Assembly: GCA_048882325.1 (NCBI GenBank)
Contig: JBHLRS010000020.1
Location: 1-55,521, forward strand
DNA: 55,521 bases
From: Candidatus Thorarchaeota archaeon
GTDB taxonomy: Archaea > Asgardarchaeota > Thorarchaeia > Thorarchaeales > Thorarchaeaceae
Direction of reading: 5' to 3'
The translations under genes were made by a program, and so were the position numbers. The notes below the pieces were generated by a model. That model worked only from the letters and a program-made list of their open reading frames with translations. It was not told where the DNA came from and made no database searches. How positions within the stretch are numbered: the first letter of the stretch is position 1; each line of letters starts with the position of its first letter. Below are positions 1 to 55,521 of this stretch, in pieces.

Positions 1-73
1 GGTGGTCTAGCCCGGCTATGATACCGCATTGACAGTGCGGTGGTCACGTGTTCAAATCACGTCCGGCCCACCA
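1..73 (+). tRNA. tRNA-Val(GAC), 5' end truncated by window edge
   Basis: Anticodon arm CCGCA-TTGACAG-TGCGG, T-arm ACGTG-TTCAAAT-CACGT, 3' CCGGCCC-A-CCA followed by pyrimidine tract. Confidence 0.95.
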
Positions 74-144
74 TTTCTTCTCGGTAGTCAGAGATAGTTT
101 ATACTCTTTCATGCGTAATTTCCAACTGAAGGGGTGATTTTCGG

Positions 145-351
145 TTGGATGAATTGAAGAAGATCTGTACATCTTGTGGAAGCGAACAACTAGCTGGGCC
201 ATTTAAATCAAAGACGATTGTTTGGTATGGAATGTTCTCCTATGTCGCGAGTGATGCTTATGTTTGCCTTATCTGTGGACATGTTGAGGACTTTTTTACA
301 CAAGCGGATATCGAAAAGATCCGAAGAAAATTCGAGAAAGGACAAAGATAA
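145..351 (+). CDS. small zinc-ribbon protein
   Basis: CTSC...CLIC pairs, GGGGTGA RBS-like upstream, TTG start. Confidence 0.75.
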   Translation: MDELKKICTSCGSEQLAGPFKSKTIVWYGMFSYVASDAYVCLICGHVEDFFTQADIEKIRRKFEKGQR

Positions 352-421
352 CATCATCAGAAGGAAATCGACATTGAGAACGCAGACTCGTGTAATCTTG
401 GTATAATTTATTCAAATGTCC

Positions 422-466
422 TTGACAGTGCGGTGGTCACGAGTTCAAATCTCCTCCAGCCCGCTA
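422..466 (+). repeat. degenerate copy of tRNA-Val 3' half (anticodon loop to CCA position)
   Basis: 39/45 identity to positions 29-73, followed by a similar pyrimidine tract. Confidence 0.9.
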
Positions 467-504
467 CTTCTTCTCTTCTTCAACCTATTACCTAAAAAAT
501 CAGA

Positions 505-1053
505 CTACAACCCCTCGTGCGAAAGCGTAAGGAATTCAATCGCTTCTTCTAAAGTGAGTGCGACACCAAGCTCTTCAGGGTTCGTTTCGAGCCAACCATC
601 CAGATGTTTCGGACCTGGGAAGAAGTTATAGTGGTCACAGATCGGGATACCTTTTGGACCATCCCCAATCCAAAAGAGAATTGAAGGGTGAGAAACACGA
701 ACCAGCTCGCTACCCTTGATTTCAATCTCCATTTTCTCACCACAATGGAAACAAGTTGCATTGATGAGGCCTTCACCACGTATCAGTGACGTCCCAAGGG
801 CGTCATAACCGCACATCACCTTTACTTCACGTCCGTCCTGTGAAACAATGGAGTGTCCGCGGTCTGCGTCTGTTTCCCCGATTGCCATCTTTCCATCACG
901 AATCGAAGCAATCCACTCCCGACCGCGATCTGTCGCTATCACTTGTGCCCTGGCAAAATCTATGAGCTCATTTAGGTCAGCAGGGGGCTTCTCCATCTGG
1001 TACTGTTTCTGAAGGCGTTTAGCCAATTGAGGATCAAATGGTATCTTTCTCAT
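505..1053 (-). CDS. organomercurial lyase MerB-like protein
   Basis: CGYDALG, ATCFHCGEKMEIEI and ICDHYNFF motifs resemble the MerB catalytic domain. Confidence 0.7.
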   Translation of the reverse strand: MRKIPFDPQLAKRLQKQYQMEKPPADLNELIDFARAQVIATDRGREWIASIRDGKMAIGETDADRGHSIVSQDGREVKVMCGYDALGTSLIRGEGLINATCFHCGEKMEIEIKGSELVRVSHPSILFWIGDGPKGIPICDHYNFFPGPKHLDGWLETNPEELGVALTLEEAIEFLTLSHEGL

Positions 1054-1313
1054 TCATCTCACCGGGTTTATTATTAATTTGGGAGAAGAATAATGAGCTT
1101 TACTATACCTACCACGTTTTTCATAGGATCAATTTGCTTGGAGTATTATTATAATCGGACATACAGCTGTTACGTTTCCTTTGTTCACAGTTTTTGGTCA
1201 ATTCTATCTTGACGAATAGTTAGCTTAATCACAATTAAATAGAAATTCAATTGAATTTATTAATAAATTTTGACTTGCCTCTATGAGAGAATCGAAATTC
1301 TGAGGGAAATTTC

Positions 1314-2648
1314 ATGAATAAACAACGTCGAATAATTGCGATCATTGTAGCTGCACTTATTCTATCTATCTTTTTTACACCCATTCTAGTTCGGAGTTCA
1401 ATGAATTTTGACCACACTGTCTGGTCAGTAGCATTTGGAGGGGCAAATTACGATGAGGGTTCATCAATCATACCTTGTGATAACGGGGGTTACATTATGT
1501 CTGGCAGAACCCAAGGGTTTGAGGTGTTATCACATGATGATGAGGTTTGGCTTGTGCATTGTAATCAGGATGGAAACCACATGTGGAATAGGACATATGG
1601 TGGCGGGATGAAATATGGAGGATATATGAGTACACATCATCATTCTGTGACAGTTATCAAAGCTGAGAATGAGGGGTACCTTCTTACAAGTCACACGACC
1701 AATTTTGGCCCTGGAGATGTCAACGGCTGGTTGATACATACCGATAAGAATGGGGTTCATCTCTGGAACCATACTTATGGGGGAGCATCGGACGAGATCC
1801 TGATCAAGTCAGCAAGAAGTAGTGATGGAGGATATGTTTCAGTGGGATTCTCTGAAAACATCACAGCTGGTATAATTGATGGGTGGATAATACGTACAGA
1901 TGCGAATGGACAACATATCTGGAACCATACCTGTGGTGGTGTGGATATCGGAGAATTCTTCACTGATGTCATCGAAGTACACCAGGGTGGTTTCCTAATA
2001 GCAGGACTTCTTGGTGGTTTTAGTTATTTTGAGGATCGGAGTGGTGCACCTCCCGATGTCTGGTTGTATCGTATTGATGCAGATGGGAATCATCTGTGGA
2101 ATCGAACCTATGGTGGTTCTGATGTGGATGGACCAAACCAGGTAATCCAATGCACAAACGAAGACTTTGCAATCTTTGGTGGGACCGCTAGCTTTGGTGC
2201 AGGGAATCTTGATGCATGGCTTGTAAGAGTGGATGATGAAGGAAATCATCTGTGGAATCGGACCTATGGCGGAGATAACATAGAAACAGGGTTTGGTGTA
2301 GCTGAATGCCAAGACGGAGGGTTTGCTTTATTCACACTCTCCTATACTGATGCAATCGGTACATCCGACGCATGGATCATACGAACTGATTCGAGTGGTA
2401 CTCCAATTTGGGATCAGAAATATGCGGGCGATGACTTCGACCAGTTTTGGGGTGGTATATGCATCGATGATGCATTTGTTGCTGTTGGTGTCACTGAAAG
2501 TTTCGGGTCGGGTCATGTCGACATGTGGGTTACGAAAATACCGGATAGAGCTCCATCGACACCTATTGATATAATACAAGTCATAATGATAGGAACTATA
2601 GTAACAGGAGTTCTTTTGGTTGTAGTTATACTCATCAGAAGGAAATGA
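1314..2648 (+). CDS. secreted/membrane-anchored beta-propeller repeat protein
   Basis: N-terminal signal, repeated W-L-x-R-x-D-x-x-G-N-H-L-W-N-R-T-Y-G-G units, C-terminal TM + basic tail. Confidence 0.85.
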   Translation: MNKQRRIIAIIVAALILSIFFTPILVRSSMNFDHTVWSVAFGGANYDEGSSIIPCDNGGYIMSGRTQGFEVLSHDDEVWLVHCNQDGNHMWNRTYGGGMKYGGYMSTHHHSVTVIKAENEGYLLTSHTTNFGPGDVNGWLIHTDKNGVHLWNHTYGGASDEILIKSARSSDGGYVSVGFSENITAGIIDGWIIRTDANGQHIWNHTCGGVDIGEFFTDVIEVHQGGFLIAGLLGGFSYFEDRSGAPPDVWLYRIDADGNHLWNRTYGGSDVDGPNQVIQCTNEDFAIFGGTASFGAGNLDAWLVRVDDEGNHLWNRTYGGDNIETGFGVAECQDGGFALFTLSYTDAIGTSDAWIIRTDSSGTPIWDQKYAGDDFDQFWGGICIDDAFVAVGVTESFGSGHVDMWVTKIPDRAPSTPIDIIQVIMIGTIVTGVLLVVVILIRRK

Positions 2649-2654
2649 GAAGAA

Positions 2655-2688
2655 GTGGTCACGAGTTCAAATCTCGTCCGGCCCACCA
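2655..2688 (+). repeat. copy of tRNA-Val 3' end (variable loop to CCA)
   Basis: 32/34 identity to positions 40-73; the two differences are a compensatory T-stem pair. Confidence 0.92.
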
Positions 2689-2756
2689 CTTCTTTTCACC
2701 AATGTAAATGGAAAAAGACAGAGAAGATGAGTGCTTTCACACTCACCTTACCCAGA

Positions 2757-3998
2757 TTACGATTTTTTACGCGCGAAATTTACTACTCCCAGTAAGATTA
2801 CTACGCCTACACCTATTCCAATGTAGAGAAGATTGTCTAGGATAATATCGATAAGTCCACCATTTGTTGTTGGCATAGTTGGTGTTGTAGTAGAGGTATA
2901 AGCATCTAATCCTTGACGTGTGATGTTGATTGTACCAATGACCTCAGAGGTCGTGATGTTCGTGAAGACAGCAGTGTGATGAGCTAGAAAACCATCAGTC
3001 TTGAGGTAATCTGTGTGTATCTGGTGACGTATATCCCCACTTATACTATCTCGAGAGTAACCCCAGAACCAAGGATTTGTGCCATCAGGGGTAGCATTCA
3101 CAGCTGTATCCATCCCTTCTACGAGGTCATCAAGTAGAGACCAATTCCCAATGGGAACTGCAAGCCTCCAAGAATGCGAGAAGAATGGATCATACGATTC
3201 AGTACCATTTGCCCAGTAAAGATTTGCACCGATGTACAGGATGTCATCAAAGTCTACCATTAGATATGGAAGGATAGGAAGACCATCCTCGTCTACCTCA
3301 ATGTACATTTCTTCCTCGAGGTCTGTGAAACCTAAATCATCACCCGTGAGGTTTACAACAAAGTCGAACCTGTCACCATCATTGAAGCCCCAACGAAGGG
3401 TGTGATAAGCGAACCTGTTGAACTCCCAGAGTGAGATCGTTTCATCAGTTGTCGTGTTCTTATTCTCAATGTTATAGCTATACAACACTCCATCAAACTT
3501 GGAATAGTCAACTGAAACAGTGGTTTCAGTGTCAGCTGAGTTGTTGGTCTTGTATGAGAAGCCCCACAAATTATCATCATATTGCACGGTTATATCTCGA
3601 GCCTCGACAAATAATAGGCCTTCAAGATCAGTCGCTGCAAGAGTAGTTAGTAAATCCCAGTTTCCAACTGGATACGCAAGATAGAGTATAAACAGGAATG
3701 TGAGAGCCATCAGACCTATGCTTGTGTCATTCTCGAAATTGATTACAACATCCAAGTACGAGAGATCTCCAAGATAAGTGACAGGGTCAGGTATCGGAAT
3801 ATTGGCATCTACAATCTCAATATAGATGACCTCAGTCGGTAAAACATCTCCTTCATCTGTGAGATCTAGAGTGAAGTGGAAACGATTACCATTCTCAGGT
3901 CTATAGAAGAATCCTTGACTTGTAAAAGCTGTTGTCTGTGGGATGATTATCATGGTTGTGAATAATGCGACTAGAGCAAGTGTAGCGCTTTTTTTCAA
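2757..3998 (-). CDS. secreted protein with internal domain duplication and C-terminal TM anchor
   Basis: Signal peptide, two similar halves (G.RF.F...PxGNW.LL...WG.S...DY.K.DG), Thr-rich linker, TM + RKKS. Confidence 0.8.
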   Translation of the reverse strand: MKKSATLALVALFTTMIIIPQTTAFTSQGFFYRPENGNRFHFTLDLTDEGDVLPTEVIYIEIVDANIPIPDPVTYLGDLSYLDVVINFENDTSIGLMALTFLFILYLAYPVGNWDLLTTLAATDLEGLLFVEARDITVQYDDNLWGFSYKTNNSADTETTVSVDYSKFDGVLYSYNIENKNTTTDETISLWEFNRFAYHTLRWGFNDGDRFDFVVNLTGDDLGFTDLEEEMYIEVDEDGLPILPYLMVDFDDILYIGANLYWANGTESYDPFFSHSWRLAVPIGNWSLLDDLVEGMDTAVNATPDGTNPWFWGYSRDSISGDIRHQIHTDYLKTDGFLAHHTAVFTNITTSEVIGTINITRQGLDAYTSTTTPTMPTTNGGLIDIILDNLLYIGIGVGVVILLGVVNFARKKS

Positions 3999-4106
3999 AC
4001 ATCCACCTCCGATTGATAATCATCACAGTGTCAAGAGTCTATAAACTATCTAGATAATTCCATCAAGCAGATAGTTTCTTGTAGCTATCTATGTGGCCAA
4101 TAGGAG

Positions 4107-4595
4107 TCATTCAAACCTATCGAGCTCTTCAGTCATCTCTCGTAGAGGAAGACTGTCCTCTCGGTTCGGACACCCCTCACACTCAACGTACTTCCCGCAA
4201 TTGAGTTGGAGGATGCCCTGATCCACCAAGAACTTGGGAAACTCTTGGTAAACCGATGTGTCAATCTCATCCTCGATTCCGCAGGAATACGAGTCATAGA
4301 GATCTGCAAAAAGGCCAATTATCTCAGTCAAAACCCTCGTGTGTACCTCAGCGTCCTCATCATCATCTGCAGAGATGGAGAATATCAGGTCCTCCTTTGG
4401 CATCAACATGAAACGTAGCCCACTGAGTGTTATCTCGTTAAGAGTGTCTGCCGAAATGGCACTGCCAAAATTACTCAGGGAGCTGATGAAACTGCTGATT
4501 TCCTCGGTGTTGTCACACATAGAATGGCACTCACCAAAGTTCGAACAGAGTAGCGCGCGACCATTCTTGTCAAGAATGAGAAGGTTTCGGATCAT
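4107..4595 (-). CDS. longin-like domain protein with C-terminal Cys cluster
   Basis: MIRNLLILDKNGRALL N-terminus and FISSLSNF/LIFSISAD pattern typical of longin folds; C-x5-C-x2-C tail. Confidence 0.65.
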   Translation of the reverse strand: MIRNLLILDKNGRALLCSNFGECHSMCDNTEEISSFISSLSNFGSAISADTLNEITLSGLRFMLMPKEDLIFSISADDDEDAEVHTRVLTEIIGLFADLYDSYSCGIEDEIDTSVYQEFPKFLVDQGILQLNCGKYVECEGCPNREDSLPLREMTEELDRFE

Positions 4596-4651
4596 GTGGT
4601 TCAGCTGTAATGAGTGTGTAGAATGCTAATGATATCTGTTTTTGGTGCATT

Positions 4652-5173
4652 CTAGAAGTACATTCCTGCACGTTCGGGGAACCGCTTTCTGAAAGTCTTC
4701 TCTGCTGACCGATCCAGAGAGATCTGCCTCTTCAAAATCTCAGGACTCAACGAACCCAAGTTCGGTCTCATGAGCACTGGACCCCGGAGAATGGGGGAAG
4801 GTGTATCTGCAGAGATATCGTCAATAGACTGCGGTACCCGTTTCAAGATGTCATCAAGACTGAGTTTTGGACCCTTTTCTCCAGTTAGTGAGTTCAACAT
4901 CCCCTGTAGATCTGACTCGCTGAGGGGACGAAGACCAAACTCAGGTGACGACCGGATAGAATCAACGGCATCACATGACTCAGGCAACTCGACTCCTGCA
5001 CCAGTGAACTGGTAGGGATTGAGTGGAATGAGCTTCAGCTGGAAGGCGGAATCGGAACTGAGAACCAGCATTTCCCCAAGAGGAGTGCTCATGATATGCC
5101 ACCCCCTAGGACGCTCTGAGTACTGCTTGAGAATGCGGGGAACAATTTTGTCAGCTGGTTCTGGTTTGGTCAC
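4652..5173 (-). CDS. hypothetical protein
   Basis: 173-aa ORF co-oriented with neighbours. Confidence 0.7.
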   Translation of the reverse strand: MTKPEPADKIVPRILKQYSERPRGWHIMSTPLGEMLVLSSDSAFQLKLIPLNPYQFTGAGVELPESCDAVDSIRSSPEFGLRPLSESDLQGMLNSLTGEKGPKLSLDDILKRVPQSIDDISADTPSPILRGPVLMRPNLGSLSPEILKRQISLDRSAEKTFRKRFPERAGMYF

Positions 5174-5244
5174 TTTTGTTCATTACTATACCAGCACATA
5201 CACAAAAAGCACTATCGGTAGTTGCGAGATGGTCTCAGGTGTCC

Positions 5245-5595
5245 TTAGGGCCATGTGGCCAATAGTTCTCCAAGCGGGTGGGACTTCTCTACAGACCCTT
5301 GCACAACATTACCTGAAGCTTCCAGGTCTTCAAGTATCTCTGTAGCAATCCTGTCAATGTCCCTAACATCATCAAGCACAAATCTGAAAGTGATTGGCAG
5401 ACCTTTCCTTTCCACTCCAACCGCGGTCAGAGTGAGTCTTCTAAGCCTCTTTTGATCATCCATAAATGGTCCTTGATAGAACTCAGGGCTGTAGACGACC
5501 ACTGCAGCCTCAGTAGCGACCTCCTTGAAGTCTGAGAGTCTGTTGAGCTGCACAGGGGGAATGAATACATTCTGTTCGGCGTTCACATTTTCCAT
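5245..5595 (-). CDS. hypothetical protein
   Basis: 116-aa ORF with ATG start, downstream of AT-rich promoter region. Confidence 0.7.
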   Translation of the reverse strand: MENVNAEQNVFIPPVQLNRLSDFKEVATEAAVVVYSPEFYQGPFMDDQKRLRRLTLTAVGVERKGLPITFRFVLDDVRDIDRIATEILEDLEASGNVVQGSVEKSHPLGELLATWP

Positions 5596-5754
5596 CTCGC
5601 TGTTTTTGAAGACCCTGTATCCCCTTCATTTCCGATGGAGAATTTCAGCATCTTCCCTGTTTTGCGGCCTCCCGGCCACTCTGTATGTATATCATTAATT
5701 ATATATAAATATTTCTAATTATCTATTTTTTTAATTATTTGTCTAAATAAATCA

Positions 5755-5772
5755 TTAGAACACGTGTTCTAA
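5755..5772. promoter_or_regulatory. perfect 18-bp palindrome, candidate transcription-factor site
   Basis: TTAGAACAC|GTGTTCTAA in an intergenic region near a TATA-like TTATATATAAA (~5699-5709). Confidence 0.5.
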
Positions 5773-5814
5773 GGTTTTCTAGACATGTGTGTTGCAGAAA
5801 ATGAGAGATGAGAT

Positions 5815-6294
5815 TCAGAAAGTGATGCAGACCCTTCGGATTCGCCCAATCTGTTGAGATTTGATGAAAGCCAAGTACTCAAAGACCCGGCGTATCAACT
5901 CAGATTTGGCACGAGAGCTGATTGATTTGTAGAACGTATATCCTGAGAACTCCTTCTCAAGAGCTTTGTTGCAGACATACAACCGTGGGTCAGTGTCGAT
6001 GTTGGACTCCGAGAATGGGGTCCGGTCCATCCCAAAGGGAGTTGGATCAGGGTCGTCATAGGAGAAGTCTTCCTTTGCCACCTCTTCCACAACATCAAGG
6101 ATTCCTGTGGTCATCATTAACCGAATCCTCTCGATGAGCTCACCTTCTGTTTCAGCCAGAACCATGAGCAAGGCTTTGACCTGCGGTGTTTCAGCTGCGT
6201 TGGCTGCCTTAAGATAGAAATCGTACTGGTTAGCGGTGGTAGTCAAGGCAAGTCTCAGTAGGTGTTGATGGGAGGTAGCATCGCTCATTACCAT
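5815..6294 (-). CDS. ferritin-like (rubrerythrin-like) four-helix protein, paralog 1
   Basis: FY..AA....P.VKALL..LAE.E and ALE.E..GY.FY pattern; start moved to ATG 6294. Confidence 0.75.
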   Translation of the reverse strand: MVMSDATSHQHLLRLALTTTANQYDFYLKAANAAETPQVKALLMVLAETEGELIERIRLMMTTGILDVVEEVAKEDFSYDDPDPTPFGMDRTPFSESNIDTDPRLYVCNKALEKEFSGYTFYKSISSRAKSELIRRVFEYLAFIKSQQIGRIRRVCITF

Positions 6295-6356
6295 GAAATT
6301 ACACAACAAATGAAGAAAGCACTTTCTATTCTGTACTAGATTTTGGCCCATTGGCG

Positions 6357-6809
6357 CTAAAATGTGATGCAGACCTTCCTGATCTGTTCAATCTGTTGTG
6401 CTTTGACAAAGGCCAGATATTCAAAGAGCCGGCTCGCAAGCTCGGTCTTTGCACGTGCGGCGATAGACAGGTAGAAGGTGTAGCCCTTGATCTCCTGCTC
6501 AAGTGCTTTGTTGCAGACAAAGATTCTTGGATCTGTATCCATTCTCTCAGGTGAGATTGGTGTATCATCGGGGGGGTCATCTGCCGCAGCGACTCGTTTC
6601 ATGACTTCAATCTCATCAAGAATTCCAGTGACTATCATATGATTGATATGAGCGATCAGGTCCCTTTCAGTTTCAGCCAATACATTGAGAAGAGCCTTTA
6701 CTTGGGGAGTTTCGACCTGTTCTGCGGTCTTCATATAATACTCAAAGTGACGGGTAGACATCGCCATTGCCATGTTCAGTAATGGATCTAAGGGATTCTT
6801 GCGACTCAT
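6357..6809 (-). CDS. ferritin-like (rubrerythrin-like) four-helix protein, paralog 2
   Basis: Clear paralog of the adjacent gene (ETPQVKALL, DTDPR, CNKALE, CITF); start at ATG 6809. Confidence 0.75.
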   Translation of the reverse strand: MSRKNPLDPLLNMAMAMSTRHFEYYMKTAEQVETPQVKALLNVLAETERDLIAHINHMIVTGILDEIEVMKRVAAADDPPDDTPISPERMDTDPRIFVCNKALEQEIKGYTFYLSIAARAKTELASRLFEYLAFVKAQQIEQIRKVCITF

Positions 6810-6859
6810 AGGAGTGCAGGAAATATGCAACCGCTTAGAAATGAGTTTCTATGGCGCAC

Positions 6860-7573
6860 TCAAAGTTTCTTGAAACTCGCTGGGTCGGCAAGGTAGCCAG
6901 AAATCATACTGAACTCTTCACTGGACATCCTGTCCTTTATCAGGGGAAGCCCCTCTTCTACAAGGTCTATGAGGGAGTGGAGTCTGATTTCAAGTTCGTC
7001 CGCGCGCTTACGGGCACCTTGCTGTCGGTCAATGACCACAGCAATATCATCAACAGTGTAGTTGCTTATTCCGCGCTTCTCAAGTTCAGCAATGACCTGA
7101 TCCCGAGCGACGAGTTTGCTCTCCATGCCAGTCACAAGATCGTCTACAAGGCAGATAGCATCACCCTCTTTCACTTCACCCTCAAGTAGGGAATGTTGTC
7201 CATACCTCGCAATCGCCTCCCTGAGGTCTTGTTCAGTTCGTACGCCGACTATCTTCCTCGTGTGACCAGCAGGAATTCCAGTTGAGAGTGACGTTGCTGT
7301 AGCGATAGGGATGCCTGCAAAAGCTATACCCACAAGCCTGTTGATGTGTGGTGCCTCCTCCTTGATGAGCTCACCCAGTGCATTTCCTACCTTCTCAAGA
7401 GTTTCTGGAAAGGAGGAGAGGATGCGCAGTTGGATGTAGAATGGGCTCGACAGACCTGAGTGTAAGGTCCACCCATCTGGCTTGTCACGAACAGATGTCA
7501 GTAACATCCTGTTCTCATAGATGTCCTGCATGATGCGCTTCTTCAGGCTTGCATCCACCATCCTATGCACCAA
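6860..7573 (-). CDS. pyrE: orotate phosphoribosyltransferase
   Basis: LHSGLSSPFYIQLR, GIAFAGIP and PRPP-binding LVDDLVTG motifs. Confidence 0.85.
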   Translation of the reverse strand: MVHRMVDASLKKRIMQDIYENRMLLTSVRDKPDGWTLHSGLSSPFYIQLRILSSFPETLEKVGNALGELIKEEAPHINRLVGIAFAGIPIATATSLSTGIPAGHTRKIVGVRTEQDLREAIARYGQHSLLEGEVKEGDAICLVDDLVTGMESKLVARDQVIAELEKRGISNYTVDDIAVVIDRQQGARKRADELEIRLHSLIDLVEEGLPLIKDRMSSEEFSMISGYLADPASFKKL

Positions 7574-7653
7574 GTTGGTAGAGGCATGTGGAAGTTCTTA
7601 ACTCTGCCCCCATTGCAGAGATTACTTATAGAGAGGGCGCTGATTATTGAACC

Positions 7654-8721
7654 ATGAACCAGAGGGACCTAGCCTATTGGCTTCTCGACAATGCAGGCCC
7701 TGTCATCAGGTTCAGGACCTTAGTGGACATCTTTCACGAACAAGATGTTGGTACCGTATCAAGGGCTCTAGAAGAGATGTCTACGAGTCCGGTAGTCATG
7801 AAGTGGTTGAATCTCATTGAGCACAGTCTAGCGTTCAACGATATACACTCAGGCAGACAGAATGCATTTGAGAATGTCATAGCTAAGTTGGTTCAGCTCG
7901 GGTGGCGCGCAGGACTACAACCCTTTGATAACAAGACTCTGTTCTTTAGAGTATGGCTGTCAGAGAACATTGAGAAAGAACCGATTAAACCTCATGAGGT
8001 ATTCAAGCGGACACTGATTGCATCTGTACTGGCGCGTGCTGGATATCAGACGGTTGATGCAGTTCAAAAACAAGTGCTCTCACGCCTGAAAACTGTACAT
8101 CAGTTTGCTAAAGATCCAGACTTCTCAAACATCTTTGTTGACAAATCAGAGTACAAGGGAATCCCAAAGGGCCTTGATAGTCACGATTTGGTCAATCCGG
8201 AACTATATCAACACCAGCAATTTACACTCCCATGGATCCACGATATCTATGCATTCAGTCATCTCGATGTCGTACTGAAGGTTGACCATAATCGCAACCA
8301 AGCTGAGGAAGTCCTCGAAACCATTCTCACTCCCGAATATCAAGAGCTTCCATGGAGTTACGGTATAGCTAAGTATGGAAAACGATACTATGTTCTGGGA
8401 TGGGCAGCCCACCTTCCTGGATACTTCAAGCCTCCCAAGGGCAGACTGTTTGCTGAGATGTTGCTTGTTCTTGAAGCATTAGCACCCTTCAGCTGTGTAA
8501 GGGGAAGCATATGGTTCAAGGACTCGATGAAATACTTGGAAGAATTCAGAACTGCGGAGGGTATCTACTCGTTTCCGAGGACATGGTTACCAGAGAAACA
8601 AAAAGGCTATTGGATAGGTGGGGAGTACATGGGTTTTGATGAGAGAAAAGGTAGAAAGAATGCTATTGAGGTTGAATCAACCTTCCGAGTTCTCAGTATC
8701 AGTAAACGAGCGGGTCTTTGA
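7654..8721 (+). CDS. hypothetical protein
   Basis: 355-aa ORF with ATG start and upstream TATA-like element. Confidence 0.8.
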   Translation: MNQRDLAYWLLDNAGPVIRFRTLVDIFHEQDVGTVSRALEEMSTSPVVMKWLNLIEHSLAFNDIHSGRQNAFENVIAKLVQLGWRAGLQPFDNKTLFFRVWLSENIEKEPIKPHEVFKRTLIASVLARAGYQTVDAVQKQVLSRLKTVHQFAKDPDFSNIFVDKSEYKGIPKGLDSHDLVNPELYQHQQFTLPWIHDIYAFSHLDVVLKVDHNRNQAEEVLETILTPEYQELPWSYGIAKYGKRYYVLGWAAHLPGYFKPPKGRLFAEMLLVLEALAPFSCVRGSIWFKDSMKYLEEFRTAEGIYSFPRTWLPEKQKGYWIGGEYMGFDERKGRKNAIEVESTFRVLSISKRAGL

Positions 8722-9789
8722 GTGGCTTTTGCCTGTGAATATTAAGGAGAGAATTCTACTTCTAGGGACAAGCATAGCAAAAGGGATTGATAATCCCAAT
8801 CCTAGCAAAAGTCGCAATGGCCAGAAGATAATCCATGCTGCATCATAAGCGGTCAAAGACCATCCAAAGATCATCATCAGAACTGGTGCAAGATAGAAAA
8901 AGACAGGATGGATCTCATAAATCACCTGCGAACTCTTTCCAAGAAACTGCATATCTCTACTAAGTAACGATGACTTGGACGAGCTTGACAGCATGAAGAT
9001 GAATATCGTTCCAGCTGTCGCATTGACGAGGAATAGCCATTCATTCGTACCAAACCAATCGTCAGCGAAACTTATGAATCCATTATACTGACTAGCCATC
9101 AGCATGAAGACAAGAAGAACAGCAAGAATTGCTCCATCTAGGACATTCGTTCCAGTTCGCCATGGTTTCAGACCTCTGAGCCGGGTCATCTCATGACCAA
9201 TGATGCAGAATGTTGTTGCAATCAGTATACTGTTTACTCGCCAGGGGACAAGTAATGGAGCAAAGGAGTTTGTTATCCAGAATGCTACTAGTGGGAGAAG
9301 TAAAACAAGCGGCCATCGCACTCTCGGGTCATATGAGTGTGTCACAGACTCAATTACTATGAACAACAATAGTCCGAAGTAGAGAACTGGGAGGAACCAT
9401 AGGTAGCTTGGCTGACCCGGTGGTCCAGAACCGTAGAGAAGCCAGAAAATTAACTCTGGAGGTGTCAGATAGGTGTCAACCGACCCAGTAAGAGGGATGA
9501 ACAGCAGGGTCATGATGATGTAGATTGAGAAGTATGGAATCAGCAGCTGACGGCCCCTCGAGGTAGCATAGTTCTTGAGGTTCTGTCGATGCTTGTCCCC
9601 ATTGTAAGTCATCCCCGCCAAGATGAAGAAAAGGACTATGGCAAAGCTAGCAAGAAATGAAACAGCTGACTCGAGGAACCAATCACCTCGCATCGGTATC
9701 ATGGAATGACACCAGACCACAGCGATTATTCCAGCCCCTTTTGCGATGTCAATCCACTCTAGCCTGTTGCTAGTGACTAGTTCTGACAG
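8677..9789 (-). CDS. acyltransferase family 3 (OafA-like) membrane protein
   Basis: RLEWIDIAKG (upstream of listed GTG), FFILAG, LLIPY, LWFLPVL motifs; start uncertain (CTG 9789 or GTG 9720). Confidence 0.85.
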   Translation of the reverse strand: MSELVTSNRLEWIDIAKGAGIIAVVWCHSMIPMRGDWFLESAVSFLASFAIVLFFILAGMTYNGDKHRQNLKNYATSRGRQLLIPYFSIYIIMTLLFIPLTGSVDTYLTPPELIFWLLYGSGPPGQPSYLWFLPVLYFGLLLFIVIESVTHSYDPRVRWPLVLLLPLVAFWITNSFAPLLVPWRVNSILIATTFCIIGHEMTRLRGLKPWRTGTNVLDGAILAVLLVFMLMASQYNGFISFADDWFGTNEWLFLVNATAGTIFIFMLSSSSKSSLLSRDMQFLGKSSQVIYEIHPVFFYLAPVLMMIFGWSLTAYDAAWIIFWPLRLLLGLGLSIPFAMLVPRSRILSLIFTGKSHSKTRSFTDTENSEG

Positions 9790-9911
9790 GTCATTGCAGC
9801 TCCTTTTTGACTCGCATAGAAAGATGAGTAATGATTCATACCTCTTGTCGGCCTTTTAACGCTCACCGTTATGATCGGACTATCATAACAGTTCCTTCTT
9901 CTTTCCAGAAC

Positions 9912-10580
9912 TCATCTAGCATTGATATCGCTATCAATTATCTCAATTAGGTCACCGAATAGACTCGAATCAGTGAAGAACGCACCCATCATACCAATGA
10001 ATCGAGTTGTGTCATCCATCCAGCTAATATCCATTCCACTAAGGATAGCTGTTAATTTCTCAGATTCCTCACTTCTCCTGAATAGCTGTCTTACAGTTTT
10101 GTCCCAAAGTTCAAAGAATCTCTCCAGTAGTTTCTTGATTTGAGATTGCTCTGTTCCTGTAACGTGGAAGAACTCTATGATCAATTGTGACAATTGAGTC
10201 AGGTACTCCTGTCCAGTTTTTGAGAGCCACCATTTTGATGTCACAACACTTTCTTGGGGAAAGAAAACTTCTGCAGTGCAACTGTATAATTTCTCTGTCT
10301 GTCGACTGCCTTTGTATTTCCTATATCCTACAACTTTCACTAGTTCTGATTTTTCTAGGATGTCTAAGTCCCTATATAGAGTCTTCAATGCTCTACTGTA
10401 GGAGGGCTTTTCTGGGCTAACCAGAAAATGTCGATGAATCTCTTTCACTGTCAGATACTTGCAGCAAAGTGCTCGGATTATTTCAATATGGGTATTCATC
10501 AATGTATACTGATCATTATCTAGCAATTTCACTCGAGCAGGTTTCTCTCCAATCGTATCTTCATAATCAGGAGTTTCCAT
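9912..10580 (-). CDS. winged helix-turn-helix transcriptional regulator
   Basis: LTVKEI...KTLYRDLDILEKSELVKVVG...TEKLYS wHTH pattern. Confidence 0.75.
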   Translation of the reverse strand: METPDYEDTIGEKPARVKLLDNDQYTLMNTHIEIIRALCCKYLTVKEIHRHFLVSPEKPSYSRALKTLYRDLDILEKSELVKVVGYRKYKGSRQTEKLYSCTAEVFFPQESVVTSKWWLSKTGQEYLTQLSQLIIEFFHVTGTEQSQIKKLLERFFELWDKTVRQLFRRSEESEKLTAILSGMDISWMDDTTRFIGMMGAFFTDSSLFGDLIEIIDSDINAR

Positions 10581-10710
10581 TTAATCACCACACTTTATGA
10601 ATTATATAAAGTGTAAATTCAAGATTGGTCATTGTTGGTCATATGAATTTGAAGCTTCGTTAAAGTGTTCTATTAGGGTGATGAAAGGATTTATATAAAC
10701 ATTCTCTTAA

Positions 10711-10743
10711 TATTAGAACAGTTCTCCATATATTAGAACAGTT
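10711..10743. promoter_or_regulatory. tandem operator-like repeat
   Basis: TATTAGAACAGTT twice at 20-bp spacing (10711, 10731), first containing palindrome AGAAC-A-GTTCT, just downstream of TTTATATAAA box. Confidence 0.55.
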
Positions 10744-10748
10744 GAGGT

Positions 10749-10973
10749 ATGAATATGCGGAACCAAACTAATGCATTCGACTATGCCAGGATTATTGAAC
10801 AGATAGAAGAGATACTCAGATCAAATGGTCTAAGCTTGCAAGATTTTCTGCACCGCATGAGATCTGAAACAAATGCAGGAAACGAATGTTGTCCTGGGAC
10901 GAAAGAAACGTTTTGTTGTCATAATGATGGGCAGCTATTCGGCAACTTTGATGAATTTGATTGGGAAACATAG
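10749..10973 (+). CDS. small Cys-containing hypothetical protein
   Basis: GAGGT RBS-like before ATG; 74 aa with two CC motifs. Confidence 0.6.
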   Translation: MNMRNQTNAFDYARIIEQIEEILRSNGLSLQDFLHRMRSETNAGNECCPGTKETFCCHNDGQLFGNFDEFDWET

Positions 10974-11006
10974 ACATCTATCAACTTGTAGAAGGATGGG
11001 TTTTGG

Positions 11007-11726
11007 GTGTTGCGTGAGTTCGAGCAAGAAAGTGCTGCTCCTATTACTATCCGCAAAGAGTTGAAGACCAACCTGTCTGATAGACAAAGTCCATTCCTAC
11101 TAGTTGAACTCATTGTAGTTGCGATGGTTCTTTTTTTGCTATCTGTTACTGGAGGGGGGATTGCATTTGTTGTTCCAATTGCCTATATTCTATTGGACAC
11201 AGCAAGACGAGGACGAACATGGCAGGAATTGGGCCTAAGACAAAGAACCTTCACTAAGGACCTCTACAATAATGCAGGTTTGGTAATTCTAAGCTTTGCT
11301 GGGATTCAAAGTTTAATAGTCTGGGGCGGGTGGTTACTCCTTCCCTCATATCTCGACTATGTACTGATACATCGAGCTTGGTCAGTTCAGTTTGACTTTG
11401 GATCATTCATTCTTATACTGTTCTCAATACCTCTAACCACGATGCTTGAAGAAGTGATATTTCGAGGTCTTTTTCAAGAAAGGCTCAGCTGGTTCTTCGG
11501 ACAAGGAGTATCTTTGTTCATCGCATCATTGCTGTTTGCTGCAATTCATTGGACCCCAAATGACTCAATAATTGTCCTAATCGACTTGATTGCAATAGCC
11601 GCGGGTGGTCTTGTGTATGGAGTGATATACATGCGGTGTAAGAATATCTACATTTCATGGTGCGCGCACATGTTATCCGATCTGTATGGATTATTACTCC
11701 TGTTTCTTATCTTCAATCTCTTGTGA
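11007..11726 (+). CDS. CPBP family intramembrane glutamic endopeptidase (type II CAAX protease/Abi)
   Basis: EEVIFRG, FAAIH and H-x3-D (AHMLSD) motifs in TM protein. Confidence 0.9.
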   Translation: MLREFEQESAAPITIRKELKTNLSDRQSPFLLVELIVVAMVLFLLSVTGGGIAFVVPIAYILLDTARRGRTWQELGLRQRTFTKDLYNNAGLVILSFAGIQSLIVWGGWLLLPSYLDYVLIHRAWSVQFDFGSFILILFSIPLTTMLEEVIFRGLFQERLSWFFGQGVSLFIASLLFAAIHWTPNDSIIVLIDLIAIAAGGLVYGVIYMRCKNIYISWCAHMLSDLYGLLLLFLIFNLL

Positions 11727-11816
11727 TTTTTTGGAGGAAAAATGAAAATTGTATGCTGAGATGCAAATAATTAATCTTAATTAATACAAAAAAACGATTT
11801 AGGAGGACTACGGAAT

Positions 11817-13439
11817 TTGCAGAAAGTTTGGTACCATATTGCCAAGTATGAATTCTTAGTACTAACCTCTAGATTCCGTCATAGACGTAAACTCGTTTCC
11901 TTTGCACTCCTATCGATTGGCATAGTCTGGGCGCTGTTTTTAGCCCCATTTACATTTTCACTGATTAACAATCTTACAGGTGGTGATTTCGACCTTTATA
12001 TAATAAATCGACTTCCTGGACTAGTACGTCTATTATTCTTCAATCTCTGGCTGATTATACTCCTCTCTCCGCTAACTTATGCACTTGAAGAGGTTAAGAT
12101 TGGTCAGTGGGAGATTATGCTTAGCAACAATGTCAAAACGAAGGACATCATGCTAGGAACTTTTGTAAGTAGACTTCCTATTCACGGACTAACAGTATTG
12201 TTTCTTACTCCTGTGTTTGTTACACCTTTCACTTTAATCTACAAAGTTTCAATCCTAGGGCAGGTCGTGATTTATTGTATCTTGTTTCTATTCTACATCA
12301 CTACTATATGGACCTCTAATTTCCTAAACACCTCTTTACAATCAAAACTTGGAAGGACTTCTCGTGGAAGTGATTTTGCAAAAGCGCTCTCAGCAATCAT
12401 AGGATTTGTGATGATTCTCCCTCCTGCTATAGTTGTCTTTCTCTCTAATCCACTATCAGTTTTTATTGGCAACAATGTTTTTGCTATATTTCCATTTTCT
12501 TGGGTAGCTGATTTGATAACATGGATCATCGTTAACTTCAATGGTATCAATCTGGCTCCATCAATCATGTATACTTACATCTCAGCTCTGACCTTCACAT
12601 CGACCATTTACATATCATTGATGGTAGTTTTCTTCATAGGAATAATAGGATTGACCTACCTCACTGCAGACAGAGTTTTCTCAATTGCACCTAGTGTCCA
12701 ATCGGAGCGAGTTATAACAGTTGGAGAGGAGAATATCATTTTGCGAGGAATCAGAAGATGGTTCCCCACCCCTCTCAATATTCTCGTTGTTACAGCAATG
12801 AAAGATTTTGGGAGGAAAGCAAGGAACATTGCGAGTCTCATTAGTGGTGTGATCTTAGCAATTTTCTTTCCTCTATTCTTCAACTTTGCAGGTATTCCAG
12901 CTGAATACTTGCCCTTTCTAGCTATGTGGACCTCATCTATGATGCTTGCTCTCACAAGTGGACTGACTTTTGGGGGTCTCGCAATACTAGAATCAAAGGA
13001 TCAGCTATGGATGATCAAGAGTGCTGCAAATGGTGTTAGCAAGTTTGTCAAATCAAGGATAATAGAATCGACAATCTATGGGTTACCTATGGCGATAATT
13101 ACCTCCCTACTAGTCGCATATATGTTGAGTCTTCCTCTACTTAATACACTGCTCCTACTTTTGAATAACTCATTCACTGTAGCTGGAGTCATATTAGTTT
13201 GCATTGGTGTTACAACAAACAACCCTAATTACGAGGATTCCAAGAGCAAGGTCTTCAAGGATAACACTGGTGTCACAATGATAGTTATCATCTTTATCAG
13301 TCAAGCATCTTCAATAATTGGTTTCATCACGCAATTTAGTAGCATCATACTAATTGTGGTGTGCCAAACGCTTCTCTATATCACAGTTGGAGTTTTCCTT
13401 CTTAATACAGGTAAACGCAGACTAGCAAGCCTTGAGTGA
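11817..13439 (+). CDS. multi-pass membrane protein, ABC-2 permease-like
   Basis: About 12 hydrophobic segments in two repeats; no ATPase adjacent. Confidence 0.7.
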   Translation: MQKVWYHIAKYEFLVLTSRFRHRRKLVSFALLSIGIVWALFLAPFTFSLINNLTGGDFDLYIINRLPGLVRLLFFNLWLIILLSPLTYALEEVKIGQWEIMLSNNVKTKDIMLGTFVSRLPIHGLTVLFLTPVFVTPFTLIYKVSILGQVVIYCILFLFYITTIWTSNFLNTSLQSKLGRTSRGSDFAKALSAIIGFVMILPPAIVVFLSNPLSVFIGNNVFAIFPFSWVADLITWIIVNFNGINLAPSIMYTYISALTFTSTIYISLMVVFFIGIIGLTYLTADRVFSIAPSVQSERVITVGEENIILRGIRRWFPTPLNILVVTAMKDFGRKARNIASLISGVILAIFFPLFFNFAGIPAEYLPFLAMWTSSMMLALTSGLTFGGLAILESKDQLWMIKSAANGVSKFVKSRIIESTIYGLPMAIITSLLVAYMLSLPLLNTLLLLLNNSFTVAGVILVCIGVTTNNPNYEDSKSKVFKDNTGVTMIVIIFISQASSIIGFITQFSSIILIVVCQTLLYITVGVFLLNTGKRRLASLE

Positions 13440-13445
13440 TGGTAT

Positions 13446-13544
13446 CTATGTCTTCATGAATTTCAGTATCTCAAGGGCTTGGTCCGCCCATTCCAATCGA
13501 GCCTTTGTGATATACTGACCAAACTGAACTGTGAGTAGACAAGA
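13446..13544 (-). pseudogene. C-terminal remnant of a PadR-family regulator
   Basis: Reads LLTVQFGQYITKARLEWADQALEILK*, resembling the PadR C-terminal helix; in-frame stop shortly upstream and no N-terminal wHTH. Confidence 0.4.
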
Positions 13545-13756
13545 TGTAAAGGTAAACGGAATCCGGTGACCAGACAACTCTCCTGTTTCCCACTATTGTG
13601 ATTTCCCTTTGGTTATCTATGAATGACAGGTATGATTGATACTTGCTACAGTGTCACACATCATATCTCATGCGCTAAGGGTGTTTCTTTCCTGCTGCAA
13701 AACCAATCAGTCAATTGGTAAGCTTTAAAACAATCACAGATACGAAGACCTTCGAA

Positions 13757-13894
13757 GCGCTCGTTGTCTAAAAGGTATCAGTTTCTGGTGTCTTGACTAA
13801 GGGGCTATGATGGATCCCTGCCACAGTGCGGGGGTTTATCCCTCGGAGCCGTAGAACGGATCCGGCCCGGGTTCGAATCCCGGCGAGCGCACCA
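13757..13894 (+). tRNA. tRNA-Gly(GCC) with two introns (13771-13800 in D-loop; 13824-13856 at canonical 37/38)
   Basis: Acceptor GCGCTCG/CGAGCGC-A-CCA, T-arm CCGGG-TTCGAAT-CCCGG; removing both hairpin-forming inserts restores GATCC-CTGCCAC-GGATC anticodon arm. Confidence 0.9.
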
Positions 13895-13986
13895 TCTTCA
13901 ATTTTGACTTAGGTTGTGCAGAGGAACAATAGCTTAAGTATAAATCAGATGAGTGAGTAGTATCCAAGTAGGGAGATGATGCAAAG

Positions 13987-14226
13987 TTGATGAATAAGTT
14001 ACAAGACCTCATGAATGCCAAAATCCCAATACAGTTGGTTGTGGATTCAGTCACGGACAGAGCACACCATAAGGTAGTGAAGGGGATTATCAAGAATGTG
14101 AGCAGGAACTTTGTTGAGGTTGGCCGAACTGCTACAGGTGATGAGAAATCCCATTTGAATAGTGATGAAGTGAGAGTCATAATCCCGATTGAAAAGATTG
14201 CTGAGGTCATCTACGGTGTCAAGTAG
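13987..14226 (+). CDS. small hypothetical protein (possible Sm/SH3-like beta barrel)
   Basis: Beta-rich pattern VKGIIKNV...FVEV...VIIPIEKIAEV. Confidence 0.65.
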   Translation: MMNKLQDLMNAKIPIQLVVDSVTDRAHHKVVKGIIKNVSRNFVEVGRTATGDEKSHLNSDEVRVIIPIEKIAEVIYGVK

Positions 14227-14241
14227 ATAGAGAATTGATTC

Positions 14242-15213
14242 TCATCTTGATGTTCCATAGGTTTTGGTCGCATTTTCCCAGTATAATTTCCGAAGGACAC
14301 TGGAAGGTAGATTAAGCCCATTGACAAAGGTGCCTCCCGAGTCCTTTGTGTCAGCATCCTCAAATGGAAGAGGTTCCTCACGAACATCAGTTTCCCACAA
14401 CATCCTTTGAGCTGAGTACCTCCCATCGAAGTAATTCATATCGCCGCGATTAGCTGAAAGATCTGTGCCAAATAAAATCCTGTCAGAGTACTTCATCAGG
14501 AAGTCCCGAGCCTTCTTTACATCTTTACTCAGTTCCCGAGCCATCCAGCGCGAGGATGCTGTGTCGAGAATGACATTAGGAAATCTCTTCAACCAGCTTG
14601 CAAGGTTTGGGAGTCTATGTATCTCAGGCTGCGCTCCGAAGTGTGGAATCTGAAACTTCACCTTAGGATGTCGTTCTAGAACGGTTTCCAGCTGGCTCAG
14701 ATTATCCTCCTTTGAGCCATACTTGGAAATATCCTGATAGTGCAACTCAAAGTAGGTATCAGGGTCTGCAACATGAATGATGAGTGGAAGGTCATTGTCA
14801 ACAAGAGCCTGAAACACTGGATCGAGCTTTGGACTGTCAATCCTAAATCCAGCGGGAACATCCTCGATGTAGTCCCGCCACCGAGGGCCAAACCATGTCT
14901 TGGCAAGGGAATACCCGTCATCTTTTGTACATGCTATGTCATCAATGACCGGGTCGATGTTGTAGTGTGCGATGTCTGTGAGTGACAGGTACTTTGCAAA
15001 TACAAACCTCTCAGGGTATCGTTCCTTAGCAGCCTCAAAACCATCCTTTGAGTGGACTATCCCTAACTGCGCGACAACACCAAACTGATCCTCGATTTTT
15101 AGCATCTTTTCAGTTACGTCAATCTCTCCGATATGCGTGTGCGCATCAAAGACGGGACCGTTGTACTTCCACGCTTCTGTCAAAATACACCAAACAGCGA
15201 GAATATCACACAT
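14242..15213 (-). CDS. amidohydrolase family protein
   Basis: FDAHTH, IIHVAD, IPHFG, ILFGTD metal-binding motifs. Confidence 0.9.
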   Translation of the reverse strand: MCDILAVWCILTEAWKYNGPVFDAHTHIGEIDVTEKMLKIEDQFGVVAQLGIVHSKDGFEAAKERYPERFVFAKYLSLTDIAHYNIDPVIDDIACTKDDGYSLAKTWFGPRWRDYIEDVPAGFRIDSPKLDPVFQALVDNDLPLIIHVADPDTYFELHYQDISKYGSKEDNLSQLETVLERHPKVKFQIPHFGAQPEIHRLPNLASWLKRFPNVILDTASSRWMARELSKDVKKARDFLMKYSDRILFGTDLSANRGDMNYFDGRYSAQRMLWETDVREEPLPFEDADTKDSGGTFVNGLNLPSSVLRKLYWENATKTYGTSR

Positions 15214-15312
15214 TGAAAAGCCATTCTGTATATGTCGCTTTGGCCTAATTCATGCTCTGATGCACATCTTATTTTGAAGATTCTCAACAATCGAGGATGA
15301 GGAGAGAATTCT

Positions 15313-15879
15313 TTGAGAGTAGTGGTGCTTCACGGTAGTCCAAGAAGAGGCGGCAACTCAGACACACTTGCAGAACACTTTGTGGAAGGAGTCAGACAGA
15401 CAGGAGATGTTGAGATCTTTGACTTCATCCTGAACGATATGAACATCAAGCCGTGTCAGGGGTGTGAGTCATGTTCTACATCAGATGGACGCATGTGTGT
15501 GATTAACGATGACATGCATCAAATTTACTCTGTCTTCGGAGATGCGAACATCGTTGTCTGGGCAACACCAATGTATTGGGGTTACATGACCGCACAGATG
15601 AAGATAGCCCTAGACAGGATGGAAGCCTTAGCAATGGACCCAGAGAAATACTGGGTCGACAAGGAGTTTGTCGCAATCATCACTTATCGCCACCACTATC
15701 AGTCGACTATCGGGTTCTTTGAGCGGGTCCAGGACTACTTTCGATTCAAGTTTAGTTCCTTGTTGTACTGCTCCAAGAATGAGGAAGGACCTGAAGACTT
15801 TCATGTGTCGACAAGTCAAGACAAATTGGATGAAGCAAGTAGTCTAGGAAGAGCGATAGGTGTAAAGATAATTGAGTGA
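15313..15879 (+). CDS. iron-sulfur flavoprotein / NADPH-dependent FMN reductase family
   Basis: GSPRRGGNS, CQGCESC...C, ATPMYWG, MKIALDR. Confidence 0.9.
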   Translation: MRVVVLHGSPRRGGNSDTLAEHFVEGVRQTGDVEIFDFILNDMNIKPCQGCESCSTSDGRMCVINDDMHQIYSVFGDANIVVWATPMYWGYMTAQMKIALDRMEALAMDPEKYWVDKEFVAIITYRHHYQSTIGFFERVQDYFRFKFSSLLYCSKNEEGPEDFHVSTSQDKLDEASSLGRAIGVKIIE

Positions 15880-15943
15880 ACTATTACACTCAGAATCTCC
15901 ATTTCTGAAGAGTTTTTAGACAAGATTTGAAGTTGGTTACGAG

Positions 15944-16792
15944 ATGAATGAATTGTCAAAGAACTCGGTAGCTCTAGTAAAGTACAAAGACAGTGTGAAA
16001 CAGGCTATTGAAGAAGGACTTTCACATATTGGAGGATTTGGTCTTCTTGAGTCACCGGTTCTGATCAAGCCAAATATCTGCACAATCTCAGATGGTACGG
16101 GATACTCAGTCACACGTGTTGAGACTGTAAAGGCACTAACAGAGATCCTCCTAGAAACCGATGAAAACTTGTCAATCAGGATCATCGAGTCAGACAGTCA
16201 GAGCAAGTTCGCTGAAGACGCGTTCCAGAAATTCGGGTATACTAAGCTCTGTAGTGATATGAGGACATCAGGTTTTGATGTCAGTACTGTGGATTTGAGT
16301 AAGGCACCCAAGATATCGTTGAGTTTTCTAGGGGACTACTTCGAGAACCCCGAATTACCCGAGATTCTTTTTGGAGCAGGATACTTCATCTCGGTGGCCA
16401 TCCCGAAGACTCACTATCTTTCATTTGTCACTGGGGTTTTGAAGAATCTCTTTGGAGTCCTTCCAAGAAAAGACCAAGCCTTCTATCATTCAAGAATAAA
16501 CGAAGTGATTTCGGATCTTGCAAGAATAATTAGACCGCAACTGAGCATTGTAGATGCGAGAGTGGGGGTTGAGGGATGGAATGGTCCTAAAACAAGAAAC
16601 ATTGATGCATTCATTGTTGGTCACTCTCCAGTGTCTGTGGACTCAACAATGGCGCGCATAATGGGTTTTGAACCTGAACAGATTCACCACATCATGACTA
16701 CATACGACTATGATCTTGGTACGATTCAGCCCGACATTCTCGGGGATTCTATCGATTCAATTGCAGTCAAGTTCAATCCACCGAATCTATAG
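15944..16792 (+). CDS. DUF362 domain protein
   Basis: VLIKPN, ESD, PKTH, TGVLKNLFG, PVSVD motifs. Confidence 0.85.
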   Translation: MNELSKNSVALVKYKDSVKQAIEEGLSHIGGFGLLESPVLIKPNICTISDGTGYSVTRVETVKALTEILLETDENLSIRIIESDSQSKFAEDAFQKFGYTKLCSDMRTSGFDVSTVDLSKAPKISLSFLGDYFENPELPEILFGAGYFISVAIPKTHYLSFVTGVLKNLFGVLPRKDQAFYHSRINEVISDLARIIRPQLSIVDARVGVEGWNGPKTRNIDAFIVGHSPVSVDSTMARIMGFEPEQIHHIMTTYDYDLGTIQPDILGDSIDSIAVKFNPPNL

Positions 16793-16841
16793 AGAAACTA
16801 TGTTTCGTATGCATAGTCTTGAAAAGCAAGAGTTTGAAGGA

Positions 16842-17261
16842 ATGAATATGCAACGAGTACTCTTTCTCTGCACCGGTAATTCTGCGAGAAGTCAGATGTC
16901 AGAAGCACTTCTCAAACATCATGGTGGCGAGGATTTCGAAGTCTTTAGCGCAGGAACAAAACCACAATCCGAAGTTAACCCAATTGCTCTCGAAGTTTTG
17001 AGTGAGAGAGGTATTCCAACAGACGAACTTTATACGAAACTGGTCAACGATTTTGTGGATTGCAAGTTTGACCTAGTAGTGACTGTTTGTGATAAAGCCA
17101 AACAATCTTGCCCACACTTTCCTAGAGCCAGAAGAATGGACCACTGGCCGCTTGAAGACCCAGCAGCAGCAGAGGGGACTTACGAAGAGGTTCTCATTGT
17201 CTTCCGAGAAACTCGAGATGAGATTGAGAGACGTATCAAAGAGCTCATTCTGAAGTCATAA
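16842..17261 (+). CDS. arsC: arsenate reductase ArsC (LMW-PTP family)
   Basis: LFLCTGNSARSQMSEA, SAGT, VTVCD...CP, HWPLEDP; start set at ATG 16842. Confidence 0.9.
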   Translation: MNMQRVLFLCTGNSARSQMSEALLKHHGGEDFEVFSAGTKPQSEVNPIALEVLSERGIPTDELYTKLVNDFVDCKFDLVVTVCDKAKQSCPHFPRARRMDHWPLEDPAAAEGTYEEVLIVFRETRDEIERRIKELILKS

Positions 17262-17276
17262 GCAGTATTTGCAGTT

Positions 17277-18371
17277 CTAGAATAGAGTCTTTAGAAGATG
17301 GGAAGATCTTAGGTCGCGTGGGTCAAGTTTGACTGCTCTATCAACCGCATCACGCGCTTCTTCGATTAGGTTTTGCTTGAGTAGAGCAATTCCTAGATCG
17401 CACCAAGCAGAAGAGAGTTCGGGATTGACTTGAACTGCTTTACGTAGTGCGCTCTCGGCCTCATTATACTTGCTTTGAGCAATCAAGCATTTGCCTAGAG
17501 TATGCCAAAATCCTGCGTAGTCTGGAGATTCGCTCGCCAAGGTTCTGAATTTTCGTTCCGCCTCTGGCATACTTCCATGTCCACTTATTGTAAATTCAAT
17601 CATGATTCGAGCTCTTTTGTCCACATGGCTTAATGCTGCTCTAATGTCTGTAAGGTCTATGAGTCCCCTCCTTTCGAGATGAGCACCGAGATGCGTTATT
17701 GCATATTCAGTTGTTGGTTCTATCTCAACTGCCTTCTCAAATGCATTGATGGACTCATCTAACTGATCTTGATTGAGTAATATGATTCCCAGCTTGACCC
17801 AGACCTTGTAAGCACGCGGATTGAATTGAATGGATTTTCGATAGGCCTCAGAGGCTTCTTCGTCTCGCTGTTTGTCATGCAGGTAATCACCGAGTTCCTC
17901 CCAATAATGAGAATCATCAGGACAGATTCTAGTAGTTTCGTTAAATGCCCTCTCTGCAAGCTCGTCTAGGTCTAGGTTCAACGACAGTCGAGCTATATTC
18001 CGCCATGATAAAAGGTCATCTGGATTCCTCATGACCGCTTCCTGAAGGACCATGATAGCATCATCATCTAGATCCTCTGCCATCAGGAATGTACCAAGTT
18101 GTCGTAATGGTTCAGAACTCTGAGGATTTGCTTCCGCGGCTTCTCTCAACGTTGTTTTAGCTTTTTCTTTGAAACCTTGATTGTAAAGAAAGACTGCATA
18201 GGAGGTTAAACCTGCCTCAAATTCGGGATAGGTGGTCACTAGCTTCTGATAAGATGCTTCGGCTGCCGAATGCTTGCCTTGTGTTTCCTGTGAAATAGCT
18301 TGAGACAGGAGTTTGAATGCCCTTTCGTTCCTGATCCAGTGCCTAATCCTTTGAATCACCTTAATTCTCAC
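17277..18371 (-). CDS. tetratricopeptide repeat protein
   Basis: Multiple TPR units (W..LG..L......EA...Y.KA....P). Confidence 0.9.
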   Translation of the reverse strand: MRIKVIQRIRHWIRNERAFKLLSQAISQETQGKHSAAEASYQKLVTTYPEFEAGLTSYAVFLYNQGFKEKAKTTLREAAEANPQSSEPLRQLGTFLMAEDLDDDAIMVLQEAVMRNPDDLLSWRNIARLSLNLDLDELAERAFNETTRICPDDSHYWEELGDYLHDKQRDEEASEAYRKSIQFNPRAYKVWVKLGIILLNQDQLDESINAFEKAVEIEPTTEYAITHLGAHLERRGLIDLTDIRAALSHVDKRARIMIEFTISGHGSMPEAERKFRTLASESPDYAGFWHTLGKCLIAQSKYNEAESALRKAVQVNPELSSAWCDLGIALLKQNLIEEARDAVDRAVKLDPRDLRSSHLLKTLF

Positions 18372-18486
18372 TGGACTGTCTGATTGTGAGCTTATAGGTT
18401 ATTGCTACTACCAATTCAACAAACTCGTCAATAATTATGTTGATTTCGATTTTGAGCACGTTGTGCCAGTTTGTAAGTTATGGAAT

Positions 18487-20505
18487 CTATTTGTCAATCC
18501 ATCCCTCGAATTTCCTCTGAAGTGTCTTGGTGTAGACCTTTCTCCAGTCATATTCTACTCTGTTGCACCATTTGTATACAACTTTTGGATGGATGTACGA
18601 CTTAAGTGAGGTACCTAGATTCCATATGCGACTGTCCTTTGCCAAGGCAAAGTCAAGCTCAATCTTCCTCTTGGCAAGCTCAGTCTTCCTTACACGCTCC
18701 TTTGCTGTGACAACACTTCTCTCAGCTGTGGCCGACCGTTTCGCGGACTTCTCTCTCCATTCAGCAAGTGCCTTCTGCTGCTTCTCCAAGGATGTTTTGC
18801 TCTTCTGATGACGTTCACGAGCATTAGCAAGTCCAGCTTCTGCCTTGTCCAAACGGTCTCGAGTACGGTCTATTCGTTCCTGAGCGTCTTCCAACCGCTG
18901 TTTCTTTGTGGTCTTCCCCTTGCGCTTGCTTGACCTAGTTCGACTCTTCTGTGCTCTGGCATTGTCCCAGGCAATCTTTGCCTTATCTCGCTTCTCGCGC
19001 CAAGACCGAACTGATGCCATGTTATTCTCAACTGAATTCTTTTGTTTGATTGTTCGAGCCTGCTTATCCTTACGTGCCTCATCTTCCTTTCTCTTGATCT
19101 TGCGAAAGCGTTGTTGCTTCTCTTGGAGTTGCTTCTTAGCTTTCTCAATCCGTATCTCAGCCTTCTTGATGCGTTCCTTGTATCTCTCAGCGCTACGACT
19201 CCATCCCTTAGGAGCCTGCTTGGTGTGATTCATCACACGGGCCACTTCAAGATTGGCACGTTTGAATGCCTCTTTTTTGATGAACTCGGGGTCAACCTTT
19301 CGCGCCTTGCTAGTCTTGAGTTCTTCCCGCATTGTCACAGATGCATAATAGGTTCGAAACACCTTTGCTGTTAGTTCAGGATATACCTCACTGAGAAATC
19401 GGTTAACATGAGTGCTTCTGATGGTTGGAAATATCTGAGAGATCTTCTTGGGGTCTCCACTTGTCTTCTTGCTCCTTCTGCTGTTGAAGGAGTCGAGTCG
19501 CTCAGATGCATTATCATAGAGTTCCTTCAATTCTGCATAAACCTCGTGGGGCATCTCTTGTTCCTTATGCCAATGGACACTATCTTTTCCTAGGAAATCG
19601 AATATTATGTACGGTTCATTGAAGTTCAGATGTTCAACCCTGAGAGTAGTTGCTCCCACAGTGTCCGCTTCCTCTGGATCCTTCTCGTCTCCGACTCTAA
19701 GACTGAGTTTGTCTATCAGATAACATGCCGCTGCAACCATTCTTCTCTGAGGTTTTTCTGACCTAAGACCCTCCATGATGTGTTCGCGAATATCATCGAT
19801 TCTGCGCTCAACTCTTAGTGCTTTATCGAATTTTGCAGCCTCTCGTTCCTGTTTGATGGGAGTGCTGTCATGAAGCCAGATGTATTTCACTTTGCCAGTG
19901 AGCTCATCCGTCCATTTTGCTATCCACATAGTATCAGGGGCCCACACAAGTTCGCCCCATTCTTCTTCATCATCCAGATTCTCTCTACCCTCAGAACTTA
20001 TGTTGAGAGTGATATCCTTCTTGGTAGCACCTTGTTTCCAACGCCCTCTGAGAGGATGTTCACCACGTCCCATGAAGATGCCTGACGGTTCTGTCTGATA
20101 GTTTCCAAGCTCCATCCTTTCTCCATCGACAATGGCATAACCATATTTCTCCCTTTGCTGCTCTCGAATCACCTTTCGTTCTTCACGAGCTGCCTTCTTC
20201 TCCTCAGAGGTCATGTTCTCTTTTATCGCTCGTTCTTCCTCTACGACTCTGATCACTTCACTAAAGTCGACCTCATCCCCTTGTAGAACTGGTTTGATTC
20301 CAAGGGCTTTGCTGAAGTCGGTCATAAAGTTTAGAGCGAAGACTGGGTCTTCAACGTAGGGAGTACCAAATTTCTTCACCCAAGCAACAGCCATCTCTTC
20401 CTGTAGCTGAGTGAGTGTAATCTGTCTGTCTCTAACCCTTATAGAGAGTCCACGTGGTTCGGGTGGTTCGATGACACGAATGCCATTGTGTATCAGTGAT
20501 TCCAT
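18487..20505 (-). CDS. DNA topoisomerase IB, eukaryote-like (large type)
   Basis: Catalytic motifs LRVG, FDFLGKDS, TAKVFRTY, NH, LGTSLKSY plus N-terminal HNG, EPSGIFMGRGEHPLRGRWK; start at ATG 20505. Confidence 0.95.
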   Translation of the reverse strand: MESLIHNGIRVIEPPEPRGLSIRVRDRQITLTQLQEEMAVAWVKKFGTPYVEDPVFALNFMTDFSKALGIKPVLQGDEVDFSEVIRVVEEERAIKENMTSEEKKAAREERKVIREQQREKYGYAIVDGERMELGNYQTEPSGIFMGRGEHPLRGRWKQGATKKDITLNISSEGRENLDDEEEWGELVWAPDTMWIAKWTDELTGKVKYIWLHDSTPIKQEREAAKFDKALRVERRIDDIREHIMEGLRSEKPQRRMVAAACYLIDKLSLRVGDEKDPEEADTVGATTLRVEHLNFNEPYIIFDFLGKDSVHWHKEQEMPHEVYAELKELYDNASERLDSFNSRRSKKTSGDPKKISQIFPTIRSTHVNRFLSEVYPELTAKVFRTYYASVTMREELKTSKARKVDPEFIKKEAFKRANLEVARVMNHTKQAPKGWSRSAERYKERIKKAEIRIEKAKKQLQEKQQRFRKIKRKEDEARKDKQARTIKQKNSVENNMASVRSWREKRDKAKIAWDNARAQKSRTRSSKRKGKTTKKQRLEDAQERIDRTRDRLDKAEAGLANARERHQKSKTSLEKQQKALAEWREKSAKRSATAERSVVTAKERVRKTELAKRKIELDFALAKDSRIWNLGTSLKSYIHPKVVYKWCNRVEYDWRKVYTKTLQRKFEGWIDK

Positions 20506-20587
20506 GTGGAAACCTCGTCGTCTGTCGTTCGGATGCAACTGGAGGTAACAAAAGGATTGCGCTATCGAACTGAGGAAAATGTGTAAA

Positions 20588-20664
20588 TGGTGCGGCCACC
20601 GGGATTCGAACCCGGGTCGCAGGCTTGGAAGGCCGGAATCATAACCAGACTAGACTATGGCCGC
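20588..20664 (-). tRNA. tRNA-Gly(TCC)
   Basis: Reverse complement GCGGCCA...GGC-CTTCCAA-GCC...CCGGGTTCGAATCCCGG-TGGCCGC-A-CCA. Confidence 0.95.
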
Positions 20665-20730
20665 ATTGAGGGCAAAGACCTCGTGGTCTTGATTTAAGGA
20701 TATTGTTCAGTATACTTCAGTATCAGTTAA

Positions 20731-21510
20731 ATGAGCGGACACAAAGCAGTTCTTGATATGCCCAGAGAGAAGATTCGGGAGGACTACATCGAAAGACTTG
20801 CGAGTTTCTGGCCCGAACCACGAGATCAGCTGCACTTCGGTGGTTGGCGTGCCACATACGAACTAGTGGAGAAGCTCAATCTCGATACTGCAAATCACAT
20901 CCTCGACATCTGTTGTGGCGAAGGGGGAACTGCATGCTGGCTAGCTAAGGAATATGGTCGCAGAGTAGCAGGTATTGACATTCTGAAGTCTGCGATAAAG
21001 GTCGCAAAGAAGTGTGCGAAGAAGAACAGAGTCACCGACCTGACTGACTTCAGAGTAGCTGATGTTTTTGACCTACCCTTTCATGAGAATGAGTTTGATG
21101 TCATCTATGGACTCGATCCAGATGGAATAGCTCACATGGACAGGTTGGACATCTTCAGGGAATGCAAAAGAGTACTAAAGAGTGGAGGTAAGTTAGGGTT
21201 CCAACACTGGTTAGTGCACAAAGGCACTCCACAAGAGGATATCGCTTATTTTGAGACTGTGACGATGGGTACTGGTTATCCATACATGAGAAGACTGACT
21301 GTTGACGAGTATGTGATGGATTTAGAGAACGCAGGCTTCAGGGATATCGTAGTTGAAGATCTTAGTGAGATGTATATGGCTCACACTCTCAAGATTAAAG
21401 ACAAAGTGGCTGAGATGAACAAGGATCTTGATGTGTGGCATGCAATGCTCCTAGAGCTCTACGACAAGGGAGTCCGAATTGGCGCAAGAATCATTGCTGA
21501 AACAGACTGA
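20731..21510 (+). CDS. class I SAM-dependent methyltransferase
   Basis: ILDICCGEG, AGIDI, ADVFDLPF, RVLKSGG. Confidence 0.9.
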   Translation: MSGHKAVLDMPREKIREDYIERLASFWPEPRDQLHFGGWRATYELVEKLNLDTANHILDICCGEGGTACWLAKEYGRRVAGIDILKSAIKVAKKCAKKNRVTDLTDFRVADVFDLPFHENEFDVIYGLDPDGIAHMDRLDIFRECKRVLKSGGKLGFQHWLVHKGTPQEDIAYFETVTMGTGYPYMRRLTVDEYVMDLENAGFRDIVVEDLSEMYMAHTLKIKDKVAEMNKDLDVWHAMLLELYDKGVRIGARIIAETD

Positions 21511-21521
21511 GGTGCCCAAGA

Positions 21522-22853
21522 ATGACCGATGCAAAACGACTCTATTACTATCTGACTGGTGTTTTCAATACTGGACATGTCTTTGACTTTGAAACAATAG
21601 AACAGCAAAATAGGATCTGTCAGATGCTGTACGACTTTCTTGCAGAGAACTCAAAGGGACTGACTTGGAATTTTGAAGGGGCCAGCACTGTAATTGCAGG
21701 AGCAGTTGATAACTATTCTCCACCCAAGGTCAGTAGTTTTCTAAGTATAGACCCTACCAATCTGATTGATGATATAACGGTTTCAATACCGATTGGAGAA
21801 TCAGAAACAGTCAAGCTCACGTTTGAGCAGATAAGAATTCACTTCTTCCTCTTCAATTGTGGACTCCTGCAATGCGTTGTTAAAGTACCAGAAGAATATT
21901 GGAAGAATTTAGAGGTCCTCTCGCGCATTCGGTTCTTCTTGCAAAGACATAGAAATCCTGAATTTGAAACCGACATTGAGGAATTGTTTTCACCGGCTAT
22001 TAAGAGAGTGACTGCGGAGTTTGAAAGGGCTGTTGAGGTTGTAAAGCCCCCTCTGCTATCAACTCCGTTCCTTGATTTTGTTGATGTGGGAGAGCAGCTT
22101 GGAACATCAATTCTTTGGACTCACGCTACCTTGGTAGCAATTATGAAGGAGGAATACGACCCCGAGTCTCAACACTATCAGAAGACACTACTAGACACCA
22201 GTTCGGGAGGCATTCAGAATTTCGCAGTGAGATCAAACATTTTCGCCTTTGTCGAATCAGGTGACTCATTGATTTGCGTCCCTGACAAGACGGATGATAG
22301 AGGCAGGACTCCTGATGAGATAGCCTACGAGGACTGGGTCTACTGGTTGAGTATCTCGCAGTACATCTGGAAGACAGCTTATGATCTTGACAACGGTCTC
22401 TATGTGATCCTCAATCTTGTCACGTCACATCTCAAACACAAGAGAACGAAAATGTATCGAGATGTATATGCTGTAAACGCGCTGGTTAACAGTATCACAC
22501 TCCTGCTAGACACCTACAAACCAAGGAACATGACCGGGACATACTACTGCATGGCGTTCCTAGAGAAGATTAACGAAAACTGGCGAACAGATGAGATGAT
22601 TGAGGCGTCCTATGAGAAAATGAACTCCCTTCGAGAGCTAATTGGACAGTTGGATGAGATTGAAACATCGAGGAGAGAGCACAGAATTGAGATGTTTCTT
22701 ACATTTTTGGGTGTGTTTGCGCTTGGGAGTCTAGTTCTAGACATCATCGGGGCATTGTCGTTCGGTCCACTTATACCAGATATGACCATCCTTCTGCTAG
22801 CATTCGGAATCCCGATAATCTTCCTAGTAATAGCATATCAGTTACTCAAGTAG
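21522..22853 (+). CDS. hypothetical protein with two C-terminal TM helices (CorA-like architecture)
   Basis: 443-aa ORF, coiled segment followed by two hydrophobic helices. Confidence 0.75.
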   Translation: MTDAKRLYYYLTGVFNTGHVFDFETIEQQNRICQMLYDFLAENSKGLTWNFEGASTVIAGAVDNYSPPKVSSFLSIDPTNLIDDITVSIPIGESETVKLTFEQIRIHFFLFNCGLLQCVVKVPEEYWKNLEVLSRIRFFLQRHRNPEFETDIEELFSPAIKRVTAEFERAVEVVKPPLLSTPFLDFVDVGEQLGTSILWTHATLVAIMKEEYDPESQHYQKTLLDTSSGGIQNFAVRSNIFAFVESGDSLICVPDKTDDRGRTPDEIAYEDWVYWLSISQYIWKTAYDLDNGLYVILNLVTSHLKHKRTKMYRDVYAVNALVNSITLLLDTYKPRNMTGTYYCMAFLEKINENWRTDEMIEASYEKMNSLRELIGQLDEIETSRREHRIEMFLTFLGVFALGSLVLDIIGALSFGPLIPDMTILLLAFGIPIIFLVIAYQLLK

Positions 22854-23562
22854 TAGAGTAGCGGATCTTGGCAACATCAGTACGGAAAGAATAAGCCCAA
22901 AGAATTTCTGCACATACATGCCAAGCCATCATGACCTCTCGATCTAATTCGACTTGGGTGTCAAAAAGGGATACGATCTCCTCTGACAGGTCGCCATGAG
23001 GAAAAGCTCCAACACCGACTATCACTGGACTCCCCGGGTCTTGCGACAGGATGTCTACGAGTGCAGTACTTGTTGTCTGTGTTCCTCCCTCAATTGCCAG
23101 GAGAGTCAATGAGTACTCAGACATGGCTTTCAGTCTAGATATTATATCTTCTAGAGTTTCCTTAGCGATATGGAGTAGAGTGTTTCCTTGTGGGGGAACT
23201 CTCTCCTTGAGAAGTAGTTGTTCAATCAACCCCACAAAGCGGTCATAGTTCCGCGGGAGTCTAACGTCTGAACGGACCTCCACGATTCTTCCATCTTGAA
23301 GATGTAGATATACACCGAGAAGACCTTCCTTGCAGAGAGGTGTTTCTAGAATTGACATCAGACTGAGATAAGTTATATCAGGCCGACCTCGGCGTTCACC
23401 ATCAGCTAGTTTTGTCATAGATTGACCATGATGCGTCTGATCGAGCAATATCTCGGATGGCTTTTTCCCACGACGGGATGCATACTTCTGAATCTGCTTC
23501 AAACTGGATATCTCTCTGGGTATCAATTCAAGTGCACAGTCTAGGAGGATTATGTGTAGCAT
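22846..23562 (-). CDS. nep1: 16S rRNA pseudouridine N1-methyltransferase Nep1/EMG1
   Basis: RGRPDI, RLPRNYDRFVGLIEQLL, GAFPHG. Confidence 0.92.
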   Translation of the reverse strand: MLHIILLDCALELIPREISSLKQIQKYASRRGKKPSEILLDQTHHGQSMTKLADGERRGRPDITYLSLMSILETPLCKEGLLGVYLHLQDGRIVEVRSDVRLPRNYDRFVGLIEQLLLKERVPPQGNTLLHIAKETLEDIISRLKAMSEYSLTLLAIEGGTQTTSTALVDILSQDPGSPVIVGVGAFPHGDLSEEIVSLFDTQVELDREVMMAWHVCAEILWAYSFRTDVAKIRYSTT

Positions 23563-23641
23563 TGGAGGTCGCCAATCGAACAGTCTATCACGAACGATTT
23601 AAGCAGTTTGACCAACCAATAGGATTGACAGAGGTCTGTTT

Positions 23642-23965
23642 ATGACTAGGAGAATTCGCCTTCGGGGACGAGCAAAGGCAAAGCGTCTTACTGAGGCGAG
23701 GTTAGACATTCTCTGGGAACAGGCAAAAAGAAACTTTGAAGCAGGAAGACCGGAGCTAGCCAGACAGAACATGCTAAGCGCAAGAAGGATAGCGCAGAGG
23801 ACGAGAACTCAGATTCCACGGCATATCAATAGAGGGATCTGCAAGGTATGTGGGACCATCCTAGTCCCTGGTGATACATGTAGAGTAAGAGTCCGACACA
23901 ACAGGGCGAAACATGTTGTTGTCACCTGTTTCAGCTGTGGATCGATGAAGAGATACCACCTGTGA
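23642..23965 (+). CDS. rnp4: ribonuclease P protein component 4 (Rpp21)
   Basis: ICKVC..LVPG..CRVR...VTCFSCG..KRY. Confidence 0.92.
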   Translation: MTRRIRLRGRAKAKRLTEARLDILWEQAKRNFEAGRPELARQNMLSARRIAQRTRTQIPRHINRGICKVCGTILVPGDTCRVRVRHNRAKHVVVTCFSCGSMKRYHL

Positions 23966-24024
23966 AGGATGAGGGGCACAGGCATAGGTTAATCTGTATT
24001 TCCACAGCAGCAGAACCGATTCAC

Positions 24025-24303
24025 ATGGTAGGACCAGACCCGATTAGGATTAAGATCACCTGGCAGGAACCAGCGATGATGCAGGTTGGAAAAGCAGGTG
24101 TGTCTGATAGCGTTGTTGAAGAGGCTAAAAGGCTCTTGAAAAGACATCAGTACATTAAGGTCCGCATGTTGCGTAGTGCGATTGGAGAGTTGAGCAAATC
24201 GGAGATTGTAGGGATATTGTGCGAGAAGACTGGTGCTAGATTAGCTGGTGTTCGAGGGAATACAGCTGTGATTTACAAGACCAGAGGCTCCAGAAGCGAT
24301 TGA
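24025..24303 (+). CDS. YhbY/CRM RNA-binding protein
   Basis: QVGKAGV, IKVRML, RGNTAVIYK; conserved position between rpp21 and rps19e. Confidence 0.85.
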   Translation: MVGPDPIRIKITWQEPAMMQVGKAGVSDSVVEEAKRLLKRHQYIKVRMLRSAIGELSKSEIVGILCEKTGARLAGVRGNTAVIYKTRGSRSD

Positions 24304-24435
24304 TTAGCCAGATTTGCTGAAACACAACGACAATCTTTTAAGCGGACTCTAGACGGTGGGTCCAGCCTTTTGAGGTAGGTCATCCGCCGAACTTGGTTGA
24401 GGTGACTTGTTCTCAATGAGATTGGTGACAGACAA

Positions 24436-24888
24436 ATGCCCACAGTCTATGATATTCCTGCAAATATCCTCATACGACGGCTCGCTCAGGACCTCAAGTC
24501 TAGAGAGGAGATAGCTGTTCCAGACTGGATGCCGTTCGTGAAGACTGGTGCCCATAAGGAGAGGGCTCCTGATGACTCAGATTTCTGGTATGTCAGATGT
24601 GCAAGCATTCTCCGCAAGGTGTACCTAAACGGACCAATCGGGACTGAGAAGCTAAGGATCGCATATGGAGGAAGGAAGAGACGAGGGGCAAAGCCAAACA
24701 AGTTCCAGAAAGGTAGTGGAGCCATTGTAAGGACTGCACTCCAACAGCTCGAACGAGCTGGTTTCATAAAGAAGGAAGGAAAAAAGGGTCGATTAATGAC
24801 TGACATTGGAAGATCCTACATGGACAAACTGTCATCTGCTCTCAAGAAGGAACTCTCACAGGCTATCCCAGAACTGGAGAAATACTAA
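24436..24888 (+). CDS. rps19e: 30S ribosomal protein S19e
   Basis: VKTGAHKERAP, WYVRCASILRKVY, GSGAIVRTALQQLE. Confidence 0.97.
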   Translation: MPTVYDIPANILIRRLAQDLKSREEIAVPDWMPFVKTGAHKERAPDDSDFWYVRCASILRKVYLNGPIGTEKLRIAYGGRKRRGAKPNKFQKGSGAIVRTALQQLERAGFIKKEGKKGRLMTDIGRSYMDKLSSALKKELSQAIPELEKY

Positions 24889-24906
24889 GTCGGGTGGCAA
24901 GTCAGA

Positions 24907-25236
24907 ATGAGTGATGATGAACTCGAAGCAATACGCCAAAGGAAAGAGGCGGAACTTCGAGAGCATACACTCAGAGAGCAGGCCGCTGAGCAGAGGGCGG
25001 TTGAAGCTCAGGCTCAGAAAGAAGCTATACTCAGACAGATCCTGACTCCTGAGGCACGGGCCCGGTTAACCAACGTTCGGATGGTCAAGCCTCAGTTCGC
25101 GGAGCAGATAGAGCTACAACTCATTCAACTTGCAAGCACCGGTCGGCTTAGAGGTCGAGTGACTGACGAGCAATTGAAAGGACTCCTACAACAGCTCCAG
25201 GGAAAGGAACGAGAACGTAAAATATCATTCAGATGA
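24907..25236 (+). CDS. PDCD5-like DNA-binding protein
   Basis: [22 protein letters not shown]; conserved gene context. Confidence 0.92.
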
Positions 25237-25258
25237 ATGGCTGCTAAAGGTGATCAAA

Positions 25259-25414
25259 ATGGCACGTAACAAACCACTAGCAAAGAAGCTGAGGATGGCA
25301 AAAGCTATGAGAAGTAACTCCTCAGTACCCACATGGGTCATTGTCAAGACCGGCGGTAAGTTGAGAAGGACACCTTCGCAGCGAAACTGGCGTCAGTCTA
25401 AGCTAAAACCATAG
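25259..25414 (+). CDS. rpl39e: 50S ribosomal protein L39e (not in ORF track)
   Basis: Translates [31 protein letters not shown]...[10 protein letters not shown]. Confidence 0.95.
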
Positions 25415-25428
25415 TCAGGTGGGAATGG

Positions 25429-25839
25429 ATGTCAAAGAAGAAGAAGAAGGAAGCAAAAGCTGAGGTCTCTGATGAGGAGCCTGAAATCGAAGAGATCGAG
25501 GAAGTTAAGGCAAAGGCACCCGCTGACGCTGAGAAAGTTGAGGCACCTCCTGAGGAAGAGGAGCCTGAAGAGGAAGAAGAAATCATCGATGAGCGAATCT
25601 ATACTGTGCCACTCAGAAAGGCATACTGGACTGGGAGTAGACTTCGTAGATCAAACAGAGCAGTTAGGATTCTTCGCGAGTTTGTGGAAAGGCACATGAA
25701 GCCCGAAGAGCTTCATATCCAACCTGAGGTCAATGAGAGAATCTGGGCAAGAGGTATTCAAAAACCTCCACGACGAGTTCGAATTCGAGCGACCAAGAAT
25801 TCAGACAATCTTGTGCGCGTCTATCTTGCGGAGGGATAG
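25429..25839 (+). CDS. rpl31e: 50S ribosomal protein L31e with acidic N-terminal extension
   Basis: ERIYTVPLR, RAVRILREFVERHMK, VNERIWARGIQKPP. Confidence 0.95.
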   Translation: MSKKKKKEAKAEVSDEEPEIEEIEEVKAKAPADAEKVEAPPEEEEPEEEEEIIDERIYTVPLRKAYWTGSRLRRSNRAVRILREFVERHMKPEELHIQPEVNERIWARGIQKPPRRVRIRATKNSDNLVRVYLAEG

Positions 25840-25845
25840 TCCAGA

Positions 25846-26511
25846 TTGATCGCCCGAACAGACTTTGAGGGCGATTCGAATGTTGGAGCCTATGGAATCG
25901 CCACAGACCGTTTTGTGTTTGTCAGCTCTAACATGTCTGAGAAGGGATTGGATTCAATTGAGAAGACATTCAATCTCCCATTAGTTCAGACAACAATAGC
26001 GACGCTGGATGCTGTGGGGCTTGTGTCTGTAGCAACATCAAACGGTATTCTTGTGCCATACACAACAACAGATGAGGAGCTGGCACAGCTTAAGAGCGCT
26101 TCAGAGATTCCAGTAGATTGGTTAGATGACAAGATGACAGCACTCGGTAACATCATTATTGCCAATGACAATGGTGCAATGTGCCATCCAGACTTTGACT
26201 TCAAAGCTAGACAAAAAATCTCAGACACTTTAGGAGTTGAGGTCGTAGCTGGAAGTCTTGCGAAACTACCGATTGTTGGCGCAAACGCAATAGCGACAAA
26301 CCAGGGAGCAATCGTGCACCCACTAGCAACAAGTGGTGAGATTGAACTCCTAACACAGCTGTTAAAAGTACACGTAGAAGTCGGAACAGTGAACAGAGGA
26401 AGTCCATACACAAGTCTGGGTGTACTGGCAAACGCTGACGGTATGATTGCAGGAACTGACACTACAGGTGTTGAACTGGCACACATCAGTCAGGTCTTGG
26501 GATTTGTATAA
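25846..26511 (+). CDS. eif6: translation initiation factor 6 (aIF6)
   Basis: ALGNIIIAND.GA, GTVNRGS, DTTGVEL. Confidence 0.95.
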   Translation: MIARTDFEGDSNVGAYGIATDRFVFVSSNMSEKGLDSIEKTFNLPLVQTTIATLDAVGLVSVATSNGILVPYTTTDEELAQLKSASEIPVDWLDDKMTALGNIIIANDNGAMCHPDFDFKARQKISDTLGVEVVAGSLAKLPIVGANAIATNQGAIVHPLATSGEIELLTQLLKVHVEVGTVNRGSPYTSLGVLANADGMIAGTDTTGVELAHISQVLGFV

Positions 26512-26526
26512 TGAGGTGTAACTTAG

Positions 26527-26769
26527 ATGAGTAAGATTTGGCGTGCAACAGGCGTCTATAGAAAGGGCAAGAGAACGTTCAACTTCAGTAGAGAGCTAAT
26601 GGCAGACAAAGACTCTCACGTGAGAGAGAAGATACTCTCAGAGTTGGGTAGTCGCCATAGGGTGAAACGTAAGGTAATTGACATCACTGAGGTTATAGAA
26701 CTCAAGCCTGAAGAAGTCACCAACTTGGAGTTAAGAAAGATACTAGGATTGGAGACCGATTTTACATGA
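26527..26769 (+). CDS. rpl18a: 50S ribosomal protein L18Ae/LX (eL20)
   Basis: EKILSELGSRHRVKR; conserved position. Confidence 0.92.
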   Translation: MSKIWRATGVYRKGKRTFNFSRELMADKDSHVREKILSELGSRHRVKRKVIDITEVIELKPEEVTNLELRKILGLETDFT

Positions 26770-27215
26770 CAGAAGATCCACAAGCTCTGCTTGGAAGAAT
26801 TTACAATGAGCAGCAGATAACTGAATCGAATCTCACCATTCTGCAACAACGTATGGAAGTACTCCAAGTGTATAGGACAAACTATAGTGCGGGTCTTGCA
26901 GTGCTTGAAGAGCTCGAAAAGCGAAAAGAAGGTGAGCAGATGCTCATGAATGTGGGGGGCAGCATCTTCGTTGATGCGAGGCTTATGAATCCTAGCAAGG
27001 TCATCCGTGGGATAGGGAATGGTGTGCGAATAGAACAGAGTGTGGCTGATGCTAAGGAAGCAGTTATTGAGGCTCTAACCAGCTTGCAGAAGCAATACGA
27101 TACACTCACCCAAGAATATGAGAAACTTCTCGTTCATGCGTCCAACCTCAATTCTCAATTTCAACAGCTTGCAGCACAGATTCAAAGTGCGAAAATCCCC
27201 AGCCAGGAGGAGTAA
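26766..27215 (+). CDS. pfdA: prefoldin subunit alpha
   Basis: Coiled coils flanking beta hairpins LMNVGGSIFV / VIRGIGNGVRIE. Confidence 0.9.
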   Translation: MTEDPQALLGRIYNEQQITESNLTILQQRMEVLQVYRTNYSAGLAVLEELEKRKEGEQMLMNVGGSIFVDARLMNPSKVIRGIGNGVRIEQSVADAKEAVIEALTSLQKQYDTLTQEYEKLLVHASNLNSQFQQLAAQIQSAKIPSQEE

Positions 27216-27219
27216 CTGA

Positions 27220-28131
27220 TTGTTTGAGAAGCTCAGGGGAGCACTCGATACTGCTATCACAAAAGCCACAACTAAAGAGCTAAATGAAAAGAATCTCAAA
27301 GATGCGGTCTGGGAGCTCCAGATGGTTCTCATTCAGAACGATGTAGCTGTTGAGGTTGCAGAACACATCTGTGAACTCACGAGGGAAAGGATACTTGGAA
27401 CCAGGGCTGGGAGACTCGAAAACCTCAGTCGCCTCTTCAAGTCAGCGATACACGAGTCCATCCTTGAAGTTCTCACTCCTGAACATCCACTCGATCCAAT
27501 TGAATTTGCGAGAGTCCAGAAGGAGAAAGGACTCCCGACCACCATTCTTTTTGTGGGGGTCAATGGTACAGGGAAAACCACTACTCTGGCTAAGCTTGCT
27601 AGCATCTTCAAAAAGAGTGGATTTACGATAGTAATTGCTGCAGGAGATACGTTTCGTGCAGGGAGTATAGAGCAGCTCGAGAAGCATGCGGAAAGGCTAG
27701 AGATTCGAGTGATTAAGCAGGACTATGGAGCAGATGCTGCAGCAATTGCATATGATGCAGTTTCACATGCCAAGGCCCGACATATTGATGTTGTTCTAAT
27801 TGACTCTGCTGGTAGGATGCAGAGTAACAAGAATCTTCTTGAGGAAATGAAGAAGATCGTTCGTGTAGCAGAGCCAGACCTGAAGATTTTCGTTGGGGAT
27901 GCTTTAGCTGGTAACGACGCGCTATCACAAGCAAAGGAGTTTCATAACGCAATAGGCATTGATGGAGCAATTCTTACAAAGGTTGATGCAGACCCATCTG
28001 GTGGCGCTGCCCTCTCCATAACTTTTGTCACCGGAAGACCTGTTGTCTATGTTGGAGTGGGTCAGAACTATGACGATCTCAAACGATTTGACCCAGATTG
28101 GTTCGCGAAGAGACTTATTGGTGACAATTAA
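27220..28131 (+). CDS. ftsY: signal recognition particle receptor FtsY
   Basis: GVNGTGKTTT, DTFRAG, DSAGR, TKVD, GQNYDDL. Confidence 0.97.
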   Translation: MFEKLRGALDTAITKATTKELNEKNLKDAVWELQMVLIQNDVAVEVAEHICELTRERILGTRAGRLENLSRLFKSAIHESILEVLTPEHPLDPIEFARVQKEKGLPTTILFVGVNGTGKTTTLAKLASIFKKSGFTIVIAAGDTFRAGSIEQLEKHAERLEIRVIKQDYGADAAAIAYDAVSHAKARHIDVVLIDSAGRMQSNKNLLEEMKKIVRVAEPDLKIFVGDALAGNDALSQAKEFHNAIGIDGAILTKVDADPSGGAALSITFVTGRPVVYVGVGQNYDDLKRFDPDWFAKRLIGDN

Positions 28132-28197
28132 GCAAGTGGACAGTTTTTTATACAACTCCCTTATGATGGCGCGATAGAAAGCCCTGAGGTGTAACTA

Positions 28198-29121
28198 TTG
28201 AGCCTAAAAGGTAGAAACTTTGTTGACCTTGCAGATTTTGATAGAGATGAGTTAAGAAAGATATTGGACACTGCGCATGATTTGAAACGAAAACAGAAGC
28301 AAGGTGAACCACACGAACATCTGAAGGGCAAGTCCTTGGCGATGATATTCATGAAGTCATCTACTCGAACTAGAGTATCCTTTGAAGTGGGAATGACTCA
28401 ACTAGGAGGTCATGCACTTTACCTTCAGCCAAGCGGCACTCAGCTTGGAAGAGGAGAAACTATCGGAGACACCGCTCTTGTTCTAAGTAGGTATTGCGAT
28501 GTAATCATGGCCCGAGTGTATGGTCACAATGAAGTGGCGGATTTAGCAAAGTATGCCACCGTACCTGTCATCAATGGGCTGTCAGACTTGTTACATCCAT
28601 GTCAGATAATGGCTGATATGCAGACCATAGAGGAGCATAAAGGAAAACTCGAGGGCCTCAAGATAACATACGTTGGTGATTCAAATAACGTCAGTAACTC
28701 TATCATGCAGGGCTGTACAATCATGGGTATGGATGTTACCATAGGCTCTCCAAAGGGATACACACCAGCAGACGAGATAATGAAGAAGGCAACTACTCTA
28801 AGTAATAGGTATGGTACAACTATAGAAGTCGTGAACAACCCTGATGAAGCAGTGAAAGGAACTGATGTGGTCTATACTGATACATTCTTCAGTATGGGAC
28901 AGGAGAAGTCAAAGGAGAAAGAGGATGCGCTGATGCCATTCCAGGTGAATAAATCCCTAGTGAGTAAAGCTAAGGGTGATGTCATTGTCATGCACTGTCT
29001 TCCTGCACACCGCGATGAGGAACTGACCTCAGAGGTGATGGATGGTCCACACTCAGTTGTGTTTGACCAAGCAGAAAACAGGCTACATGCGCAGAAGGCC
29101 ATTCTTGCACTCATTGTATAA
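28198..29121 (+). CDS. argF: ornithine carbamoyltransferase
   Basis: SSTRTRVSF, HPCQ, SMG, HCLP, QAENRLH. Confidence 0.96.
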   Translation: MSLKGRNFVDLADFDRDELRKILDTAHDLKRKQKQGEPHEHLKGKSLAMIFMKSSTRTRVSFEVGMTQLGGHALYLQPSGTQLGRGETIGDTALVLSRYCDVIMARVYGHNEVADLAKYATVPVINGLSDLLHPCQIMADMQTIEEHKGKLEGLKITYVGDSNNVSNSIMQGCTIMGMDVTIGSPKGYTPADEIMKKATTLSNRYGTTIEVVNNPDEAVKGTDVVYTDTFFSMGQEKSKEKEDALMPFQVNKSLVSKAKGDVIVMHCLPAHRDEELTSEVMDGPHSVVFDQAENRLHAQKAILALIV

Positions 29122-29133
29122 GAGGCGAATGTA

Positions 29134-30144
29134 TTGCCTGGTGAAGTTGTGTCGATAGGTAGAATCAATGTCGACATTGATATGAAAGTGGAGAAACTAC
29201 CAAAGGTGAACGAGCATGTCGTCTGCGAAACAGGACGAATAGCCTTAGGTGGATCAGCTGCAAACTTCGCCCGGCAGTGTACGCGACTGGGCGTTAAAAC
29301 AATGCTTGTTAGCTGTGTCGGTGATGATGCGTATGGTCAGCTTGCAGTGAAAGAGATTGCACAAGCAGGCGTGGACACAAGCTGTCTTCTGGTCCTAGAG
29401 AATCAGCCGACTGGCATCTTTGTATATGTGCACGATACAAAGGATGAGCGGATGATCGTCGTTGAGCCCGGAGCAAACAGGTTTCTAGAGAAAAGAGTGT
29501 TTGAAGAGGACAAGTTACTCGATGCTCAGTTAGTTCACGTTGCAGGGGCGTTTCCAATGTTGATGAATCAGGTTACTGAACTTACAACATCACATGGAAT
29601 GATTCTGTCTCTAGATCCTGGACGCGCAGGGATGGACTTAGACTATGGGAAGATCCTGAGGCGAACTGACCTGCTTTTCGTAAATCAAAGGGAACTCAAG
29701 GACTACTTTAAGATTAATCCAAGTGAAACCACACTTCGGACCTTTGCAAAGTCATTCCCAGGAGTTATGGTAGTCAAGATGGGAAACAAAGGCGCCATTG
29801 CCACTGATGGATTTGAGTTCTGCACTTCAGATGTGTTCGAGGTGCCTGTTGTCGACACACTAGGAGCTGGTGACTCGTTTGCTGCAGGATTTGCTACAGC
29901 TTGGATGAGGTCTGAACGAATAGAGCAGGCTTTGAACGTAGCGAATGCAGTGGCTGCACTTACAATTACACAAGCTGGAGCACAGAATGGGCAACCAACA
30001 CTGGACGAAGCAGCAAAACTTCTTCGACGTCATCAGATATCAATTGATTCAGTGTTACGGACCTTCAAGGGTAGGAGTAAGCCCAAAGGAAAACCAAAGG
30101 GGAAAAAGACGTCAAAGCCTAGAAAGAAACGTCGTAGTAACTGA
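29134..30144 (+). CDS. PfkB family carbohydrate kinase with basic C-terminal tail
   Basis: GGSAAN, VGDDAYG, DTLGAGDSF. Confidence 0.92.
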   Translation: MPGEVVSIGRINVDIDMKVEKLPKVNEHVVCETGRIALGGSAANFARQCTRLGVKTMLVSCVGDDAYGQLAVKEIAQAGVDTSCLLVLENQPTGIFVYVHDTKDERMIVVEPGANRFLEKRVFEEDKLLDAQLVHVAGAFPMLMNQVTELTTSHGMILSLDPGRAGMDLDYGKILRRTDLLFVNQRELKDYFKINPSETTLRTFAKSFPGVMVVKMGNKGAIATDGFEFCTSDVFEVPVVDTLGAGDSFAAGFATAWMRSERIEQALNVANAVAALTITQAGAQNGQPTLDEAAKLLRRHQISIDSVLRTFKGRSKPKGKPKGKKTSKPRKKRRSN

Positions 30145-30208
30145 GTATTATCCCCGTAGTATTCTACTTTTTGTTACCACAATACCTGGGTAATAACATC
30201 ATCTAGAT

Positions 30209-31351
30209 GTGAGTGGTAATATTATGCACCCGTTACTAGAAGAGGTCCTCAAATCGTCAGGTGGAAAACGTGATCCTCCTGCAAAGAAAGCGAAGAAGAT
30301 GCCAAAATCAGCTACAACTGATGAAGAATTAGCAAGTCTGCTAGAGTCAGTGAACGCAAGGATACTTGTTGTTGGTGTAGGTGGGGCTGGGAACAATGCA
30401 ATTACTCGTCTGATGGAAGTAGGCGTTGAGGGAGCTGAAACTCTTGCAGCAAACACAGATGCTCAGGACCTCTACTTCTGCAACTCACATCATAAGTTAC
30501 TTCTTGGAAAGGAAACCTGTGGGGGATTGGGAGCAGGTAATGATCCGGATATAGGAGAGGCTGCTGCAATCGAAACATATGACGACATCAAAGATGTTGT
30601 ACGTGGTGACTTAGTTTTCATTACCGCAGGGATGGGTGGCGGCACAGGAACTGGAGCCGCAGCTCACATTGCAAAAGCAGCAAAAGAGAATGGTGCATTG
30701 ACTGTTGCTATTGTCTGTCTTCCCTTCGATGTGGAAGGAGCTACAAGAAAGAAAAATGCAACTCGTGGACTCAATGCTCTAATGGAACATGTGGATACGC
30801 TGATTGCAATTCCAAATGAAAAACTGCTGGAGATAGCACCTGACCTATCTCTTCCAGAAGCATTCATGGTTGCAGATGAGGTTCTTGTACGTGCAGTCAA
30901 GGGAATTGCTGAACTTATTTCCAAGCCAGGTCTAGTCAACCTCGACTTTGCTGATGTACGCACCACAATGAAGAACGGTGGCGTATCAATAATTGCACTC
31001 GGTGAGGCGCGCGGTGAAGACAGAGCAGAAGACGCCGTGATTAATGCTCTACGCAACCCACTGATAGATGTGTCAATTGAGAATGCCAGAAACATTCTGG
31101 TGAATGTCAGTGGAAATGCTGATTTGCAGCTCTCAGAAGCCAAGCGAGTCATAGAGATTGTCACAGAGCAAGTGAATCCAGGAGCTGAGATTATCTATGG
31201 TGCCCTCATAGTACCGGAATTGGATGACCGACTCCGGGTTACGATAATTGCTTCAGGTGTGAGTTCACCCTATGTCTTTGACAAGACTGAACCTTTCACC
31301 CCTCTTGTTGACGACCTGAAGAGTGATCTTGGGATTCCAAAGCTCACTTGA
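30209..31351 (+). CDS. ftsZ: cell division protein FtsZ
   Basis: [29 protein letters not shown]; ftsZ-secE-spt5-rpl11 context. Confidence 0.97.
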
Positions 31352-31451
31352 CCAAATAGGGATACTCAGCAAATGTTAAAAGTGAACCAATGTTGACAGC
31401 AACCGAATCCAATGACTGCTGAGGCAGTATGATTCAAGGACGTGTTAAAAA

Positions 31452-31640
31452 ATGGGTGTTGGTGAATTCATCAACGAAAGCAGACGTATTCTAAAACTGG
31501 CGACAAAGCCTTCCAGAAAGGAACTCTGGATGAGCACCAGAGTTAGTCTACTTGCTATGGTCCTTGTAGGGATGGTCAGCTTCATAATTCAGATTATCAT
31601 GACACTAATCACAGGAAACTGGGGTGTCACCCAGGGTTAG
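31452..31640 (+). CDS. secE: protein translocase subunit SecE/Sec61-gamma
   Basis: RILKLATKPSRKE followed by one TM helix. Confidence 0.92.
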   Translation: MGVGEFINESRRILKLATKPSRKELWMSTRVSLLAMVLVGMVSFIIQIIMTLITGNWGVTQG

Positions 31641-31669
31641 TCTGACTGGAATAATGTAGCTTCTATCAT

Positions 31670-32374
31670 TTGGAGGGTTTTCTCTTGGAAACTGGCACAA
31701 GTATCTATGCAGTGCGTACAACAATCGGACAGGAACGTAGCGTTACAGACCTGATCACTACAGCAGTGATTGGTGAAACCGATATCTGGCGATGTCCTTT
31801 CTGCTTAGAGGAGTTCGCGTCAGAGAAGGCCACTAAAGAACACATGAGCAGTTGCAAGAAGAAGAAAAAGAAGAAGGGAGAACCTGAACTAGTTTCGACA
31901 AATCAATTACTCGGTCGAGTGAAAGCAATACTCGTTCCCGAAACACTCAGGGGTTATGTCTTCATTGAAACAACTGAATTTAGAGATGTGGAGATTGCTA
32001 TCTCAGGGGTTCCTCACGTAAGAGGTCGAGTTGGTGGAAAGGTAAGTCTTGAGGAGATCGACAAGTTCCTAGCACCTCCGCCAGCGGCTGAAGGTATCTC
32101 AGAGGATGATGTTGTAGAAATCATCTCTGGACCATTCAAGGGTGAGCGGGCAAAGGTAGTCCGTGTAGACGCGGGCAAAGAAGAACTCATCCTAGAATTA
32201 TTAGACAGCCCGTACACAATTCCTGTCAGAGTCCATGCTGACTTTGCAAAAATCGTTGAACGCGCAGAACGAAAAGAAGAACCGGTTGAAGAGGCTGAAG
32301 AGGAAGAGGAGTTTATTGATGAGGATGAGTTTGATGAAGAAGACTCATTCTGGGCTCATGAGTCTGAAGACTAA
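31670..32374 (+). CDS. spt5: transcription elongation factor Spt5 with inserted zinc finger and acidic tail
   Basis: NGN (YAVRTTIGQE, LRGYVFIE) + KOW (VEIISGPFKGERAKV). Confidence 0.95.
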   Translation: MEGFLLETGTSIYAVRTTIGQERSVTDLITTAVIGETDIWRCPFCLEEFASEKATKEHMSSCKKKKKKKGEPELVSTNQLLGRVKAILVPETLRGYVFIETTEFRDVEIAISGVPHVRGRVGGKVSLEEIDKFLAPPPAAEGISEDDVVEIISGPFKGERAKVVRVDAGKEELILELLDSPYTIPVRVHADFAKIVERAERKEEPVEEAEEEEEFIDEDEFDEEDSFWAHESED

Positions 32375-32487
32375 TGCTGGTTGCTGCGTCGTAATCCTTA
32401 AAACCAAAACAAACCCGAGCGAGTTCATCCTCTTAATTTGACATAGGCGCTAGACGCTGTGTCCGGGGTGAAGAAAGTGACAAAGAA

Positions 32488-32574
32488 TGCAGTAGACTAC
32501 ACAGGATGTGCCTTGAGTTCTGTCCTGTTGGTCGACCCCATCGGATGTGTTGCGTACGCACCGAGTGCACTGCA
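32488..32574 (+). promoter_or_regulatory. structured 5' leader of the rpl11-rpl1-rpl10-rpl12 operon
   Basis: Closing stem TGCAGT/ACTGCA enclosing hairpins ACAGGA/TCCTGT and TCGG/CCGA. Confidence 0.45.
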
Positions 32575-32592
32575 TCAGGAGTCGTGCTAGAA

Positions 32593-33093
32593 TTGAGCGA
32601 AAAAGACGTTATAGTAGATGCAATGGTTGAGGGAGGAAAAGCTAGTGGTGGCCCTCCCATTGGTCCAGCCTTAGGACCTACGGGTGTCAACATCTTCCAG
32701 GTAGTGACAAAGATCAACGAGATTACTCAGCCCTTTGCAGGGCTAAAGGTACCTGTGAAAATCATCGTCAACCCAAACGACAAGAGTTTCGAGGTTGAAG
32801 TTGGAACACCACCAACCAGCGCGTTGATACTGAAGGAAGTTGGCGTACCCAAAGGATCTGGTGAGCCTAATACAAAGATTGTTGGAAACATCACACTAGA
32901 CCAGATGAAAAGTGTCGCCAGGGGAAAGGCAAGTGACCTCTCAGCCTTGACCATGAAAAGTGCAGTCATGATAATTTCAGGCACATGTGGTCAGATGGGC
33001 GTTACAATAGAGGGAAAGACAGCAAAAGAATTCCAAGCGGAAGTTCGTGAAGGCACATGGGATGCCCAGCTGGATGAACCACTTAGGGAGTGA
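32593..33093 (+). CDS. rpl11: 50S ribosomal protein L11
   Basis: GGKASGGPPIGPALGP, GTPPTSALI; start set at TTG 32593. Confidence 0.96.
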   Translation: MSEKDVIVDAMVEGGKASGGPPIGPALGPTGVNIFQVVTKINEITQPFAGLKVPVKIIVNPNDKSFEVEVGTPPTSALILKEVGVPKGSGEPNTKIVGNITLDQMKSVARGKASDLSALTMKSAVMIISGTCGQMGVTIEGKTAKEFQAEVREGTWDAQLDEPLRE

Positions 33094-33099
33094 TAGTGC

Positions 33100-33756
33100 A
33101 TGTCATATTCTATTGAACAGATTGAGGCTGCAGTTGCCGAAGCCCGGTCAGAGGGAAACAAGCGAAAGATCAAGTTTCAACAGAGCTTTGATGTAGCAGT
33201 AAACTTCAGGAAAAAAGAGTTGGATATATCAAAGCCGGAGAACAGACTGAATCAAGAGTTGGTCCTTCCCAACCCACTCGTTCCACCTCCCAAGGTGTGT
33301 GCTTTCGGAGATGGCGAGTTTGCAGAAAAAGCCACAGAGGCCGGCGCTGAGCGTGTCATCTCAAAGGATGACATTCCAAGACTTGGTGAAGAGAAGAAGG
33401 AGAGGAAATCACTGGCTAAGAGCTATGATTTCTTCATTGCCGCAGTTGATGCAATGCCCCTAATAGGTCGTTATCTGGGACAGGCTTTGGGATCACGTGG
33501 TAAGATGCCACGTCCATTTCCACCACAAGCGGACCTCAGTGCAATAGTCAACCAATATCATCGGACTGTTCGTGTCAGAATGAGGAACACTCCCACATTT
33601 CATGTAAAAGTGGGTCATTTCAATATGAGTGATAGAGAGATAGCAGACAACATTATTGCAGTCCTCAACTTCGTGGAGAGCAAGGGTTTCTCTGAGAGGA
33701 TGAGTAGCGTTCTGGTCAAGACAACAATGGGACCAGCCATCGAGGTGTCTGTCTAA
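33100..33756 (+). CDS. rpl1: 50S ribosomal protein L1
   Basis: FQQSFDVAVNF, LGSRGKMP, KTTMGP. Confidence 0.96.
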   Translation: MSYSIEQIEAAVAEARSEGNKRKIKFQQSFDVAVNFRKKELDISKPENRLNQELVLPNPLVPPPKVCAFGDGEFAEKATEAGAERVISKDDIPRLGEEKKERKSLAKSYDFFIAAVDAMPLIGRYLGQALGSRGKMPRPFPPQADLSAIVNQYHRTVRVRMRNTPTFHVKVGHFNMSDREIADNIIAVLNFVESKGFSERMSSVLVKTTMGPAIEVSV

Positions 33757-33771
33757 AGTTGGTGATTAAGG

Positions 33772-34797
33772 ATGTCAGTATATGAGAAAACCATTCCACA
33801 ATGGAAACAGGATGCTGTCGATAAACTGGCTGAAACAATCAATAGCAACGAGATGATTGGTCTCGTGAATGTTGAAGGAGTCGGAGCAAAGCAACTTCAG
33901 GGAATCAGAGAAAGTCTGAGAGGATCAGCAGTCATCAAGATGGCACGCAATACACTCATGATTCGAGCCTTGGAGAAGTCTAACAAGAAGGGGATAAAGG
34001 ACCTGATTGATCATGTTAAGGGACCTGTTTCGTTCGTGTTTAGTGACCAAGATCCTTTCGTTCTGAGTAAATTTCTCAGTGAGAACAAGACTGCAGCTCC
34101 CGCAAAAGGTGGTCAGATTGCACCAAATGACATCATTGTTCCTGCCATGAACACAGGTGTTGCACCTGGACCATTCATCAGCGAACTAGCAGGGCTCAAG
34201 ATACCCTCACGAGTGAAGGGTGGAGTGATTCACATCACTGATGACACTGTTGCTGTAAAGGCAGGAGATGTTATCTCAAATGCAATGGCATTGATGCTCT
34301 CGCGACTCGGCATTGAACCCATGGAACTGCAGCTCAAACTGATTGCGGCATACAGTGATGGCGCCGTTCTTACTGCAGGCAGTTTCGACATCGATATTGA
34401 GTCATTGTTCAGCCAAGTCATAGCTGGGCATCAATATGCAGTCAATCTCTCAGTGAATCTTGGTATTCCTACTGAGGAAACTATGCCACTCATAATTGCA
34501 AAAGCCAACATGGAGGCAAAGAGTCTGGCCCTACATATAGGATTCTTCGTGCCAGACATGCTCAACGAGTTCCTTTCAAAAGCCAACTCAGAGGCATCAG
34601 CACTCATTGCGGCAGTGGCTGAGAAGGATCCCGAAGCAATACCCTCTGATCTCCTTGACCAGGTTCAGAAAGCTGCTGCGGCAGCACCAATAGCGGCTGC
34701 ACCCGCCTCAGACGCGGCTGAGCAGCAAGAACCTGAAAAATCAGAGGAAGAGGAGGAAGAAGAAGAAGTCGCAGGCATAGGAAGCCTGTTTGGATAA
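33772..34797 (+). CDS. rpl10: 50S ribosomal protein L10 (P0)
   Basis: ARNTLM, APAKGG.IAP.DI, Ala/Glu-rich tail ending GSLFG. Confidence 0.96.
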   Translation: MSVYEKTIPQWKQDAVDKLAETINSNEMIGLVNVEGVGAKQLQGIRESLRGSAVIKMARNTLMIRALEKSNKKGIKDLIDHVKGPVSFVFSDQDPFVLSKFLSENKTAAPAKGGQIAPNDIIVPAMNTGVAPGPFISELAGLKIPSRVKGGVIHITDDTVAVKAGDVISNAMALMLSRLGIEPMELQLKLIAAYSDGAVLTAGSFDIDIESLFSQVIAGHQYAVNLSVNLGIPTEETMPLIIAKANMEAKSLALHIGFFVPDMLNEFLSKANSEASALIAAVAEKDPEAIPSDLLDQVQKAAAAAPIAAAPASDAAEQQEPEKSEEEEEEEEVAGIGSLFG

Positions 34798-34818
34798 GTA
34801 ACACAAGAGGTAACAACA

Positions 34819-35127
34819 ATGGAGTACGTATACGCAGCACTTCTGCTCCACAAGGCGGGTCAGAAACTCACCGCAAAGGCAATGGAGGCAACTCTAACCG
34901 CGGCTGGTGTAGAACCCGATAAGGGTAGGGTCAAAGCTCTGTTGGCAGCCCTGAAGGATGTCGACATTGATGAAGCTCTCAAAAGCGCCGCTGCCATGCC
35001 AGTAGCAGCTGCTCCAGCAGCTGGTGGTGCAGCTCCCGCTGAGGAGAAGAAGGAAGAAGCAAAGGAAGAGAAAGAAGAAGAGAAGGAAGAAGAAGAGGTC
35101 GCTGGACTCGGCAGCCTCTTTGGATAA
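34819..35127 (+). CDS. rpl12: 50S ribosomal protein L12 (P1)
   Basis: [11 protein letters not shown]...GLGSLFG. Confidence 0.97.
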
Positions 35128-35170
35128 GAAGGACATCTTGTCCTCCTCTTTCAGTTCTTCTAACATCAGA

Positions 35171-35215
35171 GGGCGGATGGGTCGCGAGCCTGTCTGCCCG
35201 CTAAATCCTTTTTTT
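35171..35215 (+). terminator. hairpin + T-tract after the ribosomal protein operon
   Basis: GGGCGGATGGGT/GCCTGTCTGCCC stem followed by T7. Confidence 0.6.
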
Positions 35216-35269
35216 GGTTCTAGAATCCAGTTCTGATGATACTATGAACCCAAGGACACAAATCCATCT

Positions 35270-36070
35270 TTGTCGACTGGAAAACTCGTGAAAATCGTTT
35301 ACCATCCCTTGATGCAGGAACACTATGATAGGACACCTGCAGGGGCCCCCGGGAGACTGGATACATCAGTCGAGATTCTGGGAAGTCATCCAGATTATGA
35401 GTTCGTTGAGGCAAGACCTGCAACTGAAGAGGAGATACTCCGAGCACATGGAACTAGGACATTGGAGTCGGTAAAACATGACTACGACTCTACTAGATCC
35501 GGTCTCTTGTATAAGATGGCAACATTGGCTGCTGGGGGTTCAATCATGACAGCAGAAATTGCAGTTCAGGGAGAACCAGCATTCGGACTTGTCAGACCTC
35601 CCGGACACCATGCCTCAAGTGACTCATACTGGGGGTTCTGCTATTTCAACAACATTGCAATCTCATTGCTCCATCTGAGGGCTAAGGGTCTCATCAAGTC
35701 AGCCTACATCCTTGATTTCGATCTACATACAGGTGATGGGAACATCAACATACTGGGTGATAATCCAAAGTTCACCATCCATAATCCGAGTGGAAATGGA
35801 GATGAACAATACCTGAGAGATATCAGGTTGTCACTCGACTCTGCACCAGATGTAGACATCATCGTCGCCTCTGCAGGGTTCGACCAGTATGAGCAGGACT
35901 GGGGTGGAAATCTATCGACTGATGCATTTCGCAAAATTGGAAGGATGATGCATGATTTTGCAAAAGAAAGATGTGAGGGCCGCCGGTATGGACTTCTGGA
36001 AGGAGGCTATAACTTCGAAGACCTTGGGAAGAATGTCCTGACCTTCTGTGATGGACTGAGGGGTGTCTGA
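35270..36070 (+). CDS. histone deacetylase family protein
   Basis: RPPGHHA, GFCYFNN, DFDLHTGDG, SAGFD, LEGGY. Confidence 0.93.
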   Translation: MSTGKLVKIVYHPLMQEHYDRTPAGAPGRLDTSVEILGSHPDYEFVEARPATEEEILRAHGTRTLESVKHDYDSTRSGLLYKMATLAAGGSIMTAEIAVQGEPAFGLVRPPGHHASSDSYWGFCYFNNIAISLLHLRAKGLIKSAYILDFDLHTGDGNINILGDNPKFTIHNPSGNGDEQYLRDIRLSLDSAPDVDIIVASAGFDQYEQDWGGNLSTDAFRKIGRMMHDFAKERCEGRRYGLLEGGYNFEDLGKNVLTFCDGLRGV

Positions 36071-36072
36071 TT

Positions 36073-36528
36073 ATGTTGTTCGACTTTCTAAAAGGAGCTA
36101 TAGAGCGCCACCTTGATGAAACGCTTCCTCTGATTGAGCAGCTCATTGAGGTGGATGTTATGAGCCAGCCAACATCTGGTGTGAGAGAGATTGGCGGGGT
36201 GGTTCTTCATCTCATTCGGTCCCTGGAATACTATATGCAAGGCATCGTGAAGAACGAATGGGAACCACTTCCATACACATTGGAAAAGTATGACTCAGCT
36301 GATTCCATTATAGACTTGGCCAAAGTTGTCTTTGAGAGAGTGAGACAATACATGAATATCGTTCCATCGATGGACCTCTCTCGAGTCATTGACTCATTCA
36401 ATCGCCCGGCTACAGTGGGTGAACTCCTCTTGGAAATGATTGAGCATAGTATCCATCATCGAGGCCAGATCACTGTTTACTATCGTATGCTCGGACTCAA
36501 ACCAAACACAATAGAGTATATCATCTAG
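36073..36528 (+). CDS. DinB family protein
   Basis: VLHL ... EHSIHHRGQITVYYRMLG. Confidence 0.9.
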   Translation: MLFDFLKGAIERHLDETLPLIEQLIEVDVMSQPTSGVREIGGVVLHLIRSLEYYMQGIVKNEWEPLPYTLEKYDSADSIIDLAKVVFERVRQYMNIVPSMDLSRVIDSFNRPATVGELLLEMIEHSIHHRGQITVYYRMLGLKPNTIEYII

Positions 36529-36594
36529 TAAATCCATACTCTATATTTCAGGAGTTTATATGCCTCAGTAAGGCAATAGGAAGCAGGTAGAGAG

Positions 36595-36846
36595 ATGCTG
36601 CTGTACCACTTACTTAGCCCACTGTCTGACTTTGCAGCAATGATTGCTGCATACTTTGCTGAGATTTGGGAGTTCCTGATCTTTATTGGGAATATCTCAG
36701 CGGTAATTGTCGTCCTAGTTGGAGCGATTCTATGGTTCACAGATGTGAATGCAGGCAGAGGGAAAGGATTGGTCCTGAGTGGGATACTCCTTGCGGTAGT
36801 TGTACAGTACTTCGTGTTCTACCCACCAGCCTTTGTAATGAGCTAG
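36595..36846 (+). CDS. small two-TM membrane protein
   Basis: Two hydrophobic helices with RGKGLV linker. Confidence 0.7.
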   Translation: MLLYHLLSPLSDFAAMIAAYFAEIWEFLIFIGNISAVIVVLVGAILWFTDVNAGRGKGLVLSGILLAVVVQYFVFYPPAFVMS

Positions 36847-37029
36847 GTATAAGATAAGACTAGGGGAATGCAAGATTTTGACTCCTTTATGCTAATCCAC
36901 ACCCAGTACCTACTCAGGACTGGTTTCACACACACCCACAAGCCCGGGATTCTCTTCTGAATCTCGGGCGACTACTTTTCTCTGCCAATCGGAAAGCTTT
37001 ATGTCCTTAGAGCATCGACGCTGGGTGCA

Positions 37030-37138
37030 GGGCCCGTTGCCTAGCCCGGTACCCTACGTAATCTTGCGTTGTGTGGGAATATAGGGCGCCAGCCTTCTAA
37101 GTTGGAGTTCGTGCGTTCGAATCGCACCGGGCCCGCCA
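37030..37138 (+). tRNA. tRNA-Arg(TCT) with D-loop intron (~37050-37080)
   Basis: GGGCCCG/CGGGCCC-G-CCA acceptor, CCAGC-CTTCTAA-GTTGG anticodon arm, GTGCG-TTCGAAT-CGCAC T-arm. Confidence 0.9.
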
Positions 37139-37144
37139 TTCATT

Positions 37145-38881
37145 CTAAGATTCAAAGTCCATCGCTCGTGCCATCCAAGCAGGAAGTTCCATTTCAAGGA
37201 CCTCTGAAATCGTCTTTACTGAGTTCAGATCCTTTGCAGCTTTGATTCTTGTTGCACGTTTGCCACCCACACCAGGGAGAACTCTCCATTGTGAGAGGGA
37301 CATCTGTGAAGGTCTGAGTGGGAATGGGAGCACTGTGAGTGACCTTGGACCGTGGTCCACGACAAAGACGTTCCGAGGCACCTGTTCATCAGTTCCCTTT
37401 GGCATATGGCACAGCAGAGGATACGTTCCTAGAGGACGAAGAAGATAGTTATTTCCGGTCTCACCGTCAACGAAGACTGATTGTATCACAGTGCCATAGG
37501 GTGCCACTCGTTTTATCATCGCAATGTCAATCGTGTCACGAATCTCCTCTCGGTGTTTGAAGAATTGGTTTCTCTTTATCTTCTTTCCAACACCTATGTC
37601 AAGACGAGTCCCTGAGAGACCGATAACTTGACGGACGTTGATTCTCCGGACCATCAGTCCTTCAGAGAGGATCTGCTTCAGAAAGTCCATGTTGTACTCA
37701 AGTGTCTTATTAGACTCTCCAGGTAGTCCATAAAGCAGGTTGATTCCTGGGAGGAGGTGTGGAAGTCCCCAGGGCTCCCGTTTTCCTCCAACCTCATTCA
37801 AAATGCGGACCGCCTCAATCACCTCATCTACATCAGCCTTCAGGTTATTTCTTCGAATCACTTCAGGGTCTGTAGACTCGACGCCAAAGGCAGCAACATC
37901 ACCGGGAGTGTGGTATTTCATAATCACCTTTGCGACCTGTTTCGACTCATGAGGATGACGGGCAATTGTGCCGGGATTCACATTGTCTATATGGAGTACA
38001 TCCAGTTTTGCGGCCCCTTTTCTGACCTTCGAGAACAACTCCTCCAAAGCGTCAGGATTCGGTGTTGGAAACTCTTCCTCGCTCATTTCTTCGGACCCAT
38101 ATGTGAACAAATCAGCCTGATGCCCAATTCTGAAGGCTTTGACTCCGAGTTCATAGAGTGCCCTGACCTCACCAGCTATCGCGTCTGGTGTCCGTTGCTG
38201 AGGTGGACCATATGATGGTTCGACACAGAATGTGCAACCACCTGAAATGAATCGAGGACAGCCGCGATACGACTCTATCTCGCAGATGATGTGTCCATTA
38301 GAGAAACCAGGATGTTGCCTGACAATTGACACACCCTTTTTGATGAAACCCTCGATCTCAGTGGCATCACTTCGTGTCAGATCAAGATTGACAGACTCTA
38401 TCGTTACATTAGGTTCCATGGCGTCTGCAATGACTAGCTCGGGATCTCCCGTTACAATGTAGTCAAACGGTGGTCGAAGAACTTCAGAACTGAGTGCGAG
38501 CTTTCCACCTTCCAGTCCACACCCAAATTTAGCCCAAGGACCAACTAGCATCTTGGGTATGTCCCCAAGTTCAGGTGCCGAGAAGAGCTCTCTAGTTTCT
38601 CTCATTGAGATGGGAGTACCACCCACATACTTTCCTGGAACAATCATCCCAGCGATAAGAATGATGAGATCCGTTTTCGACCAGAGTTCTTGTGCTCTTT
38701 GAAAACTTTCGCGAACCTGATCGATAGTGTGATACAGAATCTCAGTCTGCGGTGTTTTTGTCCAGATTGCTCCTGCTACATATCGGGGATAGATGCTCAC
38801 ATAAGGCGGAACACCAAGAACTGTTGGTTCGTCGACATACCCATCAACAAGGGCAACCCGCTCCACCTGCATCAAATTCAC
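37145..38881 (-). CDS. radical SAM protein with C-terminal helix-hairpin-helix
   Basis: RGCPR...GCTFC motif, LPGVGGKRA HhH. Confidence 0.88.
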   Translation of the reverse strand: MNLMQVERVALVDGYVDEPTVLGVPPYVSIYPRYVAGAIWTKTPQTEILYHTIDQVRESFQRAQELWSKTDLIILIAGMIVPGKYVGGTPISMRETRELFSAPELGDIPKMLVGPWAKFGCGLEGGKLALSSEVLRPPFDYIVTGDPELVIADAMEPNVTIESVNLDLTRSDATEIEGFIKKGVSIVRQHPGFSNGHIICEIESYRGCPRFISGGCTFCVEPSYGPPQQRTPDAIAGEVRALYELGVKAFRIGHQADLFTYGSEEMSEEEFPTPNPDALEELFSKVRKGAAKLDVLHIDNVNPGTIARHPHESKQVAKVIMKYHTPGDVAAFGVESTDPEVIRRNNLKADVDEVIEAVRILNEVGGKREPWGLPHLLPGINLLYGLPGESNKTLEYNMDFLKQILSEGLMVRRINVRQVIGLSGTRLDIGVGKKIKRNQFFKHREEIRDTIDIAMIKRVAPYGTVIQSVFVDGETGNNYLLRPLGTYPLLCHMPKGTDEQVPRNVFVVDHGPRSLTVLPFPLRPSQMSLSQWRVLPGVGGKRATRIKAAKDLNSVKTISEVLEMELPAWMARAMDFES

Positions 38882-38888
38882 CTGTCAG

Positions 38889-39881
38889 TTAGTCCCATTC
38901 CTTGAAGTTGTCATAACCAGCAAAGGGGATGTCTTGCGTTCCTTTCTCTGATTCCCACACGATTCTATCACCAGTAGTGACTGATCCAATCGTCTGTAGC
39001 TGGATTCCTTTCTTGCTCGCAATACTGAGTGCATCATCAAACTTCTCAGGAGGAATCGCGAGGACCAAGATGAACTCTTCACCACCTTGCATGACTGTCT
39101 TCAAAATATCGAGATTGTTGTTCTCACAGAATGATTCGACTTCAGGGGAAACTGGCAGAGTTTCAACGATAATGCCGCATCCACTCTGGTTCGCAATGCT
39201 ATGCAGGGTGATAGCAAGACCATCACTGCTGTCCATTGATGCAGATACTGCTTTAGCCTCAGCGAGAGCAGAGACAAGACCTAGGTTGATCTCTGGTCTG
39301 AATGCTGCTTCGAGTGCATCTAAGCGCAGGTTTGGCTCAGCCTTCAGGCCTCTAATCAATAGCTCGAATGCTACAGACGTCAATCCAAAGTTATCAGTGA
39401 CTGCTATGATGTCACCCTCTTTGGCTCCACCTCTCGATACAATTGATTCCGGTGGAGCAATACCTAAAGCCACTCCTGTGAGAATGACATCATCACACAT
39501 GCCAACATCCCCTCCAAGATATGGAATATTTGATTTCAGACCAAACTGAGAGAAGCCTCTGATTATCTCGCTTGCATCATCCACATCATAGTCTTCTGGT
39601 ACGCAAAGGGATAGCATTGTAGCAATAGGTTGAGCGCCCTTTGCTGCAAGATCACTCAGTGCCATAACAACGGTCTTCCTTCCCGCCTGCGCAGGGGTCA
39701 TTCCTGGAAGCCAGTCAGTCTTCCTTACAAAAGTGTCAACGTTGATGATGAGATTATTCTTGTCTGATACTGGGATGTCTGAGGCATCGTCATCGAATCC
39801 CAATACTGCACCCTTTGGTTTGTTGACTAGACTGCTGATCTTTTTCAGAAAATCACGTTCACCCATCTCACCGGTCTTCAA
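38889..39881 (-). CDS. thiL: thiamine-monophosphate kinase
   Basis: GFDDDA, SDLAAKGA, GGD, MDSSDGL, GGEEF. Confidence 0.93.
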   Translation of the reverse strand: MKTGEMGERDFLKKISSLVNKPKGAVLGFDDDASDIPVSDKNNLIINVDTFVRKTDWLPGMTPAQAGRKTVVMALSDLAAKGAQPIATMLSLCVPEDYDVDDASEIIRGFSQFGLKSNIPYLGGDVGMCDDVILTGVALGIAPPESIVSRGGAKEGDIIAVTDNFGLTSVAFELLIRGLKAEPNLRLDALEAAFRPEINLGLVSALAEAKAVSASMDSSDGLAITLHSIANQSGCGIIVETLPVSPEVESFCENNNLDILKTVMQGGEEFILVLAIPPEKFDDALSIASKKGIQLQTIGSVTTGDRIVWESEKGTQDIPFAGYDNFKEWD

Positions 39882-39961
39882 TGAAAGACCTCCACACTAG
39901 TTGCAGGCTGGTTCCATGATAAAGTTTTATTAGAGAATTCTAGACGGGGGCGTTGAGCAGA

Positions 39962-40037
39962 GCCTCGGTGGCTTAGTGGTTATAGCGTCAGCTTCGTAAG
40001 CTGGTGGTCGCGGGTTCGAGTCCCGCCCGGGGCTCCA
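39962..40037 (+). tRNA. tRNA-Thr(CGT)
   Basis: GCCTCGG/CCGGGGC-T-CCA, TCAGC-TTCGTAA-GCTGG, GCGGG-TTCGAGT-CCCGC. Confidence 0.95.
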
Positions 40038-40603
40038 ATTTTCATTTTCCGCTTTCGAAACAATACAAGTGGTATGAATGCGAAGACGATAACGAAGGCA
40101 ACTCCCAGGAGAATCCACTTCAGAGATGTAATGATACTAGCAACGATAATCACTGGTTCAGAGAGATTAGGGTAGGAGCCAATTTGTGTTAACACTAGAG
40201 TGTTCTCAACATAGTCCATGATTCCTCCAAACAAGGGAAAAAGTACCAAGAACTTGGCCTTCGGACTGTCAGGATATGAATTTCTGATTTCCATATTGAT
40301 ACCAAATGCTAGTGCGAACATGTATGTAAGTGGAAACAGAAAATCAAGCATATGTGCTTGCGCCCAGACATTCAAACCTTCCTGACCCAGCGTGTTAAAC
40401 ACATCCGTGATTTCGTCAATCGAATATGAAAAACGCGTGTCAGGCATTGTAACATCAGCATAGACATCATAGACCCAGGTTTGGGTCAACATAGCCATGA
40501 CCATCACAACAGCAAAACTCGAGATTATCATAAGAATGAGATTACGAGGAGAGGTCATTTTCTCAATTGATCTAAGTACTCGCACTAATATGACCCCAAT
40601 CAA
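39980..40603 (-). CDS. four-TM membrane protein whose 3' end overlaps tRNA-Thr antisense
   Basis: PDTRFSY, LDFLFPL, DYVEN, KW pattern; no stop before tRNA. Confidence 0.8.
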   Translation of the reverse strand: MIGVILVRVLRSIEKMTSPRNLILMIISSFAVVMVMAMLTQTWVYDVYADVTMPDTRFSYSIDEITDVFNTLGQEGLNVWAQAHMLDFLFPLTYMFALAFGINMEIRNSYPDSPKAKFLVLFPLFGGIMDYVENTLVLTQIGSYPNLSEPVIIVASIITSLKWILLGVAFVIVFAFIPLVLFRKRKMKIGAPGGTRTRDHQLTKLTL

Positions 40604-40678
40604 GCTCTTTCGTGAGTCCTATTTGGAAGTTTCCAACTGTCCTAATGACTCGAGTCCCGCCCGGGGCTCCAATTTTCA
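40016..40678. mobile_element. single-gene cassette/micro-island at tRNA-Thr
   Basis: Perfect 29-bp direct repeats 40016-40044 and 40650-40678 enclosing one gene. Confidence 0.7.
40650..40678 (+). repeat. copy of tRNA-Thr 3' end plus trailer
   Basis: TCGAGTCCCGCCCGGGGCTCCAATTTTCA identical to 40016-40044. Confidence 0.95.
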
Positions 40679-40708
40679 AATGGCACCCCCTTACATTTGT
40701 TTCAGCTT

Positions 40709-41611
40709 TCATTCTGCACCACGCAATGCTTGACCTGTTTTCCCTAGAAGATACGAAATTACGATGCCTGCAATCAATGAATCGACAAATAATTCGATCC
40801 CATGAACAATTCGCAAGTAGACTGGAAATTGTTCAGATATGACAAAGACAGCCAAAGCACCTGCAATGTAAAGAAGTGCAACTAGTATGACTGCTAGTGA
40901 CTTCCTGTCTAGCTTCACTGAAATAACAATGGGGAGAACGCTAATGACATAGATGAATCCTCGAATAGTCTGAAGCATGATTACGATCTCAACTGCAGGG
41001 AGGGCCAAGTTGTAACCCACGCTGCCATCAGTGTAATACGGAAGTACTAGGGGTGCAATTATGTTTCCAATTGTATAGTAAATGACTAACCAAAGCATAG
41101 ATGCAATAATGAATCGTACAGCAAATTGTGAGGAAGTCCATTTTGCGAAGTATTCCTCTCTGAGTTGGCTAAAGCTTGAGATTTCTCCTTCTGGGTTGAA
41201 CAAAAACCCTGCTACTAGTGCTGTGGGTAGCGTAAGAACCAGTCCAAAGACAACAGCACCGAATGCTAACTCTGGCTGCCCCTCAAATTGAGTTGTGAAG
41301 AAGATGCCCTCTAGAACTGGATTGAGCATCTGAATGACATAAACAGCAATCCATGTGATCAATATTCGTGGTTTTCGTCCCAAAGGGATGTTTGCATTCA
41401 TATAGTACAAAGTAAATGCATAGAGAACAGCGGTAATTACCGTTCCAATAGCGAACCCTAGGGAAAGATATCCCTGAAGTGGAATAAGCAATCCAAATAA
41501 TGCATAGATTACAATAAAGACTGTAATCCTCACTAGCATATCTCTTGACAACTCAACTGAATTCATGATTGTTAATTTCTTACTGCTTAGTAGATAAGGA
41601 ATTGGATGCAA
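40709..41611 (-). CDS. multi-pass membrane hypothetical protein
   Basis: About 8 hydrophobic segments; start uncertain. Confidence 0.75.
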   Translation of the reverse strand: MHPIPYLLSSKKLTIMNSVELSRDMLVRITVFIVIYALFGLLIPLQGYLSLGFAIGTVITAVLYAFTLYYMNANIPLGRKPRILITWIAVYVIQMLNPVLEGIFFTTQFEGQPELAFGAVVFGLVLTLPTALVAGFLFNPEGEISSFSQLREEYFAKWTSSQFAVRFIIASMLWLVIYYTIGNIIAPLVLPYYTDGSVGYNLALPAVEIVIMLQTIRGFIYVISVLPIVISVKLDRKSLAVILVALLYIAGALAVFVISEQFPVYLRIVHGIELFVDSLIAGIVISYLLGKTGQALRGAE

Positions 41612-41926
41612 CCAAAGAAGATTTGGCGTTAGCTAAGTCTTTGGTTGGGAGACCTCATGGCAGTTTAAGCAACAGAAACTGAATCCAATCGAATCCAGGT
41701 CCATTTCTTCTTGTGCAGGTTTCTACAATATTATATGGAGATAGAATAGAATCTTTAGCCAATAGGTGAAAAAACATGAAAAATGAAAAGAAATCGAAAA
41801 AGCCCCACTATCGGGCTTCAAAGCCAGGCCTATTTGAATGGCTGGCTGGAACTACCAGATAATTGAGGTGGTTCAAAAACTGCGAACAGAGAGGAATGTC
41901 ACAAGGTGTGACGCCTCTGTTCCAAA

Positions 41927-43204
41927 CTAATTCCTTCGTTTCACGAATACAATCACAACTGCGATCAATCCCACTGATGCTAAAATCACGACTGCGACAG
42001 TTTCAAGCGGGATGCTTGACCCGTTATCTACTAAGATTGACCGTAGGATGTAGTTTCTAAACAGATCAAACTCAGGGTCATATTCATCATCCCCTACACC
42101 CGCTGTGAAGACCACTATCATATCATGTTCAGGTGAAACCATAATCTTCTGACCATGACGACCATAGGCAAAGTAGATTCCAAGGTCAGATCGTAACCAC
42201 CAATGCCAGCCATAACCAAATTGAGATCCCAGCGGATTCTCATGAGGAATTGGTGTAATCGAGTTTGCTACGAACTCCTCAGACACAAGCTGGGTACCGT
42301 TCCAAGTGCCATTGTTCAGATATAGAAATCCAAGTTTTGCCATATCCACTGCTCTGAGACTGAAACCGCCCATTACATTGTACCAACCACCTGGCAGTGG
42401 CGGGAGGCTGAAGTAGTCCACACCGATGTGATTGAACAAGTGCTCACGAAATACATAGTACACCTGGTCATCGTAGACCTGTTGGATGATGGCTCCCAGT
42501 AGCACGGATGCTCCACCATTGTATGCCCAGTACTCTCCTGGTTCATAGATTATGGAACGATTGAGTATGTACTCAATAGCATCATGACTATACATCATAT
42601 TCATGATTGGATTGTCACCTGGGTAGACGTACGGAGAGGACCACTCATCCCAGTCATAACCTGGTGTCATCGTGAGGAGGTGCTCTATTGTGATATTGGC
42701 CCACCCTGGATCAAGATCTAGATAATTATACTCTGGGAAGAAGTCAAGCATTTTCTGAGATACGTTATCAAGCATGCTCTCCTGAAAGGCGACTCCAAGG
42801 AGAATGGATACCACACTCTTGCTTACCGAGTGTTGAGAATGTAATGTGATGTTATTGTAGTATGGACTAGGATACTGTTCAAACACGGCATACCCGTTCT
42901 TTATTATGAGAACAGAGTGAATAGGGTATTCCTCTTCCTCAATCAATGCCATCATGTCATTCAAGATTGCAGAACTCATCCCCTGCTCTTCTGGGGTTCT
43001 ATTCCGCCATCCATCGTTAGGCCAGTAGTCCCGAGTCGTAGTGCTCGGAATTGACGTAGATACCAGTTCAGGATTTTGAGCGGGACCTGTAATCATTGGT
43101 AGGAACAGGACGAGCATAACAAATAGAGCTACAGATGGTGCAGGTTTCATCCAACTCTTCTTAAAGAGATGCATGGCAATCAGAAAGTTCTGATGATTAA
43201 TCAT
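41927..43204 (-). CDS. beta-lactamase-family serine hydrolase, membrane-anchored
   Basis: SVSKS (SxxK), LLTMTPG, YNG, YGWHWW, GRHGQ; N- and C-terminal hydrophobic segments. Confidence 0.9.
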   Translation of the reverse strand: MINHQNFLIAMHLFKKSWMKPAPSVALFVMLVLFLPMITGPAQNPELVSTSIPSTTTRDYWPNDGWRNRTPEEQGMSSAILNDMMALIEEEEYPIHSVLIIKNGYAVFEQYPSPYYNNITLHSQHSVSKSVVSILLGVAFQESMLDNVSQKMLDFFPEYNYLDLDPGWANITIEHLLTMTPGYDWDEWSSPYVYPGDNPIMNMMYSHDAIEYILNRSIIYEPGEYWAYNGGASVLLGAIIQQVYDDQVYYVFREHLFNHIGVDYFSLPPLPGGWYNVMGGFSLRAVDMAKLGFLYLNNGTWNGTQLVSEEFVANSITPIPHENPLGSQFGYGWHWWLRSDLGIYFAYGRHGQKIMVSPEHDMIVVFTAGVGDDEYDPEFDLFRNYILRSILVDNGSSIPLETVAVVILASVGLIAVVIVFVKRRN

Positions 43205-43384
43205 CTATAAGGGACCGCAACAACGCAAGACTTGTGCAATTAGAGGGAAGCACTTCCGGCGTCAAGTTGTTATCAACAGAAATCCTTATCATTCATACAT
43301 CACCGAAAAACGATGAACTCCACAGTACAATACTCCGGAAGCGTCTTCCTGGAATACGGAGTATTGGCCCTTGTCCTTACACAT

Positions 43385-43532
43385 GCGGAGGTTGCCAAGC
43401 CAGGTTAAAGGCGCTAGGTTGAGGGCCTAGACTTTGTGGCGTCTTGTCACGAAGAGGCTATCTCGTAGGAGTTCGCGAGTTCAATCGATTTGGGATTTCT
43501 CCTAGTCGGAATAAATCTCGCCCTCCGCACCA
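43385..43532 (+). tRNA. tRNA-Leu(GAG) with two non-canonical introns (43431-43460 at ~43/44; 43485-43514 in T-loop ~58/59)
   Basis: GCGGAGG/CCTCCGC-A-CCA acceptor, CTAGG-TTGAGGG-CCTAG anticodon arm; both inserts fold as bulge-helix-bulge-like motifs and removal restores variable arm and GCGAG-TTCAAAT-CTCGC. Confidence 0.9.
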
Positions 43533-44137
43533 TTTTCTTTCTGAATTTGTGAATTGAAATGCCATATTGATAGAAGAGTGAGAGGGATTCCACATAATAT
43601 CGCAATAACAGGAATTCCTGATTCACCCAAGAAACCAACAAGAAAAAGAGAAGCAAACGTCATGATAATGGCAATTGGTTCAACGACCCTTTCATGGGTT
43701 GTCCATTCTACTGGGGGCCCAAGTATTATGGCTACTGCAATGTATAGTAACAATGTGAAGAATAACACAGTTTCAATCACAATGATCAAACGCAATTGAG
43801 GAAGCAATGTTAGACCATAAGCTCCCAATAGAATAAGGAGTGAACCAAACACGAACTCTGTTAGAGCAACAACCTTTGGCGTGACTTTGATTCGGGATTC
43901 TTTCATTTCATCAGACATGCTCTTGTTATTTTGTTTGGTATCATAGCCATTTGTCTGTCTGTACATCCAAATGATGAGGATGTTGCATATAACAAAGGTG
44001 ACTAAACTATCCAGTAAACTATCCCAAAAAGACCTGCTAACTAGATACTTATATTCAAAGTATAGAAACACACCAACAACAAGGATTAGGTATCCCTCAA
44101 GAAAGCGCTTTTGTTCTTCTTTCATTTTCGCGACCAT
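43502..44137 (-). CDS. membrane protein, cassette paralog 1 (ends GAEGEIYSD inside tRNA-Leu)
   Basis: Six hydrophobic segments; shares ALTEF...PVEW motif with the next two genes. Confidence 0.75.
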   Translation of the reverse strand: MVAKMKEEQKRFLEGYLILVVGVFLYFEYKYLVSRSFWDSLLDSLVTFVICNILIIWMYRQTNGYDTKQNNKSMSDEMKESRIKVTPKVVALTEFVFGSLLILLGAYGLTLLPQLRLIIVIETVLFFTLLLYIAVAIILGPPVEWTTHERVVEPIAIIMTFASLFLVGFLGESGIPVIAILCGIPLTLLSIWHFNSQIQKENGAEGEIYSD

Positions 44138-44195
44138 TCTAAAACGAAACTATGTATCATACGACCGTGTAGAATCTTATCAATGAATTTGAGAG

Positions 44196-44217
44196 TCAAA
44201 TCTCGCCCTCCGCACCA
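44196..44217 (+). repeat. tRNA-Leu 3'-end copy 1
   Basis: TCAAATCTCGCCCTCCGCACCA, identical to the spliced tRNA 3' 22 nt. Confidence 0.95.
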
Positions 44218-44621
44218 TATTCTTCTTTGGTAGTTGTAGTCTTCCTGATTCGGGCATTTGGATGAAGAGTGGCAATTAGAATCAAGATTAATCCCACAAG
44301 CATTACGAGAATTCCCAGTTCGAAACTTGTCGAGTTAAAACCAATCCAAATGCCTGAAAGCAACAGAGTAGAGCCAATTCCATTCAATCTCTTTGCATTT
44401 GCGGACCATTCAGGAGTTTCACTTGTTATTGCATTATAACCAAAGAATATCAAGAAAGCAAAAAACAAGCCAAATACAAGCATAGTAAGATCCTTTAGCT
44501 CGCTAGTTCTAATGTTGATTGCTAATACCATGAGAAGTAGTAATATACCTATAAACAATTCAGCAAGAGCCACTAATTCTGTCGATAGTTCCTTATCAGA
44601 CTCCTGATTGTTACGTTTCAA
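44196..44621 (-). CDS. four-TM membrane protein, cassette paralog 2 (ends GAEGEI*)
   Basis: ALAELFIG...TPEWS; GGAGG RBS upstream of TTG. Confidence 0.75.
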   Translation of the reverse strand: MKRNNQESDKELSTELVALAELFIGILLLLMVLAINIRTSELKDLTMLVFGLFFAFLIFFGYNAITSETPEWSANAKRLNGIGSTLLLSGIWIGFNSTSFELGILVMLVGLILILIATLHPNARIRKTTTTKEEYGAEGEI

Positions 44622-44671
44622 CCGATACCCTCCAACAAGATAAGCACTGTTGATAGATGATTACTGTTATT

Positions 44672-44694
44672 TTCAAATCTCGCCCTCCGCACCA
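44672..44694 (+). repeat. tRNA-Leu 3'-end copy 2
   Basis: TTCAAATCTCGCCCTCCGCACCA, identical to the spliced tRNA 3' 23 nt. Confidence 0.95.
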
Positions 44695-45137
44695 TCCTCT
44701 TCTTTGTAAGGCAAGAAATCTAGGCGTGGCTTAGATCTATTGATGTGTGGAGTTGAATACTTCATACGCCAGCAGGATGATAGAATAAGAAGAGTCCCAA
44801 ATACCACATATAGAATAGCCACTCCAGTTTCGGTCAATATATCAACAAGAAATAGAAACAACGAGGACAACAAAAGAAGGGATACAACGCAATCAATCCG
44901 GTCACTTGTTGTATCGTTGGACCACGTGACTGGAGTACCCAGAACCCACAACTTTGCTAAATAGAGTATCAATAGAAAAACCACAGCGATTCCGATTAAA
45001 ATAAAAATATAGAGTGCCAACAACTGGAAAAATCCGTAAAATCCCACCAGGAGACTAAGTAATCCAAAACCGAACTCAGTCAAAGCAAAAACATTGTGCC
45101 TGTAATCAAAACTTGAGTGGTTCTCTGAGTCGTCCAT
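44673..45137 (-). CDS. four-TM membrane protein, cassette paralog 3 (ends GAEGEI*)
   Basis: ALTEFGFG...TPVTWS; GAGGAG RBS upstream of ATG. Confidence 0.75.
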   Translation of the reverse strand: MDDSENHSSFDYRHNVFALTEFGFGLLSLLVGFYGFFQLLALYIFILIGIAVVFLLILYLAKLWVLGTPVTWSNDTTSDRIDCVVSLLLLSSLFLFLVDILTETGVAILYVVFGTLLILSSCWRMKYSTPHINRSKPRLDFLPYKEEDGAEGEI

Positions 45138-45208
45138 ACCCGAATCTCCTCACTTGAAATATAGCGGTTTTAAATATAAAATCCATCCATTCACCTTGCG
45201 TGAACTGA

Positions 45209-45222
45209 GAGTTCAAATCTCG
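45209..45222 (+). repeat. tRNA-Leu 3'-end copy 3 (T-arm only, truncated)
   Basis: GAGTTCAAATCTCG, 14/14 to spliced T-arm, in the intergenic gap. Confidence 0.65.
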
Positions 45223-45237
45223 TTTCAAGAGTTGAGT

Positions 45238-45594
45238 CTATTCAGTTTCGTATCTTGATGGCTCAGCGAAGAAATCCATAGCTCTGAAGAAAGTCTTGAA
45301 CTCAGCAGAGTGAACGACTCCTTCAGGGATATAGTATGAGTCTCCTCTCTTGTAGAGTTTTGTCGCATCTCCAATTGTCAACAACATCTCTCCCTCAATT
45401 ACAAAGCCATACTGTGCACTATGACTATGAGGAGGGAGACTTCCTATGGGTTCAATCTCAAAGAACGCAACTTGAAAACCGACACCTTGAGCTATCCATG
45501 CTTGGACCCCTTCCAATGGAAGCTTTGCCTTTGGCAGTTCTCTGATACAATCCGGATATGGTTCAACGGTCATGATTCTCAGCATCCTTTTCAT
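45238..45594 (-). CDS. cupin domain protein
   Basis: PPHSH...Q.G.VIEG, GDSYYIPEGVVHS. Confidence 0.9.
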   Translation of the reverse strand: MKRMLRIMTVEPYPDCIRELPKAKLPLEGVQAWIAQGVGFQVAFFEIEPIGSLPPHSHSAQYGFVIEGEMLLTIGDATKLYKRGDSYYIPEGVVHSAEFKTFFRAMDFFAEPSRYETE

Positions 45595-46046
45595 TCAAGT
45601 TCAATTCGCTCCATCTTGAATTTCCTCATTCGTTCATCAATTCCTGAACCGAAAGGTGCCATAAATCTCTGGATTGAAGTAAATAGTTCTTCAGGGACTT
45701 CTAAGGCTGCTTCAATGCACTGAGCAAGATCATTCTTTGAAAGGTATTGAGTCAAGGGGCAATGGACCAAATAATGGTCTTCCCCATCTGTTGAGAAAAT
45801 GGGATATTTCCTGCAAAGCAACGGGCGTACAGGATAGATTTCGCAGAGAGATTCTTTGAGATAGGGGCAAATAAGGTCCTCTCCGAAATCTGTAACATAG
45901 CAGTTCTCCGTGATTTCAATGAACTTGTCCGGATACCCAACCTCAATAACTCGGTCTACTTCCGACTTTGTGGCAACAGATCCCCCTAGCGTACAACAGT
46001 ATCCACCGCATTCTTTGCAGATACTCAAGTGCTTGTCATTTGTCAT
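45591..46046 (-). CDS. YkgJ family cysteine-cluster protein
   Basis: CKECGGYCC, CPYL...CEIYPVRPLLCRKYP. Confidence 0.9.
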   Translation of the reverse strand: MTNDKHLSICKECGGYCCTLGGSVATKSEVDRVIEVGYPDKFIEITENCYVTDFGEDLICPYLKESLCEIYPVRPLLCRKYPIFSTDGEDHYLVHCPLTQYLSKNDLAQCIEAALEVPEELFTSIQRFMAPFGSGIDERMRKFKMERIELE

Positions 46047-46075
46047 ATACTAAGCTCAAGTGTCTTACTTCCATA

Positions 46076-46097
46076 TCAAATCTCACCCTCGGCATCA
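46076..46097 (+). repeat. tRNA-Leu 3'-end copy 4 (degenerate)
   Basis: TCAAATCTCACCCTCGGCATCA, 19/22 to spliced tRNA end, followed by pyrimidine tract. Confidence 0.8.
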
Positions 46098-46111
46098 TTC
46101 TTCTCTTGAGA

Positions 46112-46588
46112 TTACACTAGAACCTTCTCAAGCCAGACATGATATCCCCAAGGATTCTTGTTTTTCTCGAAGATTGAATACCCGTGCTTTTTGTAAAAGC
46201 TCACAGCCCACTCTGCGTCGCTGTCTGTTTCTAAGCGAACCTTCGTGAAATTGAGGTGCTTCGCCTTCTTTTCAAGAAAACTCAGCAGCGCAGAACCAAT
46301 CCCTTGCCTTTGGTACTTTGAATGAACGTGCATTAGTGGAATCCATGCTGTATCCTCGTTTCTAGTTCCAAAAGATCCCACAGCAACAATCCTGCCCCGC
46401 TTCTTGTGGATATAGAACTCCATGACCTTTGCCATCTCATCAAATTGTTTTCGAGTCAAGAAAGGGTCAAGAAAATGTTCTTCCGGGATGATTTTGCTGT
46501 ACCATTCGCGATTGATTGTATTGATGAGTGTGAGAATCTCTTCCAAATCAGCTGGTTCAGCAGGTGTGAACTTGATTGATTGTGTCAT
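46112..46588 (-). CDS. GNAT family N-acetyltransferase
   Basis: VHSKYQRQGIGSALL, AVSFYKKHGY. Confidence 0.92.
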   Translation of the reverse strand: MTQSIKFTPAEPADLEEILTLINTINREWYSKIIPEEHFLDPFLTRKQFDEMAKVMEFYIHKKRGRIVAVGSFGTRNEDTAWIPLMHVHSKYQRQGIGSALLSFLEKKAKHLNFTKVRLETDSDAEWAVSFYKKHGYSIFEKNKNPWGYHVWLEKVLV

Positions 46589-46694
46589 TCAAACCGTGAT
46601 AGGAGTCACTTCAATAGGGATATGAATTCTTTCTCTTCTGAGGAGAGTTCTGGAAGTCCAGAGCCAAAATTCAAAACTATTTGATGATTAATTC

Positions 46695-47210
46695 TTGACA
46701 GGGGGATTGTTCGTGCAGGAATCCAAGGTTGGCAACTTAGGCGGGATTAGTAGACTACCTGGTATCATCGTTCCAGTCATTTTGCTTGGAATTGTGGCTA
46801 TCTTCTCACCTATTGCATACCTTGAGACCACTGAAACACCTCCATCTGATCCTCCTCCGCCCGGATGGAATACTTCTGTCACAATCTACCTCTGGGTGGC
46901 ACGATTCAGTAGCGCTTATTTCCAAAATATGTATGGTCTGGGAGATGGTGTGACCAATCTGCATACAACTCCATTCATTGTTCTGACGATTATCTATGTC
47001 ATCATCCATTTTGTTGTTAACATGAGAAGAATGAAGCCAAAATATGGTGCAGGACTTGGAGTTGTTCTGTTTCTGATTTGGGTGTCAATCTGTCAATTGA
47101 TCTATGGTACCTTGCAGGATTGGGCACTGATTCAAATCCCTATACTTCCACTAATAGGGTGCTGCATACTATTCATTGGATATTTGAATCAGCATGCAAG
47201 TTCCTCATGA
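46695..47210 (+). CDS. membrane hypothetical protein
   Basis: Four hydrophobic segments. Confidence 0.65.
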   Translation: MTGGLFVQESKVGNLGGISRLPGIIVPVILLGIVAIFSPIAYLETTETPPSDPPPPGWNTSVTIYLWVARFSSAYFQNMYGLGDGVTNLHTTPFIVLTIIYVIIHFVVNMRRMKPKYGAGLGVVLFLIWVSICQLIYGTLQDWALIQIPILPLIGCCILFIGYLNQHASSS

Positions 47211-47804
47211 TTAACGTACCAAGAGGAATGCGTACCTGTTCATTGATTCATTGTAATCCTTCAGAACGTTGAGTGGGTATCCTGCAGCACGAACTGTTGA
47301 GAAGACATCTACAGCAAGAGCTTCAGAGGTGGGACGAGCGCGTTTTGGATGTTTACAGTTCTCTCTAGAGATTGCACACTCTTCACAGAGATGACAACTA
47401 CCAGCAAAAAGGAGAAAGGCTTTCTCTTGTCCTGAAAGGAAGACCTCACGCTCTAGCTTCGAAAGTCTACCATCAATGTCTTTCACGACATCATGACGGT
47501 CTTCAGGATCATTGAGTTCGACTGGAAAGTGAAAGATTGCAATGTCTGAATACTCATCAAAGAGATCCCTGCACTCCGCGACCGATGGCGTGTTTGGTGG
47601 GCAACATGCCGCTTTGCCATAGGATGGACAACCATAAGCGCACTTCATACGCACCCAGTTTGCTACGACGACATCTTCTGGACCTATCCACTTATAGTTG
47701 TTAAAGCCATGTTTGTGAAAGAGACCTTCAATTTCCTTAAGTGATTGAGTCCTACTCATAGTCAATCTCTCCAGTAACCTGACCCACAACTTGGTTTTCA
47801 CCAT
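47211..47804 (-). CDS. DUF2284 metal-binding protein
   Basis: KCAYGCPSYG...CPP, GSCHLC..C...C.HP..ARP..EA..VDV. Confidence 0.85.
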   Translation of the reverse strand: MVKTKLWVRLLERLTMSRTQSLKEIEGLFHKHGFNNYKWIGPEDVVVANWVRMKCAYGCPSYGKAACCPPNTPSVAECRDLFDEYSDIAIFHFPVELNDPEDRHDVVKDIDGRLSKLEREVFLSGQEKAFLLFAGSCHLCEECAISRENCKHPKRARPTSEALAVDVFSTVRAAGYPLNVLKDYNESMNRYAFLLVR

Positions 47805-47913
47805 TATTTATGCTCATGTGTAAGCAATAATTCTCACAATCAACTTCATTCATTATCTCGGCTTAGAGGAACAGAATCATAAGTTCTCGAATTATGACAT
47901 AGGAGATTGCATC

Positions 47914-48753
47914 ATGAAAACATGGGAACAGAATGCTGAGGTCGCGTTTCAGGGAGAACAAGGTGCGTATAGCGAAGCCGCAGTCTTCAAGATATTCGGT
48001 TCGACAGCTAGACCAAAACCCTGTAAGCGTTTCTTGGATGTTTTTGAAGAGGTTTGGAATGGAACGACCAAGTATGGGGTTATTCCAATCGAGAACTCGA
48101 TTGAGGGGAGTGTCAGGCCAGTATACGACCTTTTTCTTCAGTATGAACTGAAAGTGTGTGGTGAGCTGGACCTTAGAATATCACACTGCCTGATTGCTAA
48201 TCCAGGTACGCATCTGGAATCGGTGAATGTTGTCTATTCACATCCTCAAGCTTTGGGCCAATGTAGAAACTATTTGGATAGATTGGGAGTCGAATTGATC
48301 TCGACCTATGACACTGCTGGAAGTGTGAAGATGATAAAGGAGCTGGGTTTGACAGATGCAGCGTCTATAGCGGGAGAAAGAGCGGCTGAGATTTATGAGA
48401 TGAAGATTCTTGCTAAGGATATCGCTGACACTAAGACCAACTTCACACGTTTCTTTATACTAGCCAAGGAAGAAGTCCCTCCTAGCGGAAGTGACAAGAC
48501 CTCAATCATCTTCTCGACGAAGCATGTCCCAGGGGCGCTCTATAGCGCTCTGGGAGAACTGGCTACTCGAGGGATTAACATGACCAAGATAGAATCCAGA
48601 CCTACTAAGCAGAATCTCTGGGAATATAATTTCTACATGGACTTTGAGGGACATTCGAGTGATCCACTCTGCGCAGAGGCATTAGAGGGATTGAGAAACA
48701 ATTCACTCTTTGTCAAGGTCCTAGGCTCATATCCGAAGGCGATTGAGCAGTAA
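47914..48753 (+). CDS. pheA: prephenate dehydratase
   Basis: PIENSIEGSV, SHPQALGQC, NFTRF, ACT domain IESRP, LGSYP. Confidence 0.95.
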   Translation: MKTWEQNAEVAFQGEQGAYSEAAVFKIFGSTARPKPCKRFLDVFEEVWNGTTKYGVIPIENSIEGSVRPVYDLFLQYELKVCGELDLRISHCLIANPGTHLESVNVVYSHPQALGQCRNYLDRLGVELISTYDTAGSVKMIKELGLTDAASIAGERAAEIYEMKILAKDIADTKTNFTRFFILAKEEVPPSGSDKTSIIFSTKHVPGALYSALGELATRGINMTKIESRPTKQNLWEYNFYMDFEGHSSDPLCAEALEGLRNNSLFVKVLGSYPKAIEQ

Positions 48754-48768
48754 AACAGGGTTGTAAAG

Positions 48769-48930
48769 GGACCCACCCCGAGTGCGACGAGGCAAAATCG
48801 CACCACTTGCGGGTGGGTCCGAGGGAGGGAGTTGTCTTCTGAAGTATAATGGGACTCTGCGCGGCATTGTGATCCAAGACGTGCATTGTTTCTGTGGCGA
48901 GTCCCTGAAGGTGTGTGTGAATCTTGGATT
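48769..48930 (-). ncRNA. putative structured non-coding RNA
   Basis: Crossing stems (48851/48899 and 48872/48922) plus a GC-rich terminal hairpin 48769-48820; minus-strand TATA-like CTTATATT at 48953-48960. Confidence 0.35.
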
Positions 48931-49092
48931 CAAATTCATATACGGAGTGGTCAATATAAGACCGTCATGCTAGCAATCGTCGGTTTTTCACCTCAAATTT
49001 GCAAAAAAGTTGCAGTTCAGATACAAGCAAAGAACTATGGCAATGTATAAAGGCCAAAAAGAGCGCGATGAGGTTGAGTCCCGCAGGAGTGG

Positions 49093-50100
49093 TTGATGAC
49101 GTCTTCCCGAAGGATAGCAATCGTTGGAACAGGTAATATGGGCCGCATTCACGCACGTATTCTTTGTGACATGGGAGTCCTAGTAGGCGTGGCTGACATG
49201 GATAAAGCGACGGTTGAACAGGTAGCTAAGAGTCACAACACGAAAGCATTCTATGATTTCGAGAGCATGATTGATGAAACAAATCCGGAGGGTGTTGTCA
49301 TCTCTACACCCACTTCAACGCATGCAGATATCGCCCGCTCAATTGCGACAGAATATGAGGGTATCAAAGGAATCTTGATTGAAAAGCCTCTTGCAAGTAC
49401 CCTTGAGGACGGAAAGAAAGTTGCAGAGGTTGTGAAGAAGAAAGGAATCGTCACTCTTGTGTCTCACTCTGAGATCTATAATCCAATCGTAGACCGTGCT
49501 CTATCCCTCATTGACAGCGATGCTATTGGAACACCACGAACAGTGATTCACGACCGACGGGGATTTGTTGATCCTGCAAGAATTCCTTCACTCGGTGATG
49601 TCTTCGAGGACATCGGAGTTCATGACTTTGACATAATGGCAAGAATCAGTAGTGGTCCAGCAAAACTCTATGCCCAGAGCAATACTGCTGGTGGAATTCA
49701 TAACAGCGGTACGGTTATGGTGAAGTTTGACTCAGGTACTGAGCACTTCTTCCATCTTTCGAGACAGTATGCAGGACGTAGACGATCCATGGATGTGTCG
49801 GGAACGAAAGGAGCACTTGTGTTGGACTTGTTTGGTCAGATAATCAAAGTACAGCACCTTGACCAAGCTCCCGTCGCCAAGGGAGATACAATCAATCTTC
49901 CAGAGAGAGGAGCTACTATCAAGGTCTATGGAGAACCAATACGGGAAGTTCTCAACGACTTCTTGCGATGCATAAGTTCAGGAGAAACCCCACGAGTGAG
50001 TGTTGATGATGCAATCTGTGCGCTTCAGATTGTGGAGGCAGCACGAGAGAGTGCAGAATCAGGCAAGGTCATTGATATTGAAATCAGATCTAGGACTTGA
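49093..50100 (+). CDS. Gfo/Idh/MocA family oxidoreductase
   Basis: IVGTGNMG, TPTSTH, IEKPLA, DIGVHDFD. Confidence 0.9.
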   Translation: MMTSSRRIAIVGTGNMGRIHARILCDMGVLVGVADMDKATVEQVAKSHNTKAFYDFESMIDETNPEGVVISTPTSTHADIARSIATEYEGIKGILIEKPLASTLEDGKKVAEVVKKKGIVTLVSHSEIYNPIVDRALSLIDSDAIGTPRTVIHDRRGFVDPARIPSLGDVFEDIGVHDFDIMARISSGPAKLYAQSNTAGGIHNSGTVMVKFDSGTEHFFHLSRQYAGRRRSMDVSGTKGALVLDLFGQIIKVQHLDQAPVAKGDTINLPERGATIKVYGEPIREVLNDFLRCISSGETPRVSVDDAICALQIVEAARESAESGKVIDIEIRSRT

Positions 50101-51388
50101 TCCTACCAATCAAATGGGTTCTCTCAGATGATGTTATCTCAACATCAACAATGATCCCAGGACTCAAGTCACTATGAACAATCACTGTCTTGTAGGATGC
50201 ATTGCGACCGAGCATTCCACCCTTTGACCCCTTTTCCGTTATTATCACTGGTCCTGTCCATCCAATCCAGGCTGCATTGTCATCTATTAGTATTTCATCA
50301 ACGAGTTTGGTCAACAGCCTGCTTCGTTTCTTCTTCAAGGAGGTTTCCACCTTCTCCTTTGATTTTGAAGCAAGTGTGTTTGGCCGGTCTCCATACTTTG
50401 AGATATTCGTGATCGATGGCTTAACCTGCCGAATAACTTTGACAGTCTGCTCGAAGTCTGAGTCGTCTTCGCCTGGGAAACCCACAATGATGTCGGTGGC
50501 AATTGTTGCATCAGTGAACCGTTCTCTCACTCTTGCAACTACACGCTCCCACTCACTCACAGTATAGCGACGTTTCATTTTCTCCAGAACACTGTCACTA
50601 CCAGACTGCAGTGGAATGTGGAAGAATTTGAAGAAATGTTCATTGTCCATTGCCTCTAAAAGGTCGCTGATTGAACTCATCACAATGTCAGGATTGAACA
50701 TACCTAGTCGGAACTTGTGAGGTCCTTCAATCTGACGTATCGAGAGCATGAGATCTGTAAGCGTTTCACCTGTATCGGTTCCATACACAGCCGCATCCTG
50801 AGATGTCAGGCGAATTTCGCGATACCCAAGATGAACACAACGCTCTATCTTCTGAAAGATATCCGCAATCGAGTAGCTCCTCACATTTCCGCGAGCAAAC
50901 TTTACTGCACAGTATGTACAGCTTCCCAGGCAACCTTCACAGATAGGAATTGTACAGATTACGCTATCAGGAGGGCCTGCGAACCACCTTAGTTTGTAGG
51001 AATCATCAGACTCAATGTGTCGAATACCCCTCTCGCCTTCAAGAATGCGTGGAACAACCTGTGCAAGGGTTTCAACTGACTGAGGTCCTAGCAGGGCTGC
51101 GTATCCTGGAATGGCCTTCTCAACTCGAGCTAATGATATCTTTGGGAGACAGCCTGTGATCACGACAGGAGTGTCACCCTTAGACAGTTCCTCGAGCCTA
51201 TGGACTATCTTGTCTTCAGTCGGCTCTTTGACTCCACAAGTGTTTAGGAGAATAAGCTCTGCGTCCCGGATATCTTGAACTCTCAGACCATCAATAGATT
51301 CTAGGCGTCCTACTATAATGTCAGAGTCTGCAGTGTTTAGTGAACATCCATACGTTTCAAGATAATACTTGAGACCCATACTTACCAC
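50090..51388 (-). CDS. mtaB: tRNA t6A37 methylthiotransferase (archaeal MtaB/CDKAL1-type, MiaB-like)
   Basis: ETYGCSLN, NTCGVK, GC, CLGSCTYC radical SAM motif, C-terminal TRAM. Confidence 0.85.
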   Translation of the reverse strand: MVSMGLKYYLETYGCSLNTADSDIIVGRLESIDGLRVQDIRDAELILLNTCGVKEPTEDKIVHRLEELSKGDTPVVITGCLPKISLARVEKAIPGYAALLGPQSVETLAQVVPRILEGERGIRHIESDDSYKLRWFAGPPDSVICTIPICEGCLGSCTYCAVKFARGNVRSYSIADIFQKIERCVHLGYREIRLTSQDAAVYGTDTGETLTDLMLSIRQIEGPHKFRLGMFNPDIVMSSISDLLEAMDNEHFFKFFHIPLQSGSDSVLEKMKRRYTVSEWERVVARVRERFTDATIATDIIVGFPGEDDSDFEQTVKVIRQVKPSITNISKYGDRPNTLASKSKEKVETSLKKKRSRLLTKLVDEILIDDNAAWIGWTGPVIITEKGSKGGMLGRNASYKTVIVHSDLSPGIIVDVEITSSERTHLIGRIKS

Positions 51389-51390
51389 GC

Positions 51391-51672
51391 CTATCCGCCC
51401 TGGACATGAGGAAGAATTGCTACCTCATCACCGTCATGTACTACTATCTCAGTGCCACCCAACGTTTCAACATCTTTCTTATTGAGCATAACAATCAGAT
51501 TGCCACTGATGTCGTTATCGTGCATTATCAGATTTCGGAGCCCTTCACCTCCAATCTCAACAACCCTATCGACCACTTGTCGCACTGTTGAGTCAGCTGG
51601 GACCTCGACTTCAATGACTTGCTCTTTCAGGAGCCTTCGCACTGGTCCAAAAGACTTGAACTTGACCTTCAA
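51391..51672 (-). CDS. MoaD/ThiS family ubiquitin-like small archaeal modifier
   Basis: Beta-grasp pattern ending DGDEVAILPHVQGG. Confidence 0.9.
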   Translation of the reverse strand: MKVKFKSFGPVRRLLKEQVIEVEVPADSTVRQVVDRVVEIGGEGLRNLIMHDNDISGNLIVMLNKKDVETLGGTEIVVHDGDEVAILPHVQGG

Positions 51673-51704
51673 ATGTTTAACCAGTTTAGGTGAAAGTTAG
51701 AGTG

Positions 51705-52076
51705 TTATTCAGCCTTTTGATAGTGGGCAATAATCTCATCCACAAGTGCATCAACAACAGAGATGATTTCTTGAATATCCTCACTGGTGGCTTTGTCATA
51801 GTGAATACCTACTGTCACAACAACGGGGACTTCTAGCGCTTTACAGATTTTCTCCGCAGCAGTGTTTGCTACAACGTAATCTTTGTGTCCGGGTAGAGTG
51901 AGAGTATTCACACTGACCGTTGTTGCATCTCTGTAATGACTTGGTGTAGGATATGCTGTAGCCACACCACCAATGTGGTGCTCATCACCACCATAGATAG
52001 CAATCAGAAGGTCTTTTCCAAACTCCTTTGCTTCAAGATAGATAGGGTGCCTCCCAGCCTTTTTCTCGACTATCAT
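51705..52076 (-). CDS. hypothetical protein (LpdD-like)
   Basis: GGDEHHIGG, PGHKD, VVTVGIH motifs. Confidence 0.7.
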   Translation of the reverse strand: MIVEKKAGRHPIYLEAKEFGKDLLIAIYGGDEHHIGGVATAYPTPSHYRDATTVSVNTLTLPGHKDYVVANTAAEKICKALEVPVVVTVGIHYDKATSEDIQEIISVVDALVDEIIAHYQKAE

Positions 52077-52131
52077 TGGTTCTCAGGGAACATAACTTGC
52101 CTCTAACCCTTTCGGTAGGCTCTGAGATTTT

Positions 52132-53697
52132 CTATTCCTGTTTCTCATCCTTACGTTCTTTGTACATTCTATAGGAGAGGGTCATGGTCTTCGGATGAGC
52201 AGACCTGTACTCATCAAGGAGACCGACTGATGTGGAGTAAGGGGCATTCTTCACCTTTTCAGGCTCTTCGTGTGCTTCTTTCGAGATTTTCTCAAGGACT
52301 GAGATGAAGTAATCCAATTCCTGACGGGATTCGGTTTCAGTGGGTTCAATCATTAACGCCTCAGGAACTATTAGAGGGAAGTAGACAGTGGGAGCGTGGA
52401 CACCAAAGTCCAACAGTCGCTTTGCGACATTCATGGCTGTGACATCAGTCTTCTCTTTCAATTCCTCTACCGAGATGACGCACTCATGCATTCTTGGTGC
52501 ATCCTTTGAGTAAGGAAGTGTAAAGCCAGGGATCTTGCTGACATGATGAGCGACATAGTTGGCGTTGAGTACAGCAGCCTCAGATGCTCGTTCAAGACCT
52601 TCTGATCCCAACGCATAGATATAGGCATATGCGCGGATGAGCACACCGAAGTTCCCATAGAAACTCTTGACCTTCCCGATTGACCTGGGATAGTCATAGT
52701 CAAGGTCAAAACTGCCATCATCCTTCCGAACAACGCGTGGGACCGGGAGAAACTCTTTCAGCTTCTCAGTAACGCCAACAGGTCCTGCTCCAGGTCCACC
52801 CCCACCATGAGGCGTCGAGAATGACTTGTGAAGGTTGAGATGGACAACATCAAAGCCCATGTCACCAGGTCGTACTTTCCCCATGATAGCATTGAAGTTT
52901 GCACCATCATAGTACACTAATCCTCCAGTATCATGAACAATCCCTGCGATCTCAGCAATGTCCTTCTCAAACACACCTATCGTGTTGGGATTAGTAAGCA
53001 TGAGACCAGCTGTCGTTGGTCCTGCAGCCTCTTTCAGTGCATCCAGATCCACCAATCCCTCCTCACTGGAAGGAACCACAACTACCTTGTATCCAGCCAT
53101 GGCTGCTGATGCAGGATTGGTTCCATGGGCAGCATCTGGAATGAGCATCTCTGTCCTCAGCTCACAGCTCTCAGTGAAGCAACGATGGTACTCGCGCATC
53201 ATCATGACTCCTGTCCATTCACCCTGAGCTCCAGCTGCTGGCTGGAGTGTGATTGCATCCATACCTGTGATCTCTGCAAGCCACTTTTCCAACTCCCACA
53301 TCAACTCGAGAGACCCTTGAGCCATGGAAGTATCTTGCAGAGGATGTAACCAGGCAAAACCAGGTGTGTTTGCAGCCCAGTTGTTCTCCGCGGGATTGTA
53401 CTTCATTGTGCAGCTACCAAGAGGATATGTGCCTAGATTCACTGCAAAGTTCATCTGGGAGAGTCTGGTGAAGTGACGAGCAACAGCAGGTTCAGAAACC
53501 TCCGGAATCTCCGGGAGATTCTTGCGAGCCATGTTGCTGGGAATGATATCTCCAATCTTCCCGACCAAGTTTTTCACATCATCTGTGGCAGCTGGGAATA
53601 CATGACCTACAACTCCGGGAGTGGACCTCTCAAAGAGTAGTGGTTCATCCCACTTTGCTTGACACATTTTGGTGTCGTCAGGGGTATGATGCTTCAT
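52132..53697 (-). CDS. gcvPB: glycine dehydrogenase (decarboxylating) subunit 2
   Basis: PLGSCTMKYNP, AHGTNPASA, HLNLHKSFSTPHGGGGPG. Confidence 0.96.
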   Translation of the reverse strand: MKHHTPDDTKMCQAKWDEPLLFERSTPGVVGHVFPAATDDVKNLVGKIGDIIPSNMARKNLPEIPEVSEPAVARHFTRLSQMNFAVNLGTYPLGSCTMKYNPAENNWAANTPGFAWLHPLQDTSMAQGSLELMWELEKWLAEITGMDAITLQPAAGAQGEWTGVMMMREYHRCFTESCELRTEMLIPDAAHGTNPASAAMAGYKVVVVPSSEEGLVDLDALKEAAGPTTAGLMLTNPNTIGVFEKDIAEIAGIVHDTGGLVYYDGANFNAIMGKVRPGDMGFDVVHLNLHKSFSTPHGGGGPGAGPVGVTEKLKEFLPVPRVVRKDDGSFDLDYDYPRSIGKVKSFYGNFGVLIRAYAYIYALGSEGLERASEAAVLNANYVAHHVSKIPGFTLPYSKDAPRMHECVISVEELKEKTDVTAMNVAKRLLDFGVHAPTVYFPLIVPEALMIEPTETESRQELDYFISVLEKISKEAHEEPEKVKNAPYSTSVGLLDEYRSAHPKTMTLSYRMYKERKDEKQE

Positions 53698-55100
53698 TAG
53701 TTAGCACCTCCCTGTGACACTATGTCCTCAACTGACCGTATCATCTCATCTATTGTATCCCTGCTGTGTATTTCGGTCACACAGAATAGCATTGATTCCC
53801 CAAGTTCTGGGAACTCATCATTCAGAATTCTACCGCCGTGCAGACCTCTCTCAATGAGACCTTTGTGCACATCCGCTGCTGTGACTCCTTTCTCAAACTT
53901 TACAACGAACTCTTTCCAAATCGCTTCTCCGAATGCAGGCGCCTTGACTCCCGGGATTTTGTCAAGCATCTTAGCAGTGTAATTGGCGTTGTATGCTATT
54001 GTTTCACCCACCTGCTGCAACCCGGTAGGACCAAGTAGGGACATGTAGATAGCAGCAGTCACTGCAGCAAGAGCCTGATTAGAGCAGATGTTACTGGTTG
54101 CTTTCTCTCTGCGAATGTGTTGCTCTCTGGGACTGAGTGTCAAAACATACCCATCCTCATAGGGTTCCTCCTCAGTCCTCGTCATTCCTACCAGACGACC
54201 TGGCATCTGATAGATCAGCTTGCGATCATTTATGCAACCGAAGATTCCAAGCAATGGACCGCCATATGTCATTGGAGAGCCGAGATGTTGTCCCTCGGCC
54301 ACCACAATGTCAGTCCCGTAGTCACCAGGTGGTCGTAAGAGACCCAACGAGAGGACATCAACGCCAGCAACAAGCAGCGCATCGTTCTCATGAACTATCT
54401 TACTAATGGCATCAACCTGTGTTTCAATGAATCCGAGAAAACTCGGGTTTTCCACATAGACTCCAGCCACTTGTTCATCTATCTTGGATTCGAGATCCGA
54501 GAGCGACAGCAGACCAGTCCTAGCATCATAGTCAATTTTCTCCACCTTGATGCTAGCAGGTTCTGTGTAGGTATGTATGACTTTGTAGTGTTCTGGATTC
54601 ATTGTACCTGGGACAAGAAACTTTGTCCGTCGTTTCTTCACTCGTACGGTCATCCTTGCAGCTTCTGCAACTGCAGTTGCCATGTCATACATTGATGAGT
54701 TGACGACATCGATGTCAAGAATCTCAGCTAAGAGGCTCTGGTACTCGAAAAGAGTTTGGAGCATGCCCTGGCTGACCTCAGCCTGATAGCTAGTATATGA
54801 TGTAAGAAACTCTGACCTACCTGCCAGTGCAGGAACTATAGCTGGAACATAATGCATTCCAATCCCGGCACCAAGAAACACCCTACCAGTATCTGCAGGT
54901 TTGTTTTTGTTGGCCAGTTCCTGTATTCTTCGAGTGACTTCAATCTCACTATGGGAGCGAGGGATATCCAGGTCATGCTGTAACAGGAACTTTGGGGGTA
55001 TGTTAGAGAACAGCTCGTCAAGACTCTTCTTACCGATTGACTCTAACATGTCCTTCTCGGTTGTCTTTGTCATCGGTATCCAGGGATGTTTGTATTCCAT
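53697..55100 (-). CDS. gcvPA: glycine dehydrogenase (decarboxylating) subunit 1
   Basis: YQAEVSQG, NSSMYD, GGP, REQHIRREKATSNICSNQ. Confidence 0.96.
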   Translation of the reverse strand: MEYKHPWIPMTKTTEKDMLESIGKKSLDELFSNIPPKFLLQHDLDIPRSHSEIEVTRRIQELANKNKPADTGRVFLGAGIGMHYVPAIVPALAGRSEFLTSYTSYQAEVSQGMLQTLFEYQSLLAEILDIDVVNSSMYDMATAVAEAARMTVRVKKRRTKFLVPGTMNPEHYKVIHTYTEPASIKVEKIDYDARTGLLSLSDLESKIDEQVAGVYVENPSFLGFIETQVDAISKIVHENDALLVAGVDVLSLGLLRPPGDYGTDIVVAEGQHLGSPMTYGGPLLGIFGCINDRKLIYQMPGRLVGMTRTEEEPYEDGYVLTLSPREQHIRREKATSNICSNQALAAVTAAIYMSLLGPTGLQQVGETIAYNANYTAKMLDKIPGVKAPAFGEAIWKEFVVKFEKGVTAADVHKGLIERGLHGGRILNDEFPELGESMLFCVTEIHSRDTIDEMIRSVEDIVSQGGAN

Positions 55101-55242
55101 TGTGGACTACTCCGAACAACGGTTGAGTGAGGCGCAGCTAGTCACCCAAATAGCCTTTCGGGTTCAACTCTCAAAGGTCAGATTGCTAGAATACTTTTTA
55201 ACGAAAACCGATTATTCGACGCCAGCCACTGACGTGATTGAA

Positions 55243-55521
55243 ATGAAACGCTGGTTGATGGATATCTTGGCCTGCCCGGTGAGCGATTGCAGAAGCAGTC
55301 TGGACCTGGAGGTCTATACCTCGCATAACCTCGAGGTTGATGGTGAGGAAATAGAAGAAATCGACGAAGCGTTAATAACATGTCCAAAGTGTGGCAGATG
55401 GTATCCCGTCATAGATGGGATAGCCTGCATGCTCCCTGATGATCTCAGGATGGATGGAAAACAGCGGATAGAGGAAACAGCCTTTCTTGAGCGTTGGAAG
55501 GAACGTATTGCTTCTGACATC
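55243..55521 (+). CDS. Trm112 family methyltransferase activator (runs off window end; not in ORF track)
   Basis: Translates MKRWLMDILACPVSDC...LITCPKCGRWYPVIDGIACMLPDDLR. Confidence 0.9.
   Translation, partial: MKRWLMDILACPVSDCRSSLDLEVYTSHNLEVDGEEIEEIDEALITCPKCGRWYPVIDGIACMLPDDLRMDGKQRIEETAFLERWKERIASDI

Follow-up and report, generated by a model that had tools for sequence, protein, structure and literature searches.

An array of apparently mobile, gene-sized cassettes at the 3' end of tRNA-Leu(GAG) in a Thorarchaeota genome

Additive flexible genomic islands at tRNA genes have been described for Alteromonas (PMC4898812), Ca. Actinomarinales (PMC7771536) and Ca. Methylopumilus, in which the repeats of fGI-2 are the last 20 bp of tRNA-Lys (PMC10872708). 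An array behind tRNA-Leu(GAG) in a Thorarchaeota genome of the SMTZ1-45 genus (G000, 93% complete), located in an analyzed stretch of 55,521 nucleotides termed the window, has in common with these islands the tRNA anchor, the direct 3'-end repeats after inserted cassettes, the exchange between species, and the independence of cassette number and order from phylogeny; empty sites are present here as well. Unlike the bacterial islands, the array is archaeal, consists mostly of single genes of about 0.3-1.2 kb and has no integrase that was found. Its repeat may also supply a stop codon, intron-bearing tRNAs are used, and the tails of 23S rRNA and actin genes serve as anchors. The tycheposon islands of Prochlorococcus (bioRxiv 10.1101/2020.12.28.424599) similarly show tRNA-proximal growth and scattered partial tRNAs, but tycheposons measure several kb or more and carry genes for tRNA-specific tyrosine recombinases, whereas the array units are gene-sized and lack them. 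The array fails the Tycheposon/Islander criterion of an element of at least 2 kb with its own tyrosine integrase, since its median unit is 630 bp and contains no integrase. Islander discards candidates that are shorter than 2 kb or lack an integrase (PMC4383910), and such pipelines are therefore blind to these arrays. Archaeal tRNA-integrating elements (PMC8371274; Sugahara 2012, PMC3293823) share with the array the tRNA targets, displaced fragments, variable introns and some intron-bearing copies, but they encode a recombinase and their att sites are usually 40-60 bp. In comparison with SSV-type suicidal integrase capture, no integrase fragment lies over the tRNA or a repeat in the array.

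The array also resembles integrons, archaeal integrons and CALINs (PMC9668308) in that short, reorderable one-gene cassettes have gene ends that abut or overlap the site. The original prediction of an archaeal integron analogue is correct as far as short cassettes are gained, lost and shuffled, but not as to machinery: IntI, attI and attC are lacking, the sites are not hairpins, cassettes lie in both orientations, and upstream DNA is kept. An attC-like hairpin is rejected, because the repeats fold no better than shuffled sequences and no attC-type box pair is present around any of them. The array is thus not an integron. It works integron-like, has the construction of a tRNA-anchored genomic island in miniature, and is a minimal variant of the tRNA-anchored additive islands, an architecture already described in bacteria. 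No description of such arrays in Thorarchaeota is found in the searchable literature. They represent a concrete route for the flow of accessory genes in Asgard archaea that is invisible to standard island finders.

The anchor tRNA-Leu(GAG) is located at 43385-43532 on the plus strand and has homologues in all 27 genomes of the genus. It contains two 30-nt introns on the same strand, intron 1 at the start of the variable arm (43431-43460) and intron 2 in the T-loop at 58/59 (43485-43514), whose splice sites are predicted from the bulge-helix-bulge rule; the spliced form is a tRNA-Leu(gag) of 88 nt. ARAGORN and Rfam give no call at 43385-43532, because the gene carries these two introns. Intron 1 is missing from the intron-free alleles of tRNA-Leu(GAG) present in relatives, and this same gene is found with introns at four positions, or with none. 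As predicted, four plus-strand copies of the 3' end follow. R1 (44196-44217) is a perfect 22-mer that extends from T55 to CCA with a pyrimidine trailer, R2 (44673-44694) is also a perfect 22-mer, R3 (45209-45222) retains only 14 nt of the T-arm, with the acceptor stem and CCA lost, and R4 (46076-46097) matches at 19 of 22 positions (3 mismatches). No 22-mer match is expected by chance (0 in 100 shuffles). The 14-mer of R3 occurs once more in the genome, inside another tRNA-end copy, and its position is that of the start of the cupin unit in relatives. The spacings are 685, 477, about 540 and about 865 bp, and the predicted gene content (three membrane proteins, cupin plus YkgJ, GNAT) is also borne out.

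The six tRNA-proximal genes are antisense to the tRNA. The cassette 1 gene (43502-44137, minus strand), encoding a 211-aa membrane protein, runs across the 3' end of the tRNA and has its stop within intron 2. The genes of cassette 2 (141-aa membrane protein, 44196-44621, minus strand) and cassette 3 (154-aa membrane protein, 44673-45137, minus strand) have their stop codon, TGA, inside R1 and R2 respectively, and the cassette 2 unit is found directly behind tRNA-Leu(CAG) in G013 (85% nucleotide identity). The three membrane proteins are remote paralogues with 27-35% identity, and the membrane-protein ORFs overlapping the repeats show no similarity to integrases. The cupin gene (Cupin_2; 45238-45594, minus strand) is separated from YkgJ in several relatives and heads the array there, and the YkgJ/CxxCxxCC gene (45591-46046, minus strand) forms a complete repeat-bounded cassette of 490 bp in at least 7 relatives; the two units are apparently fused in the window through loss of the repeat between them. 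The YkgJ start codon lies 26-29 nt from the repeat, and start distances vary widely across cassettes. One idea is that the antisense T-loop of the repeat might form part of the YkgJ promoter. The GNAT acetyltransferase gene (46112-46588, minus strand) is the first cassette after the tRNA in G004 and L219.

The array had been predicted to end at the GNAT gene, but it extends to about 49000, with three more genes at 46695-48753 that are accessory and repeat-flanked in relatives. They are an older accessory unit encoding a 171-aa membrane protein (46695-47210, plus strand), which comes after a repeat in relatives; a DUF2284 gene (47211-47804, minus strand), which is a repeat-bounded cassette in G010 and L207 and first behind a tRNA-Leu in L232; and a prephenate dehydratase (PheA) gene (47914-48753, plus strand), which is a repeat-bounded cassette in G003 and follows a repeat in G020. 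Decayed repeats are undetectable among the distal genes between 46600 and 49000, where the best match has 9 mismatches, the background level. The first core gene (GFO/IDH/MocA; 49093-50100, plus strand) marks the distal border and is directly behind the tRNA in the empty-site relatives G031 and G035.

At the same locus, relatives carry different, mostly one-gene units, of which 96 are repeat-bounded and tightly packed (median 630 bp). The YkgJ, cupin, GNAT, DUF2284 and PheA units are found again in different arrangements, their ends lying at repeats, and both relative orders are seen for cupin/YkgJ, GNAT/YkgJ, cupin/GNAT and PheA/YkgJ. Pairwise alignments of units run almost end to end. Those of the YkgJ unit begin 0-3 nt past a repeat in 7 genomes; in four of these they extend exactly to the next repeat, and in the other three they stop 29-53 nt before it. 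Units also switch between tRNA-Leu isoacceptors having the same 3' end. Between species, YkgJ shows a mean nucleotide identity of 84%, as compared with 72% and 67% for the flanking core genes, and its divergence does not correlate with that of the core (Mantel p 0.24), whereas the core genes correlate with each other (p 0.0005). From repeat position 57 on, contigs L181 and L208 share 99.96% identity; upstream of that point one has the tRNA and the other an extra cassette. L223 and L228 match at 99.6% as far as an internal copy, beyond which their identity is 82-89%. These are metagenome contigs, in which assembly chimeras at repeats are possible and gain is not polarized against loss. By comparison of sequences, the units are shown to be repeat-bounded, to cross species, to be reordered and to differ between near-identical strains at the repeat. 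The cassette architecture, taken alone, is very probably correct. Gain, loss and shuffling at the repeats had been expected of a cross-genome comparison; the gene order is not fixed, and the breakpoints do not lie off the repeats.

The units might instead be eroded remnants of large integrase-bearing islands inserted successively, as in tycheposons. Tandem accretion that leaves partial tRNAs behind has been documented (bioRxiv 2020.12.28.424599), and a few units in relatives are 2-4 kb. However, the same 490-bp unit occurs with the same ends in many species and positions, the cassettes are more similar than the core, strain pairs differ at fresh, precise junctions, and no tyrosine recombinase or integrase fragment is present in the repeat-bearing loci, a redundant set totalling 1.57 Mb. 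Such an origin is very unlikely overall; it is largely refuted for current mobility, and could account for the first birth of some cassettes. The units are, as predicted, minimal non-autonomous cassettes.

The copies do not all have one form. The left edge is T54 or T55 in about two thirds of 116 independent copies. About 30% reach past the T-loop; their left ends are graded and do not converge on a second fixed position, introns occur in some of them, and several junction lengths are found within one cassette family. The junction is constant in all YkgJ copies. The prediction that the copies begin in the T-loop agrees with the T55 start and the trailer of R1, but the copies in the window fit the spliced T-loop, not the genomic intron-bearing one. 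This fit and the antisense orientation of the six proximal genes are consistent with RNA-templated capture, in which a mature tRNA or its 22-nt 3' fragment would prime reverse transcription on mRNA and the product would integrate. A general antisense bias of cassettes is rejected, however, with 39 antisense and 28 sense families across relatives (p 0.22); some copies contain introns, the cassettes retain promoter-sized upstream DNA, and a reverse transcriptase is present in just one of 28 genus genomes. The spliced form is also explicable by a DNA crossover 3' of the intron, and capture of this kind is highly improbable.

Across arrays, the predicted decay of copies with distance from the tRNA holds up as a weak trend (rho 0.27, permutation p 0.006); in several of them a decayed copy comes first and perfect ones follow. 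Addition is mostly tRNA-proximal, but a strictly sequential order is too simple, given the weak gradient and the exchange at internal copies. The resident trans-acting recombinase that had been predicted is not supported: G000 contains no gene for a PF00589 tyrosine, SSV-type or serine recombinase/resolvase, IS110, Cas1 or reverse transcriptase, in a genome that is 93% complete and a type of bin that often misses mobile elements. Within the genus, 8 of 27 genomes have tyrosine recombinases, and within the family, 14 of 36. The 19 genus genomes lacking them include the array-bearing G001 and G013 (93-97% complete). No family integrase lies beside a tRNA in the 20 regions inspected, many of them short contigs. 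An integrase beside a tRNA end in G018 (L083) was set aside, as its target is a different tRNA, its contig is short and it looks foreign in our judgment, and weak integrase-like matches were rejected as zinc-ribbon matches. No large serine recombinase is found in 28 genus genomes, no IMG/VR contig carries the site, and no terminal repeats are found among 80 metagenome loci. RadA is present.

A tyrosine integrase of the T-loop or T-stem/acceptor-junction class could nevertheless act in trans on non-autonomous circles, supplied by transient viruses or plasmids. The sharp T54/T55 edge, the constant YkgJ junction, the weak polarity of the arrays and the recombinases in the family speak for it, and tyrosine integrases classically leave a tRNA accompanied by a displaced fragment (PMC4383910). 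Against it are their absence from G000 and most genus genomes, the location of family integrases away from tRNAs, the lack of the site in IMG/VR, and the long copies with graded ends; moreover, Leu, Thr, Glu, Pro and Val tRNAs, 23S rRNA and actin tails would need separate enzymes. A visiting integrase is possible, at clearly less than even odds, and host recombination on short homology is favored over it.

The range of anchors is seen in the genome itself. In a sister locus on the plus strand (39962-40678), tRNA-Thr(CGT) at 39962-40037 is followed by a one-gene cassette and a perfect 29-bp copy at 40650-40678. Copies had been expected at other tRNAs, and they are present there in G000, but the design is not tRNA-specific, as it also occurs at the 23S rRNA tail, with five copies having graded left ends, and at the tail of the actin gene.

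These features suggest, with a probability of roughly one half, an accretion array of mobile gene-sized cassettes that use the tRNA 3' end as a recombination junction and are driven by host recombination. A cassette would carry a pyrimidine-rich terminator and a tRNA 3' end that replaces the existing one. On arrival, whether as a small circle or as linear DNA of a relative, it would recombine with the end of the resident tRNA or with one of the internal copies, so that the tRNA is restored and the previous end displaced downstream. Ageing copies would then erode and adjoining cassettes merge, as may be seen for cupin plus YkgJ and the distal genes. The most likely catalyst would be host homology-directed recombination on short conserved anchors rather than a dedicated integrase. 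An anchor of 19-22 bp is short for RadA-type recombination, which counts against host recombination. The sharp T54/T55 edge likewise hints at a site-specific cut, and the weak polarity of the arrays also counts against the host model. New cassettes may be born via a homology-anchored illegitimate joint, comparable to the homology-facilitated illegitimate recombination outlined in PMC6382021. More tentatively, and with somewhat less than an even chance, Thorarchaeota may possess integrase-free, anchor-independent gene capture, in which host recombination lands self-contained one-gene cassettes at the 3' tails of the most conserved genes (tRNAs, 23S rRNA, actin) across species whose divergence (60-70% core identity) is too great for ordinary recombination, with T-loop introns bypassed by crossover 3' of them.

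tRNA introns have been regarded as protection against integration (Randau and Soll, as summarized in PMC3293823), and tRNA-Leu with its variable introns is a natural test of this idea. Under host recombination, intron-free copies may lie behind an intron-bearing tRNA because crossing over is possible on the 3' side of the T-loop intron. The tRNA-Thr gene contains a T-loop intron in L201 and L223, and in L228 (99.9% identical) an intron-free copy lies there behind extra DNA. This one strain trio suggests that the T-loop intron may be bypassed. First copies have 1.4 mismatches behind T-arm-intron alleles (n=10) versus 0.7 behind the others (n=36; one-sided p 0.03, for related, not independent genomes), which suggests that arrays behind T-arm-intron alleles are somewhat older.

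The tRNA-Leu(GAG) gene that anchors the array is located at 43385-43532 of the window and is missed by ARAGORN and Rfam. It contains two 30-nt introns (intron 1 at 43431-43460 and intron 2 at 43485-43514), and is spliced to an 88-nt tRNA-Leu(gag). The four downstream copies of its 3' end noted in the original prediction are confirmed: copies 1 and 2 (44196 and 44673) are perfect 22-mers extending from T55 to CCA, copy 3 (45209-45222) is a 14-nt T-arm remnant, and copy 4 (46076) is a 22-mer with three mismatches. No match to the 22-mer is found in 100 shuffles. The copies read as the spliced T-loop, which differs from the genomic, intron-bearing one. The genes among them encode three membrane proteins that are remote paralogues (27-35%), a cupin and a CxxCxxCC/YkgJ protein, and a GNAT gene comes next. 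Two membrane genes take their stop codon, TGA, from the antisense of T55-C56-A57; the first has three codons beyond this TGA, running into the tRNA intron. In two relatives (G031 and G035), the core GFO/IDH/MocA gene lies directly behind the tRNA, representing the empty state. Because this gene begins at 49093 in the window, the region from 43533 to about 49000 is all accessory.

The cassettes move as repeat-bounded units, are shuffled, pass between species, erode and fuse. The homologous loci are from Ca. Thorarchaeota, SMTZ1-45 included, and matches to the site pattern, tRNA genes counted, number 2-18 per genome in the genus versus mostly 2-4 in other genera. When these genomes are compared, as had been proposed, cassette content and order differ and the differences end at repeats. 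The relatives contain 96 repeat-bounded units with a median length of 630 bp, mostly of one gene, with the 3' end of the gene near a repeat and a promoter-sized space at its 5' end. No integrase is found in 1.57 Mb of repeat-bearing loci, a redundant set. The units are minimal non-autonomous cassettes, as predicted; that they are eroded islands is improbable. Unit 2 of the window lies directly behind tRNA-Leu(CAG) in another relative (G013), with 85% identity and matching ends. YkgJ forms a full 490-bp unit in seven or more genomes, where its rank in the array varies from 1 to 4. Cupin, GNAT, DUF2284 and PheA each directly follow a tRNA or a repeat in other genomes, and four gene pairs occur in both relative orders, suggesting that the cupin plus YkgJ pair and the distal genes are cassettes fused by repeat loss. 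Prephenate dehydratase (47914-48753), normally a housekeeping enzyme, acts as a mobile cassette in the genus. One eight-repeat array contains the same cassette end twice (L186:389-552 and 7853-8016, 90% identical). Mean YkgJ identity between species is 84%, versus 72% and 67% for the flanking core genes, and YkgJ divergence does not track that of core genes (Mantel p 0.24; core against core, p 0.0005), indicating that this cassette crosses species. No other local homology is as well conserved across these species as the tRNA and the repeats.

The predicted increase in decay away from the tRNA holds as a weak trend (mismatches by array rank 0.7, 1.25, 1.27 and 2.0; rho 0.27, p 0.006), with exceptions in several arrays, where the first copy is decayed. 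Antisense orientation is rejected as a general rule, because orientations are mixed in relatives (39 antisense and 28 sense families) despite the antisense run in the window.

Strain-level breakpoints are informative in three cases, all from metagenome contigs, and these differences may be assembly chimeras. From repeat position 57 onward, L181 and L208 share 99.96% identity for 2.5 kb; upstream of that position, one contig has the tRNA and the other additional cassettes. Between L223 and L228, identity is 99.6% as far as a point 8 nt beyond an internal copy, and 82-89% after it. The tRNA-Thr genes of L201 and L223 have the 58/59 intron. The corresponding point of L228, a contig that matches L201 at 99.9% identity, is occupied by an intron-free copy, which shows the rare T-stem variant of the host and lies behind extra DNA. 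As judged from these sequences, the crossover would lie 3' of the intron, provided that L228's own tRNA, outside the contig, has the intron. Such a crossover would yield spliced-looking copies, like those of the window, from DNA, and RNA-templated capture, in which RNA would be the source, is highly improbable.

A stand-alone, trans-acting tyrosine recombinase, for which a genome scan had been proposed, is not found: G000, the genome of the window (93% complete), yields no tyrosine recombinase, SSV-type integrase, resolvase, IS110 or Cas1. PF00589 is detected in 8 of 27 genus relatives, large serine recombinases in none of 28 genus genomes, and reverse transcriptase in one of 28. None of the family's integrases adjoins a tRNA in the regions inspected, and no IMG/VR contig carries the site. 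In most genus genomes, and in a family genome that consists of one contig (G067), no tyrosine recombinase of any kind is detected, XerA-like ones included. The most telling evidence on the enzyme is the left edge of the repeat, which can be read either way. This edge lies at T54 or T55 in roughly two thirds of the 116 independent copies, as a visiting integrase would produce; most of the others are longer, and their graded ends fall in the T-stem, the variable arm or introns. Several junction lengths occur within one cassette family. The graded ends and the unrelated anchors described below argue against a visiting integrase, which is possible but somewhat doubtful.

A genome search, also proposed earlier, locates comparable repeats in G000 at tRNA-Thr, Pro, Glu and Val, and at the tail of a 450-aa gene. 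In the tRNA-Thr(CGT) row (39962-43204), one gene is followed by a perfect 29-bp copy (40650-40678) and then by two further accessory genes. Two genes of this row are neighbours in G013, with no repeat between them and an intron-bearing copy after them. On contig C33 (L284:2504-9080), five copies of a 23S rRNA 3' tail plus trailer share a right end, have graded left ends and separate accessory genes; the repeat is identified as the 23S tail in relatives, the 23S gene itself being unassembled in G000. The last codons of an actin gene plus trailer (L285; C3:106669-106721) recur 2.45 kb downstream (C3:109121-109173), around three genes. These anchors are unrelated in sequence, so a single integrase would not explain them. 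Another tRNA is represented by its 3' part in three copies, which differ in the T-stem and end near 73, 466 and 2688 (window 29-2700); the 5' part of the tRNA is cut off by the contig start. Further gene-tail or terminator duplications surround small genes at C2:147107-148402, C59:3177-4450, C87 and C21:2768-12979, and C87 and C21 share a 36-bp repeat in eight copies. The end of C75 and the start of C88 overlap by 77 nt beginning at the tRNA-Phe T-loop, which is what branching of the assembly at this place, on a repeat or a strain difference, would leave.

The favoured mechanism, at a probability of about one half, is homology-directed recombination by the host, new cassettes being born through an illegitimate joint anchored by homology. 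RadA is present, and such joints have been described in transformable bacteria (PMC6382021). Each cassette would supply a terminator and a new tRNA end, and its recombination partner would be the tRNA itself or one of the internal copies. The incoming DNA would be either circular or linear, in the latter case with the tRNA as anchor on one side and a repeat on the other. Speculatively, AT-rich intergenic DNA may join most easily at the T-loop, which is likewise AT-rich. The array works like an integron, as initially proposed, but lacks IntI, attI and attC (PMC9668308), and therefore is not an integron itself. The cassette system is real and active, and is a variant of the tRNA-anchored additive islands, whose definition it fits. 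Such islands are known from Alteromonas, Ca. Actinomarinales and Ca. Methylopumilus, and have been modelled for tycheposons. The present array differs from bacterial islands and tycheposons in unit size, in that no integrase is found, and in its intron-bearing targets and non-tRNA anchors. A term search of two Asgard mobile-element papers finds no such arrays.

Alleles of tRNA-Leu(GAG) have introns at four positions, or none, the intron-free ones being found in relatives. These alleles bear on the hypothesis that tRNA introns may protect against integration (PMC3293823). First copies have 1.4 mismatches behind alleles with a T-arm intron versus 0.7 otherwise (p 0.03, in a small, non-independent sample), and the window has perfect copies although its allele bears a T-arm intron. 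Two tRNA-Thr alleles (L034:4737-4843 and L223:293-395) have a T-loop intron closely resembling the tRNA-Leu one, suggesting that introns move between tRNA genes by gene conversion; the former also carries a Leu-type T-stem. Fragments of tRNA-Leu genes that retain the 5' part and lack the 3' end occur at L035:4131-4479 (reverse strand), L043, L066 and L148. The L035 fragment, 230 bp upstream of the full gene, differs from it in its intron, which is reminiscent of Sugahara 2012.

Follow-up and report, generated by a model that had tools for sequence, protein, structure and literature searches.

Three open reading frames on the minus strand of a Candidatus Thorarchaeota contig run into the 3' end of a tRNA-Leu(GAG) gene, or into copies of that end, and share the peptide GAEGEI at or near their C-termini. 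This raises the question of whether the peptide is a functional tag or a consequence of where the genes lie. The stretch of 55,521 nt that was analysed (the window) is contig C20 of G000, a 3.6-Mb genome of 44% GC that is 93% complete. Comparison with relatives indicates that the tail is probably a stop borrowed from the tRNA, that is the antisense translation of a conserved DNA site on array cargo, and not a selected tag. The arrays themselves carry more weight than the tail, which is a minor by-product of them.

Organization of the locus

A preliminary description of this DNA had placed three genes with GAEGEI-type ends on the minus strand and had held that they lack a stop of their own. Their coordinates, strand and C-termini were as described, and none of them contains an in-frame stop before the tRNA-derived site (Table 1). 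The unspliced tRNA was missed by ARAGORN because of its two 30-nt introns; with these removed the remaining 88 nt were called as tRNA-Leu(gag), and the cloverleaf fold gave a z of -2.85. A pyrimidine trailer is found 3' of nearly every tRNA in G000, and the residues KE(E) ahead of the tail match the antisense of this trailer in sequence, as had been proposed. The stop had been read as the antisense of the T-loop TCA. This applies to ORF2 and ORF3, in which T55-C56-A57 is read as TGA, but not to ORF1, since the intron at 58/59 separates TGA from ORF1; here GAEGEI is followed by three codons inside the intron up to TAG, resulting in GAEGEIYSD.

The 22-mer from T55 to CCA occurs exactly at 44196 and 44673, with two mismatches at 43511 (in the tRNA itself, where the intron interrupts it) and with three at 46076; no occurrence was observed in 100 shuffles and the chance expectation is nil. 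At the 58/59 junction the repeats in the window have the sequence of the spliced tRNA. The cassette of ORF3 has its own TATA-like promoter and RBS. The older cupin and CxxCxxCC genes were matched to PF07883 (E 4.5e-12) and PF03692 (E 3.2e-9), respectively, and both recur in other arrays.

Table 1. Features of the two tRNA-anchored arrays in the window
Feature	Position	Strand	Remarks
tRNA-Leu(GAG) gene, encoded CCA, two non-canonical introns; array anchor	43385..43532	+	ARAGORN, spliced form
Intron 1, position 43/44, hairpin, bulge-helix-bulge-like ends	43431..43460	+	Several relatives lack intron 1
Intron 2, position 58/59, T-loop; between T-loop TCA and ORF1; contains the TAG of ORF1	43485..43514	+	
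ORF1, 211 aa, 5 predicted TM segments, cassette 1; ends KENGAEGEIYSD	43502..44137	-	
Exact 22-nt copy of spliced tRNA 3' end (T55 to CCA); first three bases are the ORF2 stop	44196..44217	+	
ORF2, 141 aa, four-helix membrane protein, cassette 2; ends KEEYGAEGEI	44196..44621	-	
Second exact tRNA 3'-end copy (T54 to CCA); contains ORF3 stop	44672..44694	+	
ORF3, 154 aa, 4 predicted TM segments, cassette 3; ends KEEDGAEGEI	44673..45137	-	
Shortened T-arm copy, 14 nt; right end of cassette 3	45209..45222	+	
Cupin and CxxCxxCC genes, older cassettes, own stops	45238..46046	-	Pfam
Decayed tRNA 3'-end copy, 3 mismatches	46076..46097	+	
GNAT cassette gene, own TAA, then in-frame silent DAEGEI	46112..46588	-	
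Second array: tRNA-Thr(CGT), one cassette, 29-nt repeat	39962..40678	+	
Thr-cassette gene, 207 aa; enters tRNA in same phase, meets no T-loop TGA (G57)	39980-40603	-	

Several further tRNA features were observed. Introns of about 30 nt at 58/59 that resemble one another occur in four different tRNAs of G000 (window:43485-43514, C9:46401-46268, C25:30369-30472 and C40:4222-4325); the position splits the repeated site, and related introns were gained and lost among relatives, intron 2 having related introns in G024 and G007. Two other intron-containing tRNAs in the window (37030-37135 and 13757-13891) were missed or misnamed by standard scans, and more tRNA-end copies, of Val/Pro type, lie at 56 and 2671 within window:29-2700. 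The gene looks to have been replaced at L049 (G014:C19, 4133-4463), where 230 nt separate an upstream 5' fragment of tRNA-Leu(GAG) that has one intron from a full copy that carries a different one.

The three GAEGEI proteins

The three proteins had been described as sharing one frame despite high divergence. The common frame was confirmed, but the proteins are homologues (ORF1 and ORF3, 34% identity, E 2e-17; ORF1 and ORF2, 28%, E 2e-11). Judged by their sequences they are paralogous membrane proteins with four core helices and not three independent events, and the common frame is consequently in part inherited. Comparison of ORF2 with four homologues yielded a dN/dS of 0.16–0.41, by which it is taken to be a real gene under purifying selection, and linker indels among homologues preserve the frame. 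Pfam gave nothing over cut-off for any of the three. For ORF2, AlphaFold predicted a four-helix bundle with modest confidence (pLDDT 67), and the model had no match in the PDB at E 0.001; its Atlas matches, at 0.90 or below and to bacterial membrane proteins without names, serve as a lead only.

In G000 and G018 the ORF2 cassette occupies the GAG locus and in G013 the CAG locus, its right junction being identical in G000 and G013, and the ORF2 clade retains the tail across 63–89% identity. The cargo family also occurs at a non-Leu array, where member P0014 (L326:3417 onward) ends beside a different repeat resembling those at G000 C33:2539-5476. ORF1 to ORF3 were shown to be related cargo genes that sit in consecutive one-gene cassettes behind tRNA-Leu(GAG), and each cassette is closed by a copy of the last 22–23 nt of the tRNA.

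Cassette arrays across the genus

The Leu end was present in all 24 genus relatives first sampled, with up to 13 copies each, while the one sister-family genome had four full tRNAs and no repeats. It is common to three Leu isoacceptors, behind which arrays of up to six repeats are found, and the same cassettes occur at the GAG, TAG and CAG loci. Cassette units have a median of 615 bp and hold one or two genes. Mismatches in the repeats rise with distance from the tRNA (0.74, 1.0, 1.4 and 2.0); intact tRNAs are accompanied by displaced 3' fragments arranged as direct repeats with polarised decay. Among the 111 distinct repeats compared, the stretch that matches the tRNA starts mostly at T54/T55 and extends further left in roughly one fifth, and they show no sign of an inverted arm. 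Identical proteins were found with different left neighbours, the tRNA in one case and another cassette in the other, joined at T55 (L190/L192 and L195/L202), and single-gene units are swapped exactly at the repeated site. Further repeats in G000 derive from Thr, Pro, Glu and Ser tRNAs and those in relatives from Ala, Val and Pro tRNAs. At the level of sequence comparison, tRNA-end repeats were thereby shown to bound exchangeable cassettes and the arrays to be polar. The comparison also shows the arrays to grow by insertion at the tRNA end and the cassettes to exchange at the repeats.

Long repeats with whole or partial tRNA introns were observed at L037 (G002:C64), L041 (G015:C124) and L043 (G015:C144). 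L043 holds a piece of an intron type absent from the local tRNA, and the array at L037 runs in the opposite direction to the nearest full tRNA-Leu.

Cassettes could also have arisen if mRNA was reverse-transcribed from a mature tRNA that had annealed as primer to a complementary transcript 3' end. This would explain intron-less repeats, such as those in the window that match the spliced tRNA over 58/59, as well as the excess of antisense over sense genes at Leu sites (141 to 65). It is nevertheless extremely improbable, as no RVT_1 (reverse transcriptase) match was found in G000, tRNA introns, whole or in part, are present in some repeats, which are hence DNA-level sequence, about one third of the neighbouring genes are sense, and the cassettes carry promoters.

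No published work on such arrays in Asgard archaea or Thorarchaeota was found in a search of mostly open-access literature. Throughout a genus of the archaeal group nearest to eukaryotes, accessory genes are thereby collected singly at tRNA ends, and no recombinase was found.

Reading frame of genes that enter the site

The phase in which genes enter the Leu end was evaluated in a census of 269 sites, of which 160 came from about 25 genomes and 109 from metagenomes. Antisense genes face 88 of the 160 genome sites and 53 metagenome sites, 141 altogether. Read-in was observed for 10/88 and 6/53 of these, respectively, or 16/141, about one in nine, and roughly 89% of the genes facing the site have their own stop. 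All 16 read-in genes, from four families, are in the GAEGEI phase. Entry in random frames, by which the preliminary description would have been refuted, was thus not seen. Where a gene has its own stop no more than 30 nt from the site, the three phases are evenly represented (21/20/23; chi-square p 0.90). When each family is counted once, an MFS family at tRNA-Ala, the Thr cassette of the window and an amidohydrolase are added to the four Leu families, and 6 of the 7 are in the GAEGEI phase (p 0.007). The amidohydrolase, at Ala sites lacking TCAA, reads in via the other two frames. The frame bias is real.

The number of codons from CCA to the stop is 7 in the GAEGEI phase at every TCAA site, compared to medians of 27 and 19 in the other two phases. 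The bias follows from the GAEGEI phase meeting the T-loop TGA after 7 codons, which acts as a filter on stop-loss, and as the lengths of T-arm and acceptor are fixed, the 7-codon rule is valid for any tRNA with A57. Cassette ends are trimmed near the site, so that antisense genes often end within 30 nt of CCA. In the proposed course of events, loss of the stop would then add a tail that is short and hydrophilic only in the phase that reads T55-C56-A57 as TGA. Genes in the other two phases would continue for some 20–27 codons, in the tRNA or in the neighbour, and would mostly have been purged.

These results also bear on the possibility that the ORF ends are annotation artefacts, be it untranslated or pseudogene read-through or chance. 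Antisense tRNA sequence is known to yield recurrent spurious peptides, which counts in favour of this reading. Such an origin is highly improbable given that there is no earlier in-frame stop, that dN/dS is 0.16–0.41, that the frame is kept through linker indels and that the phase is biased by family at the above p of 0.007.

Distribution and variation of the tail

A selected C-terminal signal supplied by the site to cassette proteins, whether a degron or a sorting or interaction tag, would account for the strict frame (16/16), for the occurrence of the tail on membrane proteins, MFS, GNAT and an HTH-HNH-like protein, and for its being kept by every member of one family. The distribution of the tail within the family of ORF1–3 argues against this. 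Using a profile built without the tail, a set of 23 representatives was obtained, of which 5 have a tRNA-derived tail, three of these from the window. The remaining 18 lack it and, when aligned as had been suggested, end earlier with a stop of their own, also at the same kind of site. The tree holds five state changes, at least four of them forced by well-supported branches, and the sister of ORF3 has its own stop. Of the seven own-stop members inspected at Leu sites, five (G018, G007, P0013, P0019 and P0031) have the tail in register behind the stop, and in two (P0028 and P0020) it is out of register. The silent tails in register suggest, from sequence, repeated tail loss. The tail would accordingly pass on together with its cassette, and nonsense changes in the linker would remove it again, the direction of the changes being the inferred part.

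The peptide itself also varies. At all three decayed sites overlapped by genes non-synonymous changes were found, giving the termini GLEGEN and GVEGEI, the latter in the G023 homologue of the GNAT gene in the window, which reads through, and RAEGEIQ with continuation past a lost stop. Tail sequence tracks tRNA identity, the ends at other tRNAs being GGPGEI, GAPGGI, GASGEI and GAEDGI. A T-loop intron extends the tail twice in G000, in ORF1 and in GGPGEICSDLG (C40:4292-5470), which buries the motif and removes the free C-terminus. Of at least eight members of one GNAT family, a single one is tailed. In an unrelated family of 220–250 aa, all eight members seen enter the site in the GAEGEI frame; this and the retention in the ORF2 clade are explained by inheritance, though a function in those lineages is possible. 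P0002 retained a stop at this codon despite decay of the repeat, TGA having become TAG, which indicates that tail length is under some selection.

The functional tag common to the cassettes that had been proposed was consequently not upheld and is very unlikely. The borrowed stop accounts for the same observations if the site is conserved for recombination and tRNA function and the peptide follows from it. The case of GAEGEI warns against taking common termini for tags, while protein ends resembling G-x-x-G-E-I are a useful marker of tRNA-end cassettes in Asgard proteomes.

Recombination at the tRNA end

Searches for a recombinase were performed in G000 and across the genus. No match to PF00589, PF00078 or PF00239 was obtained in G000, which as an incomplete MAG (93% complete) warrants 'not found' rather than 'absent'. 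Among 28 genus genomes, likewise incomplete MAGs, PF00589 had no match in 20, including one that is 97% complete in 50 contigs, and matches in 8. PF07508 was found in 0/28, and a Thor integrase profile detected nothing in G000 or the array loci. There was no integrase in any array examined and no tRNA end at the checked loci of the integrases in the 8 genomes.

Two candidates were rejected. For a recurrent tyrosine recombinase of 375 aa (G007, G015, G023 and G024), neither of the two long loci that were checked contained a tRNA end, and G000 has no homologue. A family with HTH and HNH-like domains, considered as mobiliser, often lies directly at tRNA ends but was not found in G000. The 375-aa enzyme is near-identical in G007, G015 and G024, with a relative in G023, and lies in AT-rich surroundings (L062, L068, L069 and L060). 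Members of the HTH family, with two HNH-like zinc modules, abut Leu, Thr and Ala tRNA ends, often reading in (L084:717-1820, L039:2171-3472, L040, L143, L171, L212 and L232). A XerA-like core tyrosine recombinase was likewise not found in G000 or in the genus search, in which 20/28 genomes had no PF00589.

The repeat DNA folds no better than shuffles as an attC-like hairpin (z 0.5–1.4), and no enrichment of the 5' T-stem arm as an inverted arm was observed left of T54 in 88 short repeats. The position of the crossover was assessed from introns and from base 57. Introns at 58/59 are kept in the tRNA and missing from the first repeat at four loci, which points to a crossover right of 58, and repeats in G002 contain introns of the 58/59 type, which points to one on the left. 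Base 57 of the first repeat equals that of the local tRNA in 6/7 cases for G and 18/23 for A. A crossover of variable position within the common sequence would reconcile both patterns. Insertion, we infer, most likely takes place by recombination at the 18–23-nt repeat through host functions or an enzyme acting in trans.

A stopless cassette could in principle be switched by its site, in that a proper protein would be made only at a TCAA site, whereas TCGA or intron-bearing sites would yield one that is long, harmful or unstable, and array position would control the product as in integration-dependent immunity. The genes had indeed been described as complete only when joined to a tRNA end, with gene integrity coupled to the recombination site. 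For the chromosomal state this stands: the stop lies at the junction with the left neighbour, products lengthen when this edge changes, and a chromosomal TCA at the edge common with the left neighbour is consistent with the T54/T55 edge of most of the 111 repeats. Extended products where TCA is missing (G011, G010 and ORF1 of G000) and the four loci at which the tRNA keeps an intron that the first repeat lacks also fit a switch. Whether the TCA belongs to cassette or target depends on the crossover position, however, and base 57 of mostly local-tRNA type together with the intron in G002 repeats indicates that a crossover to the left of the stop is possible. Either way an identical TCA junction beside the gene would be restored in an excised circle, from which no on/off switch follows, and the extended forms persist with no visible decay. 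Control by array position is therefore unlikely.

Comparison with known systems

Integrases with the att site in their own gene are known, of the SSV1/pNOB8 type and as Mx8 IntP/IntX. As in these, coding sequence in Thorarchaeota overlaps a tRNA-derived att site in antisense, but the overlapping genes are not recombinases. Orphaned serine-integrase tails at tRNA ends were rejected as a source, with PF07508 in 0/28 genomes, no PF00239 in G000 and tails fused to cargo genes.

Elements targeted to tRNAs with tandem accretion have been described in the tycheposon islands of Prochlorococcus (10.1101/2020.12.28.424599), and partial tRNAs result from archaeal integration (PMC9897764). As in tycheposon islands, the full tRNA is proximal, partial copies lie between units, newer units displace older ones and decay increases with distance. 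Unlike in these islands, Thorarchaeota units hold one or two genes (median 615 bp) with no cognate integrase found in the unit, and the cassettes move among three Leu isoacceptor loci; unlike in tRNA-targeted elements, the short repeats gave no sign of a symmetric core of inverted T-stem arms around the T-loop. By analogy, the arrays may work like tRNA-seeded island accretion scaled down to single genes.

Cassette arrays are also known from integrons, archaeal integrons and CALINs included (PMC9668308), and the stop of an integron cassette can lie in the recombination site (PMC3118321). The Thorarchaeota arrays resemble both integrons and CALINs in that single-gene units are exchanged exactly at the repeat and the stop can lie in the site. 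They differ in that no IntI was found at the array or in G000 (93% complete), in that the sites are plain direct copies of tRNA ends with no attC-like R/L-box hairpins, and, from integrons, in that the gene overlaps the site by 7 codons and not by the stop alone. It is possible, if rather doubtful, that an integrase-free cassette system on tRNA 3' ends exists in Thorarchaeota in which the T-loop TCA is both recombination edge and ready-made stop, the site (A57 or G57, T-loop intron or none) setting the C-terminus of a subset of cassettes and limiting where these persist.

In mycobacteriophage integration-dependent immunity, attP lies inside the repressor gene, an ssrA-like tag is encoded and integration removes a tested degron (PMC9635641). 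Here too a recombination site at a tRNA, inside the 3' end of a gene, sets the C-terminus. Unlike in the BPs-type system, the Thorarchaeota tail is optional, variable and on unrelated cargo with no conserved degron, and free and integrated forms need not differ. Finally, Randau and Soll, as cited in PMC3218864, put forward the idea that tRNA introns block integration, and the T-loop introns that split the site in Thorarchaeota are natural tests of this idea.

Follow-up and report, generated by a model that had tools for sequence, protein, structure and literature searches.

Archaeal tRNA introns of the non-canonical BHB type have been described as transposing in the Thermoproteales (Fujishima 2010, as summarized in the review PMC4090602), and intron-rich tRNA genes have been reported in Asgard archaea (Valentin-Alvarado 2024, PMC11291895; Goswami et al., bioRxiv 10.64898/2026.10.13.758758). 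For its three focal Asgard families, the latter preprint describes almost no intron families common to different tRNA types and no connection with mobile elements; it leaves the general route of intron arrival open, and "Thor" is absent from its main text. In Caldiarchaeum, a model of intron gain through a mobile element has been proposed for tRNA-Thr(GGU), with the att arm as the vector (Sugahara 2012, PMC3293823). The idea that tRNA introns shield the gene from integration dates from 2008 (Randau and Soll 2008, as cited in PMC3293823 and PMC4090602), and Sugahara 2012 noted that there was no direct evidence for it (PMC3293823). Among integrating elements, additive flexible genomic islands consist of stacked cassettes marked by tRNA-end repeats (PMC4898812), and archaeal att sites can be limited to the acceptor end, as in SNJ2 (PMC8371274).

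Here we analyzed a window of 55,521 nucleotides, contig C20 of a Thorarchaeota genome of 3.6 Mb that is 93% complete (G000), in comparison with 86 genomes of the family and 28 of the genus (G001 etc.), with relatedness gauged by rpoB identity and the rpoB tree; L287, L288 and L292 denote metagenome contigs carrying tRNA-Leu(TAG). The window contains a tRNA-Leu(GAG) gene with a T-loop intron followed by an array of displaced tRNA 3' ends and small gene cassettes. The parts of this locus, T-loop BHB introns and tRNA-end repeats, are of known kinds. As in the Thermoproteales, the introns have BHB boundaries and a T-arm position, there are several per gene, and related introns occur across tRNA types; unlike in the Thermoproteales, the host is an Asgard archaeon, the introns are uniform 30-nt hairpins that overlap an active cassette site, and gains and losses are visible between sisters at 96% rpoB identity. 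The introns resemble those of both Asgard studies in being non-canonical, missed by standard annotators and repeatedly and recently gained, whereas the cross-type intron family and the intron-bearing cassette ends set the Thorarchaeota apart from the three families of the preprint. The likeness to the Caldiarchaeum gene lies in tRNA fragments beside intron-bearing genes and in the att arm as a possible intron vector; here, by contrast, there are 3'-end arrays of one-gene cassettes, without a recombinase gene in the insert, in many genomes. The array shares with additive islands and other tRNA-targeted elements the stacking at the tRNA 3' end, one tRNA-end direct repeat per cassette and the sharing of cassettes across species, but its units comprise only one or two genes (0.25-1.4 kb), their 5' edge is variable, and no integrase was found in the array or the genome. 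As the shield hypothesis supposes, the intron lies inside the duplicated tRNA segment, but the comparative data contradict a full block. Two published questions, whether tRNA introns protect against integration and how they arrive, thus become testable on natural alleles: among sister genomes of the genus, all combinations of intron and cassette occur at the same site, a natural test set of which the first answer is against a full shield.

The tRNA-Leu(GAG) gene and its introns

The tRNA-Leu(GAG) gene (43385-43532, plus strand) encodes the CCA and is interrupted by two non-canonical introns of 30 nt each; it was called by neither ARAGORN nor Rfam. With both introns removed, it yields an 88-nt tRNA-Leu(GAG), a single nucleotide away from the genes of two relatives that naturally lack introns (G016 and G020). 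The T-loop intron (intron 2; 43485-43514, plus strand) is located at position 58/59, where the gene reads ...GAGTTCAA, then the 30 nt, then ATCTCG..., and orthologs both with and without an intron at this site were found. By inspection, the intron boundaries form a BHB motif with a 4-bp helix between two 3-nt bulges: exon nucleotides G53-C56 pair with GAAT of the intron, the bulges are at A57-A58 and at the intron end, and the intron contains a 10-bp hairpin. The exon-side helix has only 2 bp, and MFE folds contain the intron hairpin and lack the BHB register; the assignment is based on inspection together with the conservation, across the 58/59 intron family, of GAAY opposite G53-C56. The T-loop intron claimed in the original prediction is thereby borne out, with the position, the BHB motif and a standard tRNA after removal all in agreement, and by its boundaries and family the insert is a true tRNA intron of the EndA type, for which splicing by EndA is predicted from the sequence. 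Another 30-nt intron, which the original prediction did not mention (intron 1; 43431-43460, plus strand), lies at position 43/44 between the anticodon stem and the variable arm; it too has a BHB and a hairpin and is present in some orthologs and absent from others. A 43/44 intron of 64 nt in G007 (L006, contig C261) resembles an intron nested in an intron.

About ten tRNA types in this Thorarchaeota family have 30-nt hairpin introns at position 58/59 (related ones in Leu GAG/CAG/TAG/CAA, Pro, Ala, Thr, Ser, Ile, Val and Trp). The T-loop intron of the window shares 14-24 of 30 positions with 37 other 58/59 introns; the corresponding values are 10-14 against 43/44 introns and 10.8 against shuffles, such that introns in different tRNA types are related above both backgrounds. 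The distribution of this intron is patchy, both on the rpoB tree and across the tRNA types of sister genomes. At Leu(GAG), it is present in the genome of the window in one clade and in G024 and G007 in another, and missing in their sister G015; among these three sisters, the 58/59 intron occupies different tRNA types. Even sister species differ by gains and losses of the intron, the intron family has passed from one tRNA type and lineage to another within this Thorarchaeota family, and the tree suggests that Leu(GAG) acquired it late in the lineage of the window. The genome of the window has a related 58/59 intron in tRNA-Pro(CGG) (L123; G000, contig C25, 30420-31200), which is identical to that of the window in 20 of 30 positions and to the Ala(TGC) intron of G018/G019 in 28 of 30; a perfect intron-less repeat with G57 lies 720 bp downstream of this gene. 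At tRNA-Ile(GAT), G015 (L298; no intron) and G009 (L299; intron) share 475 bp from A58 onward at 94% identity, above the 88% identity of their rpoB genes.

The array of tRNA ends and cassettes

Downstream of tRNA-Leu(GAG), the sequence TCAAATCTC recurs at 44196, 44673, 45213 and 46076. It has seven matches in the window against 1.25 expected, and none of 100 shuffles reached seven; as had been predicted, all four downstream copies lack the intron across the junction. The repeats are on the plus strand and the cassette genes on the minus strand; they are described here in order from the tRNA gene. The proximal cassette (cassette 1) contains an ORF for a 211-aa membrane protein (43502-44137), with 30-36% amino acid identity to cassettes 2 and 3, which runs through the tRNA end and stops inside intron 2; the predicted extension by YSD holds (GAEGEIYSD* with the intron, GAEGEI* without it). 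The same cassette is found at about 95% identity in a relative from run X8, on a contig that starts at window position 43513. Repeat 1 (44192-44218) is intron-less and consists of GAG, a 1-nt gap, TCAA and then a perfect 3' end. It is followed by cassette 2 (ORF 44196-44621, 141 aa), which is also the first cassette of the intron-less Leu(CAG) in G013, at 85% nucleotide identity, above the 82% identity of rpoB. Repeat 2 (44672-44695), intron-less and perfect, precedes cassette 3 (ORF 44673-45137, 154 aa), and in a relative from run X8 this repeat is joined to the cupin gene without cassette 3. Repeat 3 (45209-45222) retains only the T-arm, without the acceptor strand; beyond it are genes for a cupin and a YkgJ-like CxxCxxCC protein (45238-46046), the latter a recurrent cassette in many genus members. 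Repeat 4 (46076-46097) is decayed, with 3 mismatches in the last 18 nt, and is followed by a GNAT gene (46112-46588) that is the proximal cassette at the intron-less Leu(GAG) in G004 (78% nucleotide identity). The inserts are flanked by direct repeats of the tRNA 3' end with the gene restored, and cassettes travel between species and between tRNA types, Leu isoacceptors included.

The repeats of the window start at T55 or T54, except for copy 1, which starts at G51 with a 1-nt deletion, and copy 3, which also starts at G51. The repeats had been predicted to begin exactly at the intron; instead, they start 4-8 nt upstream of it and span the junction. Among 88 displaced Leu ends of relatives, picked irrespective of the upstream bases, positions 55-58 match in 78-85, position 54 in 49 and position 53 in 30. 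A start at T55 is therefore general, intron-less relatives included, with a sharp edge at T55, rarer starts at T54 and a tail out to 33 nt. Selection for stop codons was considered as the cause of the TCAA edge and rejected because 55 of the 65 repeats into which no ORF extends still have TCRA. Repeats of the tRNA end are present 3' of Leu(GAG) in most genomes of the genus, whatever introns the gene carries; the array is a genus trait and not a consequence of the intron.

Similar arrangements were observed elsewhere. The window begins with a tRNA-Val(GAC) gene (1-73), of which two displaced copies, at 445 and 2667, differ from the T-stem of the gene by a compensatory pair. A perfect 29-nt copy of tRNA-Thr(CGT) sequence (window 39962-40678), located 634 bp downstream, bounds a single membrane-protein gene. 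Contig C33 of the same genome contains an array of five or six longer repeats that resemble the 23S rRNA end (2500-9100), so that arrays are not confined to tRNA ends. Many contigs of this genome end at tRNA genes (C6, C13, C20, C23, C58 and C75), as expected if the adjoining cassettes vary in the population. Upstream of Leu(GAG), about 115 bp (43270-43384) are kept in six relatives, with different genes further upstream; this segment includes a 10-bp inverted repeat, has a fold z of -0.7 and has no match in Rfam. A literature search for tRNA-anchored gene arrays gave no match.

Cassette turnover beside the intron

The published proposal of a shield (Randau and Soll, via PMC4090602), on which the original prediction of an inactivated att site drew, translates here into an intron that came after the cassettes, blocked an integrase cutting in the T-loop and froze the site or, in a weaker form, merely slowed the T-loop route. 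The geometry fits, given that the T-loop is interrupted by the intron 4 nt inward from the most frequent repeat start and that none of the four window repeats has the intron. Moreover, Leu(CAG) genes with an older intron in four genomes (G001, G006, G012 and G017) have no perfect repeats, which is also what a partial block would give.

The comparison of relatives points the other way. The Leu(TAG) alleles of L288 and L287/L292 both carry the intron (28 of 30 positions alike) and have flanks that are 90% identical on both sides; L288 has in addition a single GNAT cassette of 535 bp followed by a perfect repeat without the intron, and the flank after this repeat corresponds to the flank directly 3' of the CCA in L287. 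Thus, the filled and the empty alleles of one cassette site are both seen, with the intron in each. Whether a cassette was gained or lost, the simplest history calls for a crossover in the 20 bp 3' of the resident intron; lateral transfer of the 5' part together with its intron could mimic intron retention in this pair, and a search of GTDB contigs for an outgroup to the L287 flank found none. The sisters G024 and G007 (96% rpoB identity) have an identical intron at Leu(GAG) and different proximal cassettes; those of G007, the contig of which ends inside the array, were not found in the 99%-complete G024. At Ile(GAT), the same sisters share an intron and differ by about 1.3 kb beside the CCA, a difference that has no bounding repeat and that we count as weak.

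Displaced ends that carry the intron also exist. Contig C86 of G015 has a complete intron-bearing Val gene and, 3.8 kb downstream, an intron-bearing copy with mismatched T-stem halves. On contig C64 of G002, two intron-bearing displaced Leu ends, one with a decayed hairpin, surround one gene; no 5' half for these fragments was found in this 85%-complete assembly. Other displaced ends carry tails of 53/54 or 43/44 introns (a looser search pattern for such tails was discarded, its matches being mostly chance). In a small sample, arrays are neither shorter nor more decayed at intron loci: the number of repeats per Leu(GAG) locus is 2.3 at the three loci with the 58/59 intron, the only ones found, against 1.8 at 16 loci that lack a T-arm intron (P=0.49, with kin that are not independent), and the first repeat is perfect at all three intron-bearing loci. 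In any case, the downstream repeats would stay intron-less targets.

Relatives with the intron thus differ in their proximal cassettes, in substance the very observation that had been named as speaking against inactivation. Since cassettes change beside the intron in relatives, the intron here does not appear to be the often-proposed shield; these comparisons of sequences argue against a full block, with cassettes apparently still coming and going. In its strong form the shield is contradicted, a slowing of the T-loop route is possible, and on the whole we consider a protective role unlikely.

Source of the repeats and arrival of the intron

The explanation that we favor, at a probability of about 0.7, is that the repeats are DNA copies of intron-less alleles, that small cassettes of one or two genes dock at the tRNA 3' end, and that the intron leaves this site open. 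Each cassette would carry a copy of the tRNA end and be added by a single crossover, leaving the displaced end behind, probably through a small circular intermediate. The repeats would look spliced either as copies of the gene from before the intron or as copies of donor arms. A crossover within the 18-20 bp 3' of the intron would keep the intron in the gene and make the repeat intron-less; in the window, the 18-19 bp 3' of intron 2 (43515-43533, plus strand) are identical to repeats 1 and 2 and offer the homology remaining for exchange in the presence of the intron. A crossover 5' of the intron would displace it with the old end. Both products, with the intron kept and with the intron displaced, exist in relatives.

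The sharp T54/T55 edge suggests that a recombinase provided in trans cuts in the T-loop, and the longer and chimeric ends suggest that host homologous recombination may contribute as well. No tyrosine recombinase (PF00589 or PF16795) was detected in the 93%-complete G000, and a BLAST search with the integrases of relatives found none there either. Phage_integrase matches are present in 8 of the 28 genomes of the genus (20 are without one), with no tRNA end near these integrases. The array works like an integron array without being one: an integron was considered and rejected, given that no tyrosine recombinase was found and that the repeats are tRNA ends, not attC-like by inspection.

Donors without the intron, which the original prediction also envisaged, are supported by the place of cassette 2 in G013, and intron-less alleles are the majority in the genus. 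Two other origins of the intron-less repeats have to be weighed against this explanation. Derivation from the intron-less Leu(TAG) or Leu(CAG) loci of the same genome would fit with their identical last 18 nt, the lack of a T-loop intron and the movement of cassettes between Leu isoacceptors; however, both genes have G57 and all four window repeats have A57, so that these loci are not the direct source, and we regard this origin as very unlikely. Reverse transcription of the mature spliced tRNA would explain why the repeats match the spliced sequence and include the CCA, but the gene itself encodes the CCA, a search of the genome with RVT_1 gave no reverse transcriptase, and the preprint reported no signature of reverse transcription in Asgard intron gains (10.64898/2026.10.13.758758). 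Because intron-less alleles are widespread at the DNA level and some displaced ends retain introns or their tails, an origin from mature tRNA is very unlikely.

It is also conceivable, if doubtful, that the intron came with cassette 1, on the cassette's own copy of the tRNA end. A crossover 5' of position 58 would then have placed the intron-bearing arm in the gene, and the previous, intron-less end would have become repeat 1. This history is compatible with our preferred explanation, the one difference being the way in which the intron was acquired. A model of this kind was put forward by Sugahara et al. 2012 (PMC3293823; PMC8371274), and it agrees with the existence of intron-bearing displaced ends, with the extension of repeat 1 back to G51, with the G57 of the displaced repeat in L288 where the gene has A57 and the intron, and with the crossing of cassettes between tRNA types. 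Introns at Ala(TGC) and Thr(CGT), however, change without a change of cassette, the proximal cassettes of intron loci are unrelated or only distantly related, and no close relative was found to have cassette 1 and lack the intron. At Ala(TGC), G024 with the intron and its sister G007 without it both have the same proximal cassette of 796 bp, so that introns can arrive or leave after a cassette; at Thr(CGT), sisters likewise share the proximal cassette and differ in the intron. An intron later than the cassettes, as originally suggested, is accordingly plausible in the window and seen at Ala(TGC). For its order relative to cassette 1 in the window, three histories are conceivable, with the intron after cassette 1, with it, or before it, the cassette having been added by a 3' crossover.

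If the intron came with cassette 1, later loss of the cassette through a crossover 3' of the intron would keep the intron in the gene, such that cassette traffic would spread introns. As a tentative generalization, which we would not rate above a speculative possibility, the integrase-less one-gene cassettes of Thorarchaeota may carry tRNA introns on their arms, with entry by a 5' crossover and exit by a 3' crossover turning intron-less genes into intron-bearing ones and spreading introns between tRNA types and species. Intron-bearing tRNA ends are found among the displaced copies. If intron-carrying arms are real, they would provide a DNA-level route of intron arrival, and the intron would be a passenger of the very traffic that it was thought to block.

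Fragments of the 5' part of tRNA-Leu genes were observed as well. A 5' Leu fragment ending at A58 was looked for and not found, and tRNA-Leu(GAG) 5' fragments ending exactly at G53 are present at three loci (L220, G014 contig C19; L221, G059 contig C116; L222, G051 contig C307). In G014 and G059, the 5' fragment is followed by a full gene with a 53/54 intron. The 1.9 kb between fragment and gene in G059 contain two HTH-rich ORFs, one of which encodes a protein of 397 aa with two Cys/His repeats that is nuclease-like in appearance, its top Pfam matches being to HTH only. Additional 5' tRNA-Leu fragments, and tRNA ends in inverted arrangement, are found with intervening cargo genes at L103 (G003 contig C187), L223 (G011 contig C186), L224 (G014 contig C174) and L212 (G015 contig C124).
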